Program-made: the position numbers and the translations under genes | Notes under the pieces: model-generated | Seen by the model: only the letters and a program-made list of their open reading frames with translations | Told to the model about the DNA's origin: nothing | The model's database searches: none | Assembly: GCF_036588685.1 (NCBI RefSeq) | Contig: NC_086386.1 | Location: 29,140,001-29,204,000, forward strand | Length of the DNA stretch: 64,000 nucleotides | Source of the DNA: Mytilus trossulus | Taxonomy: Eukaryota | Direction: 5' to 3' | Shown here: positions 1-64,000 of the stretch, in pieces | Layout of the letters: the number at the start of each line of letters is the position of its first letter | Position numbering within the stretch: position 1 is the first letter of the stretch

Positions 1-1745
1 AAATCGTACAAACAGTGATCCAGGCTTTGTTTTGGTAAGTTTTAACGCACAGATATTCTTCCTCTCTTATAATACTTGTTTGCATAAGTTCATCATTTTG
101 TATTGAAATCAAGTTTGTTGATTTATAACACTTCAAAAATGAATTTATACTTGCCATCATTGTGATGTGGTGTTTATTGGGATACGATTGCTGTCAAGCA
201 ATCTGTAGACTTTTACCGTTGACCCTATGATACACTCCCTCACGTCATTCGTTTTATTCTAAACATTCAGAAACTTCTCAGATTCTTATGATTGTCTTGC
301 TTTACAAGGTAAAAATAAGCAAAACAATTGAACATAAACAACTTTCCTGCAATGTTTTACTCATAACCTTCATGTGTGATATTTTCCTTCACTTATATGC
401 GTGTTTTTAACAATACAGGAAATCAGAATTAAACAGTATTTATATTTAGTGTTTTTATAAATTTAGAAACACGTCAGAGGGAATTCCCAAATTTGGACAA
501 CTTGCGAGAGTTCTCTGAAAGCCGATCGATAATTCTATTTCTGTCACAAGAACTGAAGTGGAGTATTTCAATATTTTACCGTTATGAAACTGATATTTGA
601 TACTGTACTCTCATAAAGAAATGGAGAACCATTCATCATATCATTTAATAAACGTTCTTGTTCCAAATCGCAAGACGCGGTTTGTTTATGTATTAATGCC
701 CATGTGTGGTCTCACTAATTAGAGACAAAAAGAATTGTAGAGACAAAAAGCGTCAAGAAGCGACAAGAAGAATAATATTAGCAATCAGAAACTATCTAGC
801 AACAAGAAAACATTTTTTTATTTATATTACTTATTCGAAATAAATATTAAAAAATATGCAAAAGAAAACAATTTCAATGACAGAAAAGTTAATTTTGATA
901 GGGAAAAAAATGTAACTTGTAAATCTTATTCAGATGCTACATTTATTTACATGATATTTTATAAGGTATCACAGGAAGTATTACCTTTACCCTGTCGTTT
1001 TATGGTATTACTCTTACTTGTGTTTTAGAACAATAATATATTTTGTCTTTTTATTTGTTTTTAAAACTATTTTTGTACAATATTTAATTAACTTTGCATT
1101 ATTTGTGCATAATTGTCCAGAAAATACATACACAAATTGTGAAATACAAATTAAGAACTGAAATCAAACAAGAGGAAAACATAATTAAAATGTGAATATT
1201 TTTCATTATTTTATTTAGTATTCAAACGATATGTATCATGTTTATGCATATAGATTGAAGATTAAAGGACACTGATGACAATCTTGAGTTTTCAACAGGT
1301 GTTCACTATTCGGTACAATAATTGTATATTCTGGTGCGTGTAATTGATGAAGGTGTTAATGGATGTTATTGTAGCAATAAAACAAAGGACATGCACCTAG
1401 TTAATCTCATTTGATGCTCTTAATTGTGTATTACCTTAGAGTGAAGCCACAGCTAATGTTGGTCCTATCAGGAAAAATTAATTGTACAGTTAGGAAGGAA
1501 ATAATATTTCATGTTTTTGTTTTATTAAATCCTTTAAAAGGAAGGTGACAAATCTTTGTTTTTATTTTCATTTTATAACGTTTACATTTCCTTTGCTCTT
1601 ACACATGTTTAATTTCTTCATCTATCAATATGATGATATAAAGTACACAATCTATTGAGGACTATACTTCTTTTTTAAGCTTATTTGTAAGTTAACTGAG
1701 AATCATGAAGAGAACTTATTGTAAAAGTCAGCTTTTTATACACAG

Positions 1746-1916
1746 CTCAATAGTGATGAATCAGCATCAGAAGATGAAGAGGAAGATCAGGATCCAACTT
1801 CTAAGGAACAGGAAGTCAAATCATTACCACCAGATGGCGTTAGTATCAAATCAGAGGATTTTGAAAAGCAATCTCTTGCTGACATGAAAAAAACTAAAGA
1901 GGTCAAGGCGCAACAG
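1746..1916 (+). CDS. PDZD8: PDZD8 exon, acidic linker (LNSDESASEDEEED...KTKEVKAQQ)
   Basis: cacag| acceptor, cag|gtaaat donor, 171 nt open, phase 0-0. Confidence 0.8.
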
Positions 1917-4900
1917 GTAAATTTCAAAAGATTTCGTTTTAGAAAGCAGTAAGATGATAATATATCCTGATAATATGGTTTGTAGGTTTATTGTATGGCA
2001 ATGAAAGGATTTTTTTACCTTGTTTTAGGTCAATATGGCTGCAAAAGAGGACAAAGTCTTATAAACATTAAACAATACTGAAGATATATTGAACTTTCAA
2101 AAAACATGTTAAAAAAAGAAAAAGTTGTGCAAAAGGAGCATCTTTATAAAGATTTGCCAACATATTTGTTCACAAGCAGGGGATTTAGTTCAACAATGTA
2201 GAATTTGTTTATTTGATTCTCCTTATAGGCATGTTATGCATGAATCAATTGAACAAAGTTTAGAAATTTCTTCTCGTTTTCTCAATTAATTCTATGACAT
2301 TTTTTTTTTATCTCTGTTTATTATTAGCAAATTGATAATTGCACATACATATGGATTCATTTATTTCTGTGGGTACCAATTTATGTTAATGTTTGATTTC
2401 ATAGTTTTGCCAATCTCTGCATACAAAGCTTAAAGAAAATTTGTTATTTGTTAGTTTCCTTATTTTCCTCATTTGTAAGGAGGAGGATAAAGACCTAATT
2501 GTTTTTTTAGCTTCTGAAAGTCAATTATACAGAGAATCAAAAACAATAGAGACAAAAATAGACATATATATATATATAACTCTTCTAAACATCAATCCAA
2601 CAATGTTAGATCTGTAAATTTGCTTTCGCAAATTGTTGGTTCTTCTCTCGCCGGGATTCGAACCCATGCTACTGAGATATTGTGACACCAAATCACCTGC
2701 GATGTAACCGGTGTGCTAGACCACATGACCACCTGGGTTTCATAAAAATGAAGCTTTCCGTGTCCAGGTGTTACCTTGCCACGTCAGTAAGTTTTAATCT
2801 AGCTTTGTACTACAGAACATGATATATAAGACATGAAGATGTTATTTTTTTACAGATCAGCTAAATTATCTATAGTAAAGGATCCTAGTACAAATTAATG
2901 TAATATACAGTCACAGAAATAATTATATTTATAAGTATGTCGGAACCAACAGATTTATCCATCAGATCACCAGCAGTGATGTTGATACATGCCTGTGCAT
3001 ATATATAAAAAAGCATTCAAAAATATTTCAAATTATTTTTTTTAGAATCCCGACTGGAATGAAGACTTTGTGTTTTATACGAGCCCAGAGGATAAATATC
3101 TCAATGTTTGTGTCTGGTGTAGGGTACCACCAAAACTTGATAAACATGAGAAAGTTATCAAACCTGGAAGAGAAACCTTGATAGGGCATGTAAGTAATGG
3201 AAAAATGATAATTCTGCATGTTTTGAAACTAAATAACTTTTTCCATAATTTTTGTTACATGTTTATGTCCTAGCACATTTAATGTTGCCAATTTGATAGA
3301 ATAGCACTTAGTGAAAATAGATTGATTCACTGCAAATATCTGTAATTATCGGAAAACTTTTTTCAGGCATCAGTTGGTTATTTTGATTTAAAATTTATGT
3401 TAAGGAATTTTTAGAATATTTCACTATTGATTATTTTCCTGTTTTCTATCTTTCTATCAATGCTTTTTAAGTCATACATGATACTTTAAACATTTTTTTT
3501 ATTATATTTACCTTTTTTGTAATATAGTAATGAACCTCATTATATATATTATAAAAAAATAATTTCAGAAATAAATCCAAGAAATTCATTTCTGAATTTT
3601 ATTTTTCTTATCACAAATTATCAGTGAGTTTTAATACAAGAAAGAAATAAAAATGTCTTATTCCTTTTGTGTTATAAGGCTTTAAAGTAAAACCAAAGGA
3701 GAAATATTTTTTCCTAAATAATTCAAATACATGTAAGGCTTTTTTTCCTTATTCACAGATCAGTTTGCCATTAGCAGATATATCATTAGATTGTTTATTG
3801 ACAATTCAGAGAGATTCACAAAGATGTGTTAATTTAGTACCACCAGAAAATATAGCTGGGGTTAGGTAAGTAAAAAAATACATATAATTTTACCCAGTGA
3901 TTTAGCTAGCGCTCGTCACTTTCGTATTTTACGAAAAGGTTTTCGAAATGACGAAAATATTTCATATCAATTTCGTCACTTAAATTTGGAAAGTGTAAAA
4001 GTATTTACACATCAAATTACTTGAATTCTACCTGTCTTTATGATTCTGACAAGTTTATGGCCCTCAGGTAATTAACGTTTACCAAAGGTGTTAAAAGTTG
4101 TGATGACAAGTAATCCGCTTATCGCCAATCAGATGGGTCACTAATCCCTTAATTATCATTATAAAACCTCATAAATGACCATCATAATAATCTATTTAAG
4201 TTAAATCAGTCAGTCAGCATTTCATTTTAATCATTTCTCACAGTTCAGTCGTATTTTCATCATTTGAACAAAATTGATAAACTTCCCGGACATTTCAACT
4301 TTATTTAAATTTCAATATTTCCCTTAGGATTATAATTTGCAGTTTGCTTGTCGTAGTTTCGTCATTTCAACGTATTTTCGTCATACTTTATATAAATATA
4401 TTCATCAAAAACTTTCGACAACTTCGATTTAAAAGAATGAACTTTATTCAAAACGTAAATATTTTCACTTGCAAACAGGTGCTTCCTGTTCAATGCATTG
4501 CGCATGCGTAAAAGTTCGTAGATGAATCCGGTTTTATTCTAAAATTATTATTCAATTGTCACTTCCCGTTTTCATTTCATTTCGTTTAAAAATCGAAAGT
4601 AAACGTGATCTACAGTCTAGAGTCATTAGAATTATCCCATTAAGTATAGATGCAGATCCTTCTATCCAATATTAAAGAAATTGATTCCAAATAGATATTA
4701 AAACGTATTTTCAAGGATATAAATGATTGTGAAGTGAAAAAGTCGTTACAAGTTCATTTGTGCAGTGGTTAAAAATAAAGGCACCCAACTTTTGTTGATA
4801 AGGGGTGTGCCCTGAAAATAACTGAAGTGAAGTTTTGACCATATTACCAGATCCCTGTTCTTATCTTCATATCTTAGCATCACATCAGTCAATTCATTCA

Positions 4901-7900
4901 ATATTGCAAATAACTGCCTACATTAGCAATCCTAAAGTCTTCAAAGATCCTAGACTAGTCCTTGAAGGACTTGGACATATATGTATAGCTAGTTTGATAA
5001 ACATCCTAGATCCCTTGCTTTATAAAAAAATAAGGCTGATTTTTATCACGCGCAAAAGTGACTAAAGCCCTCAAAATCCTAGCTAAAACCCTGATTTTAC
5101 CATAACCAAATTCAGTATTTCTTAAACTTATCATGTTCCATCAAAAATAAAGTTGATTTTGAAAAAGTTTATTTTAAGACACTGGAGTGAAATTAAAAAA
5201 AAACAGTTGCTGGATGCTTGCTACAGTTTTATTCAAGCCTGTGACTTCTGTCGCAGAAAGCAAAAGCTCCACATAAGGAAAGTGATCCAGTGGCTGGGTT
5301 GATGTTAGTTCATCTCATAAAAGATTAATATTTTAAAAGGGTGAAGACCTGGATGCTTCATACTTTGTGTATAGATGCCTTATATTACGAAGTTTCTGTC
5401 TGTTATATGTCCATTGTCCTTGACCTCATTTTCATGTTTCAGTGACCACTTGAAAAAAAGTTGAAATTTTTTGTAATGTTAATTTCAAGAATGTGATTTT
5501 TAGTTTGTGCGTACCAGACATTTTTTCAAGTGACCTTGACCTTATTTCATGGATTATTGAACAAGGTTAAGTTTTGGTAGTCAAGTCCACATACCAGACA
5601 CTATAAGCAATAGGTCTTCTATATATTTTGTATGAAATGCTTCTTAAGGCAATGATTAATTTTATTTGTCTTATTTCTTATAATCTATAATCAATAGGTC
5701 AACTATATTTGGTGTACTTTATGATTGTAAGGTGTACATGTATTTCTTGTTTGGTTTATCTGACCTTGATCTTTTCTAGTATCAAGTTTTTGTGAAACTT
5801 GTAGTAAAGGACTATTAACTTAAAATCAATGATTTGTTAAGAAGGCGAGACATTTCAGCATGTGCACTCTTGTTTTCTTTTGCAAAAAAATGATGAAGTC
5901 TTTAAAATATATAAGGTTACTTTTAAATCATGTCATGCAGGTTGAAATTCAACTTGAATATGGTTTTTAAAAGAAATTATGTTTATCACTAAAGGTTCAT
6001 TCACCATTCTGCATGTTCTTTTAAAACTATGACAGTCATCTTTGAAAAAAGTTTTTTTTTTATTTTTTTTTTCTTCAGTCGAACAAAGTTCCAGGAGTAT
6101 ATGAGCCATCAAGGATTTGATCACAGAATGTGTCATGGTGATATCACCCTGGGGTTTAAGTATGGATCAAGTCAATCAGTTGATACAGAGAGGAGAGTTC
6201 CTGAAGTCAAGGTCATCTCAGACAAGGAGAGTTCTGAAGAGTTTGTTTCCTTACCTGATTCATTATTGTTGGGACAAAAAAACAGGTAATTGATACTTTC
6301 AATTATTGAATATGATTTTTTGATGCCCCATTTAAGGGCGTTATGTTTTCTGGTCTGTGGGTCTGTTTGTTTGTTCGTCCGTTCGTCCGTCTGTCTAGCT
6401 TCAGGTTAAAGATTTTGGTCGAGGTAGTTTTTGATGAAGTTAAAAGTCCAATTATATTGAAATTTAGTACACATGTTCCTTATGATATGATCTTTCTAAT
6501 TTTAATGCTAAATTAGAGATTTTACCCCATTTTCAAGCTCCACTGAAAATAGAAAATGATCATGTGGATGGGGCATCCATGTACCTAGGAAATATTCTTG
6601 TTCTTAATACATTTCCTTAGACTTCTAGGTCAAAGCCATAATTTGACCAGGTTTGACTCACAAAAATTGTTAGGAGATATTGCATACCTAATTTCCTTAT
6701 GATTTGATGCATATGTATGACTGAATTTATAGATAAAAAAAAAAGAGAAAACTAGTACAAATGGTGATTATTAGTCCCAAGCCAGCAAAGGGAAAACAGA
6801 ATGTTTGTACAATAATGTAAAATAAATATATTTCAGATTAGAGATTGGTAAACATGACTTTACAGCTACCCAGTTTACTTCAGCTACTTACTGCCATTTC
6901 TGTGGGAAAAAGGTTGGTGTACAGAAAATAAACAAAAAGACCTTCAGAAACGAAATAAAGCTAAAACACTGATCAAACAATCAAAATACTCTTAAATAGC
7001 AGAAATGTCAAATTGAATTTTGCCTTCAGAGAAAAAATGATCTAAAAACAACTGTATTATTTAGTGTTTGGACACTTCGGTAGGAAGAACTTATTTGAGG
7101 GTTTAAAATTAAATATGAATAATACTATGAAATTAATTTCATACATAATGTTTTTCCATACACAAAATGCACTTTGTGTCTGCATATAGGAAAAATTTCT
7201 AACTTTAGTTTTCCTCAACCAGATGTTATGAAACCTATGCACAATGCTTATTATCATAAAACATAGATGGAGTTTGAAATTTGATGGTGTCAATTTTATC
7301 ATCTAGTTTTTTTGTTATGCCCCTTTACAAATTAAAAAAATGCTGATTTTTTTCTCTTCTGTTTTCTAACTTTAAACCAAATGTTATGAAACTTATACAC
7401 AATACTTATTACTATAAACCATAGATCAATTTTAAATGTTGATGGCATCACTTATATCTCCTTTACAAATGGAAAATTTGTTGAAATTTTTGTTTCTGTT
7501 CTCTATCTTTAGTTTGCATGAGTCAAATGTTATAAAACTTATACACTATATGCTTATTACCACAACACACAGGTCAAGTTTGAATTTTGGTGTCCTTCCT
7601 TCAAGTTTTCTAGAATTCTGCTCCTTAACAAATTGAAAAATTCCTGAAATATATGTTTCTGGTCTCTAACTTTAGTTTGCCTCACCCAAAATAATAAAAC
7701 TTATGCACTGTGATTAATACAATAAAATTACGATCAAGTATAAATTTGGATAATGTCTTTTACAGTTCTTTAGTTATATCCCTTTATAACTTTTTATGCA
7801 AGTAGAGGCATCATCTGTGTCCCATGGACACATTCCCTATTTATTTTGTTTTATTTCCACTCCCTGTGTATAGTAACATTAAACTTGCATCTATAGAACA

Positions 7901-10900
7901 TATATTTAATTTATTCTGCTTGATAGTAAAGGACAACAAAATATTATTGGTCAATTGGTGTATGATATCATTTAGTTTATGCCTAAGATACTCTTTTTGA
8001 TTTAAATTAAAAATCCTGTTTACCAGATGCATGTTAGTCTGTTTTATGAACCACAAACTTGATTTCAGATAAGTTAAGAAATCCAGACAATTTTAGATTG
8101 AATTTAGATCACCATATCATATAGATATAACATGTATTTATATAGTACATGTATATGAGCAAATATAAAATGACATATTTGTTGTAAAAAAAGTTTGAAT
8201 TTATGGATTTCATATTTTTAAAAAGCTTAGACATAGGCAAAACAGTAATGTGTCAGGACACTGGGCACAAATTAACACATTTATTATGCTAATAATTAAT
8301 TTTTGCTGAAAAAATATTTTTTCAATATTTTCAGATATGGTTGAAAGATGCATTCCTATGTTGTATGTGTTCAATGATTTGTCATAAGAAATGTGTAGTC
8401 AGATGTCAGACGCAGACACTCTGTACAAAGTAGGTTTTATTTAATGATTATTCATAAGAAATGTGTAGTCAGAAGTCTTGTTTGTCTGTTCATCCAAAAA
8501 TCATTTCTTGGTAATTTTCTCAGAAAATGCTGGACAGAATTGATTACATATCTAGTTTAAACATATTTATTTATATTGGATTTTGAAACAAGTTATTGCA
8601 AATTATATAAATCGCTTTCCACTTTGTGGTCAGCAGCTTGACACTGATGACTTGTTTGTATCAGAACTTGTCAGATATGTTGGTCACCTTCTCATGTTTT
8701 CAATTTCCTGATATTTCCAAAATTGGAAAGTGCATTTCTTGCATAGGTTCATTTGAACAAGCAATTTTCTACATGGTTCAGAAGAAAATGTGTTATTTTA
8801 TTATTAAGAGCATTATGTTTTTGGTCTGTGCATCTGTTCATATATTTGGCAGTTCTTTCTTCCGTCTGTTGTCTGTCAGTACATCTGTTCGGCTTCAGAT
8901 TAAAGTTTTTGGTCAAGGTAGTATCTGATGATGAAAATGACCGATTTTTTTCATTATATTAGATGGTACTTGTAAATTGCTAGACTTATGGCAGATTCCA
9001 AATAAGAAGGTTGAAAAGTTCCCAAAATGATGTTTAACAAAATCTACACCAATGAAGTTCTGTTTTCGAATACATGTTATACTTATATAAGTAAACACTT
9101 TTTGACAAAAAATAGACCTATGCACATTATATTTTTTAAATAAAGAACACCTTAAAAAAATGTTGCTATCATAACAAAATTGACAGACATTTTTATGGAA
9201 ATTTTTTATGTTAGCAACACAAAAAATCCTGATATTTTCTGTATTATCAAGGTTTGGATGTATATCTTGATTTAATATGAAAGGCAAATTGGAATAAAAC
9301 ATTTCTGAATATCTGCACCAATAAAAAAGGAATTGCAAAAACTTAAAAAAAGGATTATCTTTGAGTTGCTAACATAAGTTTGACAGACATAAACAATATT
9401 GCTAACATAAAATTTGACAGAAATTAAGTTGTTGCTAACATAAAAATTGACGGACTTTTTTGTTGCTAACATAATATTTGACAGACTTTTTTGTTGCTAA
9501 CATAATATTTGATGGACTTTTTTGTTGCTAACATAATATTTGATGGACTTTTTTGTTGCTAACATAATATTTGATGGACTTTTTTGTTGCTAACATAATA
9601 TTTGATGGACTTTTTTGTTGCTAACATAATATTTGATGGACTTTTTTGTTGCTAACATAACATTTGACGCACATTATTGTTGCTAACATAAATTTGACGG
9701 ACTAAAAAGTGTTGCTAACATAATATATTGACGGACTTGTTGCTAACATAAGATTGTGCTAACATAAATAAATTTGACAGACAATATATATATGAGATTT
9801 TTAACCAACATTGGAGATCTTATCCTAGTTGAAAGTCATATTAAGAACTCCTGCAAAATACCTCTGCCTGAAATTTAAAAAGATTTCAACCCAGGCCATA
9901 TAACTCTAATTTGTAGCACATCCAAATGTTGCTAACATAAAATGACAAGTTTGACAGAAATTATGTTAGCAACAGAAGTGATAAAACTCTTGATAAAATA
10001 AAGTAAATTGAAAGATCCAAAATGTGTATGTTTAATGTAAGTTATGAAATACAATTTTAACAGGCTTATATAAGTACCTACAATGATGTGGCAAGATTTT
10101 ATGAACCTGTTGCTATCATAACATTTATTGACAGACGAGCATCTAATAAGTAAGGTATTTGAAATTGAAAAAAAATATATATCACAGATGTTTTTAACAA
10201 AAGAAAAACAAAAGATTTGGAAACAGGGATGTTTGAATAATCAAAATACACTAATAAAAACCATTATACCAGTGTCAACTTAAAGCATCGCAAAACATGA
10301 ACCTTGTGTCAAAAAATGGGAAGTAATTTCCGTCAAACATTTCACATTTTCAACTTGTTTTGATCATTTCTACTTTTAATGGAAACAATCATATTCAATA
10401 ATTGGTTTTCTTGTTTTATTTAACATTACTATTTAAAAAGACATTCACACATTATCATTCAAATAACAGTTAGTATTATTTTTTTTTTTTTTTTTTTTTT
10501 GACGGAAATTTTCATTTCTTTTTGGAATCTGCCGTATACACTAGGTACGCTTAGCAATGAAGTTTTGACGTTTGTTTAAATAATTTTGAAAATATTTTGC
10601 TGTTTCAAAAAAGATGAAACAAGTGAAATAAAGAAGCTTATGGAACAAGTTATAAGTCAGCTTGGTTTTGTATAAAAAAGGTTAAAAATTAAGGGAAAGC
10701 AGAATAGTGCTATAAAACAATCTTTTAATGATAAGAATATTGTTTTAAGATTAAGCATACAAAGATGTGTTATCAGACAAAAAACATGTACTGAATTTCC
10801 TTGTTACAGGGATGGTGCTATGATGAGATCTAATCCTAAAGACAAATGGAAAGCTCCTATACCAGAATCTAGAAAAAGACAAGGCCATAAATCTGGACCT

Positions 10901-13900
10901 GTTGGAATTCTTAGTAAATTCAGGAAAGACCCTAATGTAGAAAATAAAACAGGTTTGTCATAGAGAATAACTTATATGTGCTTTCTTTAATTAGTAAGTG
11001 GCGTCAGCCATCAAAATAAATTGATGAAATTGTATTCAACACAATTAATTTATTTGTATTCACCACAAGTATGAAAATAAGAAAATGTGGCATGATTTGC
11101 AATGAGAAAACCCTCTAAAAGAGACCAAATGACATAGAAGTTTTAACGACTTCATGTCACTGTACGGCTTTTTACAACGAAATTAAAGGATCTCAAATGG
11201 TAAAGTTTAAGGGCCATGGCTTCTCATAATGAAACATGAAACATGAAAACTTAATTAAACGCCTATTTCTACATATACAATATGTATTCAATGGCGTTGT
11301 ACATAAATGACATATAAAATACAAAAATACTAAACAAAAATACAATATGTATGTACAATACCAAAAATTGAAAATTTATACTGTGATACACAAGAAAAAA
11401 GTCAGAAAAGTTCAAAATAATTTTGGAAATACAATGTTTTCAACCGACATCTAAAAATATCCAAAGATTCAGAGTTTCTTACATTTGTACCTAGTTCATT
11501 CCACAATTTTGGCCCAATAGTACTAAAGCTTCTATCTGAAAAAGTTTTCTTTTTGTTATATGGGACTGCATAACAACCAATAGATGACTCTGACGACCTT
11601 AATGAACGTTTCGACACTTGAGGATTTAACAAATTGATCAAATATGACGGTGCATTACCTACATGACAGTTGTACATGTATGTTAAGATTTTAAATGTAA
11701 TTCTGGCTTTGATCGGAAGCCAGTGTAAGTCAAAAAAAATCTTGTTATATGATTGGCCACATATTGCATGGAGGAACCAGAAGAAAAGAAAATCAGAAAA
11801 TTATTTAGTGCCCAATAAGAGATCTTATGGAAATTTCAAATTATTTAAATATTGTATTTTAAAAAAGTTTATGTGTTTTTTTAAACAGAATACTTTAAAA
11901 TGCAAAGACAGGTAAGCCTAATGCATATGAAGGTCTCATTATCCTCCAATCACCAGAAACAACATTAACAAAAGCACTTGACATTTACATCAATGGTGTA
12001 TTATTGTTCATTTCTCAAAATGGTATATTGGCTGTCACTGTCAGAAGGAGATGTTGTACCGTAAATTCAGATATTATTGCAATATTTTAATTATTGCTAT
12101 AAATGAGACAGGGTCATAATTGCAAAAAATTTTAAATCATTCAAACCCGAAAACTAACAATCTATTAATTTATATAAAAATTGAGAAACAATAAACACTT
12201 ATGAACCACATAAACACAATATCAGATTCCTGACTTAGTACAGGTGCAAACAATTGCAGCAGTATTAAACGTTTTGATGGTTCCAAACCTTCTCCCTTGT
12301 CTGAAACAATAGTGTAACATCACAACATAGGAAGACACACTGTAAAATAAATACCTTTCTAGATTCTTTCTTTTCATAAGAGTAATTAAATGGGAGTGTT
12401 GTCAGATACTTGTGAGCAAAGTGTGGTAACATAATCTGTATTTCATCCAATAGACCACTTTCGAGTTCATCCGTCACCGGCAAAAACTCGTCAATTATAC
12501 ACGCCTTTATGACGTCATTTACCAGATAGAGGGGCTCGCCTGTATCCCTGCACTATTTACGTTCTTCAAGCGTCTTAGTGATCGTCTTTGTGCAGGATAA
12601 ACTAGAAAAATGGTTGCTCTGTAGGTACTTACTGACATTTCCCTAATGACAGCAGTGTTGATTGTCAATTTTGAGAATTCAATTTGCCGAATAATTCGTA
12701 CAATATAGAATTATAGTTTTCCAACAACTCGCTCAACATTGGAAGGAAGTGACGACGCCCCTAAACGCACAAATGACGATGATAAAGGCGCGTATAATTG
12801 ACGAGTTTTTTCCGGTGACGGATGAACTCAAAAGTGGTCTATTCCCTGTTTCAGAATCTAATGCATCCTGGGTAATATTTCTATAAGCGTACTGCTAAAC
12901 ATTTTGATAAGTTTATAACATTCTAAACAATGTAAATCAGTCAGGATCCTACTTCGTCAAAATTATCTCCCCATTACGCCAGTTCATTTTCACAATCGTA
13001 GAAATGGAAGCCATTGTAGTGATGACGCGCTACCAATTTTGCTCTTGGAAACCGATAAATTTATCCACATTGCACCAATACGATCCTTATATGTCAGTTA
13101 TATTTTAAAAAGACAAATGTATCAACTAGCAAATGAGCATCAGTTAATGTTCTGGTCTGCATTGATTCAACTTAAAACTATTGTCTGATCGGTTGTTAGG
13201 TGGAATTTTCGAAAAATCATAAACATTTAAAAAAATTCTAATTAAATATTTCATGGAAGGGCAGACTAGATTTTTTTAGTGGTTAAAGACTATAAACCCT
13301 AGGTATCACACACAAAAAATTAGAATTTTTCGAAGATATGCATTTTCATCATCCAACTTGTCAGACTGTTGTCAAGTACTTTCATTAAAAAAATAGCTAT
13401 TCGAACACACCTTCTCTGTTTTTGTGACTTATTAAATAGGTATTTCACTTGACCCATATATTTCATCTTTTAGTACTGTTATTTTTTTGTGTTATAATGT
13501 CAACCTGTAGCTTTAATATATAAAAATGATAGAATCTGAAGCGAGATTGATGAATAAAATACTCTTACTTTGTACGATATCAAGACAAAATACTGAACTT
13601 AAACACGCCCTAACATAAAAAGGTGCACTCAATTTTCTTTTTTCGATACAATTGTTACCTATTTTTTGGAATTTTTTCTTCAGTCACATAATGGAAGGGC
13701 AGACAAGAAAATTACTGAACTAATAGATTGATATGTTTTCTGTCCGTGGTAATTTTTTCAAAAAAATCGGAGGTTATACATTTTCGTCATCCAACTTGAA
13801 AGATACCCATGTCATCGACTTAATATCTAATAGTTCTGCTTAACTATGTACTAGATAAATTGAAAACTTATGCAAATGGTGTTTTTGAAATAAAACACCT

Positions 13901-16672
13901 CGTTATTGAGAAGAAAAATGCAGTTTTGTTTGTTTCTATTAACTTTAAAAAAATTGTCACAATAGTAAACAATACAGTAAACCTTTATCGCCTTCTCTAA
14001 TAGAGAGCTTCGATTCTTTTGTTCTATTTCAACCTGGTTTCCGACTGAAATTAAATCAATGATGTAATGTTATTTTCATTTTGGGGGCACAAACAAGGAG
14101 ATAACCCATAATTCTTTAGATTCTGATACAGTGATTTCATGAATTTTGATAAAGGCTATTCCATTAAAATGTATATTGGAGGGTAGGAAGGGAAGTTTAA
14201 TTATTGAATGCGAGTCATGGGTCTTTTTTCAGTATGAAAGTTTCTTCCTACCTCCCATATACATTTTAATGGATTAGCCCTAACATAACTGCACTCTCCT
14301 TATAGCTTAATGTATCTTGAAAATTGTAGAAATCACACAGCCTGCACCTTCACCCCAGCCTTCACCTAAACCATCCCCTCAACCAAGTCCAAAGTTTATC
14401 CGCAGAAGGAACTCTGCCCCAGGCACAGATGATGTCAAATGTGGGAGTTTCCTTGATATCACAAACATTCCACAGACACGTTCCTCAACATCAATCCAGA
14501 CATTGCTTAATACTGGTGTCCTGCCTAGAAGGTTATCAGAAGAATTGTTTGGGGTAAATGTAATTGAATATAAATGTTAAAATAATGCAGAATATGAGGG
14601 ACTCTTTAGTTATAATTTATCTCACTTGCTGATTACAATTGCACTTTTTTATTGACTATGGTAATGCGGATTCATTTATTTTCATGGGCATTTATTTTTC
14701 ATGGATGGAGAAAAACTCACATAATTGTGGATAATTGATTTATAAATATTGCCAATCTCTGCATACACAGCCAATGAAAAGCTTTAATTTGTTGAAAACT
14801 TAAATTGATGGTTCACCTGTACCTATGAAACCCATGAAAATTGGTATCCAACAAATAAAAATGAATCCACAGTATCTTTTTATGGATAAAATATTTAATA
14901 TGGGACCAAGTTACTATTACTGGTGAGAAGTAAATAAAAGATAGAAAGAACTGATTTTTATATTGTAAATATTTTGTACTTTATATATTTTAATGCGACA
15001 TTTAAACCTAATTTAACAGATTATTGATCAATTGTAAATTTATATGGTGACTCTTTTTGAAACATCATTTTAAAGTTTTATGTTTTTTACACAAAATCCC
15101 TACACACACTACAAATAGCTTGATCTATTTTTAGAGTAAGTACAGAGGTGATTCCTCAGAAGATTCAGATTCAGAATCCAGTTTGTTACAGTTGAGTAAG
15201 CAAAGGGCTAAAGGTCAAAACCTTGATGAGATGGTTGTGACAGCTGCAAAAGAAATGGGAAAAGAATTGTATGCTGAGCTCTCATTGGAGGAGAGAAAGG
15301 AAAAACTTGATGCCATGGTAATTGTTTTGTATATTTGGTGTTTCTTTATCAGCAAAAAATAAGGATAGATAATTTACACTTATAGGATGACATACTCATG
15401 AACTATGTTTCATGCTCTTTGGTCAAGTTGTTTGTCTCTTTGATACATTCCCCGTTTCCATCTCCATTTTTACATATACATGTATATGCTATATTCTCTT
15501 ATGGTTGTGGTTGTTTATTTATTTCTTTCATGATTAAACAGTTCTTGTAACATACTGTTCGGAGTGTAATAAATTATAATAATGAAAACAATTTATTTCT
15601 CACAAAAAAAAAGTCTAGAAATCTCTACAGTTAATTTTTATTCCCCACCTACGATAGTAGAGGAGCATTGGTCTGTGCATCTGTCCGTTTGTTCATTTGT
15701 CTGTCTGTCTGTCCCATTTCAGGTTCAAGTTTTTGGTCAAGGTAGTTTTTGACTTGAAACTTAGTACACATGTTGTTTATGGTATGATCTTTCTAATTTT
15801 AAAGCCAAATGAGATTTTCTTACCAAATTTCACGGTCCATTGAACATGGAAAATGATAGTGCAAGTGGGACATCCATGTACTTTTGACACATTCTTGTTT
15901 TCCTTCATTTCCGTTTTCAAAATTAAAAACAACTGATAATATTAATTGATTTGCATGAAAGATTATGATATTTTAAAGTTGTTGCCTAAGTATCTTTAAC
16001 TATTATGTTAAAAATCCCTTTCATGAGTAAAAGAGAGGCTAAAGTCACTACAGGGACATCGAAACTCACTAGTCAAAAACAAACTGACCATGCCATGCCA
16101 AAAAAAGTAGAAAGACCAAAAGACAACTTTATTGATTCAAAAGATTATTTTTCCTTCAGGTTTCCAAACTCCAGAAAGAAATAGATATTGAATCGGAAAA
16201 TAAAACAGAAATGATTAAGGAAGAGATGGAGTCTGTAGATTCAAGTCAGAAAGAGGCTTTACAGCAAAAGATATCTAAATCTGATGAGAAAGTTGAAGCT
16301 TTGATGATGATGATGCTGCACTATTGTGCTGGTCTACAATACTGTTTGGAGGAGGAAGAAGAAGAAAGACGAAAAGGGAAAGAAAAAGATAAGATTGCAA
16401 TGTTAGAACAAACAATAGAGGTACAGAAGCTGACGGAACAAATTCACAAAGAGGCTGAACAAAGCATATCCAGAAACAAAATGGTTGATAGTATCGAAAG
16501 TTCTAGTAGTGACTCAACTTCTGATAATATACGATCTGATATGATGTTGAGTTCTCTTGAAGAAAAAAGTTGTGAAATAAATACTGCTGTAAAAGATGGA
16601 TCAACAAAGGAATTGAACAATGGTTGTATACCTGAAGAGGATAACCTTGAAGTAGAATCCACAATTTATTAA
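1746..16672 (+). CDS. PDZD8: PDZ domain-containing protein 8, 3' portion (10 coding exons in window; 5' exons upstream of window)
   Basis: Exons 1746-1916, 3046-3189, 3759-3865, 6079-6285, 6837-6912, 8335-8429, 10810-10952, 14330-14553, 15135-15317 and 16160-16672 all have AG/GT ends and matching phases. The joined protein has a C2-like segment (NPDWNEDFVF..YLNVCVW..LIGHISLPL), a GFD..CHGDITLGFKY motif, a C1 zinc finger and a C-terminal coiled coil (GKELYAELSLEERKEKLDAMVSKLQKEIDIE...ALMMMMLHYCAGL), matching PDZD8 architecture. Confidence 0.9.
2580..2740 (-). mobile_element. tRNA-derived SINE-like repeat
   Basis: Minus strand reads CCCAGGTGGTCATGTGGTCTAG (A box) ... GGTTCGAATCCCGGCGAG (B box), with an over-long central region; followed by a (TA)n tract. 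Confidence 0.6.
3046..3189 (+). CDS. PDZD8: PDZD8 exon, C2-like domain
   Basis: tttag|aat acceptor, cat|gtaagt donor; NPDWNEDFVFYTSPEDKYLNVCVWCR...LIGH. Confidence 0.88.
3759..3865 (+). CDS. PDZD8: PDZD8 exon (ISLPLADISLDCLLT...)
   Basis: cacag|atc acceptor, ag|gtaagt donor, phase 0-2. Confidence 0.85.
3895..5093. mobile_element. Non-autonomous hAT-type DNA transposon (1.2 kb) in PDZD8 intron
   Basis: Imperfect TIRs CAGTGATTTAGCTAG / CTAGCTAAAACCCTG; perfect 8-bp TSD ATTTTACC at 3887-3894 and 5094-5101; no transposase ORF. Confidence 0.85.
6079..6285 (+). CDS. PDZD8: PDZD8 exon (HQGFDHRMCHGDITLGFKY)
   Basis: long polypyrimidine tract + cag acceptor, ag|gtaatt donor, phase 2-2. Confidence 0.88.
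6320..6602. repeat. Short interspersed Helentron/HINE-like repeat (related copies ~8815-8930, 15640-15900, 26805-26895, 30480-30770)
   Basis: Shared core TTTTTGGTCAAGGTAGTTTTTGA...TAGTACACATGTT..ATGATCTTTCTAATTTTAA, (GTCC/GTCT)n microsatellite and terminal mini-hairpin. Confidence 0.6.
6837..6912 (+). CDS. PDZD8: PDZD8 exon, C1 domain first half (KHDFTATQFTSATYCHFCGKK)
   Basis: tttcag acceptor, aag|gttggt donor; H-x12-CxxC of a C1 finger. Confidence 0.9.
8335..8429 (+). CDS. PDZD8: PDZD8 exon, C1 domain second half (IWLKDAFLCCMCSMICHKKC...C)
   Basis: tttcag acceptor, aa|gtaggt donor; CxxC-x4-HxxC-x7..C completes C1. Confidence 0.9.
8989..10534. mobile_element. Tc1/mariner-like non-autonomous element with internal minisatellite
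   Basis: TIRs (T/C)GGCAGATTCCAAA(T/A)AAGAA at both ends, each flanked by TA (8987-8988, 10535-10536). Confidence 0.7.
9362..9782. repeat. 31-bp minisatellite (TTTGATGGACTTTTTTGTTGCTAACATAATA), ~13 copies
   Basis: Period of 31 directly visible at 9510-9660; degenerate flanking copies. Confidence 0.9.
10810..10952 (+). CDS. PDZD8: PDZD8 exon, basic linker
   Basis: ttacag|g acceptor, g|gtttgt donor, open in the expected phase 2-1. Confidence 0.75.
11228..11735 (-). mobile_element. 5'-truncated L2/Crack-type LINE 3' end
   Basis: Minus strand translates LHWLPIKARITFKILTYMY..G.APSYL..RSLRS..DRSFS..GPKLWNEL..FRCRLKT, the typical CR1-group ORF2 C-terminus; (TTTCATG)n tail. Confidence 0.8.
12449..12843. 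mobile_element. MITE with ~62-bp terminal inverted repeats
   Basis: AATAGACCACTTTCGAGTTCATCCGTCACCGG...CCTTTAT mirrored by ATAAAGG...CCGGTGACGGATGAACTCAAAAGTGGTCTATT. Confidence 0.85.
12938..14127. mobile_element. Non-autonomous DNA transposon starting CAGTCAGGA (further copies 26935-27395 and 44609-45382)
   Basis: Three highly similar copies begin CAGTCAGGAT(C/T)CTA..CTTCGTCAAAATTATCTC; degenerate inverted end near 14120. Confidence 0.7.
14330..14553 (+). CDS. PDZD8: PDZD8 exon, Pro/Ser-rich (PSPQPSPKPSPQPSP)
   Basis: gtag|aa acceptor (phase 1; alternative phase-0 acceptor at 14341), ggg|gtaaat donor. Confidence 0.8.
15135..15317 (+). CDS. PDZD8: PDZD8 exon, start of coiled coil
   Basis: tttag|agt acceptor, atg|gtaatt donor; AAKEMGKELYAELSLEERKEKLDAM. 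Confidence 0.88.
16160..16672 (+). CDS. PDZD8: PDZD8 last coding exon, coiled coil and acidic tail
   Basis: ttccttcag|gtt acceptor; VSKLQKEIDIES...LHYCAGLQ...ESTIY-stop. Confidence 0.9.
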   Translation, partial: VSKLQKEIDIESENKTEMIKEEMESVDSSQKEALQQKISKSDEKVEALMMMMLHYCAGLQYCLEEEEEERRKGKEKDKIAMLEQTIEVQKLTEQIHKEAEQSISRNKMVDSIESSSSDSTSDNIRSDMMLSSLEEKSCEINTAVKDGSTKELNNGCIPEEDNLEVESTIY

Positions 16673-18956
16673 AGCCTTTTTATTTATTGTTAATTTAATA
16701 CTTGTTGTAGTCCTCTATGTTTCAGTAATTATTGTTGAATGATGAAGTTTAATTTTGAATTTTTTTAAATGCATTTTTTATTGTATGATTATATGCTTCA
16801 TATGTTGTATAGTAAGTTATGGAATGAAGAATATGAAGTGGATTCATAATTATTTGTTGGATACTAATTTTTGTGGATTTTGTGGAGCTAAATCTTCAAC
16901 AAATGACACATTTTCTGTGATTTATTTTTATATCTATGAAAATGCAAGATTTCCTAAATCCACAAAAATTGTTACTCACGAAAATACATGAATCCACATT
17001 TTATGGATAAATTATTATTTATTTAATGTATATATATGGTTTAAGTTTGAGTTTTTGTTTAGGCTAGACTCTTTAATTAATTTATTTTTGTATAATCCTA
17101 TTCTGTGAATTATAATATGAATTATGATATTTTATTATTGGCAAAGATACAAGTAGAAAAAACATGCATACATAATTTATGTTTGATACTTGTGGTGCAC
17201 CCAAAACCTAACAGCATAAGATGTAACAAAAAGTCAACTTGATATTATTTCATACAGTTGGATGATATTTTATAACCTGGAAAATTTTCTCTCGTTTTTT
17301 TGTGAAAAAGTACTTTTTAGGATGAAAATGACTGATCCCATTCATTGCAATTTCAATAATTATTAAACAACCTATAAATTGATATTAGACTTTTAAATAA
17401 TAAGTATAATTGTGAAGAATATGTAAAATAAAAATATCCAAGTTTGCGGTATAACTAACTATAATACAAATAAATGGTAAAAATGCATATATTTTTTTTT
17501 TAAATGGCCAAAATTTAGTAAATATCATGTTTTGTGTCTAAAAAAATCAAATTAAAAAAGTATGGGTTTAAATACAGATTTTGAATAGATTATAATGAAA
17601 ACCTTATTTTGTGTGTTAGAAAAATATTTAAAGAATGAAATCAAATGTTAAAACTATAAGATATCTCTTTCTTCCACTGGAAACTAAATGTGCATTTGAT
17701 GTGCACTTTAAAAAAAAATTATAAGCCAAATTAGGTTTCCAACAAGATTTGTGCCATTCACTGACCATGGAACAGGGTCAGGTTAAAGTGTTAATCTAAG
17801 TTAGTTAACCTTGAAGTCATGGTCACATCAATTTGAAACTCTGTACTTATTGATTTTTTGAACTTTTTCAAAATTTGCCAAATTAGGATCTTGACCTAGA
17901 TTTTATGGTAGATTCAACAGGGACATTGAAAGTAGGTTATATGAGAAAATTGTGCCTCAGAAAGATGTTTATTTATTTTCATTCCAGATTGATAGGACTT
18001 TATTTTTGGACAAAATGGACATTTATCATAAAAACAATGTTACTCATGAGTTTTAGGATTTGAGAGTAAAAGCTCTCTTTCCGATTTTTCCCAATCATGT
18101 TACAATGTTCTTGTGGTGATTTTATTTTATATCAGTCTGAGATATAAGTTAGGACCTAATATGGTACTATGAATACAGAACATTTAAGAATAATGTGGTG
18201 TGTCTGTATTTATCCTGAACAAGCTGTTATTGTGTCCTTTTACAGAAAGCTATAAATGTTCATATATGCAGACTGCAATTTTAGTAGAATATGAAAGAAA
18301 TATTTGCAGGGAAAATTCAAAGGGGAGATAATCTACAAAAAATTTAGGGCAAAAACTTACATCATAAAGTACTTAGAAACTATGTAAAATTACCTCAGAT
18401 ATTTTTAATACTTACATATAATATATTTGTTGTCAATCATTCCTTTTTACTACATTTCATATACCAATTTCATTCATACACAATATAATAAGACATTCCA
18501 TTATGAAATATGTAATTCTAGCACGCTTATCATGTTGATTTAATTAATGACTCATAGCCAGTTATTTCTAAATACTTATGATAATTTATATAACTACACA
18601 CCACTCTTGAAGTCACCTTCATTGCATTTACCTTGTCCAAAAAATCTTTACATCAATTTTTTCTCATGTACTCTTGAACAGAATGATATTATATTTTCTC
18701 TAATTTTTCGTCAATTTATCCCTTTCTGCACGCATTGTATAAAAAAAATTAATCAACGTGTGGTTCGTTTGATCTCAGTTAAAATCGATTTATGACGTCA
18801 CATTTTCTTGCTTTTCTCTGAAATTCCTATTTTGACGGCATGAAAAAAGGCCACCATGCCTGATGACTTCACATAGATAGAATACATCTTTTTGTAGATC
18901 ATTCGAAAAGAAGGAATAAGTTTGCCGGCATAATGTTGAAAAATCATTAGAGAAAC

Positions 18957-19121
18957 AGATTCCACCACCAAATCTTCTGTAATACAATATTTATCCACTC
19001 TCAACAGTTAAATTTTAAATATTTAAAACGCTAGGGCAAGCCTTACTTTTTTAAATTTGAAAATTTAACTGTCTCGAGTGGATAAATATCTTAATACACT
19101 CCATGCAGTGGTAGAATCTAT
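18957..19121. repeat. Fold-back end of a non-autonomous DNA element (~18545-19121)
   Basis: AGATTCCACCAC...ATATTTATCCACTC...CAGTTAAATTTT mirrored by AAAATTTAACTG..GAGTGGATAAATAT...GTGGTAGAATCT. Confidence 0.6.
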
Positions 19122-19200
19122 ATGTTATTAACATCTTGACAGTGACAATTTGTAAAGTGTAATACTACAGATTTGAATGGCATCTTATTTGGTCAAGAGT

Positions 19201-19374
19201 CAGTGGCAGATCCAGAGGGGTTTTCTGGGGGTTGAGTGACAGTAATCCCTTCCACCTTCCCTGTCTTTTTTTTGGGAGATAAATAAATTTGAACGGGGAC
19301 ACATGGTTGGAAAACCCCCCTCTTTATTCTAGGTTTGGAAACCCCCTTTTTTTAAATGGCTGGATCTACTCCTG
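19201..19374. mobile_element. Short CAGTGGCGGATCC-type MITE (related copies ~21250-21350, 45793-45954, 46475-46590)
   Basis: TIR-like ends CAGTGGCAGATCCAG / CTGGATCTACTCCTG with G/C-run interior; the 45.8-kb copy is flanked by AGTAA direct repeats. Confidence 0.6.
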
Positions 19375-21606
19375 AGAGCTGAATAGTAATGAATTTTAAT
19401 GTACATGTGCTTTTCAGATCTGTCTGATACATATTTCTTGTTTTCCAATACATTTAAATTGCAGCACTTAGAGAGTATATGCTGAGATTGCTCAGACTGT
19501 CTCATTTTCAGATCTTATCTTTAATATTTATATGACATGTATATTCTTGATGTACTTGTCTGAAACAACCCTGAATTTTGTTGATGAGGTGTTAGTATAT
19601 GTCCAATTTAATAATATCTAACCAACAAGGATTGTTCTCTCACATATATATTTGTTGTCAACTGATAAAACTTTTGTGTATGGACATTTTGTAGAATGGT
19701 TGAAATTTACAAAAATATGTTGTATGAAGGTTATGAAAATTTTGTTGTTACATGTATATAATTTTTGATATGCATAATGTCTAAAAATAAATACTCATAC
19801 ACATTCATACGTAGGAACAAAGAGTTCAAATGTCCAAGTTTTTAATTAAAACCTTTAAAGGCATGAGTATAATAAATTATTCAATTCACATCCTTCAGAC
19901 GTTCACAAGACATGAATAAGAGGATAGTAATGCTCTTTAAAGCCAGGCGTCAAACAGTCATTTTGGCAACCTTTAGCGTCAAATTGGTAAATTCTACCGT
20001 GATTTGTTAAAATATCCTTATCGTGATTCTTCAGAGGTCTCAAATAATTATTGTTACCATCATGTTTGGAAAAAAATTAAGGTGATACGTCAAAATCAGT
20101 TAATGTTTGTATCGTCTAAAAGAAAGTGTACATTTTATGGTCATACACCAAAAATTACCGTTAACGTCAATTGACAAAATCTTTTACCGTTAATTTGTCA
20201 CGAAAGTACCTCCATTACTACCTTCAAATAAGACCTGTGTTTATATTTTTAAAATGGTTTTACAGTCTCAAATTTTATTCTTTTAGTGAAAGACTGCAAT
20301 GACGGCAAAAATAAAACCTTATTTTCAGGTCTCAACTTTCATATTTATATATATATGAAACAATTAAGTCTGTAACAAAAAAGGTATTTTTCTACATGAT
20401 GTATTTTACAAGAATGTATCTAAATATCTTTTAATATTACATGTACTCCTTTGCTCATATGTATTTTCGATAATGTATCTAAATATCTTTTAATATTACA
20501 TGTACTCCTTTGCTCAAATGTATTTTGTTTCAAAACTATCCATAAAATAACCATTTGAAATTTAATGTCAAATACCTTTGTTTGGTTAGTACATTTGTAC
20601 TTAATTATTGTATCTATAGCACATGTGTTTGTTTGAGACCCCCTTCTTATTAACATGTTTTACTGTAGCAAAACTTTGAATTTGTTTGTATATCATTACA
20701 ATCAGAAATTGGACCCTTTTGGGGGAAATATCAGGCAACAATTCAGGTCAGAGTTTCCCCCTGGGTCATTTTTCTTTTTCGCCACCCTTTTCGCTAGACA
20801 AGAAGTTTTTTTGCTGTCTTTATTAAGATTTTTGCCAACTTATTTTTCCTTTTTGCCGCTCTGTTATCTGATGTACATCTGGGACTTATTGTAACAGTTA
20901 CAACATGTAATACCAAGTCTCAGTGTCCATTAAGCCCACATCTCTTATACTTCATAAATAAACACTAAATCAGAATGGATTTCTTTATGCCAATAATTGT
21001 TTTGGTAACCAAAACATTAGCAGGCAGGGAATTATCCTCAATCAATTAAAGGGATCTGAATAGTATTAAAAATTTAAGTTCTAAATGTTTGTATGTGTAA
21101 CTTTAAAAAACAGCAGTTGTAAATAATTCAAAACAATGAAGGAACTTGTTTTTTAAACAGTAAACATCTTTATATGAAATGATTTTCTTTTACAATTCAG
21201 TTTCTGTGAAAAGAAAAGAATAATTTTACAACTTGATAGGTGTACATTGAAGGATCGATCAATGCATTTGAATGGGTACATATAGTTGGAACCCCCCTTT
21301 GTCCTGGGTTGGGAACCCCCCCTTTTTAAAATGGTTGTTTCCACCCCTGGTGAATAGCTTAACATTAGGGGGTATATTATTTGTACTTACCACATAGAAA
21401 TGTGTGAGGGTTTCTTTTTTTGCCTAACATTGTTTTTTTTTTATATACATAGTTATACTTTTCTTTATGAAAGTCTAAATGGTTTGTCTTAGATCTAGAG
21501 TGTTTTATCAAAAACCTGTATGATGGCATATGAGTATTACATAGTTTAAGTCCAAAAAAAAACCATAGCATACAATTTAATTTTTTTTAATCTCTGACCC
21601 TATAAT

Positions 21607-22304
21607 CAGTCAGGGGCATTACTTAAATAAGTAACAATTAAAATTACTTATACAAGTAATGTTGAAAACGAGGCTAATTTAAATATAACTTATATAAGTT
21701 ATTTTTCTGAATATTATTTTTATAGGTGTCCAAGAATACAGATTTTACTAGCTTTAAATATTTTTCACAGTTATCTGGTTATTTTTCCCTTGATATATAA
21801 AAACTAATTCTTCTGAAACCCTAATTAACTTTCCGACGCACTTATCTTTCATACCGACGCTTCTGGGTCAAAGATTGGTCTCTTGGGACTATTAAATTAT
21901 CATTTTCCTCTGAAATCTTGAAGGTAGACTAATATAAATAGATAGATACTTGTGAATTAATTAAGACCTGAAGTTATTTATAATGTGTAACCTAAATCAA
22001 TTAAATATGTGCCTTAGATAAGTGTTATTGCTATTTTTTTCAAAAATGTTTAAAATAACCTATTCAGGTAATATTTTTGTCATTATTTTCAAAGTAACCC
22101 TTTATCTCTTTACTCCTCTCAAATCTGATAAATTCTTTATTTTATGATATAAAATGTTGTTTAAAATCATGAAAACTACATTTAGTGTAAGTTTCTATTG
22201 AAAATTAAAATAACTCTATTAAGTAATTTTATTATTTTTAAAATAAAAAATTACTAATATAAGTAATTAAAAAAGATAACTTGTTTAAGTAACGCCCCTG
22301 ACTG
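21607..22304. mobile_element. MITE with ~25-bp TIRs and 5-bp TSD
   Basis: CAGTCAGGGGCATTACTTAAATAAG / CTTGTTTAAGTAACGCCCCTGACTG; ATAAT on both sides (21602-21606, 22305-22309). Confidence 0.8.
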
Positions 22305-23383
22305 ATAATCATGATGATGTTGATTCATTTATTTTTGTGAATACTAGTTTTCCAGGATTGCAGAAAAATGATTTTTGCGTAGGTATTCAATTTCGTGAAT
22401 TTGCCAAAACGGTGTATGAGCTTTGAGGTAATGTGTATTTCGTTAGACATTTAAATTCATGGTTACCGTAACTACAAAATTCATGAAAATAGGTACTGTG
22501 GATTCATTTATTTTTCGTGGGCACCAATTTTCGTGGATTGAGGAAAACTTGCATTTTGTGGATTTGGCAAAGTCTGTATACATTTCTTAAGAAAATTTGT
22601 AATTGTTTAATATTTTAATTTGTGGTTCCCCTGAATTCACAGTATCCCACAAATATTTTAAAGAATCTACAGAATGTTATATCATTCATTCTCTTCCTGA
22701 TAGGAAAACTTGTACATGTAATAGTTACTCCATTAAAAGTTCATACACAAATATTTATGTAGGTAGTTATTAAAATAACATATTTATTATAAAATAAAAC
22801 CTGCTTATCATGTTGTCAGATATGATTTTGTTCATACAAGACTTGGTTGTCTCTTTTGATTTGTATTACATTCAATATCATGAATATTTCAGAGTTTCTC
22901 TAATGATATGAGTTTGCCATGTGTAAATAGTCACTTGCTCATCTTTGCTTAATAGTTGTCTCGTAGTTTTAAAATAAACCTTACCTCTATAGTCCTAAGT
23001 AAAATCATAATGAAGAAAGTAATTACTCAGAAAATCAATGCATGACATGGTACTTTGTGTGTGTTTTTTCACAAGAAAATTTATATATTTTATTTTGGTA
23101 TACCCTCATTTGATTTTAGGGGAAATAAGCACATTTTCGATGATATCTGAGTGCAAAGGAAAATGTAATGACAACAAAAGGGAAGTTATTCATTTAATAC
23201 ATTTCAAGAAATATATATCTACAAACAAAAATTATAAGAAGTTAGTAATAGTATGTAGTTCAAGATATTGCCATTAACAAAAAGTGTAAACGATGCAAGG
23301 TTCTGGCTGGGGGTCTTAATTTTTTTTTTAATTTATTTTGCCCATTATTTATATCTAATCTATATTTTTTGGGTACTTTATTC

Positions 23384-23532
23384 CAGTCTTCACTCTAAAC
23401 TGCTAAATCTACAGGCCCGCAGCTCAATTTTTGAAAATTTTAGTTAGATTCTGTTGGCCTGTGGGTCTGATTTTTTACAGGCCTGAGAGCAATTTTACCA
23501 GCCGCCTGGCCTGCCACTCGGCATGAAGACTG
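23384..23532. mobile_element. Small MITE (149 bp)
   Basis: CAGTCTTCA / TGAAGACTG ends, TTATTC direct repeat on both flanks, GC-rich interior. Confidence 0.6.
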
Positions 23533-25526
23533 TTATTCTCATTTGGGCCAAGCTCAATCCAAATCCTCATTTGTGGCCTTTGAAACAAACTTTGCTGTTA
23601 TGTATTAAGTGCTAGTATTATTTATCAAGCATGAATATTTTTGCTGTATATGCTATTCTGTAGTATTGCATGATGTTGGGTAAACTCTCTGTGATACCAT
23701 GTGACTGCATATTTGGTCACATGATATAATATTTGTGCTGGTCACATGTGTGCAATATGTATTTTTTTTTGTTTTATCAAAATAAAGTATGTACAACTTG
23801 ATGTGTTAATTTTCTGTGATCAATTAAATTGTTTTGGTACTCAAGGTTTTTCGTAGGTATGCAGAGGTTTAGATTGACCCTCAAGAATATTAAAGCGTTA
23901 CCCCTTTATATTTTGAGTTAGGAATAGTTACTTGTATTTTGAAGGAGAATTGAATAAAATTTAACAGGATCTTTTTGTACATCAGCTATCAGTAAAAATT
24001 TCTCACTTATGAGAAATAGGTTATCTTTATTTTGTATATGGTTTCCTTGCAATGTCAATGTGTCAGTCTGACAGGGTTCACCTGACCTCTTACTCATTTC
24101 ATGGATTTGTACAAACTTTAATGGTGTTTGTATTCTGTTATATCTCTCATATTGTATTTTCTTGTGGTCTCATATTATATTTTCTTGTAGTGTTCTATTG
24201 TATTTTCTTGTAGTCTGTTATTATATATTTCATGTAGTCTCATAGTGGGAATGTATTTCTGTAGTTTCAGTAGGAGGTTGTGTAATTTTTAAGCAGTTAA
24301 GCTGCTTTATGCCAGCACCCTAGATTTATGTTTTACCCAATAAATGCTGAAATATGTGCCACTTTTATTATCTAGCTGGCTATCATGTTATTTATCTTCT
24401 AACTTAAAACTCAACAGTCAGCAAATCATGCGCTTGTTTTATCAGTAACAATAAATTAAAATTTGGAAAGCATCAGTTCAAAGGTTCTAAGCATGCTGGC
24501 TGTAAAACTCAAAATCAATTATCAATCATTGACAAAACAATGAGTAATTAAAAATATAAACATTTTATATTTTATAAAATCAGATCTTAATTAGTATAAA
24601 GAATAACAATAACATAAATCTGTGTATAAATAATAACCATTGCATATAGTAGAATACATGCTAACATAAACAAAGACCATAAGGAAAAGATCCTTATTAC
24701 ATAAATAGTCTATATGACACAATATATAGCTAGGTTTCTTACACTAAATAAATGTGGTGAAAGATCTTTAAAAACTTAAATGGGTTAAAATATTTGTATT
24801 AATTTTCAATTGAAATTTTTTTTTATATTGTGCAATATTGCGCAATTTGATATTTCTTGCTATTGCACAATACTGTGAAATTAAACATTTCTTGCTATTG
24901 CTCAATACTGTGAATTAAAGATTTCTTGCTATTTTATGCAATTGGAAGATTTCTTGCTGTTGCCCAATACTTCATATGATAACTAACACATCCTGCTTGT
25001 TGTGTTTCTCCTATCAGTATATTCTGCTTTTATTATATACATTTGTATCTTGTATTATTAATTGAAAAATGGAAAATTCTAAGAAAAAATACCAAAAATT
25101 ATGAACAAATAAATTCCCCTCCCAAATTTGTTTTGTCCACCCCCTTTGAAGTAATTAACGCCAAACTCAATACCAGCCTCCCCTTAGAGGTATGGTACCT
25201 TGCAGTACAATTTCAGAGAGATCCATACACTTAAACACAAATTAATGTCTGTAAAGTAGAAAAATTATATAGTCAATTACAGAATTGGCCAACATACTTT
25301 TGACCACCGGTATAAAAAGAAAGATGTCATTTTGAAAGTTAAATCATTAAGAATATATTTTCCTTAATTTAATTATGAAATGATTTGTAAATCCAAATTC
25401 GATTATAATTTAAGACCTAGTCACTGATCAAATAAATTTGATTTATGACACAATGAAAATACAATATAGCTAGTTGTCGAAATAATCCTTCTACTCCACA
25501 GCTACTTAATTATTTTCTTGTTGATA

Positions 25527-26188
25527 ACTAGAGGCTCTTAAGAGCCTGTGTCGCTCTATGTGCATATTAAAACAAAAGACACAGATGGATTAATAACAAA
25601 AAAATGTGTTTTGGTGATGGTGATGTGTTTGTAGATCTTACTTTACTGAACGTTTTGCTGCTTATAATTATCTCAATCTATAAGTATAATGAACTTGGCC
25701 CAGTAGTTACAGTGGAAAATATTGACTATAAAGGGCAATAACTCCTTAATTTTGGTCATGTTGATTTATTTTTAGACCTTACTTTGATTAACATTATTGC
25801 TGTTTACAGTTTATCTCTATCTTTTATTATATTTAAGATAATAACCAAAAAATGCAAAATTTCCCTTAAACTACTAATTCGGGGGCATCAACTCAACAAT
25901 ATGTTGTCCAATTCGTCTGAAAATTGCAGGGCAAATAGATCTTGACCTGATAAACAATTTGACCCATGTTCGAATCTATATTTTATCCCAATGTTCTATT
26001 TTTAGCCATGGTGACTATCATGGTTGGTTGTCTAGGTCATCGGACAGATTTTTAAACTAGATACCCCAATGATGATTGTGGCCAAGTTTAGTTAAATTTG
26101 GTCCAGTAGTTTCAGAGAAGAAGATTTTTTGTAATAAATTACGGACGACGGACGTCAAGTGATGAGAAAAGCTCACTTGGCCTATGAG
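25527..26188. mobile_element. Helentron/HINE-like element, single-unit copy of the family at 55216-56986
   Basis: Same 5' hairpin (GAGGCTCT..AGAGCC), same body and (GACG)n...AAAGCTCACTTGGCC end. Confidence 0.7.
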
Positions 26189-26197
26189 CAATACAAT

Positions 26198-26710
26198 GTG
26201 AGTTCGTGGTCAAGTGGTTAAGACCGATGGCTACAGTGCTGAAGGTCCCTAGTTCGATTCTCACTCGGGGTGCTAAAATTATCAGTACATCAGAAGGGTA
26301 ATTTTCACCCTCTCACACACATCTCTGGTACCCAGACCGGAGTTTAAACTAGAATGGGTACTTTGAGGGCCTCGGTTGGTCAAAGTTGTCCCCTACTTTG
26401 GCCTGGAGATCAATCTTCTGATATCTCTGTGGTTTGTCTGTTTCCACCGAGTGGCCCGGTGGTTCTCTCTGAGTACTTCGCCTTCCTCCACCATAATAAC
26501 AGACTTCCCGGTGTCATAGCACTTCCTTTCTGTTGGATGGGGATTGAACTGTCCTTGTAAAAATAATTGTCGTATAAATAAACGTTAGTGACACATCTCC
26601 ATTAATCACGATTGGGAGTGTACATGGATGTCACTGTACCCTCGCAGTTTTCGAGGGGTTCTTCGGATATCAGAGGCATTTACCAGTACATACATACATA
26701 CATACATACA
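26198..26710 (+). mobile_element. Full-length tRNA-derived SINE with (TACA)n tail
   Basis: A box GTGGTCAAGTGG, B box GTTCGATTC, conserved central SINE-domain-like GGTGGTTCTCTCTGAGTACTTCGCCTTCCTCCACCA, (TACA)n tail; ATACAAT on both flanks. Confidence 0.8.
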
Positions 26711-27417
26711 ATCAAAGAATTGTTGAAAAAATTATTGTAAAATCATTTTCATTAGATTTTTACACAATATCAAGCGCTATTCAAAAGATAAAGAATAATA
26801 ATGTGTCCATAGTAACACGGATGCCCCATTCGCACTATCCCTATCATTTTTTTATGTTCAGTGGACCGTGAAATTGGAATCAAAACTCTAATTGGCATGT
26901 TATACAATTATAAAAATCAATTATGAACATGTGTCAGTCAGGATTCTACTTCGTCAAAATTATCTCCCCAGTACGTACCCCAGTTCATTTTCACAATCGT
27001 AGAAATCTATCTACCAGCTAATGAGCATCAGTTAATGTTATTGTCTGCATTGAGTCAACTTAAAACTATTGTCTGATCGGTTGTTAAGTGGAATTTTCAA
27101 AAATTCATAAACATTTAAAAAAAAAATAATTAAATATTTCGTGGAAGGGCAGACTAAAATTGTTCAGTGGTTGAAGACTTTAAACCCTTATTTTCACACA
27201 ATAAAATATGCTTTTTTAAGATATGCGTTTTCACCATTCAACTTAAAAGACTCGTCAAGTACTTTTGGTAAAAAAAAAAATTAGCTAGTCTAACACACCT
27301 ACTCTGTTTTTGTTATTCATTAGAAAGGTATTTTACTTGACAAATGTATTTTATCTTTTAGTACTGTGAATTTCTTATGTTATACAGTCAACCTGATTTG
27401 TTTATGACAGACAGTTA

Positions 27418-29243
27418 TTAAAGAACAATACAACTAGACTTATTTTTTCTTCGCAGTGCTTCTTCTCTACGGCACTGATCAAGTTCTTCCTTTTCTCTCT
27501 TGAGTTGTTGGTCATTTTTATATCTGTTTAATTCTTGGACAAATTCAGATTCCTCACCATGAGCCCTGATTGCCACTAGAATGTGTTTATTAGAAATGTT
27601 CACATGCTCTTTAAGTAGACACAATGATTCATTGCTTCCCAGATGACAAGCAGCCCACATGCATTTTTCTTTAGAATTCAACCACCATTCTTTTTCTAAT
27701 AATGAATCTTTTATAGGTGGATGAATTAATATATGACTTGCAAGTCTTAATTTTGGTCTTTCCTGATGAAACAAATACCATAAAAATCCATAAAACTGGG
27801 ATTTTTCTTTCTGTAATAGTTCTACATAACTGTCAAATTCATTAGTGATAAAATTGTGTTTAATGAAATCTACAAAGGTATCATCATCTAATGCTTCGTG
27901 TGTTGCTACATTGTCAATATTTCCATCTTTTATCTCCTTTATAAATCTTTCTAATAAATTTTGATAATGTTTGGGATAAATACGTAAACATAAATCTCTA
28001 TTTTGATTGTTAATATGATCTTCATGTACTGTAGCAGTGGCTCTATTACGGTTTGATTTGCCGACACGCACATATTCTATAAGAAATTTACTACTACATT
28101 TACGCAAAGCAAGTGATAAACCTTCCAATGAGACAGTGTTTAATCCAAGGGTCAAACAGACTGCATCTGCAAAAGCTTTATGGACAAATTCACATGAATT
28201 ATCTTCTTCATTGTATTTGAAATAAATACCATTATAACCTTTAATGGTGAAATTTGCCAAATGATTCAAAATTTCATAACTTCGAGATTCTCTAAGTGAA
28301 CAAATGTTGGCAAGTTCTTTGAACATCAAGTTTTCTTCATTCCTAAAAATGTTTTCAATATGTTCAATAAAAACCTTTCCATCCTGACTAAGAATTAACA
28401 ACAGCAAATAAAAGTGGTACTTTTTTCCTTCTTGGTCTTCCATCTGCTTTTGTAAATATATCACTTTGTCGATAAAAAGCTCTAGTGGGTGGTGAAAAAA
28501 GTCAACACCCCTTCTAAAATAATGGTCATTACATACAAATTTGTAACAACACTCAATAAATCCTACAGGTGTATATATGCGTGAAACATGCCTCAGAGTT
28601 CTTGTCGATATTCTAGGGTTTTCAGATTCAAGGTCTTCATCTCTATAGTCTAAGCATATATGTACCTTAGTTAAATCTTCTTTCAATGCATATTTAAAGT
28701 ACTCATTTATCATAAGATATCGCTCATTTTCATCAAAAGTAAATTCTTCTTCCATATCAAATCTGAATCTTTCGAAGTCTTTAAAAAATGTAAAATCTCG
28801 GAGAGAATTTTCATATTCACACCAAATACTGCTTGGCATAGTCGTCACAATTAATATAAAAGAAGATCGTTTTATGAATTCTAACATATTTTGCAAAGGG
28901 CATTCCCAGTTTTTTGAAAATGTATGTTTTTCAAATGTACCACTGGATCCAAACATACCTTCTAACCAAATGATAGATTTATCGTTTGGATGTATATGTA
29001 TACATGAATTCCATTGGTCGGGTGATGATATTATAACAGGATTCAAGTGGTTACCTGCTATCTCTGCATGAGTGTAATAGTACAATAATTCTTTAACCAT
29101 AGATTTTTTTCCACACCCAAAATTTCCAGTAATGACAAGGAATTGTACTTTTTCCAGTTTTCTTATGGCTTCTAGAAAAGCAACTGTTTTATCCATTCTT
29201 ATGCCTGTGTTAATGTGATTCTGTATGACAACCTTTGTTCTTG
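27418..29243 (-). CDS. Large last exon of the STAND-like gene (NTPase, helical and CaaX regions)
   Basis: 592-aa ORF extended upstream to a ttttag| acceptor at 29243. Confidence 0.88.
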
Positions 29244-32200
29244 CTAAAACATAATATTTGGAATACTACAGTATATGTTTATTTGAGGAAAATTCATGTA
29301 GGAACAATGTGCATTTTATGTGTAAGAGCAAAGAAGGCTGTTTGTTTGCTTTGGGTTTTTTTTTTAAACATTCAAACCAAAGTATAATTGTTATTCCACT
29401 AGCATATAGAGTTTTGTCTGTGAGGATGATATACTTTGTATGAAATGATTACTTATTGCATTTTTTTTTAATTTAAATTTAAATACACTTCTATACTTCT
29501 AATACAATCCAACATTTTCTACATTTGAAAATGCCTGTACCAAGTCAGGAATATGACAGGCGTCGTCCATTCATCTGATGTGTTTTGTCATTTTTGTTTT
29601 GCCAAGTGATTAATAGGGACTTTCCGATTGAATATTCCTCGGAGTTCAGTATTTTTGTAATTTTACTTTTTATACACATTTATGAATCACTTTTTATGCA
29701 CATTTATGTCTTTAAAGAGGGACGAAAAATACCAAAGGGACAGTCAAACTCATAAATCTAAAACAAACTGACAACGCCATGGCTAAAATGAAAAAGACAA
29801 ACAAACAATGGTACACATGACACAACATAGAAAACAAAAGAATAAACAATACGAACCCCACCAAATACAAGGGGGCGATCTCAGGTGCTCCGGAAGGGTA
29901 ACCAGATCCTGCTCCACATGTGGCACCCGTCGTGTTGCTTATGTGATATCACATGCGGAAAATAGTTTAATTCGGTAGGTCACATTCATGAAAGGGAAGG
30001 GGATTGAAGTTACGATCCAATATCATATTCTTAAACGGTTATTCCATAACGGTCAACCAACTCGTGATGGCGTCCGTAAAGTTTACGAAGGGATGATTTC
30101 AACATCACCCTTTGAAACTCTTTGTTTAATAGCTTCCTTGCGAGCAGCAACCCACTAACAAGAAAATCATGATAGGAAATGCAAGCACGGGAATATCGTA
30201 TCAATTAGGAGATATAAACCCCGTATGCAGGTGCTGCTGGAATGTTGCTACTTAGAAATGGAACGTTCACAATTGGAAAGCTGAAATCATCTCTTTTGTC
30301 GTAAAGTTTTGTTTTCAACCGATCCTCATTGTCAATTTCTAGATGTAAGTCAAGATATGAAGCCGACTTAACTGTATCTGTAGTGTCCTTTACCTCTAGT
30401 TCAATGGGATTTTAAACTTTTCGTTGAAGTCTACAAACCCACTCAGTATTTCACATTAAAAATATATGTAAACCAACAAATTAATCAAGAACGTGTCCAC
30501 AGTACACGGATGCCCCACTCACACTATCATTTTCTATGTTCACTTGACCGTGAAATTGGGGTAGAAACTATAATTTGGCATTAAAATAAAAAAAAGATCA
30601 TATCATAGGAAACATATGTACTAAGTTTTAAGTTGGTTGAGCTTCAACTTCATCAAACACTACCTTGACCAAAAACTTAAGTGTGAAGCGGTACAGACGG
30701 ACGGACAGACGAACGTATGCACAGACTAAAAATCATAATGCCCCTCTGCTATCGAAGTTGAGTCATAAAAACACTGGTTGTCCCTTGCAAACATATCCAG
30801 GACTAAAATGATACAAACCCCAATTAGGACCAATTTAAAAAATAAACTGTTAGATCAATAACAAAAGATATGTCTTGTATTTATGTAACCTTATCACAAA
30901 GTTAAACAATTATTATAGCTAATATTTCAGATGCACATGTAAGTCTCCCTTCCATGACAATCATAATTTTATTTCCATTTATTTTGAAACAAACTACATG
31001 ACTTGTGTAGTGCTGAGAAAATATGGCAGAAATATGTTACAGGCAGACGGACAACCATTACCTAGTATTTCCCAATCTTTATTTTTCATTTGACCAAGGG
31101 CAAAAAAAATGTATTAACTTCCACAAAAACTTACCATCTAAATTATCCAAAGTCTCGCTAGTATGACTGTCTGTTCTTTCGACAGGGGCAGCTGATCCTA
31201 TTTATAACAATAACATGAATTAAAAAGGTGAGAATATTTTATTCATCATCAGTATATTTAATATGTAGGTATAATGTACATATATAATACATGACATACA
31301 TTGAAATATATATATATTTTTTAAAGTTGTCTAACTAACCTGCATGATCAATATCATTTTATACATGTTAGATGTATTACATTATTGTGTATTGTCCAAT
31401 ATTATTTTATACATGTAAGATGTATGACATTATTGTGTATTGTCCAATATTATTTTATACATGTTAGATGTATTACATTATTGTGTATTGTCCAATATTA
31501 TTTTATACATGTAAGATGTATGACATTATTGTGTATTGTCCAAAATTATTTTATACATGTTAGATGTATTACATTATTGTGTATTGTCCTGTAATGTCAC
31601 ACTTGTGCTTATTTCAATGTTTAAGATTACAGAAAATGATTTTATTTTTATTGTTTTAAAGATTCAGCAGAAGGAATAGAAAAAAATATGACTAGAGGAA
31701 CATGGCCTAAGCAGTAGGTCCAGTAAGACCACTTTTTGGCCCTAAAATACATGACGTATAGCAGTTTTAAAACGTTGTTAAAATGTAAACCTTAAGATAT
31801 TAATTTAAACATAGAATACTTCTATTATCAATAATGTGGTCATTTTAATAAATTTCCATTTAAAAAAACTAAGGATTTTCTTATCCCAGGCATAGATAAC
31901 CTTAGCCGTATTTGGCACAACTTTTTGGAATTTTGGATCCTCAATGCTCTTCAACTTTGTATAAATTGTTTGGCTTTATAAATATTTTGATATGAGCGTC
32001 ACTGATGAGTCTTATGTAGACGAAACGCGCGTCTGGCGTACTAAATTACAATCCTGGTAGCTTTGATAACTATCTGCTATATAAATATGGGCTGTTTTGA
32101 CAAAACAATGCACATGTATCGGGTACTAGCATTACAAAGTCATGCTATATTACTGAAATCTTAAAAATTTTAGCATTTGAGACAAATTTTAAACGGTTTC

Positions 32201-35200
32201 TGTCATAAATCGTAGTGGCCACATTTGTGTTCAATCTTAATATTCAAATATAAGTTGTATTTAATGATAATTCATAACCTGATAACATATATAAAGGTTG
32301 AGGATGAACATGGATGCAGCCATTTTCATTTTTGACAAAACCCATCTGAAAAGTGACCTATTAATATGTTAGATTTTTGTTGGCACATATGAATTACCAA
32401 ACTGCACATGTAAGCAGCCTGGTTGGCATTCAATTCTTACTTGCATCTCATGTGCTTCACATGTGAAACTTATGTGCTTTTTTTAACAATTTCTGTACGG
32501 TTTATGGCAAATTTGACTTGTTTGCTGGATTTTAATATTTAAGCTTGAGTTGGAGGGCCTAAATCAGTTCAAATCTTTCACATAAACTAATTGAATCTAC
32601 TAAAAGAGGGACGAAAGACACCAAAGGGACAGTCAAACTCGTAAATCTAAAACAAACTGACAACGCCATGGCTAAAAATGAAAAAGACAAACAGAAAAAC
32701 AATAGTACACATGACACAACATAGAAAACTAAAGAATAAACAACACGAACCCCACCAAAAACTAGGGGTGATCTCAGGTGCTCCGGAAGGGTAAGCAGAT
32801 CCTGCTCCACATGCGGCACCCGTCGTGTTGCTTATGTGATTACAAATCCGGTAAATAGTCTAATTCGGTAGGTCAAATTCATGAAAGGGAAGGGGATTGT
32901 AGTTACGACGTTAGGAACATATCCGATATCATTTGTGAAACGGTTATTCCATAACGGTCAACCAACTCGTGATGGCGTCCGTAAAATTTACGAAGGGATG
33001 ATTTCAACTTCACCATTTGGAACTATTGGTTTAATAGCTTCCTTGTGAGCAGTAACCCTCTATCAAGAAAATCATGATAGGAAATGCAAGCACGGGAATA
33101 TCGTATCAATTGGGAGATATATACCCCGTATGCAGGTGCTGCTGGAATGTTGCTACTTAGAAATGGAAAGTTCACAATTGGAAAGCTGAAATCATCTCTT
33201 TTGTCGTAAAGTTTTGTCTTCAGCCGACCCTCATTGTCAATTTCTAGATGTAAGTCAAGATATGAAGCCGACTTAACTGTATCTGTAGTATCCTTAAAGT
33301 AGACTCAAGTAGACACTTCAGTGTTTAAAAAGTTTTCAAAATCTTTCATCAGATGAACCTGCAGTTTTAAGCCAAAATCAGCCGTTACCAAACCTAATCC
33401 TTTGTGTTATTTTAACATGTTTAAGGCTTAAATCATTTAATTAGCAAATATGTGATACATATGATTTTTACACTTCAGTGACAACATTTTTCACACTGGT
33501 TTGGATCAGAATTTTATAAGACTAGCCTTGAATTAAAATATACAACCTCCTTATTTTGGTCTCATTTGACCAGGTCAAAAAGTAAGGTTTAGGTATGCTG
33601 TTTATGATAGCATCTGCAGCTAAGTCAACGATATATTAAGTTGTGTAAAGGCAAGTTTAAGAAGAACATCTAATGGTAGGTCTTTGATTTATGGTATGTA
33701 GTTGTATTGTAGTGGCACCTATCTTTCAATGAAGATTATTTGGTCCAGTCCAATCAGTCATCGTACTTTTGCTTACTTTACATATTTTATTATAGTACGT
33801 TAAGGTAAGAAAAACCACTACTTAGTGATATGTCAATGTGACATGTATATGGTATGTAGATGCGTTTGTATTGCCTCATCTCATTTCCATGGAGATTATT
33901 CAACCCACTTCCTTAATTATAATATTGTATATTAAGCATGCGAGTATCTATTTTTTATATATAACTTGATATGCCTATCATACCTGAAGAAAGGTTGATG
34001 TTCTCAGACTGAAATACAGTAACATTATTTGTTACTGATGTTCCTACAATATAGAATGAACAGGTAATTTATATACCTATATAATAAAATAATAAAAAAT
34101 ATATCAGGTAATTGATGTACCTACAATAGAGAAAAATCAGGTTATTGATGTACCTTAGATATAGAAATATCAGGTAACTGATGTACCTTTGATTTGGAAA
34201 TATCAGGTAACTGATATACCTTTCGATAGAGAATTATTAGGTAACTGATGTACCTTTGATAGAAAAATATCAGGAAACTGTATAACTTAATGTGTCACAA
34301 AAGAGTAAAGAAATATTGGTGTTTCATTTTGTTTATACTTTTAGTTCTATTTACTTAAGTTTTACTTTATCTTATATACCTGGTTAATCATGCTGTTTTG
34401 TACATGAAACACCTGGCCAGTGTCTGGCTTACAAAGTTTTTATTTATAGCATATTTCATTGTCTAAGATAAGTTATTACCATATATTATACCTATATCAT
34501 TTGCGTCTTTGTTAGATTAATTTGTATGCTTGTTTGAATATTTAAGTCAGCGTGATGTGCCGATGTTTTGTGTGTAATTTTACACGGTTTCTACAGCTGG
34601 GTCCTAATTATCGTCATATTATCCCAATATGACAGTTTTGGTTACTTACCCAATTCTTTCAAAGTTATGGAACAATGAATATTTGATGTATAGGTGGGAG
34701 GTTTAGCTAGCGATAAAAAAAAATTATATAACCCACTTTTTTTTTTTTTTTTTATATGCCTGTTTTAAAATCAGAACTATCTATGGCAGTTGTTTTTCAC
34801 TTGTTCAGATTGTTGATTCATAACATTTGATTTCGGTTGTTTTATAGGCTCCCTGGTTTAGAATTTTCTTTGGAATTCAGTATTTTTGTTAAACTATTTT
34901 AAAAGAAGATTATGAATGTTCTTCTATAAAGCATCACGGCTTTCAAATTAAACAAGAAGAATACCAGGGTTAAGGCTCTTATAATAGTAGACGTACCTTC
35001 CTGTGACGTGCATGATAATTGTTGCTGAACCGTATTTGCAATATTCAAGGCACGGTGTATCTTTTCCGTGCTAACATTTGAATGTGTTAGACATAATTCA
35101 TCTTCTTTTAAATATGAAATTGATTTTACATCTTTACCAAATTGTCTGCTTTCTGTTGATTTATTGAAATTTGTAACTTGTTTCTGGTTCACATTTGGAA

Positions 35201-35498
35201 TTTGAATTGGCATAGACGATCCATGTTCAGTTAGAACTTCAGATTGATTTACATTATTTTTTTTGTGAGTGAAAGTTATAACATTTCCGTAATGTCCACT
35301 ATCTGTAATATCTTGCCATGAATCAAGTTCATTTTCGACGAGAGGAGAACATGGATTGTTTTGATTGTCATTTAAAGTTTCACCCTTCTTATTTGCTACA
35401 ACATTTTGTAATTTAACACTATGTTGATCACATTCTTCTATGCTGCTTTCCACATCATCATGATCACTGTTCGTGTAACATGCTGCTGCCCTGGCCAT
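27418..35498 (-). CDS. STAND-class (nSTAND3-like) P-loop protein, ~816 aa, with C-terminal polybasic-CaaX motif; 4 coding exons
   Basis: Exons 35498-34997, 34043-33984, 31197-31135 and 29243-27418, all joined by phase-1 GT-AG introns, total 2451 nt = 817 codons. Motifs: VITGNFGCGKK (Walker A-like), IIWLEGMFG (Walker B-like), PVGF..C, EFVH...DAV (winged helix), ankyrin-like AACHLG, ending RRKNKSSCIVL-stop. Confidence 0.72.
29714..30409 (-). mobile_element. Penelope-like retroelement 3' fragment (RT thumb + 3' UTR), copy A
   Basis: Minus strand PIELEVKDTTDTVKSASYLDLHLEID..KLYDKRDDFSFPIVN.PFLSSNIPAAPAYG.YIS.LIRYSRAC. Confidence 0.8.
31135..31197 (-). CDS. 63-nt exon of the STAND-like gene (GSAAPVERTDSHTSETLDNLD)
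   Basis: aatag| acceptor, g|gtaagt donor, phase 1-1, no stop. Confidence 0.65.
31345..31590. repeat. 48-bp tandem repeat, ~5 copies
   Basis: ATTATTGTGTATTGTCCAATATTATTTTATACATGT(A/T)AGATGTAT(G/T)AC; alternating variants give a 96-bp higher-order unit. Confidence 0.9.
31996..32039 (+). ncRNA. Type I hammerhead ribozyme within a retrozyme-like repeat (~31863-32072)
   Basis: Stem I GCGTCA/TGGCGT, core CTGATGA (32002-32008), stem II GTCT-TATGT-AGAC, GAAA, minimal palindromic stem III ACGCGCGT, cleavage triplet GTC (cut after 32033). Confidence 0.9.
32602..33295 (-). mobile_element. Penelope-like retroelement 3' fragment, copy B
   Basis: Near-identical to copy A; RT C-terminus ends at ISDMFLTS-stop with no downstream GIY-YIG; one internal premature stop. 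Confidence 0.8.
33984..34043 (-). CDS. 60-nt exon of the STAND-like gene (GTSVTNNVTVFQSENINLSS)
   Basis: ttctatattgtag| acceptor, cag|gtatga donor, phase 1-1, no stop. Confidence 0.55.
34044..34288. repeat. ~33-bp tandem repeat, ~7 copies, abutting the 60-nt exon acceptor
   Basis: Unit CCTTTGATATAGAAATATCAGGTAACTGATGTA. Confidence 0.8.
34997..35498 (-). CDS. First coding exon of the STAND-like gene, low-complexity/disordered N-terminus
   Basis: ttttccag| acceptor at 35505, ATG at 35498, gaag|gtacgt donor; ORF track 34899-35519. Confidence 0.65.
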
Positions 35499-35544
35499 TT
35501 TAGACCTGGAAAATTCCAATATGAATTAGCATATTGTATAAATT

Positions 35545-36630
35545 AAAGAACCTTAGTGAGCACGCTCACATACCCCACGTTCCCACATTGTCATTGGAGA
35601 AATCAAATAAGTGTAAGGAAAAAATTGTATAAGAAAAAATATTGAATAATAATTTCCTGTCAATATGCACATCTACATGCATAGTATGTCCTTATTATCT
35701 ACAAAATTTCATGAAATTCTGTTGTGTGGTTTCAGAGGAGTTGAGATGACAAACTGTTGCAGAAGTACATTGAAGCAAATAAGTTCAACTCCTAGAAAAA
35801 AAATGAATCAAAATTTCTTGTCTAAATGCACATCTAAGTAGTATGTCCTTATTATCTACAAAGTTTCATGAAATTCTGTTGTGTGGTTTGAGAGGAGTTG
35901 CGATGACAAACTGTTGCAGTAGCACTTTAAAGTAAATAGGTTCAAAGGGGCGTTACTCCTAGAAAAAAAAATTGAATCGCAATTTCCCGTCGATATGCAC
36001 AACTACATAGTATGTCCTTATTAACTGAAAAGGTTTCGTGAAATTCTGTTTTGTGGTTTGAGAGGAGTTGCGATGACAAACTGTTGCAGTAGTACACTAA
36101 AGTAAATAAGTTCAAAGGGGCACAACTCCTAGAAAAAAAAATTGAATCGCAATTTCCCGTCGATATGCACAACTACATAGTATGTCCTTATTATCTGAAA
36201 AGGTTTCATGAAATTCTGTTGAGTGGTTTGAGAGGAGTTGCGATGACAAACTGTTGCAGTAGTACACTAAAGTAAATAAGTTCAAAGAGGCGTTACTACT
36301 AGAAAAAAAATTGAATCGCAATTTCCCGTCGATATGCACAACTACATAGTATGTCCTTATTTACTGAAAAGGTTTCGTGAAATTCTGTTGTGTGGTTTGA
36401 GAGGAGTTGCGATGACAAACTGTTACAGTAGTACACTAAAGTAAATAAGTTCAAAGGGGTGTAACTCCTAGAAAAAAAATTGAATCGCAATTTCCCGTCG
36501 ATATGCACAACTACATAGTATGTCCTTATTATCTGAAAAGGTTTTGTGAAATTCTGTTGAGTGGTTTGAGAGGAGTTGCGATGACAAGAAACAGGACTGA
36601 CGGACGGACGGACGGACTGACAGACGGACA

Positions 36631-36680
<50 letters not shown>
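35545..36680. mobile_element. Helentron/HINE-like (pearl-type) element carrying a 170-bp satellite (~6 copies)
   Basis: 170-bp period (35942, 36112, 36282, 36451); (GACG/GACA)n microsatellite; terminal hairpin TTATACCC..CGCAAC..GTTGCG..GGGTATAA. Confidence 0.8.
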
Positions 36681-36899
36681 TAGTGTTCAATAAACTAATA
36701 TTTAGAACAGTTGGACACATGTAACGGTTCCAGTAGTCAGGTGTACTACTTTGTACAAGTAATTTTTATTTATATAATATCATACTTATGTACTAACACA
36801 GGAAGGTTATCAAAGGAAGAAAAAAATCACATTTAATGGTCAGCTTATTTATATAAATGAGAAAAAATAAATTTATATTAATTACCTATAAATCCTGAT

Positions 36900-39800
36900 A
36901 CCGACAACAGAGACTTCGAAATACCTGAATTTACAGACAGTTTCCCAAAATATCTAGGACCTATTATGGATTCAACAGGAGAAAACCTTACATCTCACCA
37001 GAAACAAAAGGTTGCAAGACTTAAAATGGAATTCAAAAACATATTTGCTAAGAATGATGAAGATCTTGGTTGCTTTTCTGGTATTCAACACCAAATAAAG
37101 ACTGGCGAAGCTTGGCCAATTCGTCAGCCCCTAAGACGTCATACATAAGTATTCCAAAGGGAAGAAAAAGCATATCGATAAACACGATAAGCTTCTCCAA
37201 AGTGAAACAGTTGTACCGTTTGATTTTTAAAAATTGTCAGCACCAGTTGTTCTTAAGAGGAAAAAAAGAGGGAGGTATAAGATGGTGCATTGACTACAGG
37301 AAAATCAACGCAGTAACCAAAGATTCGTATCCTCTTCCGAATATCGAAGAATTTTTAGACATCTTGTGTATTTTCGACACTGGGCCTTCAGAGCGGGTAC
37401 CATCAAATTGAAGTTGCACCCGACAATCGATGCAAAATTGCATTCAAAACTCATTACGGACTGTTTGAATACACTCGAATGCAGTTTGGGCTATGTGGAG
37501 CACCATGCAGGAACCTTTCAACGGGTAATGTTATTACACCTGCGAGGTATTCAGTGGGAAATGGTTCTTATATACCTTGACGATGTGATAATAGCCAGTT
37601 CGGATTTTGAATCTCACATAAGTCACCTTACTCATGTATTTGAAAGGTTTAGTGATCATGGTCTCAAACTCAAACCCATCAAATGTAAACTGTTTCAGAA
37701 GAGATTTCTGTTTCTGGTACACTATGTCGGTGCAAGGGTATAGAGACCAATTCCGGAGTGATCGATACTGTTATAGATTGGCCAGTCCCCTCCAATGTTA
37801 AGGAGCTTCGGATATTTTTCGGACTGACCAACTACTACCGGCGATTTATTTCCAAATACGCTGATATTGCGGATCTCTTGTACCGGTTACTAACCAAAGG
37901 ATGTACGTTTACATGTGGGACAGACCAACAGATGACATTCGACTCGCTAAAGACTCGCTAACGTCAACGCCTAATTTAGCTTATCCACTTCCGGAACAGA
38001 CATTTACAGACACAGACGCATCAAACACTTCAATTGTAGCTGTCACATATACAGGGAGGTGTGGAAAGAGTTATCAGCTTCGCCAGCCGACGTCTCAGTC
38101 CTGCTCAGGAGAAATATTGTGTCAATCATAAGTAGCTCCTTGCCGTGGTATCTTTTACAGAGCATTATCTACTTAAAAGATTCCCTTTGAGGACAGACCA
38201 TAGCTCCCTAACTTGGCTCTACCGTTTCAAGAGCCCACAGGGTCAACTTGCCGCTGGCTAGAACAGCTCAGTCAACTTGACATTTTATTCCAGCATCGAA
38301 TTGAAAAAGACAACTGCAACGCTGACGCACTATCCTGATATCCAGAGACAAGTCATGTTTGTGACTGCTACAAAGCTAAAATAGACCCGCTAACATTGCC
38401 ATGCAATGATTGCCAACACTGCAGCAAACTGCACACACAATTGGTAAAATTTGAAGCAGACGTTTATGATGTCCTCCCAATAGCCACGAGGAGGATTACA
38501 GCAGTCGATCCAAATGATATAGATATAGGAAGATGTAGTGTGAGTGCCAATGAGACAACTCTCCATCCAAATAACAATTTAAAAAGTAAACCATTATAGG
38601 TTAAAGAGAGCTAATCGCGCATGCAACTTCAGGAGGAACAATCTAAAGATTCAGCCACTAAGAACTTAATTGAATGGATGAAACACGGACCTCCAGAACG
38701 CAACCACATAGTAAAGAATGTTCCGCTTAAGACATTATTGGCTTTGCTTGCAACAAGTAAGCATTTGAGATGGAGTCGTTTAATATAAATGGAAAACAAT
38801 TTATGATGAGAACGAGTTATTTATCGTTCCGGATAGTATAAGGAAAAAAGTTTAAGAAGTTTGTCACAAATCAGTACTTGCAGCACATCCTGAAATTCAC
38901 CGCACAATGAAAAGGTTCGGTTAAATTTTTATTGGTAATGGCATGAGAAATGACGTAGCTTCTTATATATATCTTCCTTCCAGCAGTGTGCAGTCAACAA
39001 GAAAAGCACGAAAACTAGCACCAATGCAAAATTATCAGACTGGAGCACCAATGGACCGCATACAGCTAGATAATCTCGGACCGTTCCCAAAATCCAGCCG
39101 AGGAAGTAAATATGTTTTAGTTCTTGTGGACCAGTTCACAAAATGGACAGAAGCCTATCCGTTAGCAGACCAAACAGCTGAAACAGTTGAAGAAACAGTG
39201 GTCAGAGAATTCTTCTCTCGTTTTGGAATATCATTAGAAGTCAACACGTACCAAGGTAAATCTTTCGATTTTGTCTTAATGCGATGACTAGGACAACTAC
39301 TTGGATGGGCAAAAACAAGAACAACACCTTATCACCCTAGTTCAAATGGGATAGTTTAGCAACAGGACCTTCAAGGGCAAGACAATTGGGATGAACATCT
39401 GTATTTATTAACAAGTGCATATCGGAGTACACCTCACACTGGACTGACACCTAACAGACTTATGTTGGGTCGTGAGGTACATCTCCCGCAAGAACTTATT
39501 TTTGGAATGCAAGAGAAATCAATTGTGACTATGAAGACTATGTTAACAGATAATCTTCTTCTTTACAGAAATGCCACGAGTTTGCAAGAAAGTCCTCAAT
39601 GAAATCATCAGAACATCAGAACATCAGAAACGACTACATATGATCTCAGAAAACAATGAGCATACGTTTGAAAAAAGTAAAATCACAAAAATACTGAACT
39701 CAGAGGAAAATCAATACGGAAAGTCCATAATCACATGGCAAAATCAAATAACAAAACGCATCAAAAACGAATAGACAAGAACTGTCATCTCTTGAAACAG

Positions 39801-40020
39801 ATCTTGTCTACGCGATGGATACGACAAAGCAAATAGGGGAAAACCCAAAGCTCCAAGCTAAATGGAAAGGACCTTATGTGGTGAGCAAACCTTTTGATAA
39901 AGTTTTATATGAAATCGGTAATCAAAAGACTACAACTATGTTGCACCATGATAGACGTATGCCAGCTATGTTGAATTCAGTAACTCTATGGATAACTCGC
40001 CAGCGAAGAAAACTTTAAAA
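36900..40020 (+). pseudogene. Decayed Ty3/Gypsy LTR retrotransposon pol (RT-RNase H-integrase)
   Basis: Fragments in shifting frames: RWCIDYRKINAVT.DSYPLP, YLDDVII, LKLKPIKC, WPVPSNVKELR.FFGLTNYYRRFI, DTDASN, PMDRIQLDNLGPFP..YVLVLVDQFTKW, KWKGPY; many stops and frameshifts; no LTRs recognised. Confidence 0.92.
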
Positions 40021-40399
40021 CATTGAAGCAAATGTGCTTGATATCACAGAAGTGGAAACTTGCCTACAAGAAATTCTAGAAGGTGAAGTATCAGACTTGA
40101 ATGAGGATGAGCGTGAATGATTCAAATGTGCCATCTGGGTCGAGGACTAGGATCCAGACTCGTGTGAGGCTGTGCATGAGAACGATAGGCAATCACATGA
40201 ATTGGTTGCCGTAATTTCAGATCAGTAAGGAAAGCGAATTTAGGATTACAAGATCAAACCATCATTTCATTTGATCAGACCAAACAGAGTCCAGGAGTCA
40301 ACATAACCGAAAATACTATCAAGGATTCAACAATACAAAATGCCGAAACAGAACAAAAGGAGATTATATCACTAGATTCTGGTACACTTTAACAAATAA

Positions 40400-41195
40400 T
40401 TAATACAGCATAATTACGTATGTTATAATTAGGAAGCTTTTAAATCTTAAATATGATGAATTTGGCTTAACAAATTAAATAGCCATAAACCTGGCATGGT
40501 GCACACAGATGAATTAAGAACCTATAGACTTCTTTTTAAAAATAACATTGGCCTTGAAAAATATTTACTGTAAAACAATAAATGAGTTAACCAAATTTAA
40601 AATCAGAATTCCAATAAACATAATTAAAATAGAAAAGGAAAGACATAAAGGAATATCCCCACTAACAAAAGATTTTGTAAATTATGGATTAATGACATTG
40701 TTGTGGATGAAATTCATTTTCCTCTTCAATGTCCATCACTTAAAACTGAAAGGTCCAGTTTCGTTTTAGATTTATCCTCTAAATTTACTAAATTTAAAAC
40801 TCTAAATGACCAATCAAAATTTGTATGATAAGGTTGATGTCTAATGAAGATCCATTTGTTACTAACATAATGATAAAGTTAAAAGTTTGATAGAGACTTG
40901 AAGAGCAAAATTAAGTGATAAATGAGTAGCACTCATGTCTTATTCTAAAGAATACAACGGTACTGGGTACTGATTGTTTTCACTCAATCATTATCTTTGA
41001 TACTATATATTATACTGTGTTTGTTGTTTCCCTTCTTCTATACATAGTTTTTGTTAAAATTATTGTCATGTTTTGTAATTTCAAATAGTTCAATTAAAAA
41101 GGTCACCACATTTTATTATCTGTAAACTTTAATCTTAACTGTAATTGTACTGCTCCTAGGAGCGTCTTGATTAACAAATTATTGTTTTTGTTGTT
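40400..41195 (+). mobile_element. Degenerate LINE 3' fragment (zinc-knuckle region)
   Basis: Eroded C-terminal motif R.FCKL..VVDEIHF..QCP across frameshifts. Confidence 0.4.
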
Positions 41196-42254
41196 CTAAC
41201 CAGGAAATTAAAATTAAAATAAAAAATATCTTGCAATGGACCGGAAGAGGAGAAACTAATATTATGACATCAAAGATCAAACGACCAACGTGTTTCTTAC
41301 TTTGTGTAAACTTGATTTACTCTCTTCTATTCCGATCAGTCAGATGTCTATAGACTTCTCCTGGAAATAAAATATTGAAGACTCTACTTTCGTTTTTAAT
41401 AAAGATATGACTTAGAACCAACATTTTTAATAAATACATCTACAAAGAAGTACGTAAATAAACCGAGTGTAAATATATTAACTGTCCAAAACACTAAACC
41501 TTGAATCTATAATTGGTGACTGTCAAGGTAGAAATCTTCAAAAGCGATTGAGCAGTTAGGAAATGTTAACAAATATTAACCACACCACGGAAGTCGCCAT
41601 GCCGGGGACAATATTTATTCAAGATATTGATTAGTGCACGACGAGCAAAAAAAAATGAAGATTATAGAAAAAAAGGGTTAATTTTTTGAAGATTAGAGAA
41701 AAAAGGGGTGTAAATTAAATGTTTACAGAATAACAGCCACCCCCCCCCCCCCCCCGGCTATCCAGACCCTCATGCGTTAGTATAATATGGGGGGTTAGAG
41801 GAGTCCTGTTCCTGGCAACAGGACTTAGTCACTCACAAACATATCATTAGAATCCTTGGGACTTTTGTTTGTTTGTGAGTGAATCAGTTGTGAATTGGTC
41901 GAGTTTATACACCAATAAATTTCTTTAAAAGGGCGTTTAATCCTATAATATACATCATAATTTGGAAAATTAGAATGTCAATAAAGCCATTATCTCGGAA
42001 AACAATCAGAAAAACAACGGATGTCATTTTACTTATATCCGAGAGATAATTAACCTATTATTGTATAACTATAGGACACATGTTTGTGTCTGATTATGTG
42101 TCAAGCGAAGGTTATTTCTAAATGTAGAGAAACCTCTGGATGTACTGTGAGTAAATTTTATAAACTACTGTTCCGTTTGCATTTTCGACTTAAAGAAGTA
42201 ATATAATGTGTTGTGTTTTTTCTTTTTATTTATAAAACTACAATTTTTAGTCGA

Positions 42255-42632
42255 TCGTTCTTATGTTGTTCTGTTATCCCACTGTCCCATGTTAGGGGAG
42301 GGTCGGGATCCCGCTAACTTAACCCAGCCACATTCTGTATGTATGTGCCTGACCCAAACCAGGAGCCTGTAATTCAGTGCATGGTTGTTGATGTGTTACA
42401 TATTTGTTTTTCGTTATTTTTTTGTGCATAAATCACTAGGCCGTTAGTTTCCTTGTTTGAATTGCTTAATACATTTGTCCTTTCGGTGCCTTATTTAGCT
42501 GACTATGCGGTGTGGGGTTTGTTCATTATTGAAGATCGTACGGTGACCTGTTATAGTTGTTAATTGCTGTGTCAATTGGTCTCGTGTGGAGAGTTGTCTT
42601 ATTAGCAAATCATACCACATCTTCTCTTTTAT
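42255..42632. repeat. Abundant interspersed repeat (related ends at ~11075-11170, 38515-38607, 45775-45985, 63766-63895)
   Basis: Shared terminus TGGAGAGTTGTCTCATTGGCA.TCA.ACCACATCTTC in both orientations. Confidence 0.65.
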
Positions 42633-43135
42633 ATGTGTACTTATTTATCTATTTTGTACACGTTTGGCATGTTTGGTACGTAGATTATCGTAGATATAAA
42701 AATCTGTTTAACTTATGCAAAATGGTTCACATGTTATATACTTTTTTAAGCAGAAATTTGAGGCTGAGAAAGTTATGAATTAACATTTGTTTTTCACCAT
42801 TGATGATTTCATTTTATAATGAAAATGACGCCTTTTGACACCCTCTTCCCCTCCCTGTTCATTTGCTGTCAAAATGGAATAAAATGGTCCAATGTATAAA
42901 AAAAAAATCATTTTCAATCTAGTAATTAAATTTATTGATCTCTGATTGCGTTATTCTACATATGAGTAGTATAACGAAATCAGAGATCATATTTTAATAA
43001 GATTGAATCATTTTAACACTTCCTCCCCCTGTTCTTCAAATGGAACAGTTCAATTGAAATCTTTCATCTATTCGTTTCAGTTTGTTGAAGTGTTTGTCAC
43101 AAAAAGATAAGACTGGTAACGGATATTCGGAAACC

Positions 43136-44530
43136 ATGAACTATCATCTGCATTTTTTAATGTCAATATACTTTGGACTTTTACACACGATAGTGGAAAG
43201 TGGAGGTAAATTTGTATTTCTCTTGGTAGTAACTGGGGACAGTTTATCTGTTCCTAGTATTTAAGTAAGCATATCAATAATTAGTCCTATGATATATGAC
43301 TTCGCATTATATATTCACTATTTAACGTTTTTTTATATGCTCGGGTAGCACATTGATAATATAAAAAAAATAAAAAATTAGCAAAATCAGTAAAAGGAAA
43401 TTGAAATAGAAAATAATGCCCCCGAGTTCATATATTATAGGACTAATTAATATTATACCAAAACAATTTATAATAATCATGGGATTTTAAGAGTGGATTT
43501 TTATTTCAAGAGTGCATGAACTTCAAGTGGGTGCAGACTAGGACGGATATGTACAATATAGTAGAATTTATCTGATACTGTTAGGTTTGCTTTTCATAAA
43601 GACTACGGTTTACACTGGTAATCCCTGCAAATTCGATTTTACGTTTCGCCATATTATGTATTAGCGTCTGTGTCTAAAGAGAACCCAGAAATGCATGAAA
43701 GAAGATAAGAATTCATCTTAAAAGAATCAAAATATAAAAATATCTGACTATCTGCGTAATAAGAACCTGAGAATTAAATAAATATGATTATTTGTTCTTA
43801 TCATAGGGGTTATTTAGGACTTGTTAGCGCTTGTAATGAAATACATTTTCGAAAAACATGTATGATGCATCAAATTAACTGCGTTTTTTTGTTGTTATAA
43901 TTATTGTGTTTTACAATTAGCGCTCGTATTCCCTGATACATGATGATACGTTCTCAGACGTTTGTTACTAGAAGCCATAAATAATATATGAATATTTAAA
44001 AACAACATTATATATTTAATACAAGTTATAATTCAGTAAATCAGTACCTTCATATTGTAGATACTAAAATGAATATGGTGTTGAGAGCCTTAATGTCTCC
44101 GACGCCACTACCAACTACAATGCCTCCGACGCCATCACCAACTACAATGCGTCCACTGCCTTCAATGCCAATGATACCCCAGCCACCAAGATGTGTTTAT
44201 AGAGGACAAACATATCGTTTTGGTGAGATGATTCAACAGGGACAATCAGGAAACTGGTGCCATTTCACAATGTGTGACCTTTCAGGGCAAATCATACATG
44301 GGGATGACTTCCACTGTTCTACAACTACATTACTCCCAACTACAAACTTACCACGAACCACAACACCACGTGGATGTTTCTTTGAAGGGAGACATTACCA
44401 ACTCGGGGAACAAATATCAAGCGGACAATCAGGAAACTGGTGCCATTTTTCAATGTGTGACTATTCAGGTCAAATCCATGGTGATGTCTTTAACTGTTTG
44501 GCAACCTTACGGCCGACAACACCAACATAA
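43136..44530 (+). CDS. Small secreted Thr/Pro-rich protein with two 4-Cys repeats (~179 aa; exons 43136-43205, 44061-44530)
   Basis: Exon 1 encodes a signal-peptide-like MNYHLHFLMSIYFGLLHTIVESG with a gag|gtaaat donor; phase-1 acceptor ttgtag| at 44061; repeat C.(Y/F).G..Y..GE.I..GQSGNWCHF.MCD.SGQI.HGD.F.C; AATAAA at 44562. Confidence 0.78.
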
Positions 44531-47182
44531 TACATTGTACATATAGGCTGATCAGTTCAATAATAAACTCAGTCGTTTTTACGTTTTCATAGTTGAATCA
44601 CTTGTTTACAGTCAGGATTCTATATGTACTTCGTCAAAATTATCTCACCAGTACGCCAGTTAATTTTTACAATCGTAGAAATTGAAGCCATTGTAGGGAT
44701 GATTCACTCCCAATTTAGCTCTTTATTTTATCCAAATAGCACCATTACGATCCTTATTTATATGTCAGTTGTATTTTAAAAAACCAACGTATCTTCTAGC
44801 TAATGAGTATAAGTTAATGTTCGTGACTGCATTGAGTCAGAGACATATAATACATTATACGTCTCTGATTGAGTCAACTTAAACTATTGTCTGATCGGTT
44901 GTCAGGTGGAATTTTCGAAAATTCATAAACATTTAAAAAAAAATCTAATTAAATATTTTGTGGAGGGGCTGACTAAGAACGTTCTTTGGTTGAAGACTTT
45001 AAGCCCTAATTATCACATACACAAAGTTATGTTTGTTCGAAGATATGCATTTTCATCCTTCAACTTGAAAGACTGTCGTAAAGTACTTTTAGTCATTGAA
45101 AAAATAGATTTTCGAACACCTACACTTTTTTGTGATTCATTAGAAAGGTATTTCACTTGACCCATTATTTCATCTTTTAGTACTGTGCTGTGAATTTCTT
45201 ATGTTATGAAGTCAACCTGTAGCCTCCGTCCGTGGGAGAGAGAGAAAAAAATAAAATCGGTGGTTATGCATTTTCTACATTCAACTTGATAGATACTCAT
45301 GTCGTCGGCTTGATATCTAATTGTTCTGCTTTGTAATATAGATAAATTGAAAACTTATGCAAATGGTGTTTTAAAAATAAAATTAAGAGATAACTGTATT
45401 AAATTATATTTGAAGCCATTTCAACCGTACCGGCTCAAGAAACTTAATCTCGTTGAGATGACCAACGGAACTTGGAACATATAATAATCGATTTATTCAA
45501 GTATGTCAGATTTCCCGAGTTACCTGTCATACTGCATTTTTATGGTAATTTTAGACAGTAGTTTCGGTGATCCTATAAAAAAGAAGTCTTATAAATAACC
45601 GTTTTAAAATGTTTCTAATTTTGATCTTATTTATTATGCTTTCAATTATACAACCCCTTGATTTATCAAATATTAACATTTTTGTTAAAAAAAAAAAGAG
45701 GCTTTCAATATATGCTATCTGATTAGCCGGCAAAGCTGTATCACGAATATATTGACTACTTTTCTGTATTAACTGGTCTCTTGTTGAGAGTAACGCTGGC
45801 GGATCTAGAATTTTTCGTAAGTGGGGGCCCACTTGCGGCATAAGAGGAGGCCGCGCCAGTCACGCTTCAGTGATTCCCTATATAAGCAACCATTTTTTCC
45901 CCAAAAAAAAGGTTGGGAGAGGGCGGGCCCCTGGGTCCTCTAAATCCGCCTCTGAGTAATACCTCATTGGCACCATGTCTTCTTATTGCGATATCCTAAT
46001 ATGGAAGTCCCTAGCAATTGCCACCATGGAGAAAGCTATCTGTGCATGTAATTGCCACGGTAAATAAATCTAAATTAACCAGCTCATGGGGCGTCTTTTC
46101 CGAAATACTCATCTGGACATGCAAATTACAATGCAAGAAATCTTGCAATGACCATGCAAGATGTGCCCGGAAACAAAGGCTTTTATTCTAAAAAATTATC
46201 AATATTACCAATGTTTGCAGAGTGGATGAAGCACAATAAAAAAAAAAACTAGATGAACCCGTGATTGATCGATGTTTTAATTTGAATATGAATACTGCAC
46301 CTTAATTTGATCTAATTCATAAAAGACCAACACACTGGACTTGACCTTAAGCTAGCCAATATAAAAGAAAATATCCACAGAAAAAAAAATCACTCTATTA
46401 GTATCTGGATATATTAGTATCCTGACTGCGGGTCGCTTACTCATCGCATTTACTCCTAATTGCATCTTGCTTAGCAGTGGCGGATCCACGGGGTGTTCCG
46501 GGGGTTGGAACCCTCCCTTTTTGGGGGCCGATCAATGCATTTAAATGGGGAATATTATAGTTGGAACTCCACCTTTTATCCTGGGTCACGAACTGGAGAC
46601 CAGCACATTAACACCTAGCAACATCCGAAAGAGTCTTCCTTGGATCAATGTCAAATAGGACAACCTATGAATAAAACATTTATGCCTAAGAAGCGCTCTA
46701 TTTGTTTGTTATTCCTCCAAGCTTTTAGTATTCGAAGAAAGGTCGAACATTCATCATTCGAGGTTTGATAGAAATACCAAACATTCAATATACTATACCA
46801 AATAAAATCACAGAATCAAAACATCCATACTATCTTGTAACTTGTAACTTGTATATCGTAACTTCCTCCAATAAAGGAGCACCTCAATCATGAGTATTCC
46901 ACCACCTTGTAAATGTACATGTTTATCTCTAAATGATTAAAATATAAAAGTCACACTGGTAGACATCTATCATCATTAAAAGGAATATTAAAAGTGGTTG
47001 TATATACATATGTATCGGCATAAAAACTTGAGGTAATTCAATGTCATGACATTTAAAATCTAAAATATATTTTCTCGATATTTACAGTTTATTTACACTG
47101 ATGTTGATCCGCGGAAATCGGTCTTCTGTATATTTGCTGGTTTTATTTAAGATAGTTAGCTTTTATCTGTATACCACAGTGT

Positions 47183-47540
47183 AGTGTGGCCACGTACCCA
47201 CGCTTACTGCTTCAAAGGATTTTATTGGGCTAAGTTGTAGTAAGTTTCAGTAAAGTGTGGCGAGATCCACGCTTACTCTGTTATAAACAATGACAAATAT
47301 TTAGCCTCTTCAATAAAGTGTGGCGAGATCCACGCTTTTGTTGTGTTGACGTATATGTGTTTGTATAAGAAGGCATTATGGATCAGTTAACAAGTGTGGC
47401 GAAATCCACGCTCATTTTGTAATAATGTTGAGGACGCTTCATAGTTGTGTCCCAAGAGTGTGGCGAAATCCACGCTCATTTTGCAATAATTTTGAGATTG
47501 CTTCGTAGTTTTATCCCTAGAGTGTGGCGTAACCCACGCT
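47183..47540. repeat. Array of six 20-22-nt hairpins AGTGTGG-N6-CCACGCT in the LINE 3' UTR
   Basis: Copies start at 47183, 47254, 47317, 47393, 47457, 47521, separated by 43-56-nt mostly unrelated spacers. Confidence 0.9.
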
Positions 47541-47562
47541 CAAGGTATCTATTAAGCTAACT

Positions 47563-50500
47563 TCATGTTCGATCGATATCATTGAGAATTCTTGACCTGC
47601 TTGTGTGTAGTAGAAAGCATAGTCTCCTTGATTGAAATTCTATGTCCATTAGGATTGATTTGTCACATCTGGGTTCCAGTAATCCAATTGTGCTTGAATC
47701 AACTATCACTTGGATAAGGCCTACTTCGCTACCGTTGTTTTTGAATTGAATACGGAGCTTTTCGTGTAGCATTTGGATATTACTCAAGATTGATTTTCTC
47801 TGGTTCGACAGCGCAGGACAAAGCAGTAGGAAATGTTCCAAGGTTTCATCTGATGTTTGGCACAAAGGACAAGTTCCCATTAATCCTTTGTTTTTTGAAT
47901 GCTTTGTTCTGTCAGCCATGAGTATATAACTTCCTGTTGCTATTCTTAATTTTACGGGTATTCTCATAGCTTCTTGCATGGAATTACTAGCAGATAGGTT
48001 TACTAATACATGTGTCTTCCCTGGTATATATTGAATATTTAAATACTTTAGTGAGGGGTATAGTTTACAATGACCCTCGATAAAATGTTTCCAATACTTT
48101 GATACTTCTTTATTTACCATGGTCTTCCATTTTAATTTTTGAATTTGACTGTCTAATACATGTAAAGCTGATGGTAAGTTGTATTTCGCTAGAATCGTTT
48201 TAACAGTGATAAACCAGCTGTGACTATCATCCGTTTTCATAAGTAGTTGTCTGTATGCAATTTGTTTTTCTAAACTATCATGTGGTTGTCTAGATATATT
48301 TCCAAATAATGACAAGATCTTTTTATGTATTTGACCCTCTATTGGTAGTTGTCCAGACAGAATGTATATGGCGGGCGTAGCTGTACTTGTTGGTAAAGAA
48401 AGTAACTGCTTTATACATTTTTTGTGGAATATGTCAATAATATCAAAGTTTTTTCCTGTAGGAGTTACTAATTCCAGGCCGTACAGAAGTACAGGGATGA
48501 CATAGATGTTAAATATATGTAGTAATGACTGTATGTCCAGTCCATTTTTCCCATGCAAACCAGCTGGCATAAGACTGTACATGGCTCTTCTAGCCTTTTT
48601 AACGTTTTCATACAACGGATTAGGATCATCTGGTTTTGATGTGCGCAAGACCCCCATATGGGTTGTTTGGCTAACTATTGGCATTATTGAGTTACCTATA
48701 CTCCATGGAAAGGAAGGTTCTTTCTGTTTTCTACGATTTGGATATACTGGTAGAATAACACTCTTCACTGGTTGAAGCTTATATCTCTCCCTTCGACTGT
48801 AGTTGTATGCCATGTTAATGAGTACCTGTAGTTCCTCGGGGTTGTCACTCATTAGTGCCACATCATCTGCACAAGTTGGAGCTGCGCAGCAAATAGATCC
48901 TATTTTTGCTCCTAATCCAGAATACTCGATATCTGTTAGGAGATTGTTGATGTACAGCTTGTACAGGTCAGCGCTCAGTATACCACCTTGTTTTACGCCT
49001 TGACATATTGAGAATGGTTCAGATATTAGACCATTAAATTTAACTACACTGCTAGAGTCCATGTGAAGACTATGTATAAGTTTCCATAGTAGTCCATCTA
49101 CACCTGCTATGTATAGCTTTCGTAGGATACTCTCGTGCGTTACCACATCAAATGCCGATTTAGCATCTAGAAGCGATATATATATTATTTTACCAGCATC
49201 CCTGCATTCTCTAATAAATTCTTCAATGAAGAAGGAGCAATTCATTGGAGCTGAGTTCTCAGTAAATCCTCTTTGTAGCCTATTTTGTTCTTTCAATATT
49301 TTAGGTTGGACCTTAGCCTTTGCTACAGACTCAATTAGTTTCAGCAGTATTGACATGATAGTAATCCCTCTGTAGTTGGAAGCATTCTTGTTACTTCCTT
49401 TGTTCTTGAATACAGGAGTGAGGAGACCCTTTTTAAGTATTTCAGGTATTAATCCTAATTTAAATGATGATACTATCATATTTGTTATTACTGTTTGCAG
49501 CTTTTCCCCACCATATTTGATATTTTCAGAGGATATGCTATAAATGTCTGGAGATTTGTTTATTTTCAATCCATTTATGGCGTCTTGAACATCTTTTTCT
49601 GTTACAGAGATGGTATTAGTTTGATTGTTACATATATCAATTATATTGTCTAGATCTAATGCTAACTGTTTGTAATATTCGTCGTCATATTCAGGATCAA
49701 TTGCTGGTTGCGCTAATTTGTTGAAATGATGTTTCCATCCAACTATAATTTCATTGTCAGATTTATAGATATTATCTTGTACATTCAGTTCGGATATACA
49801 ATTCTTCAGCTTTCCTTTTTTTTTACCAAGTAACTTGTAAAATATTTGATCATGTTTAGTTCTAGCATCTAAAATTTCTTGTCTATCATTGAGGACTTCC
49901 ATCGCTATCTCTATTCTACATGTTTTTCGAAGTTGATATTTCGCAGATTTCATATCACAGTATATTTTGTTGTTTGGTGATGTCGGTCTTTCATTTGCTT
50001 TCCATTTTGCAAAAGCTTCTTTACATCTTTTACTTGCTTGATTTGTTTGAAAGGATCTTATCTTAGGTTTTTGTTTCTTTCTCTTGTATACCTTGGGTTT
50101 AGGAGCTGATTCTATTGCTGCATTTTTCATAATGGTATTAACTTGTGTCATAACTTTAGTTAGCTCATCACCCGATTGAATCTCACTTGAAATGGCTGTT
50201 AGTGACTTGTTAATATTCTCCTCGTATAGATTCACGTCAATAGTACTCCATTTAATTTTTCTATTGGTAGGCAATATTTTTGTACTTTGTTGCCTATGTT
50301 TTATTTTGACGTTTAGTCTGCAGGTTATATGATAATGATCAGAGACTAAAGAACTACAGGAGTCAAGTTTAAGAAAACCGGAATGGTTCTCAAACAGCTC
50401 TTTGTCTAGTAATATGAAATCGATAGAAGATATTTCTTCATGCTTGTAGTTTATGAATGTTCGGCCCAGATCTTTTGTATATAAGCGATGGTCCTCCATT

Positions 50501-51120
50501 AGTGCTTTGACTGCCTCGTAGCGTTTTGATTCACTTTTGTCAATTATGTTTTCATTTATATCGCCACCTATAACAATATGATGTGTGTTATTGTATTGAG
50601 AGCAGAGCGAATGAAGTTGTTCTGTACAATCTAGAAATTCAATCAATTTTTCAACTCTATTATCCTTGCATGGCATATAAACGCAAATCACTAGAATGTC
50701 TTTACCACATGTATTTGTTATTTCAATACATTGGATTCTGTTATTAGTACAGTCTACCTTAGTGATTTTGTGATCGATAGTCTTTTTCCATAATATGCAA
50801 ACTCCACCGTATCCTCTTGGTAAGTGGGTAGGTGGTAGCGGATCATCGGAATCAACTGCTTTTCCAATACCATTAAAATCAACATGAATATTTTCTAAAA
50901 GTGGTAGCTGACAGTCGAATAGCCAGTGTTCTTGCAGCAACACAATACAATAGTTAAAAAGAATTTCAGAGAATAGTGGATCACAGGTTTTAATATTTTT
51001 ACAGTTAAAAGATAAAATGTTTAAATGGTAAACTTTAAAATCGCTATTTACATTTCTCGTTGCTGTAGGTACTAACTTCCGTTGTGTAAAAGTCTTTCCT
51101 GATGAAAAAAATTTTGATCC
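47563..51120 (-). CDS. LINE ORF2: AP endonuclease + reverse transcriptase + C-terminal CCHC finger (open frame from 51120; no in-frame AUG before the endonuclease)
   Basis: LNILSFNC..LLQEHW, GGDIN, IDFI, SDH (APE); YRGITI, LDAKSAFD, GVKQGGILS, CADD (RT); CPLC..ETLEHFLLLC; no internal stops. Confidence 0.95.
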   Translation of the reverse strand, partial: GSKFFSSGKTFTQRKLVPTATRNVNSDFKVYHLNILSFNCKNIKTCDPLFSEILFNYCIVLLQEHWLFDCQLPLLENIHVDFNGIGKAVDSDDPLPPTHLPRGYGGVCILWKKTIDHKITKVDCTNNRIQCIEITNTCGKDILVICVYMPCKDNRVEKLIEFLDCTEQLHSLCSQYNNTHHIVIGGDINENIIDKSESKRYEAVKALMEDHRLYTKDLGRTFINYKHEEISSIDFILLDKELFENHSGFLKLDSCSSLVSDHYHITCRLNVKIKHRQQSTKILPTNRKIKWSTIDVNLYEENINKSLTAISSEIQSGDELTKVMTQVNTIMKNAAIESAPKPKVYKRKKQKPKIRSFQTNQASKRCKEAFAKWKANERPTSPNNKIYCDMKSAKYQLRKTCRIEIAMEVLNDRQEILDARTKHDQIFYKLLGKKKGKLKNCISELNVQDNIYKSDNEIIVGWKHHFNKLAQPAIDPEYDDEYYKQLALDLDNIIDICNNQTNTISVTEKDVQDAINGLKINKSPDIYSISSENIKYGGEKLQTVITNMIVSSFKLGLIPEILKKGLLTPVFKNKGSNKNASNYRGITIMSILLKLIESVAKAKVQPKILKEQNRLQRGFTENSAPMNCSFFIEEFIRECRDAGKIIYISLLDAKSAFDVVTHESILRKLYIAGVDGLLWKLIHSLHMDSSSVVKFNGLISEPFSICQGVKQGGILSADLYKLYINNLLTDIEYSGLGAKIGSICCAAPTCADDVALMSDNPEELQVLINMAYNYSRRERYKLQPVKSVILPVYPNRRKQKEPSFPWSIGNSIMPIVSQTTHMGVLRTSKPDDPNPLYENVKKARRAMYSLMPAGLHGKNGLDIQSLLHIFNIYVIPVLLYGLELVTPTGKNFDIIDIFHKKCIKQLLSLPTSTATPAIYILSGQLPIEGQIHKKILSLFGNISRQPHDSLEKQIAYRQLLMKTDDSHSWFITVKTILAKYNLPSALHVLDSQIQKLKWKTMVNKEVSKYWKHFIEGHCKLYPSLKYLNIQYIPGKTHVLVNLSASNSMQEAMRIPVKLRIATGSYILMADRTKHSKNKGLMGTCPLCQTSDETLEHFLLLCPALSNQRKSILSNIQMLHEKLRIQFKNNGSEVGLIQVIVDSSTIGLLEPRCDKSILMDIEFQSRRLCFLLHTSRSRILNDIDRT

Positions 51121-52016
51121 CTATAATTGTTTAATCCTGGCCTGGGCACCTCGGTAGGTGTGTATAAAATTGGACAACCATGAACAAGTTTCGATCTATC
51201 TTGCAAATTTATCATACCCGGTGTAATCATATCTGAGTTATTCGTTAAAGAAGGTTGATGTTTTTGCATTGCTTTCCCTTCTTTATTGCTTGGTGTGTAA
51301 TAATTATATTGCAATGATTGATATACCCGATTTTGAGGAGGCTGTTGTACGACATTTATTGCTGGAGGTGGATGAGAGACATGATACTGCGGAGGCTGAT
51401 GTGCTCTATTTATTGTCGGTGGTGGATGAGAGACATGATACTGTGGAGGCTGATGTATGACATTCATTGCCAGAGGAGTAGCCTCAGAATTTCCAACAGT
51501 GCCTCTATGTACTGTGTTTGTGTTGGTATACACATGTTCCTTTGCAAGTGTTTCATTTGTGTTCCCTTTTGGCAGCATATCATTTATTACGGTTGACTGT
51601 ACAGGTATTTGTTCGCTTTCGATTTGGTTTATTTGAGCATCTACTTTCTGCAGTATGAGCTTTGTCATTCTTTCTCGCATAGCTAGTAGCAAATTATCTG
51701 TTTCAGTGACACATTTCTGGTGACAGCAGTTTTGTACTGGTGAGTTGGTATCTGTTCTTTTGGCTTCAGACTCGGTATCTTCTAGTACAACTATTTTTCT
51801 GTTAAGAATTCTTATTGTGTTGTCTAGTTCTTTTATTTTAGTTTCTTGCATGAGAATGGTAGATTGAAGGCGGATATTTTCAGCGTTAAGTTCTGAATTT
51901 CTCATTTCCCTCAATCGGATGTCGTCTTCTCGTTTCTTTAATTTTAACTCTAGTTGTCTTAAGTCTTTAAATTTAATTTGTTGGTCATCAGTAGGTTTGT
52001 TCTGATTTGTACACAC
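51072..52016 (-). CDS. LINE ORF1b: coiled coil + Gln/Pro/His-rich low-complexity repeats
   Basis: 314-aa ORF; heptad-rich LRQLELKLKKRE...; HQPPQYHVSHPPP repeats; -1 frame relative to ORF1a. Confidence 0.75.
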   Translation of the reverse strand: MCTNQNKPTDDQQIKFKDLRQLELKLKKREDDIRLREMRNSELNAENIRLQSTILMQETKIKELDNTIRILNRKIVVLEDTESEAKRTDTNSPVQNCCHQKCVTETDNLLLAMRERMTKLILQKVDAQINQIESEQIPVQSTVINDMLPKGNTNETLAKEHVYTNTNTVHRGTVGNSEATPLAMNVIHQPPQYHVSHPPPTINRAHQPPQYHVSHPPPAINVVQQPPQNRVYQSLQYNYYTPSNKEGKAMQKHQPSLTNNSDMITPGMINLQDRSKLVHGCPILYTPTEVPRPGLNNYRDQNFFHQERLLHNGS

Positions 52017-52069
52017 ATCTTCTGTTTTGTTATTAGGTATTATACTTTGTTCAGCGATTGTGCTGTTTT

Positions 52070-53329
52070 TTAGTTTGCTGCTTGTATTTGAGTTCTTTTT
52101 TGTTTTTTTGTTCTTGAAATATTGTCTACTTGTGCTTTTTCTACTGTCATATCATTGTCAATACAGATTAATGGAGTTTCAGTTTGACTACCATATGGTG
52201 TTTTGATGATTGTTTCATCATGCTCATTATCAAGTTCCTTTGATGTATCATAACTTGAGTCTTTCTTGACTTGCTGATCTTGTATTTCTAGGCCAAAGCA
52301 TGCTCGACATTTTTGTGTTGTGCAGTTTGTAGCTATGCATGTTAAGTGTACAATATTGTTACAGCTATCACAGACAGTTTCATCTGAATCTAATATATTA
52401 TTGTCACAATTAGAGCATATTTGCTCAATTCTTTCTTCATTCAGTAGTATCTCTGCACTGGTTGCCATTTGTGAATTTATTAAGGCTAAACATTTTTGTG
52501 TTGTTTTCATCATGCTAATGTTGTCAATTTCATGAGTATTAGTTTGGAGTGATGTACTTGAACAGGTGTTTTCAATAGCAGTGCTAGTTGGATTTGGACA
52601 GGATGAACATGTGTATGACGTGTTGTTATTACTTTCAATTTTGTCAATATCAATCCGCCTAAGACCTTCACACATATAGTGCACCCACATTTGGCAATTG
52701 TTGCACTGTACAGCCCTTGTGATAACATTTCTATTGCATTTTCTACATCTGGTTTTCATGTTGTTATCGGTTGATCTGTTATCTAATATGTATTGCAATT
52801 GATCTTCCAGCAATTTATTAATAGTACTAGTATTCATTTGTTGGTTATTTACATAGGTATTACATATCATGCCGTGGATTATTGGTAATTCATTTTCAAT
52901 AAAATGAGTTATGGATTTTCCATTAATCAATAAGGTAGCTTTTGTTGTATAGGCATTTATGGTATAGGATTGACCGCTTTTTAGTTGAACCTTAAATGTT
53001 TTTTGGACTAATACACCTCTTCTATCGTGTTCAGATTGAAATGTAACTTCACCTGTCGAAATCGGATAGCATTGATAATAGCTAGATAATGCAGCAATAA
53101 ATAACTCGAATGTTGCCAGATCTAATGTAACTGTGAGCCCTCCACTAGTCATTTTATATGAGATATCAGTCCTCTTTGCTGATTCTAGTTTGTTTTGTAG
53201 AACTTTATCTATATCAAGAGAGTATGTTTTGGTTTTAGTCTGATTTTGTACTTGATTGACATGGTTGTTATCCTGTATAGTTTTTGAATTAACAACTATT
53301 TTTTCACTGTTATTAGTGACTAAGGCCAT
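52070..53329 (-). CDS. LINE ORF1a with two PHD-like zinc fingers
   Basis: CRKC..QCNNCQMWVHYMC..YTCSSC and CSNC..VCDSCNNIVHLTC..CRAC (C4HC3). Confidence 0.85.
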   Translation of the reverse strand: MALVTNNSEKIVVNSKTIQDNNHVNQVQNQTKTKTYSLDIDKVLQNKLESAKRTDISYKMTSGGLTVTLDLATFELFIAALSSYYQCYPISTGEVTFQSEHDRRGVLVQKTFKVQLKSGQSYTINAYTTKATLLINGKSITHFIENELPIIHGMICNTYVNNQQMNTSTINKLLEDQLQYILDNRSTDNNMKTRCRKCNRNVITRAVQCNNCQMWVHYMCEGLRRIDIDKIESNNNTSYTCSSCPNPTSTAIENTCSSTSLQTNTHEIDNISMMKTTQKCLALINSQMATSAEILLNEERIEQICSNCDNNILDSDETVCDSCNNIVHLTCIATNCTTQKCRACFGLEIQDQQVKKDSSYDTSKELDNEHDETIIKTPYGSQTETPLICIDNDMTVEKAQVDNISRTKKQKRTQIQAAN

Positions 53330-53374
53330 TCTGATAAGTAACCTGTTTCAAAGTAGAATAATTTTATTCAGCTA

Positions 53375-53795
53375 AGTGTGGCGTAACCCACGCTTACTTT
53401 GTGTTGTTGGTTTATTTTTTTTTTTTTTTTTGGTTTTTTGCACCAGTTCTGTCGTTTTGCAGTTTAGTGTAGTGAAACCTACGCTCACTGCTCTAAAGTA
53501 CGAATAGGGAATATAATTCAAGGTTATTCACAGCTTTGCATATAGCTTACAGCAAAAGTATCTATTGACCAAACTCCTGTTGGTAGACTAAAAACTATGT
53601 ACACATATATATATATATATAGCAATAAAATCTTTCAAGTGTGGATACAGATGTTAATAACAGTTTTGAACATGTACCAATATAGTGTGGCGTAACCCAC
53701 GCTTACTATAAATAAAGAAGCAGCATAACTAAATGTTGTATTTATTGGTTGTATCTAAAATATATTATACAGTGTAGTGTGGCGTAACCCACGCT
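53375..53795. repeat. Second cluster of four of the same hairpins, between the SGNH ORF and ORF1a
   Basis: Copies at 53375, 53466 (compensatory G-C to A-T pair), 53684, 53776. Confidence 0.9.
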
Positions 53796-53828
53796 TACTG
53801 TATTGTACAATGCAGGTACACAGCTTGT

Positions 53829-54694
53829 TTAATTAGAAGTTTCCCAACAGTCCTTAATTATTTGTTGTTCAATTTTTCTTAACCAAACTTTTGACAGTAG
53901 CTGTCGTGGATGTACACCATCAAAGTACAGTTCAAACCTATGCTGCACCCGTCTTGTGACTCTGTGGCGATCACCTTTCCTGTGCTTTTGTATTAATGTA
54001 AGATCAGAGCTAAATTTTGGAGAGTAGGAGATATTGCTTGTGTTAACTTCTCTGATTTTTCTGTTAACACTGACTATTTGTTCTTCTAAATCTTTGTCGT
54101 GTTGATAGAAACTTTGAATCTGATTTTTACTTATTCCAGCAGCCCAATTCCAATTGACAATTGAATATAAAGGTATTTCCAGTATCGTTACTTTAGACCC
54201 TGGGTGTGCTTTGATGCATTGTGAAATTAAATTAGCTTCGGCTATTATATCGTCTACAACTGAATCGTCATGGGTTCTTAATGATATGTATCGCCCGTTT
54301 TTTATAGTAAAGTCACATGTACCAGCCCATACATACTTTAATCATTCAAACATTTTCTGTGCTTTATTTTGTAATTCATTCATTTGATTGTATAGCTCAA
54401 ATTTTGGGCACCATGATTGGTTAATGAAAATTATCTTATCTTATCTTATACCCATATATTTCCCTCTTCTTGTATTAGGTCGTCTATGGAGCTCTCCAGC
54501 CACTCTCTACACTCTCTAATTCTAGCACCTTTTCTACAGAACCAAGTAAAATCTCGCTCTGTAGTTGTTGATGCTTGGGATTCCAAGTTATACCCCTTAC
54601 TGTCAGTGATTATAATGGGAGTATATGTTTTAGTCCCAAGTGGGGCGAGCCTGCTCCTTTGCAGAAATTTTGTTAATTTTCTTTGAATTAACAT
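53829..54694 (-). CDS. Stand-alone SGNH/GDSL-type esterase ORF (~250 aa), interrupted by a ~113-bp insertion at 54336-54448
   Basis: ATG at 54694; IIITDSKG (block I Ser), RKGA (block II), VWAGTCD (block III), FDGVHP (block V); segment 54335-53829 is a 169-codon open frame that the ORF track misses. Confidence 0.82.
54336..54448 (+). mobile_element. Short retro-insertion (LINE/SINE 3' tip) with (CTTAT)n tail inside the SGNH ORF
   Basis: Ends TTATCTTATCTTATCTTA; removing it restores the in-frame NIWV|YVWAGTCD. Confidence 0.7.
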
Positions 54695-55215
54695 GTATGT
54701 TGAGATATAATATAGAATATATATGTTTCTGTTTATGGTATTGTAATCAAGGTATGAAGTAACTTTAACTTTCTTTTGAAGTTCGCGGACAGGAAGTGCA
54801 CGGACCCCGCGAAAGTCAAATTGAGTTGTGTGATATTCGTCTCAACTGCTTCTATTTCAGATAAAAAGTGTATATATATTGGCTTGTTTTGTAGTTTTTC
54901 ATAAATGTCACAAGATTGTTTGTTTTATATGTTCAATAACACACTATACAACACAAAAATCATAGAATATTCCCTGCACCGCAAAAATGTATCAACCACC
55001 ACCATTCATCACGTGAAACATTCAATATCATATATGCATATAACAATAAGTTTTTCTATCCTTGTTTTTGTTTCATATCTCGACTTTCTTGGTATTGCAA
55101 AATGGGTGCTGCTTTCAAAGGAGATACTGAACCAAAATTTTAACAAATTAAAGTTGCTTCTTTGAAATTATTATTATTATGTCGTCATGCTGCACGATTT
55201 TATTAACTGTTATAA

Positions 55216-56986
55216 CAACAAGAGGCTCTAAAGAGCCTGAGTGTGTCGCTCACCTTGGTATATATGTGAATTAAACAAAGGAAGCAGACAGTTCATGACA
55301 AAATTGTGTTTAGGTGATTGTGATGTGTTTGTACATCTTACTTTACTGAACATTCTTGCTGCTCACAATTATCTCTATCTATAATGAACTTGTCCATGTA
55401 GTTTCAGTGGAAAATGTTAGTAAAAATTTACAAATTTTATGAAAATTGTTAAAAATTGATTATAAAGGACAATAACTTCTTAGGGGTCAATTGACCATTT
55501 TGGTCATTTTGACTTATTTTTGAGTCTTAAATTGCTGTTTACAGTTTATCTCTATCTATAATAATATTCAAGATAATAACCCAAAACAGCAAAATTTCCT
55601 TAAAATTACCAATTTAGGGGCAGCAACCTAACAACGAGTTGCCCGATTCATCTGAAAATTTCAGGGCAGATAGATCTTGACCAGATCAACAATTTTACCT
55701 ATTGTCAGATTGCTCTAAATGCTTTGGTTTGTGAGTTATAAGCCAAAAACTGCATTTTACCCCTATGTTCTATTTTTAGCAGTAGCGGCCATCTTGGTTG
55801 GTTTGCCCGGTCACAAAACACAATTTTTAAACTAGATAGCCTAATAATGCTTCTGGCTATGTTTGGTAAAATTTGGCCCCGTAGTTTCAGAGGAGAAGAT
55901 TTTTGTAAAAGTTAACTAAGATTTACGAAAAATGGTTAAAAATTGACTTTAAAGGGCAATAACTCCTAAAGGGGTCAACTGACCATTTTGGTCCTGTTGA
56001 CTTATTTGTAAATCTTACTTTGCTGAACATTTTTGCTATTTACAGTTTATCTCTATCCATAATAATATTCAAGATCATTTCCAAAAACAGCAAAATTTCC
56101 TTAAAATTACCAATTCAGGGGCAGCAACCCAACAACGGGTTGTCCCATTCATCTTAAAATTACAGGGCAGATAGACTTGACCAGATAAACAATTTTACTC
56201 ATTGTCAGATTTGCTCTAAATGCTTTGGTTTTTGAGTAATAACCCAAAACTGCATTTAACCTCCATGTTCTATTTTTAGCCCTGGCGGCCATCTTGGTTG
56301 TTTGGCCGGGTCAAAAAACACAATTTTTAAACTAGATACATCAATGATGATTGTGGCCAAGTTTGGATTGATTTGGCTTGGTAGTTTCAAAGGAGGAGAT
56401 TTTTGAAAAAGATCATGGAGATTTACGAAAAAGGTTAAAAATTGACTATAAGGGCAATAACTCCTAAAGGGGTCAACTGACCATTTTGGTTATGTTGACT
56501 TATTTGTAAATCTTACTTTGCTGAACATTATTGCTGTTAACAGTTTATCTCCAACTATAATAGTATTCAAGATAATAACCAAAAACAGTAAAATTTCCTT
56601 AAAACTACCAATTTAGGGGCAGCAACCCAACAATGGGTTGTCTGATTCATCTTAAAATTTCAGGGCAAATCTTGACCTGATAAACAATTTTACCCCTTGT
56701 CAGATTTGTTCTAAATGCTTTGGTTTTGAGTTATAAGCCAAAAACTGCATTTTACCCCTAGGTTCTATTTTTAGCCATGGCGGCCATCTTGGTTGGTTGG
56801 CTGGGTAAAAAAACACAATTTTTAAACTAGATACATCAATGATGATTGTGGCCAAGTTTACTTTATTTGGCCCAGTAGTTTCAGAGGAGAGAATTTTTGT
56901 AAAAGTTAACGACGATGGACGACAGACGACGGACGCAAAGTGATGGGAAAAGCTCACTTGGCCTTTTAGGACAGATGAGCTTAAAA
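55216..56986. mobile_element. Helentron/HINE-like element with ~3 tandem units of ~495 bp
   Basis: GGTTAAAAATTGAC..AAGGGCAATAACTCCT recurs at ~55445, 55935, 56435; (GAC)n microsatellite and AGCTCA..TGAGCT terminal inverted repeat. Confidence 0.78.
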
Positions 56987-56989
56987 CTT

Positions 56990-57930
56990 GACATTGAGCA
57001 ATCAACCGTGTAAATGAGGTCAAGGTCAAATAAATCCTGTGAGACTGACATGTTCATCATACAATATTTCCATACATCAAATATAGAAGACCTATTGCTT
57101 ATTGTATTAGAAAAAAGACCAAAACTCAAAAACTTAACTTTGACCACTGAACCGAGAAAATAAGGTAAAGGTCAGATGGTACCTGCTTGTTGGACATGTA
57201 CACCTTACCATCATGCCATACACCCAATATACTAAACCTATTGCATACAGTATAAGAAAAGCAGATCAAAACACAAAAACTTAACTTTAACCAATGAACT
57301 ATGAAATGAGGTCAAGGTCAGATGACACTTGCCAGTTGGAAATGTACACCTCAAAATCCTTTCATACACCAAATATACAAGACCTATTGCTTATAGTATC
57401 TGAGATATGGACTTGACTCACATATTATCTTACAATCCTTCCATACACCAAATATACAAGACCTATTGTTTATAGTATCTGAGATATGGACTTGACTTGA
57501 CCAACACTTAACCTTGTTCACTAATCCATGAAATGAGGTTGGGGTCAAGTGGAAACTGTCTGATGGTGACGAAGACCTTGGAAGGTACGCACATACCAAA
57601 TACTGCTATCCTATTACTTATAATAAGAGAGAAATTAACATACAAAAATCTTAGCTTTTTTTTCAAGTAGTCACTGAACCATAAAAATGAGGTCAAGGAC
57701 AATGGTCATGTTACAGACAGAAACTGCTTAACATATGGCATTTATACACAAAGTTTGAAGCATCCAGGTCTTTCAGTCTGCTGGCTTTTAATATCCAAAA
57801 GTTGTGATTGAGTTATTTCTCTTTGTATAGAAATTGGTTTTTCTTGTCGAGCTTAGGACTTTTGTAGCAGAAAGCTCAACATAGGGATAGTTATCCAGCG
57901 GGCGCTGCATTAGCTATCTTCTTAAAAGCG
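56990..57930. repeat. Degenerate interspersed/tandem repeats (AATGAGGTCAAGGTCA family; inverted relative at 5235-5875)
   Basis: Recurring ATGAGGTCAAGGTCA and CATACACCAAATATA..AGACCTATTGCTTATAGT blocks. Confidence 0.6.
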
Positions 57931-60734
57931 TTATGGATTAAAAGATCATGTTTTCATCTTCTGAAAATCAAGCACAATTCCTCCAGTTAGTGGTTTAGCA
58001 TCATACCATCAGGCATCACAAAATATATGAGAAGATCATAATCTGTATCATGCAATCATCTTGTTTTGAATAAATGTGTTTATTTCTGATTTAAAGACCC
58101 TAGGAGAAAATCAATGTTAATACCAAAATATGCCATCTTTAATGACATGACAACAGTATCTTTTAACTATATCTGTTCTGAATAAGTCTGTTTCAAGGTT
58201 TGATAGATGAACAATATGGTTTTGATTGCATTTCATTTTTATCCCAAAAAAACAGTCAAAAGCTCACTGGTTAAAAAACTATTAGTATATATATTAAAAG
58301 ATATACAATAGAGCCATCTCACTGTCTATAAAACAGTTTATCTCAACATATAAGAAAATAAACAAAAATACAAAATCTAGTAATAAAACAATTTATTTTT
58401 TGCCCAATTATATTGTATGAACAAAATAACCACCAATATATCCATTAAATTTGAAGTTTCTTCAGACCATGACTCATAATGATACACTCACAAAGTAACA
58501 ACATATTGAAGAACATCATTTCATGTTTAGGGAGCTACCATTCATTTTTATGGGTGGGGACTAGGATGAAATTTGAAAAAAGTCAGGACAGGAGTTTTGA
58601 GTAAAAAAGTTTAAGCAGGATGAGCAACATGGGGAAAAAAACAAACAATAAAAGACAGGATGACAAGTTATTTAAAAAAAAGTCAGATAAACTAATAAAA
58701 TAAATGTTCATGACCAAATAGAGAGAAAAATAAAAATGTAGGACAGAGATAACAACCATTACAATCAATTGGTAGCTCCCTTGTCACAAACTTTTAAAAG
58801 TTGTTATTGGAATAATTGAGTTTCATTTCATGATGATATTTTTAGAACACCACCTTTTTGTCAGGGGGTATTTGAAACAGTTTACTTTATCATAAACATT
58901 ATAACTCGATTTTGAAAGTTTTTAGTTTTACAGAATTCTATTAATGTTTTTTAATTAAGGAAATAAGCAATACACTTTCACTACTATTGCGTTAAAATAT
59001 TTATATTTTAAATGAATCTAGATTATGAAATATTTTTTTCAGATAAATGTTTATTAGGATATTAGTACATAAAAAAGTCACAATAATACAATAATAGAAA
59101 ACACTTGATACATTGCCCAGCAATTATATAATCAAAATACCAATCAAATTACCTCATGATACGGTTTTCATTATCTACAACTAACTTGAATAAATACAAT
59201 TTGTGATGATTCAAACACAATTTCAAATTAAAAACTTCATAGTACATTATATATTCGTTTTAACAGAAAAAAAATTGAGGAAAGACAAAAAATCAAAAAA
59301 ATACATTTTTCAGTGTATAATATGCATAAATTAGTTATTTCAAATTACTTCTGACATTTCAAGGTAAATTTAACTTAACAAAATAAAACTATCAGTAAAG
59401 TTTAACATTTAAAATAAAATATTTTTTTGCTTAATTTATATATAAATGCTCACATTTAAAACAAACTTTCTAATACATATATCTGAATTACTTTTTTCAT
59501 AAATCTTGCACTTTTGATCATTCTTAAAAAGTTGCAACAATAAATTAAATGCATATACAATGTAATATTATCTAAATTTACAGTACAAGAATGTGAATTT
59601 ATACATTAGGGCTAATTTAAAATACATCACATGCTAAGTAATATCTATTTATTAAAAATTGTACAATGTACAACCTATAATGAAATTAAATATTGTATTT
59701 ATTCATGTCTGGAATAAGTAAAGTACCGGGTATTTTCTTGTTCTCTCCATAGCACCTTTAACCACCATAACATTCAACAACCTGTAATGAAAGATAAAAA
59801 TAAATTCCCAAAAAACTTTCCCTATCAGGTCAGGTGAGCTAAATACAAAAGGGAGCTCACGAAAATTAATATAAACAATTCACCAAGTTTTCTACAAATT
59901 GGTTGCAGCATTTTTGCTTTAATGTCTAACATTTTGACGACAGACAAACAATGGTATACCATAATAGGACCCATAGACGGGCGTATAAAAACACGAAAAA
60001 TAATTGATATTAATAGAAAACCAAAATTAATGGAATTGAAGAAAAAGGGCAGAACTTAAATAATTATCCTGTCCCCAAGTACATATGACTTTTGATTTCT
60101 TTCCTGAAATTCTCCAGTCATACATTTCATTTACAACAAGTCATTCTGCAACAGTTTACATACTTTCAACCATGCTCTAAATGCCCACGATTTTGCAAGT
60201 GTGTTCTAGTTAACTGTGAAATTTCTAAGATACATAATTTTTTTTGTGTATAATTCCTGTAATACTGTAAACCAACTTATTTTCATGAGCAATTTATTTT
60301 TCGCATGTAAAAAATAATGTGAATATAAGTCGTCCTGAATATGAAAAACTTAGATCTTTCTTTATTGAACTACTAGAAAATTGCAAAATTAGATATAGAA
60401 AGGAGAAATAAAGTATCCGCGAAAAATAAGTTGGTTTACAGTATGTACTGAATTAGTATGTCCATATTTGTAAAAGGAATGATTGTTTAACCATAGATAT
60501 ACATTTTGTACATGATATATGTGACCTTTTTTTTTGTTTTCCTGAGCAGCAGGATAAATTATAAAGAGCACAATTTGACACTACATGTATATCCAAAATA
60601 TATGCCATCATTTATTTGTTCTTGTTAAAATTAGTGGTATTTAGATAACAGATAAAAGAAGGCATAATCGAACTTAAAACTCCCTTCTATCAAACATGTC
60701 AATTGCTTTATTGTTCATATTTACCTTTAAAATT

Positions 60735-60859
60735 CTAACCTTTGAGTGATACAGCAATATTTGTTTTCTTAAGCACTTCCAATACTTCATCAGCTGACAA
60801 AGAAGATGTCACTGTCACTGTTTTGGTCGGAACATCAGTAACGACTTCAGTCACTTTAT
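60735..60859 (-). CDS. ATOX1: ATOX1 last coding exon
   Basis: tttttag| acceptor; stop TAG 60737-60735; donor 10 nt after the stop (60725|gtaaat); probable 3' UTR exon starts at 59781. Confidence 0.9.
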
Positions 60860-63800
60860 CTAAAAATAAAAATATATTTTTCTCAAAAAACCTTCATCGT
60901 CATTTATAAATGCCATCATCCTAACAAATTGAACTCTTTGTTTTTGTTTCACATTTATCTTCATGGTAAACTGTTGGGTAAATAACAATGTTATTGGTCA
61001 GCTTTCACCAAATATTTAGTCAAAATCACAGGCACATGCCTCTGCAAACATGTATCCTATATTTAAGAAATAATTCATGGGGGCTTGAATATATCGTGAT
61101 TTTACCACGGGTTGGCCCTTTATGACAAATATTTTACCCTGAGCAATAGCAAGGGGTAAAATATCGTCATAAAGGGATAACCCGTGGTAAAATCTAGATA
61201 TATTCAAGCCCCCATGAATTATTTCGATTCTAATACGACAAATACAGCAATTCATTAGATCAAAGCGCTCTAGATAGAGGCAAATATTTGCCGTTCCCAT
61301 AAATTACCGCACTTTTAGACTGGCGTAAAAGAACGGAGAAAACAGAATAAGTAACATGCTCAAACTATTTACGATAGCGAATTTAGATAGATTTGGATGA
61401 ATTTTAATGATAATTCACTTATATGTCTTCTATGTATAAAAAATGGGCTTACACCAGTTTAGCATCGTTTGTTTACGTTTCCTTGTGATGATTTTATGGT
61501 ATCAGGAGCGTGATTTTACCCGTAAAATGCTTAAATTATTACGTCATCATTCTATGACGTCGGGTACTTCATTCATAAAACAACATATGACGTGGGAGTA
61601 CAATAGGAACAGCCAATGCAATATATTCATATTTTACCACGGGTGTGTACTCAAAGCGTTTGAAGGATGTCATGTTAGAATTACCATTATGCAAGCTATT
61701 TTGGCTTGAAATAAAATCTCAATCCAAAGTTTGTAACTTGTGCGAGTACACAGTTATTTTGTAGTGCATTTCTTTTAGACAATAAATGAAAATAAAAAAA
61801 ATCCAACCTGCGCATTCTCAATAATAATTTTACAGTGTTATATACTACTTTTGGGACAAATTATATCAAAATTATAGAAAACTTCATCAGCTCTGACTCA
61901 AAATATGGACAATTTGATGTTCAGAGGGTCTTGAAATCTATTGACAGCTTCCGAAATACTTATTTTAAATCTTTTTCAGGGACCAAATCACTACTTTACT
62001 TTAAAATTCATGAATAAAAAAGTTTCAGTGTAATTTTATCCCCCTACTTGCTATTTGAGGCGTAAAACATGAAGTAATATATTTGGAAGGGGTATGAAAA
62101 AGATAGGCAAGTAACACACTGTCCACACTAGGGACTTTATTCGTGGACAACGAATATCAAGGGATGATAACTGTGTACTCGGACCAACTGTTTGAAAATT
62201 GCTTTGTTATAAGAACCCTATAACACAGACCAAACGTTGTCTTTAATTTTGTACTTGAACATGTTAAATTTTCCTAAAACTTATCAAATTTGTATACATG
62301 TAAATGTGCACTTGTATAAGGTTGATTTCTATCCGACACAGCTCGTATATATTTTGTAACAAGGTCAAGTGTATAGGATTTTTTTTACAGAGACAAGTGT
62401 CTGTGGTCAAAATTCTTAATATTGACAAAAAAAAAGTTATGCCCACAACAAAACATTTCAATAAAGCTGAGTGGCCACTGAAGTGCATATTTTACATGCA
62501 TATTGCAAAATGTCTGTGTATGATAAAAACACTTGAGTTTACTTTCATAATTTACAAGAGAAAATAACAAAAGTTTGAAAACCTTTTATTATTAACATGA
62601 ATGATTTAGAAGTTTACAAAGGTTGTTAAAATGAAAAGTTAAAATGTTTGACATGTTTGATGAAGGTTAAAAACACAGACAAAATAAATATTCATACACA
62701 GCTCTGTACAATAAATATATTATGTTGATTACTCTGGTTTACTTCAAGTTTTAACGTTATCTATATGCAGGTACATGTACAAGCCAGTTTACTATTTTAA
62801 ATGCATTAATTCCACAATACTGAAGAAAATAAGTTTGAAGAAACTAATGTTTATATAATCTTGTTCATTTAAACATATAACTTGCTACAAAAAAAATATA
62901 TTATGGTCAGTTATTGTGGAAGATAATCTACATTGTAAGATTAATATCATTTGTTTTAGAAATACTGGCATGACTGGTACAATGTACATACATTTGTATT
63001 CTGACATGTTTAAAATGCATCTACATGTACATGTACCTATAACATGTATAAATTGATTTCTTTGTCAATAAAGCAATACTTATTACCATTAAAAGAACAG
63101 TCATTCTCTCCCAAATAATAACCATTTATATTCATTTTTTCCAGAACAATTATACGGTTTAGAAAGAAAAAAAAACATATTGAATTATCAACATGATTTA
63201 ATAAGTTGATGAAGTTGTAAATATGTTCAGATTTATAGTTTTTTTGTTGTTTTCCCTACTGGGCTAGCATGCATACATGTACACACATAATGTATGTGCC
63301 TTCTTGTTATCTTCAACATACTGAAGCTATTCAGAAGTACCGGTATTATGTTGATGTACATGTAGAAACATTTTTTATATCAGACTCTGCCCCCACATTT
63401 GTGTAGATGTGAACCTGTAAACTTACTGCCCTGTTTTTCCAAGCACTTTTTAGCGGCATAAGCACAACTTTGTGAATCTGTAAACTTACCGCCCTGTTTT
63501 CCAAGCACTCTTTTAGCAGTATAAGCACAACTTTGTGAATCTGTAAACTTGCCACCCTGTTTTCCAAGCACTCTTTTAAACTTTACCACCCTGTTTTCAA
63601 AGCACTCTTTTAGCAGCTTTAGCACAACTTTGTGAATCTATAAACTAACCACCGTTTTCCAAGCTCTTTTTTTTTAGCGCATTAGCACGTCAACTTTGTG
63701 AATCTGTAAACTTACCACCCTGTTTTTCAAGAACTTTATAAGCAGCATAATTAGCACAACTTTGTTGATATAGATATAGGAAGATGTGGTGTGAGTGCCA

Positions 63801-63986
63801 ATGAGACAACTCTCCATCCAAATAACAATTTAAAAATTAAACCATTATAAGTTAAAGTACGGCCTTCAACACGGAGCTTTGGCTCACACCGAACAACAAT
63901 GTACACTTACCACCCTGTTTTCCAAGCACTCTTTTAGCTGCATTAGCACATCCTTCACATGTCATTTCCATATTAAATTGGTAAGT
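60735..63986 (-). CDS. ATOX1: Copper chaperone ATOX1 (HMA domain); start exon lies beyond the window
   Basis: Exons 63986-63911 and 60859-60735 join in phase 1 to give TYQFNMEMTCEGCANAAKRVLGKQGDKVTEVVTDVPTKTVTVTSSLSADEVLEVLKKTNIAVSLKG-stop, with MxCxxC and LKKT motifs. Confidence 0.92.
61060..61682. mobile_element. Non-autonomous DNA element with a long terminal fold-back, in an ATOX1 intron
   Basis: GAAATAATTCATGGGGGCTTGAATATATC...ATTTTACCACGGGTT..CCCTTTATGAC mirrored at ~61150-61227. Confidence 0.65.
63410..63765. repeat. ~63-bp tandem repeat derived from the ATOX1 exon 3' half plus donor site, ~6 copies
   Basis: Minus-strand unit TTTACAGATTCACAAAGTTGTGCT.ATGC.GCTAAAAGAGTGCTTGGAAAACAGGG(T/C)GGTAAG matches exon 63911-63950 and its donor. 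Confidence 0.85.
63911..63986 (-). CDS. ATOX1: ATOX1 exon with the MTCEGC copper-binding motif
   Basis: tttacag| acceptor, g|gtaagt donor, 76 nt. Confidence 0.92.
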
Positions 63987-64000
63987 CTGTAAATGAGTAA

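Follow-up and report, generated by a model that had tools for sequence, protein, structure and literature searches.

A likely Proto2 LINE with a separate esterase gene and hairpins that may together form a portable cassette

Ever since 2003 it has been asked why transposons retain a catalytically intact esterase. The common view takes it for a Gag-like membrane scaffold of the retrotransposition particle, which fails for a DNA transposon or where the esterase sits beside a full ORF1. The stretch of Mytilus trossulus DNA studied here (64,000 nt, hereafter the window) raises the question anew: on its minus strand, in the gene order already given by a preliminary description, lie an esterase-fold gene (ORF0), four hairpins, ORF1, ORF2, six more hairpins and a tail. 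Are these parts one element, and what might join the esterase to the hairpins?

They are one element. It spans 46831..55025 (minus strand), and contigs of runs X2 and X3 carry the empty-site joint from 46830 to 55026, which bridges all 8195 nt; the element is a single polymorphic 8.2-kb insertion. Its ends are known to ±4 nt, 4 nt being placeable on either side, and no long target-site duplication (TSD) is present. A search of the copy flanks found no TSD of useful length in five of the six copies, and a match of 13 nt close to the window copy was rejected as a TSD, being incompatible with the empty site. The element is young. Six near-identical copies lie in the genome, that of the window included (copies L011-L015 are 98-99% identical). 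All six copies with an ORF0 identity of at least 97% also have ORF1 and ORF2. Moreover, four other copies start at window positions 55002-55025, within 25 nt of the 5' end of the window copy, in a 5' UTR (54695..55025, minus strand) that would hold an internal promoter. Complete copies, common 5' starts and the empty-site joint thus support the first option of the preliminary description, a single element in which the esterase is a separate accessory gene and the cis-signal is repeated. The hallmarks of an APE-type non-LTR element are present, namely APE and RT in ORF2, a tail of 7-nt repeats (46834..46853, minus strand; sequence and copy comparison) and 5'-truncated copies. Four runs have contigs that overlap the element in part; they are uninformative on transcription, and no splice joint was found among the matches listed.

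The element had been called multi-cistronic, which is correct for three genes and not for four, as the split into ORF1a and ORF1b is an artefact of the window copy. ORF1 (51072..53329, minus strand), in which a domain search found the expected PHD finger, is a single 752-aa ORF in the intact copies L011 and L012. It is frameshifted in the window, where the A run at 52103-52109 has seven A and that of L011 and L012 eight; a public contig has the extra base. Domain search likewise placed APE and RT in ORF2 (47563..51120, minus strand), which is open over 1185 aa, with its first Met at residue 149 and a weak zf-RVT match at its C-terminus. The 49-nt overlap of ORF1 and ORF2 contains U_UUU_UUU, as read in the frame of ORF1 (51105..51111, minus strand), a predicted site of -1 ribosomal frameshifting, and this slippery site is present in 19/24 loci (copies and relatives). 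Judging from sequence, ORF2 is likely produced as an ORF1-ORF2 fusion via -1 frameshifting, which would be unusual for a LINE, if true. The ORF0, ORF1 and ORF2 frames are all open in some copies of the family.

The RT likely belongs to the Proto2 clade, and the earlier label "RTE-X-like" is probably wrong; other classifiers sometimes label Proto2 as RTE-X. The evidence is indirect: the six published families looked up, which share RT motifs or spacer with these loci, are all classed as Proto2. In an RT tree that contained no named reference elements, RTEX included, the window RT fell among Proto2-matched loci and away from the CR1-like and Gypsy RTs; its group was set apart by a single branch in 74% of bootstrap trees. 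Common RT motifs liken the element to the bivalve Proto2 LINEs of PMC10294476, as far as its accessible part goes: by eye, L070 matches M.edulis_92, and the spacer of L044/L067 matches M.edulis_101. The M.edulis_101 consensus starts after ORF0, just before the hairpin array; the comparison with published Proto2 consensuses covered roughly the opening 400 letters per record, and others may include ORF0. Esterase, SGNH and PHD are not mentioned in the accessible main text of that paper.

The preliminary description took ORF0 (53829..54694, minus strand) for a stand-alone esterase gene. This stands as to its SGNH fold and to copies L011 and L012, where it is a separate, open 250-aa ORF with catalytic Ser32, Asp221 and His224. 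It does not stand for the window copy, which is broken by a private 113-nt insert of a high-copy repeat, accompanied by a TA duplication (54334..54446). The insert is missing from L011-L014, and its joint occurs in runs X1 and X19; genome-wide, 40/40 scored matches to the repeat, out of 354 candidates, were 96-100% identical. An intron was ruled out for this high-copy repeat missing from other copies. Neither Pfam nor a PDB sequence search recognised ORF0. Its predicted model (pLDDT 89) has GDSL/SGNH enzymes as best Foldseek and VIA matches, and fold comparison gave Z 16.7 and rmsd 2.7 over 175 aligned residues; the ZfL2-1 esterase was absent among the matches listed in these fold searches. 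The Ser-Asp-His triad is kept in 49/49 intact ORF0 and the block II Gly in 45/49, and distant representatives keep Ser, Asp and His in 137/142, 129/135 and 128/134 cases. At block III, a position set from the motif, Cys replaces Asn in 47/49 ORF0 and in 140/148 distant representatives, and given this Cys the catalysis of ORF0 may differ from the usual. Among 12 pairs compared for dN/dS, six were saturated and the rest gave 0.06-0.48, one pair having a dS of 0. The protein is stand-alone in size (221-285 aa in the 49 intact ORF0, 220-290 aa in 122/148 distant representatives) and basic (median pI 9.5), with a beta-hairpin of median net charge +5 directly preceding the catalytic Asp/His. The family is large: a search with E up to 1e-10 gave 781 clusters when grouped at 50% identity. 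Pfam does not call it, and at least one curated consensus ends short of it. Relatives were found at 21 metagenome loci, and the Atlas tentatively points to molluscs and a few annelids.

The hairpins of the element, all on the minus strand, are of one type, here type A. Core 1 (53776..53795) lies 33 nt past the ORF0 stop, followed by core 2 (53684..53703), core 3 (53466..53485; three changes, stem retained) and core 4 (53375..53394), the last 45 nt ahead of the ORF1 ATG. Six more occupy the 3' UTR (47183..47540) at 47521-47540, 47457-47476, 47393-47412, 47317-47336, 47254-47273 and 47183-47204. The count of ten (4 + 6) had been correctly given: nine are found by pattern with at most three mismatches, 0 being expected in 100 shuffles, and the tenth, 47183-47204, is a variant with an 8-nt loop. 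The hairpin indeed has no match elsewhere in the window and begins 22 nt from the ORF2 stop; the 34 nt once reported from the ORF0 stop are the 33 above, and its size exceeds the 20 nt ascribed to it, with an 11-pair stem and a 1x2 internal loop. Placement after stop codons is true of the window element and is not general: relatives also have hairpins in 5' UTRs and inside ORF1. A terminal stem-loop of a different kind, UGCUCC..GGAG (46866..46881, minus strand), stands directly before the tail in several Proto2 families, among them L155, which lacks an upstream ORF0; it is likely the RT recognition signal. Rfam gave four weak matches, all far below the gathering score and none on the hairpins.

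A stem-loop or array follows the ORF0 stop in 28/33 ORF0 families, a count that is partly circular, as the hairpin models were seeded from the same loci; the modelled hairpin is absent there in L072, L076, L080, L083 and L085. A plain and noisy RNAfold/descriptor screen reached a score of at least 10 after the stop in 35/95 loci, inside ORF0 in 0/95 and in shuffled sequence in 8/95. One locus, retrieved solely through its RT, turned out to contain ORF0 together with a 7-copy hairpin of its own, and two full-length Proto2 families without ORF0 lack hairpins. L144, with 20 type-A hairpins and no ORF0 upstream, is probably 5'-truncated.

Such repeats might also act as DNA. The near-palindromic core, with its mostly 6-nt spacer, could be explained by a DNA-binding dimer, and VANC proteins of plant VANDAL elements exert anti-silencing on their own element; by analogy, the repeats would be dyad sites for an ORF0 dimer that shields its element from silencing. 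Family-specific arrays, and a core that in one family is the reverse complement of that in another, agree with this, and it would suit DNA transposons too. Nevertheless, the internal loop is asymmetric and points the same way relative to transcription also where the core appears flipped, loops range from 4 to 8 nt, and the outer stem covaries: 7/11 pairs change on both sides and 88.9% of cells are paired, against 0/500 shuffles. G-U wobbles number 12 on the sense against 4 on the antisense strand, a small count, and the highest-scoring hairpin model matches are on the sense strand. We hold the dyad explanation to be very unlikely.

Free-standing ORF0 relatives were found inside Proto2, CR1-like and I-group LINEs, Gypsy LTR elements and AcademH-like DNA transposons, host classes being read from Mytilus loci. 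In retroelement hosts ORF0 lies 5' of ORF1 or gag. Among the Gypsy hosts (L064, L065, L077), L065 and L077 have identical LTR pairs, ORF0 standing after the 5' LTR and before gag, and for L065 Pfam supports the Gypsy assignment, whose defining domains are gag and PR-RT-RH-IN. AcademH elements are defined by TIRs beginning with TAG, a 9-10 bp TSD, a transposase and an SF2 helicase; in the AcademH-like hosts L086, L088, L089 and L095, DUF6589 and DEAD/Helicase_C were found, and 50-nt perfect TIRs with a 10-bp TSD (one mismatch in L086) establish the ends of L086 and L095, not the left ends of L088/L089. Past ORF0 these DNA transposons have arrays of 5-13 hairpins, where no further ORF was found. 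These hosts bear on the other option of the preliminary description, an esterase-only satellite beside the LINE, mobilised via the hairpins as common RT signals. It would fit the same hairpin past ORF0 and past ORF2, and an ORF0 without an RT gene seen at L018 (ORF0 and hairpins, with no ORF1/ORF2 match in the stretch examined), L072, L079 and L085. A single empty-site joint covers everything, no repeat tail follows the first array, the terminal stem-loop is separate and different, and esterase and hairpins occur in LTR elements and in DNA transposons without RT, which makes the satellite hardly credible.

Hairpins fall into types A, B and C, with private variants in L070 and L139. On the esterase tree, hairpin type changes twice, which is the minimum, and host class eight times (minimum four); a single clade of CR1-hosted esterases is rejected. 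Thus, hairpin type tracks the esterase lineage, not the host transposon. Remote hairpins (5' UTR, within ORF1, 3' UTR) are of their own element's type among the matches listed, and a single weak score crossed types, that of type B on a type-A site of L097. Since gene and hairpins are adjacent, their travelling together needs no binding, and the hairpins might be cis-elements for host factors (NMD protection, reinitiation or internal initiation, localisation) that move with the esterase gene only as its 3' UTR, the esterase acting separately, on membranes. Adjacency would account for the tree match, a first gene with its stop 7 kb from the 3' end requires such a device, and most hairpins occupy the gap from the ORF0 stop to the following start, in some cases 10-70 nt short of it. 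Under host factors the sequence should stay constant, yet the types and private variants follow the esterase, and hairpins also occur in ORF1, in 5' UTRs and in the arrays of DNA transposons. We judge the host-factor explanation somewhat unlikely.

A free enzyme might instead be harmful and be bound, or repressed in its translation, by the hairpins. In bacterial type III toxin-antitoxin systems, RNA repeat arrays control a toxin, an endoribonuclease encoded downstream of the array. The ORF0 loci resemble this in having an enzyme gene next to arrays, here of 4-20 structured repeats whose core is conserved and whose spacers vary, and the triad is intact in all hosts. ORF0, however, is an SGNH hydrolase and not an RNase, the array is mostly downstream of the gene, and many ORF0 copies are broken; such autoregulation seems to us distinctly unlikely.

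We give an even chance to the reading that the element is a three-gene LINE, likely Proto2, whose ORF0 and hairpins form a portable cassette, the ORF0 protein binding the stem-loops of its own family. These would act as RNA, read by the basic beta-hairpin, and the protein would ride on the RNA of the transposon that carries it, where the tethered enzyme might aid that RNA by membrane targeting or by deacylating a silencing or degrading factor. Since the pair is kept in a DNA transposon too, its benefit would concern mRNA fate and not reverse transcription; priming by the RT likely takes place at the separate terminal stem-loop. The broader proposal, that five classes, retro- and DNA transposons alike, trade a module of active acyl-hydrolase and family-specific stem-loop code as a Tat/TAR-like mRNA address system, we place a little short of even. 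If true, the transposon esterase, long unexplained, would gain an RNA-level role outside reverse transcription, and the module would provide a natural set of orthogonal protein-hairpin pairs. The hairpins offer a concrete candidate partner, with small proteins, 40-nt RNAs and dozens of natural variants.

Small basic proteins act with a stem-loop in their own RNA in Tat/TAR, Rev/RRE and phage N/boxB, and here too a basic protein encoded by the element is accompanied by a conserved stem-loop in the same RNA. The OSK domain of Oskar is an SGNH fold able to bind RNA; Oskar 5a4a matched the ORF0 fold at Z 13.9, no better than ordinary GDSL enzymes. In contrast to Tat/TAR and Oskar, ORF0 keeps its catalytic triad, and its binding to the hairpins is inferred.

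In the literature searched, no LINE was described as having a separate esterase gene and hairpins. Esterase sharing among transposons is already known; the hairpin partner did not turn up in that literature. As far as the accessible parts of PMC3905857 and PMC4120745 describe it, the type IV ORF1 of CR1, L2 and RTEX LINEs (e.g., ZfL2-1) likewise has, at the 5' end of the LINE, an SGNH domain whose catalytic residues are conserved, and reticulate spread between clades was proposed there. In type IV the ORF1 protein is itself the esterase and has a coiled coil and an arginine-rich motif, for which the basic beta-hairpin would substitute in ORF0. ORF0 is a separate gene about 500 nt before a full 752-aa PHD ORF1, also in diverged families, and differs further in its block III Cys, its basic beta-hairpin and its RNA stem-loops. 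Free SGNH genes in unrelated transposon classes, one of them DNA-based, have likewise been described, in the parts accessible to us, as GDSL/SGNH accessory ORFs common to bdelloid LTR elements and Athena PLEs (PMC5408684), in Ngaro (PMC9210276) and as Texim in fish Helitrons (PMC4021074). The genes there, ORF3/ORF4 or captures with introns, were described as independent, whereas ORF0 is one protein family in five classes of one genome, placed 5' of ORF1 or gag in the retroelements and accompanied by a hairpin partner of which those accessible parts say nothing.

On the minus strand of the window, the element (46831..55025) begins with ORF0 and an array of four hairpins, continues with ORF1 and ORF2, and closes with six more hairpins, a terminal stem-loop and a tail of 7-nt repeats. 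Position 46830 is joined to 55026 in contigs from two public runs, and the 8195 nt are thus one polymorphic insertion. A DNA search returned 10 genome matches to ORF0. ORF1 and ORF2 are present beyond ORF0 in all six copies with at least 97% ORF0 identity, the window aligning with the five others at 98-99%. Moreover, a 92% match (L016) extends into ORF2 and two 71% matches (L017, L019) have both ORF1 and ORF2, neither of which was found within the stretch fetched for another 71% match (L018). The preliminary description had proposed, as one of two options, that esterase, hairpins and ORF1/ORF2 form a single element; the empty-site joint and the six closest copies bear this out, and we consider it almost certain that the element is real and a single unit. 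Two details of that description have to be revised: the esterase ORF contains a 113-nt high-copy repeat in the window and has 250 aa in the near-identical copies L011 and L012, and the supposed ORF1a and ORF1b are a single 752-aa frame in these two copies, the window homopolymer being one A shorter. The repeat inside ORF0 (54334-54446; 113-114 nt, 354 candidates, scored copies 96-97% alike) has a TA duplication, and terminal inverted repeats are not evident. Copies of the 3' hairpin array are found at ~3.9-kb spacing on C5 (G000:C5:25886479-25894347) and again at C14:14253881-14254258, 6.4 kb downstream of L012; these are duplicated 3' fragments. Repeats with periods of ~500 nt (55300-56860) and 146 nt (56983-57500) flank the element and are unrelated to it, and a 176-aa open frame on the plus strand with two Cys-rich repeats at 183-nt spacing (44000-44530) is probably a host-gene exon, about 2.3 kb from the insertion.

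The window RT, first described as RTE-X-like, is most likely Proto2, a call that is indirect because our RT tree contained no named reference and that rests on the classes of published families: all six PMC10294476 families with matching RT motifs or spacer are Proto2. The published consensus M.edulis_101 leaves ORF0 out and begins immediately before the hairpin array. Of the 44 loci that have an APE start, 30 had a scorable adjoining ORF1, and in 27 of these the -1 frame is the one in which ORF1 and ORF2 overlap. Once near-duplicates and two broken junctions had been left out, 19 of 24 loci carried six U in frame with ORF1 (mostly U_UUU_UUA), versus 0.5% of equal windows within ORF1, and most junction loci have no Met upstream of the APE core. 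Taken together, these features make it likely that ORF2 is expressed via a programmed -1 frameshift, with the ORF1/ORF2 overlap at 51072-51120 in the window. The frameshift is also predicted in families without ORF0 and would therefore be a Proto2 trait. One very young Proto2-type family, L143 (e.g. G000:C5:63559644-63569643), has many open 1185-aa ORF2 copies, ~99.8% alike, and neither ORF0 nor hairpins.

Pfam and PDB sequence searches did not recognise ORF0; its structure model (pLDDT 89) matches GDSL/SGNH hydrolases, and its nearest named protein is 97% identical. In 49 intact genomic copies, representing 33 families at 80% identity, Ser32, Asp221 and His224 are invariant, and Cys replaces the block III Asn in 47. 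With a median pI of 9.5, the proteins are basic, and the beta-hairpin predicted ahead of the catalytic loop has a median net charge of +5. The family comprises 781 clusters at E up to 1e-10, and 122 of the 148 new representatives among those listed measure 220-290 aa.

At least 151 genomic ORF0 matches were found, of which 60 loci were fetched, picked for score spread and not at random. Many Proto2-type families have ORF0 upstream of ORF1 and ORF2; it is likewise found upstream of single-ORF CR1-like elements (the junction aligning across independent loci), upstream of an I-group element with RNase H at one locus (L080), and between the 5' LTR and gag of Gypsy elements with identical LTRs. A DNA transposon carries ORF0 as well, downstream of its transposase; with its 50-nt TIRs, 10-bp TSD and helicase, this element fits AcademH. 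ORF0 and its hairpins are very probably a portable cassette. In the CR1-like hosts L041 (1578-5192), L099, L083 and L029, the ORF opens with a signal-peptide-like hydrophobic stretch, followed by a 2A-like motif, a Cys-rich PHD-like region and APE-RT. L085 (oriented 316-2154) has a pair of 280-bp direct repeats, 97% alike, with ORF0 alone between them; its esterase has the canonical Asn in block III, no modelled hairpin accompanies it, and the locus is possibly a non-autonomous LTR element with the esterase as sole gene. L045 has a tandem duplication of part of ORF0, a seven-hairpin array and the ORF1 start.

A single pattern fits nine window hairpins and matched nothing in 100 shuffles; the tenth hairpin has a loop of 8 nt. 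Relaxing the pattern yielded 197 matches in the genome versus 0 with the reversed control, and tracing the 100 listed turned up families with arrays of 12-15 after ORF0. In the type-A set, the kind found in the window (n=18), 88.9% of cells are paired and both sides change in 7 of 11 pairs, cell counts being reached in 0/500 shuffles and the pair count in 4/500; these scores are inflated, because the structure was drawn from the same 18 sequences. The window family's C-A mismatch is U-G or A-A in other families, and wobbles number 12 on the sense strand versus 4 on the antisense. The type-A covariance model matches families outside its training (L044, L046, L049, L072, L121, L123). Weight matrices over 1.16 Mb gave 61 type-B matches, 18 of them low-scoring and located in L144's type-A array, and 56 of type C, versus none in 250 kb shuffled; L070 and L139 have private arrays. 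By our own tally, a stem-loop follows the ORF0 stop in 28 of 33 families, none modelled being found in L072, L076, L080, L083 and L085; of 21 metagenome loci, about 12 have one too. Extra hairpins of the same type lie in 5' UTRs, within ORF1 and in 3' UTRs. L080 (I-group host) and L083 (CR1-like host) have related esterases and a similar single larger stem about 60-110 nt past the ORF0 stop, unmatched by models A-C.

As the other option, the hairpins had been suggested to be shared 3' signals through which the same RT mobilises an esterase-only satellite. A separate stem-loop, however, lies just before the tail in several Proto2 families, one without upstream ORF0 (23 sense versus 4 antisense matches, 116 loci), and hairpin arrays also occur where RT does not act on the 3' end; the arrays are therefore not the RT signal. 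On a quick esterase tree of 33 rows, hairpin type changes twice, the minimum (28 labelled rows), whereas host class changes 8 times against a minimum of 4 (31 rows). A single clade of CR1-hosted esterases, a group named after the first tree was seen, was rejected (p-AU 4e-65). Among 20 RT-selected control loci without a listed ORF0 match, one had ORF0 with its own array. Another, L144, has 20 type-A hairpins, no ORF0 within 9 kb and a 3' end common to an ORF0-bearing family, and appears to be 5'-truncated. The remaining 18, most of which may be truncated, gave no hit. Two of these 18, L143 and L154, have defined 5' ends (6/8 and 2/2 other copies) and contain neither ORF0 nor hairpins.

The ORF0 gene and the hairpins move together and the hairpins vary with the protein lineage, which, with the extra same-type copies, is most simply read as a protein and its RNA tag. 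Adjacency of gene and hairpins could by itself yield the same tree pattern, and an element read by the host is therefore a real rival. Under the protein-and-tag reading, the ORF0 protein would bind the hairpins as the tag of its own element's RNA, to which we give an even chance. According to PMC3905857, the RNA tested was not bound by the esterase of ZfL2-1 by itself; the ZfL2-1 protein has a coiled coil as well as an arginine-rich motif. An esterase on its own would have to be tethered differently. The enzyme might then serve membrane targeting, as that paper proposes, or deacylate a factor acting on the RNA.

In the papers searched, neither a separate esterase gene upstream of an ORF1 with PHD nor a hairpin partner was found. 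Esterase sharing itself is in print for LINE, PLE, LTR, Ngaro and Helitron elements (PMC3905857, PMC4120745, PMC5408684, PMC9210276 and PMC4021074).

Follow-up and report, generated by a model that had tools for sequence, protein, structure and literature searches.

Esterase ORFs are known from several LINEs, namely CR1, L2/ZfL2-1, and RTEX (PMC3905857 and PMC13343379, in their accessible text), and LTR elements and Penelope-like elements of bdelloid rotifers have GDSL esterase ORFs in common (accessible text of PMC5408684). The esterase of ZfL2-1 binds acidic phospholipids, and the isolated protein did not bind oligo-A RNA (PMC3905857, in the portion available). Unrelated retroelements keep capturing such esterases; membrane binding has been shown for one of them, and we found a reported RNA partner for none. 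Bivalves are rich in RTE-X and Proto2 elements, which classifiers confuse with each other (available sections of PMC10294476), and the tails of algal RTEX elements are tabulated in the part of PMC3747384 available to us (Table 3). Our literature search, with most subscription journals and Repbase Reports outside its coverage, returned no paper that links repeated hairpins to the esterase of a retroelement. The words "hairpin" and "stem-loop" do not occur in the accessible text of PMC13343379 or PMC5408684, and the 12 of 33 supplements of PMC10294476 that were searched gave no hit. LINE esterase ORFs and their sharing across retroelement classes are already known; within the scope of this search, the multi-copy RNA tags that we propose in linkage with them appear new.

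The window, the 64,000-nucleotide stretch of Mytilus trossulus DNA that was analyzed, holds on its minus strand a whole non-LTR retrotransposon of about 8.2 kb with three ORFs (46835..55025). Its bounds were taken from the contigs of four runs, in which contig depth is not copy number: depth climbs toward the 3' end, loose contig ends fall at 46839/46840 in two runs, and a single low-depth contig joins 46830 to 55026 across an empty site. Together these place the element at about 46835 to 55025. A candidate 4-bp target-site duplication (left copy 46831..46834 on the plus strand, right copy 55026-55029) is read from that one low-depth contig. ORF2 (47563..51102, minus strand) lacks a leading ATG, overlaps the end of ORF1, and carries an APE endonuclease, a reverse transcriptase (RT), and a C-terminal Cys/His motif. 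Its match to PF00078 is clear (E = 2.7e-19), and that to PF03372 (E = 0.002) falls short of the curated cutoff; homologs have both domains. ORF1 (51072..53329, minus strand), with a PHD finger, is a single long ORF in relatives and is split in the window copy, into frames 53329-52070 and 52016-51072. ORF0 (53829..54694, minus strand) corresponds to a stand-alone protein of the SGNH/GDSL fold, in which DSK, GTCD, and DGxH blocks and also a basic loop are present; in the window copy it is disrupted by a high-copy insertion of 113 bp (54334..54446, unstranded), which the contigs of two runs skip.

Endonuclease and RT lie together in ORF2, as in APE-RT non-LTR elements, and the family is multi-copy and 5'-truncated, with a 7-bp simple-repeat tail and no long terminal repeat. 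The esterase upstream of ORF2 and the short tandem-repeat tail are RTEX traits, and we provisionally label the RT RTEX-like. Like the esterase-bearing CR1, L2/ZfL2-1, and RTEX elements, as far as their accessible descriptions go, the window element places an SGNH protein ahead of an APE-RT ORF and a PHD finger ahead of ORF2, and it ends in a short tandem tail. It differs from what those descriptions report in that the SGNH protein is a separate third ORF, in the GTCD form of block III, and in a hairpin-bearing non-coding spacer before the PHD ORF. Named ORF2 homologs (42 to 49% identity) are from Mytilus and Pinctada, and others occur within clam-symbiont MAGs, where we read them as host contamination. 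Three bacterial MAGs (G001, G002, and G004) contain many animal retroelement contigs, with 43 LINE matches in G001 and 15 in G002, and these contigs are host contamination. Contigs of one run labeled as possible RNA span most of the element, although such contigs show neither strand nor level.

All ten hairpins found in the window belong to this element. The earlier note had described six of them, with periods of 71, 63, 76, 64, and 64 nt, and the copy starts (47183, 47254, 47317, 47393, 47457, and 47521) bear this out. They form a cluster on the minus strand (47183..47540) that begins 22 nt past the ORF2 stop. The exact motif has nine matches in the window and none in 100 shuffles, and a tenth hairpin, at 53466, was recovered when up to two mismatches were allowed; it carries a compensatory change from G-C to A-U. 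The note had placed the array in the 3' UTR. This holds for six copies, but four more (53375, 53466, 53684, and 53776), oriented identically to the 3' cluster, lie between ORF0 and ORF1 in an intercistronic cluster (53375..53795, minus strand) that begins 33 nt past the ORF0 stop, so that the hairpins are not confined to the 3' UTR. The letters of the motif are present as written, but they are those of the plus strand, antisense to the ORFs; the loop of the first 3' copy has 8 nt. Stem extensions with differing flanking letters, also described earlier, were found again.

The spacers had been called mostly unrelated and the array unlike a satellite, and both descriptions hold. Among the 21 pairs formed by seven spacers of both clusters, only the last two 3' spacers align clearly (0 of 500 shuffles reach their score) and one further pair is marginal (4 of 500). 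The clear case is a recent 64-bp tandem duplication (47393..47520, minus strand), of which minority contigs of two runs lack one unit; it is the single homologous unit pair, where a satellite or minisatellite would have whole units homologous between copies. The hairpin is conserved beyond its spacers, as claimed: in the window and ten ORF0 elements, core identity was 0.87 to 1.00 and flanks were within 0.10 of shuffled sequence. Linkers around the hairpins are A-rich (44% A and 12% G on the sense strand). A search of Rfam with the region 46000-55500 gave four chance-level matches, none on the hairpins and none at gathering score. Between two intercistronic hairpins, a run of about 20 A's on the sense strand (53401-53444) lies 80 to 100 nt upstream of the ORF1 start. 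Beside the 3' end of the LINE lies a very high-copy short element (46475-46570). Its start looks like the hairpin core with a loop of 5 nt, a likeness that is probably accidental.

Stringent LINEs carry a recognition stem-loop near their 3' end (PMC3747384, in the accessible part), and the array is likewise made of short hairpins in a LINE 3' UTR. That stem-loop is single, adjacent to the tail, and RT-clade-wide; the array, unlike it as described there, is multi-copy, also intercistronic, and missing from ORF0-less RT relatives. Relatives at 40 to 48% ORF2 identity terminate in a conserved region, where two small stem-loops are predicted, and in a short tandem tail. The terminal motif was found in 10 of the 12 tails searched, the window copy being at 46848-46907, inside a conserved stem-loop region with a 7-bp tandem tail (46834..46907, minus strand) that is likely the RT recognition end. 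The array ends 280 nt before these stem-loops. Because the usual terminal structures sit that much further on, the array is not the RT recognition site, and it is absent from RT relatives that retain them. Upstream of the terminal stem-loops, the window (46900-46920) and many relatives have a short motif resembling GGTG(A/G)TGG; it often follows GTAAATA and is repeated in some cases.

The distribution of the array within the RT family is narrow. The exact motif of the window was clustered in none of 112 RT-related loci, it had 6 matches in five symbiont MAGs against 12 for a reversed control, and no relatives were found among viral contigs. In an RT tree composed of unnamed loci only, the window falls in a supported 12-row clade in which ORF0 was otherwise detected only in L008, some of the other contigs of this clade being too short on the 5' side to reveal an ORF0. 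The earlier note had proposed that the hairpins load ORF1p or ORF2p, or are precursors of small RNAs of about 65 nt. Six 3' UTR copies at fairly regular spacing in a multi-copy family fit such a function, but the terminal stem-loops and tail are separate from the array, the nearest RT relatives lacking ORF0 show no array, and Rfam gave no gathering-level match. Similar arrays also occur in BEL/Pao and gypsy elements that have ORF0 and neither LINE ORF1 nor ORF2. Spacing in other elements is irregular, from about 40 to more than 500 nt, and three copies in L080 lie within a reading frame, so that processing into units of about 65 nt is not favored. Both loading and small-RNA production are therefore very improbable.

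The three-ORF layout is common to four RT relatives, three of which have GTGG-N6-CCAC hairpins directly past the ORF0 stop. We examined a close-ORF0 set of 21 elements, 18 from an ORF0 profile search of five MAGs plus L066, L080, and L109, spanning LINEs that we take to be CR1-like, one BEL/Pao element, and gypsy-like elements. By eye, 15 of the 21 had at least two copies of their own hairpin, although in three of these (L141, L145, and L149) duplication of a longer unit accounts for some or all of the repetition. Another four had a single copy (two being only candidates), and the remaining two lie on contigs without untranslated regions. A scripted detector that required unrelated flanks, with thresholds fixed after the core/flank comparison had been seen, was positive for 11 of the 21 (L148 scoring on a different motif) and for 4 of 50 ORF0-less control loci with at least 500 nt preceding the first ORF (Fisher test; P ~ 1e-4, on rows that are non-independent, drawn from about four host sources, with some control loci duplicates or fragments). 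None of the 62 remaining ORF0-less loci was positive, nor was any of 6 distant-ORF0 loci; a scan restricted to Watson-Crick pairs overlooked bulged homologous hairpins. These observations suggest that the hairpins track ORF0 and not the RT.

The position of the hairpins is free. The gypsy-like L147 has two copies past ORF0 and six past pol, which is the layout of the window, and L148 has five past the end of the integrase. L080 has one copy past ORF0 and three in the low-complexity 3' end of ORF1 (6455-6804), and in L194, L149, and L151 copies lie upstream of ORF0. Such free positioning argues against translational coupling and against fixed-length processing. Copies near to and far from ORF0 match each other within the element in the window, L080, L147, L151, and L194, and since the far copies match the hairpin of their own element, linkage alone is no explanation. 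The bdelloid GDSL ORFs are comparable, in that an accessory ORF of the SGNH/GDSL kind passes from one retroelement class to another, unrelated one; unlike those ORFs as far as the accessible text of PMC5408684 describes them, the window-type ORF sits 5' of gag or ORF1 and comes with iterated, element-specific hairpins.

Several other loci were set aside or noted during this comparison. Hits in L153 and L154 and one in L194 were dropped as tandem or coding repeats, and the hairpin scores of L146 and L155 arise only through duplication of the element or its LTR. In L080 the hairpin motif at the ORF1 end is kept while being translated. The ORF0-less LINE L173 has at least 11 hairpin copies inside longer diverged repeats (minus strand, ~3300-6400), and L173, L172, L176, and L170, all ORF0-less LINEs, have non-coding spacers of 2 to 6 kb between ORF1 and ORF2. 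In the distant-ORF0 elements L125, L136/L195, L137, and L154, a GTAAGT that resembles a splice donor lies at the stop codon of the ORF0, directly past it, and a small GCC/GGC hairpin comes next.

The ORF0 protein has, according to structure prediction, an SGNH fold. The model of the L066 homolog (pLDDT of 92) matched GDSL/SGNH hydrolases (E = 1e-7 in Foldseek; best Z of 17.0 in a separate structural comparison), and PF00657 matches 6 of 33 aligned members. By alignment, the Ser, Asp, and His of the catalytic blocks appear retained: the Ser and DxxH are kept, and block III reads GTCD instead of GxND in 33/33. A 25-residue loop before the DGxH block carries 4 to 9 K/R in all 33 members, and most members are basic overall. 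No solved structure was found by sequence with the ORF0 profile. The Oskar OSK domain also has an SGNH fold and belongs to a protein reported to bind RNA, its SGNH-like domain binding RNA with low specificity for sequence in vitro (PMC12005264, in the accessible sections). It aligned to the ORF0 model at rank 24 (PDB 5a4a; Z of 14.0, rmsd of 2.6, 162 aligned residues), which puts it no nearer than typical GDSL hydrolases. The ORF0 tree groups the BEL/Pao element L144 with the CR1-like L140 and L141 (96/93), and in it L008, whose RT is of the window type, groups with CR1-like ORF0s at weaker support (93/92); the window ORF0 has no supported placement. No further genome came out of ORF0 searches in two symbiont families, of 122 and 301 genomes.

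The hairpins of nine elements share one register, where four pairs are followed by a pyrimidine-purine wobble and then a G-C pair (9/9). The wobble is U.G in eight elements and C.A in the window; a protonated C.A pair can mimic U.G. MAFFT had placed the window hairpins out of register with those of the other elements. The upper stems vary in sequence, yet they pair at 36 of 36 positions, against 26.1 when 3' arms were swapped between elements (1 of 100,000 permutations), in a test that is partly circular, since the elements were chosen as hairpins. Among the window copies, L066, L080, and L109, covariation is thin because three of the four core pairs never vary, and a compensatory change occurs in one copy only. 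An internal A.A mismatch is common to L144 (BEL/Pao) and L140 (CR1-like), and the hairpin of L008 has the U.G form, as in the CR1-like elements it joins by ORF0.

The proposal of the earlier note that these are iterated binding sites agrees with the conserved cores, the shuffle-level flanks, and the homologous hairpins elsewhere with changed yet paired stems, and on these sequence comparisons selection appears probable. A neutral origin would instead have short duplications or template switches spread a GC-rich palindrome, so that conservation reflected recent copying. The 64-bp unit, recently duplicated in tandem and polymorphic among copies, and the whole units duplicated in L141, L145, and L149 are of the kind that such copying leaves behind. 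It is nevertheless improbable: near-identical cores persist over 6 kb while their flanks are at shuffle level, nine elements repeat the register with different letters, and the hairpins are rare in ORF0-less relatives. The hairpins are real and more general than the earlier note had supposed, and its interpretation is partly supported overall.

As to the strand that matters, the evidence points both ways. Read on the sense strand, variable stem positions hold G.U more often than A.C, by 8 to 1 (hand count, L145/L148 left out), and at all six stem positions the count is 18 to 5 (again without L145/L148), but counted per element the bias is 11 to 5 and not significant (P = 0.21). In the window the array folds better antisense (z of -4.3) than sense (z of -2.1), and the conserved wobble reads as G.U only antisense, as it does in L066, L080, and L109. 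The better fold of the plus strand, which would be the cDNA sense, the Y-GNRA-Y form of five of the six 3'-cluster loops on that strand, and the almost invariant core letters could be taken to mean that the motif acts as DNA, either as palindromic duplex sites for a dimeric protein or as hairpins of first-strand cDNA. We give this only a small chance, since the variable wobbles favor G.U on the sense strand and would not be selected by double-stranded DNA; antisense GNRA loops were also rejected as a general feature, the pattern being absent from L066, L080, and L109. General pairing between the 5' and 3' parts of the RNA was clear only in L007 among 17 loci. There, about 22 nt of the 5' leader (454-477) are a near-perfect reverse complement of the ORF2 end (6446-6468) and could pair the RNA ends.

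We favor, at a probability of about one half, a reading of these sequences in which the hairpins are repeated docking sites on the sense RNA, read by the element's own ORF0 protein. Hairpins that are multi-copy, free in position, and alike within an element, and that sit in A-rich linkers, look like docking sites, and the link between hairpin and ORF0 across element classes points to ORF0p as their reader. Each element would keep several near-identical hairpins of its own in unstructured A-rich linkers wherever room exists: past the stop of ORF0, past that of pol or ORF2, within the 5' leader, or in an ORF end of low complexity. ORF0p would dock on them, possibly via its basic loop, and the docked protein could tie the full-length RNA to membranes or to an RNP compartment. 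The functional form as RNA, the binding by ORF0p, and the membrane or RNP role are what we infer from the pattern as a whole. The 10 of 21 ORF0 elements that are detector-negative and the 4 ORF0-less loci that are positive count against ORF0p docking.

The sense-RNA sites might instead serve a host RNA-binding protein that ORF0 elements need in order to transport, stabilize, or protect a transcript in which a stop codon lies upstream. The shape and the A-Y-U-G-like loop, common to unrelated element classes, would suit one conserved reader, and many copies lie directly past stop codons. A precedent exists in the bulged stem-loop of the I factor LINE, which is read by Egl-BicD (PMC13186709, in the accessible part) and which resembles the case proposed here in being an RNA stem-loop recognized by shape, with more than one signal per RNA. 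Egl signals, as the available text defines them, require two helices, each 6 bp or longer, with bulges on the 3' side and U-A pairs spaced at fixed positions, whereas the window-type hairpins are shorter (predicted upper stems of 4 bp plus the wobble, lower stems variable), G-C rich, and tied to an element-encoded ORF. The copies upstream of ORF0 in L149, L151, and L194 misfit a role linked to stop codons, and the form of the hairpin tracks the ORF0 tree in at least one comparison across classes. A host reader is thus rather unlikely.

Docking by ORF0p may extend to a portable two-part module, made of an SGNH-fold reader and a self-specific, multi-copy RNA tag, that moved between mollusc retroelements of the LINE, BEL/Pao, and gypsy kinds. 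With it, each element would label its RNA as its own, for attachment to membranes or transfer from cell to cell; we put this forward tentatively, as possible. RNA phages such as MS2 have a coat-protein operator and dispersed packaging hairpins. By analogy only, those hairpins resemble ours in having a small stem, an internal bulge or wobble, a short loop, and several copies on the genome that encodes the candidate reader; they differ in that the candidate reader here would have an SGNH fold and no particle is known. With an element-specific, multi-copy hairpin that travels with the esterase, the idea can be tested on a protein of 240 residues and an RNA of 30 nt, and exchanging hairpins between elements would probe specificity. 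If the module is real, retrotransposon esterases would have a defined RNA ligand, and protein-hairpin pairs orthogonal to one another would be available as a natural set; the module would also bear on how cells handle the RNA of three-ORF LINEs.

Outside the element, the window contains a fragment of an integrase core (PF00665, 38943-39287), a remnant of another mobile element. A short ORF (44069-44530), probably a host exon, contains Pro/Thr-rich repeats as well as a pair of Cys-rich repeats at a distance of 183 bp. Three tandem arrays were also found, at 35632-36587 (169 bp), 55442-56916 (498 bp), and 57070-57399 (146 bp), which presumably recall the Helitron-associated satellites of bivalves.

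Follow-up and report, generated by a model that had tools for sequence, protein, structure and literature searches.

A conserved slippery heptamer at the ORF1/ORF2 junction of a LINE clade in Mytilus trossulus points to gag-pol-like −1 frameshifting

A three-ORF retrotransposon and its ORF1/ORF2 junction

The window analysed here, a stretch of 64,000 nucleotides from Mytilus trossulus (NC_086386.1, positions 29,140,001 to 29,204,000; coordinates below are those of the window), carries on its minus strand a full-length copy of a non-LTR retrotransposon, whose ends we placed where blastn similarity to six other genomic copies (97-99% identity) stops, at 55025-55002 and 46842-46834 (Table 1). ORF2 matches profiles of an AP endonuclease (Exo_endo_phos, E = 1e-4), a reverse transcriptase (RVT_1, E = 3e-19) and a C-terminal zinc finger (zf-RVT, E = 0.048), which together with the upstream ORF1, the tandem tail and the dispersed near-identical copies identifies an APE-type non-LTR retrotransposon. 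A separate esterase-like ORF0 before ORF1 makes this a three-ORF element, an organisation that recurs, among the families defined below, in numbers 1, 2, 4, 5, 6 and 8 at least, and ORF0 was also located at L135:1500-2396. ORF0 matched Lipase_GDSL clusters at 0.93 by atlas features; searches of Pfam and PDB gave no match. The window copy is damaged in ORF0 and ORF1, with ORF2 left open, since ~111 extra bases (54446-54336) split ORF0 and a short A-run (52109-52103) splits ORF1, while ORF2 remains a frame of 1185 codons. In copies L135 and L140, ORF0 has 299 codons and ORF1 is a single frame of 758 codons, and the A-run is one A longer in four of the six other copies. The break between ORF1a and ORF1b is thus read as an indel in the A-run of individual copies and not as a further site of frameshifting, and "ORF1b", taken for a separate ORF in an earlier note on this DNA, is part of a single ORF1.

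Table 1. Features of the element and of its ORF1/ORF2 junction in the window.
Feature	Coordinates	Strand	Basis or remark
Full-length non-LTR retrotransposon copy, ~8.2 kb (ORF0, ORF1, ORF2, 3′ UTR, tandem tail)	46834..55025	-	blastn
ORF0, SGNH/GDSL-esterase-like by features only	53829..54841	-	atlas hits
ORF1 with PHD finger (PHD, E = 9e-6)	51072..53329	-	ORF reading, profile match
Last ORF2-frame stop (TAG) before the overlap	51121..51123	-	sequence reading
ORF2, 1185 codons: AP endonuclease, reverse transcriptase, C-terminal Cys motif	47563..51120	-	Pfam-type matches
Tandem slippery site, A_AAU_UUU (51114-51108) and U_UUU_UUU (51111-51105)	51105..51114	-	sequence, cross-family comparison
Partly conserved motif resembling AGCCUC at +17 to +22, degenerate in the window	51090..51095	-	family comparison
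ORF1 stop (TAG)	51072..51074	-	end 40 nt from start of the U_UUU_UUU heptamer
3′-terminal 4-bp hairpin, compensatory stem variants across families	46866..46879	-	family tail comparison
Short tandem tail, 7-nt unit	46834..46853	-	sequence

The 3′-terminal hairpin lies just before the tandem tail in 29 families and falls into 8 stem types whose two outer pairs vary in a compensatory manner, a count that partly reflects the search pattern, which required pairing. It is likely a recognition signal for the reverse transcriptase. A second hairpin often stands just 5′ of it (tails of L221-L262, L127-L140, L168 and L197). Several copies of a short motif of the type GCGTGGRTTWCGCCACAC, which looks like a small repeated hairpin, occur on the minus strand in the ORF0-ORF1 spacer (53800-53370) and the 3′ UTR (47540-47180). 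Beyond the element, a ~500-bp tandem repeat at 55460-56800, with a related copy in L139, flanks its 5′ end, and a 176-codon frame on the plus strand at 44000-44530, containing Thr/Pro-rich stretches and two Cys-rich repeats, is probably an exon of a host gene.

Named reverse transcriptase homologues of the element are mostly bivalve proteins, the best of them included, and its architecture fits RTEX. From this architecture and from its reverse transcriptase motifs, it is a candidate RTEX element. As in RTEX, an APE-RT ORF2 is combined with a genuine ORF1 and with a further ORF that is esterase-like by its features. Passages of two papers describe RTEX (RTE-X) as a LINE clade abundant in bivalves (PMC10294476, PMC3905857), one of them noting esterases in CR1 as well (PMC3905857). 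Some close homologues (e.g. P0002-P0004, P0006, P0008 and P0010) carry annotations that place them in MAGs of bacterial symbionts (Thiodiazotropha, Sedimenticola) and probably represent contamination of these bins by host LINEs.

The earlier note had described an ORF2 frame that opens right after a TAG at ~51123-51121, overlaps ORF1 by ~16 codons in the −1 frame, has no AUG until inside the endonuclease (VYMP) and holds, within the overlap, A_AAU_UUU followed by U_UUU_UUU in phase at 51114-51105, and every part of this description was borne out. The frame is open from 51120 to 47563, directly after the TAG; the overlap measures 49 nt (16 codons); the first AUG is codon 149, at 50676, downstream of the N and QEH motifs of the endonuclease; and both heptamers, which share a run of seven T, are in ORF1 phase. 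Among the copies of the window family, we found neither an in-frame AUG upstream of the endonuclease nor an ORF1 fused in frame to ORF2, two observations that could have overturned the frameshift reading. AAAATTTTTTT is kept in five of the six other near-identical copies, and the sixth carries CAACATTTTTTT, with the A run altered and seven T retained. Contigs from two of four public runs, which we guessed to be DNA, cross 51072-51123 without gaps, thereby ruling out an assembly homopolymer error in the T run.

Conservation of the heptamer across the clade

Relatives in the same genome were collected with an endonuclease query, for which 150 of 624 candidates were scored and 80 of the 120 rows without a locus were taken, their match reaching or nearly reaching the N-terminus. 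With most further copies of one family skipped and longer versions of 14 loci added, 94 loci were obtained, which clustered into 33 families at 80% DNA identity. An in-phase slippery site in an open ORF2 stretch was present in 32 of the 33 families (27-57% endonuclease identity), the exception being one decayed copy. The heptamer is U_UUU_UUA in 27 of the site-bearing families (26 representatives and the second copy of family 14), and the five others have A_AAU_UUU (twice), C_CCU_UUU, U_CCU_UUU or C_CUU_UUU, followed in each case by C. The sub-branch of families 24, 27, 30 and 32 (L102/L103, L097/L098, L116/L118 and L113) and L185 has exchanged U_UUU_UUA for X_XXU_UUU then C, with CG after the heptamer in three members, and the window family switched independently to UUU_UUU C. 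In the window, the U_UUU_UUU at 51111-51105 is read as the homologue of the clade's U_UUU_UUA, and as a variant of it, because it lies 40 nt from the end of the ORF1 stop, as in other families.

In a fixed interval of 240 nt before the endonuclease, TTTTTTA was found in 25 of the 33 representatives, always in the shift phase and never in the other two, compared to 11 of 693 control intervals; since the families share ancestry, these counts are not independent draws and the binomial figure is no true probability. A motif could be kept for a reason unrelated to ORF2 translation, whether as a Phe-Leu motif at the C-terminus of ORF1p, where a loose FLxxxSL pattern is indeed seen, or as a binding site in RNA or DNA. 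However, the spelling T TTT TTA is used for only 3 of the 81 FL pairs located elsewhere in ORF2 and for 3 of the 15 located in ORF1; codon choice at the site is thus far tighter than the peptide requires, so that Phe-Leu coding is not the explanation; the variants alter the residues (PF, NF, LF); and such a reading leaves ORF2 without a start. We consider it hardly credible. The heptamer is thus conserved beyond amino-acid need across diverged relatives. The flanks of the 33 families are mostly unalignable, and among the 32 DNA matches between the sister families 17 and 18 the heptamer is a frequent starting point, with 9 that begin at query position 200-201.

A scan of metagenome contigs yielded 80 further loci, 7 of which were dropped for too little upstream sequence or for lack of an N-terminal match; a scan of viral contigs found no relatives. 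Judging from their GC content of 31-53%, the metagenome loci are probably from other hosts. An endonuclease tree of 98 rows, from which 5 more metagenome loci and 3 short own-genome families were left out, was built by a quick IQ-TREE search with midpoint root and without bootstrap, and united every U_UUU_UUA element in one clade of 72 rows (SH-aLRT 99). The slippery site is present in 37 of the 42 metagenome loci inside this clade and in none of the 26 outside, whereas an AUG near the endonuclease start is found in 8 of 42 inside and 21 of 26 outside. Own genome and metagenome together provide 70 sites, which represent 64 families at 80% DNA clustering and among which heptamer, phase and −1 overlap are kept, as the earlier note's reading would demand. 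The slippery site is accordingly real and conserved across the clade.

Three of the five in-clade metagenome exceptions look decayed or variant. The other two (L179:180-200 and L193:1002-1038) make up a branch whose ORF1 and ORF2 share one frame, interrupted by a single stop, in the context UAA CAA UUA in L179, for which only 59 upstream codons are visible, and UAG GAC in L193. UAA CAA UUA is the type I readthrough context of TMV, which according to passages of PMC13517186 is active in plants and yeast whichever of the three stops it accompanies. This branch is a candidate for a switch to stop-codon readthrough, which would be another route to a fusion.

Routes to ORF2 and the candidate frameshift signal

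None of the 62 phase-0 sites, which were collected without requiring openness, is followed by an ORF2-frame stop before the ORF1 stop or the endonuclease start is reached, over 971 codons in which ~77 stops were expected from an upstream stop rate of 0.079; a single site is off phase. This favours frameshifting, because frameshifting needs openness from the heptamer onwards and reinitiation at the stop does not. On the reinitiation model, ORF2 would be a separate protein whose synthesis starts close to the ORF1 stop, either by termination-reinitiation or by some other initiation that needs no AUG, and the U run would belong to a signal placed 40 nt ahead of that stop. Passages of earlier work offer precedents, ORF2 translation in L1 being described as AUG-independent (PMC5009743) and SART1 as using UAAUG coupling (PMC3894237, PMC10275272). 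An in-frame AUG lies between site and endonuclease at 12 of the 70 sites and is absent from 58; these 12 could initiate ORF2 independently, and some families could use both routes. The distance between the end of the ORF1 stop and the start of the heptamer, precisely 40 nt at 24 of the 70 sites and below 40 nt at two, both broken single copies, would also suit reinitiation, yet the remaining 44 stops lie at 43-388 nt. Neither the codon phase nor the X_XXY_YYZ-type variants would be needed, and only one site in 70 has AUGA at the ORF1 stop, the combination of stop and start that a −1 overlap would naturally use; UGA serves as the ORF1 stop likewise in 1 of 70. A SART1-type AUG overlapping or adjoining the ORF1 stop is missing from most families, and the only near-cognate codons before the endonuclease in the window are AAG, AAG and ACG. 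Reinitiation as the clade's route to ORF2 therefore appears improbable.

Family 2 (L037-L046, L133 and L134) is very young, has the most young copies of any family, with many identical ORF2 copies of 1185 codons, and has, besides the heptamer, one AUG at +6 and another at the ORF1 stop (UAAUG), so that ORF2 may be translated by two routes in this family.

The junction could also be bridged at the RNA level. If UUUUUUAG were a 3′ splice acceptor, a spliced RNA would join an upstream exon to ORF2 and the phase would be fixed too, and letters 7-8 are indeed AG in 47 of the 70 sites. In the other 23, AG is absent from these letters, and the first AG falls in phase 1 in 10, phase 2 in 8 and phase 0 in 5; pyrimidines 5′ of the run are not enriched (0.44 versus 0.45); and none of 68 genomic matches from three family searches starts right behind the AG, which counts against splicing because a spliced RNA should, through copying in cis, have left such insertions. 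We regard splicing as very improbable. Slippage of RNA polymerase on the T run, adding one U and fusing the frames in some transcripts, would draw on the presence of a homopolymer and on run-length changes in 2 of 72 copies: L065 has one T fewer, and in L055 (G000:C12:56546353-56553153), a single copy, an extra T joins the two frames over 1266 codons, as far as an internal stop. Polymerase slippage does not need the codon phase, which nonetheless holds at 62 sites against one; the runs are only 4-7 T long; and A_AAU_UUU and C_CCU_UUU keep tRNA re-pairing while the run shortens. We regard this, too, as very improbable.

We thus favour frameshifting by the ribosome, for which several features of a retroviral-type site are in place: an X_XXY_YYZ heptamer in phase inside the overlap and a −1 frame open into an ORF2 that mostly lacks a start of its own. 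On the strength of these sequence-level tests, which support the earlier note's notion of a gag-pol-style fusion, ORF2 is probably translated through a programmed −1 ribosomal frameshift that joins ORF1 to the endonuclease-reverse transcriptase, a mechanism we infer. Ribosomes decoding UUU-UUA (UUU-UUU in the window) would slip back by one base at low frequency. Most would continue in the 0 frame, stop ~11 codons later and release ORF1p, and the shifted minority would make a fusion of ~1,920 aa in the window family, with a predicted junction peptide (DQNFFSSGK) that is the same from either window heptamer. A low level of fusion would be in keeping with an enzyme of which each RNA requires few copies. 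No fused ORF1-ORF2 protein was found in the protein database, for which gene callers would not predict one; a search there for longer fused proteins of 2075-5000 aa, also without result, is uninformative because the predicted fusion is ~1,920 aa long.

As to a stimulator of the shift, the weak stem that the earlier note had proposed 3′ of the site can be drawn, but its energy (−5.0 kcal/mol) is no better than chance (z of −0.09, −1.22 and +0.54 for three intervals), and one copy of the window family (L006/L139) deletes 6 nt of it. Modelled as stem-loops, the regions 3′ of the 70 sites were no more stable than shuffled sequences (mean z of +0.12 for +8 to +67 and +0.23 for +8 to +107), and no conserved stem-loop of the kind expected 5-9 nt downstream was found. 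Long-range pairing fared no better. Among the 29 families for which 3′ tails were located (none were found for families 3, 6, 8, 21 and 25), sites paired with their cognate tails no better than with non-cognate ones (permutation P = 0.36, 0.60, 0.19 and 0.11), the P values of these four interval pairs resembling those of six control pairs; shuffle z was −0.10, −0.22 and −0.50 in three test intervals versus −0.09 and −0.17 in two controls; and the best 5-bp register reached 62% versus 60% when permuted (P = 0.17). The register GCCUC/GAGGU is fully paired in 5 of 29 families. GCCUC belongs to the AGCCUC-like motif downstream of the site (G18 in 19, C19 in 16, C20 in 21, U21 in 18 and C22 in 19 of 32), and there may be a weak contact of conserved with conserved sequence between it and the tail GAGGU.

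Two simpler regularities surround the heptamer. A G stands right after it (+8) in 47 of 70 sites, and the preferred stop at +40 is 11 codons past the UUA codon, a spacing near that of collided ribosomes. Our guess is that U_UUU_UUA(G) is prone to shifting by itself, perhaps with the aid of a ribosome that waits in a queue while the one ahead of it terminates at the +40 stop; the 40-nt distance could instead be inherited or reflect the ORF1p tail. The most complete version of the model, a clade-wide uncleaved fusion made by structure-free shifting on U_UUU_UUA, with a queueing pause at the +40 stop and a swap to readthrough in some lineages, such as has also taken place among retroviruses, is put forward tentatively and is in this combined form rather doubtful.

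Significance and relation to known systems

LINE ORF2 translation is called an open question in passages of PMC3894237 and PMC5009743, where the worked cases are reinitiation. Frameshifting of the gag-pol kind is a known mechanism rarely reported for LINEs, and a site conserved across an animal LINE clade would be a new variant of it. Our literature search, outside which lay most subscription journals and Repbase Reports, found no paper that describes such a site, conserved within a clade of animal LINEs, and a term search of a bivalve transposon survey (PMC10294476) did not find the word "frameshift". With a heptamer extending over 64 families, its absence from AUG-bearing outgroups and a readthrough context in one branch, a gag-pol-like fusion becomes directly testable. 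If it is made, the reverse transcriptase would carry ORF1p covalently, which could account in a simple way for cis-preference and particle stoichiometry, and an ORF2 annotated from an internal AUG would be missing its endonuclease. In addition, the set offers dozens of natural U_UUU_UUA sites that have no obvious RNA stimulator.

Like SART1 and mammalian L1, the element would have a bicistronic LINE RNA with a low output of ORF2. Passages of PMC3894237, PMC10275272 and PMC5009743 attribute ORF2 of SART1 and L1 to reinitiation, yielding a separate ORF2p, whereas AUG and stop-start signals are mostly absent here. Drosophila HeT-A shares frameshifting in a non-LTR element, but as described in passages of PMC5009743 the shift lies within gag, and HeT-A is without a reverse transcriptase.

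The closest likeness is to gag-pol of retroviruses and LTR elements, above all HIV-1, whose shift site is U_UUU_UUA and for which bases 3′ of the heptamer matter, according to passages of PMC5009743. The heptamer and its phase are identical, the overlap is short, the enzyme ORF lacks an AUG and a G is preferred directly after UUA. Unlike HIV-1, the present elements are non-LTR retrotransposons without a protease to cut the fusion, folding revealed no 3′ stem-loop of the usual sort, and the 0-frame stop prefers a distance of 40 nt. Among non-LTR elements, Dictyostelium TRE5-A and TRE3-A also have an APE-RT-zinc finger ORF2 that overlaps ORF1, and the passages of a review (PMC5911963) state that it is reached by a −1 frameshift; these are amoeba elements of the L1 clade, and the same passages report neither conservation of the shift site nor an assay of it. 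In contrast, the elements described here carry one heptamer over 64 families, belong to a different, animal clade and have a three-ORF layout.
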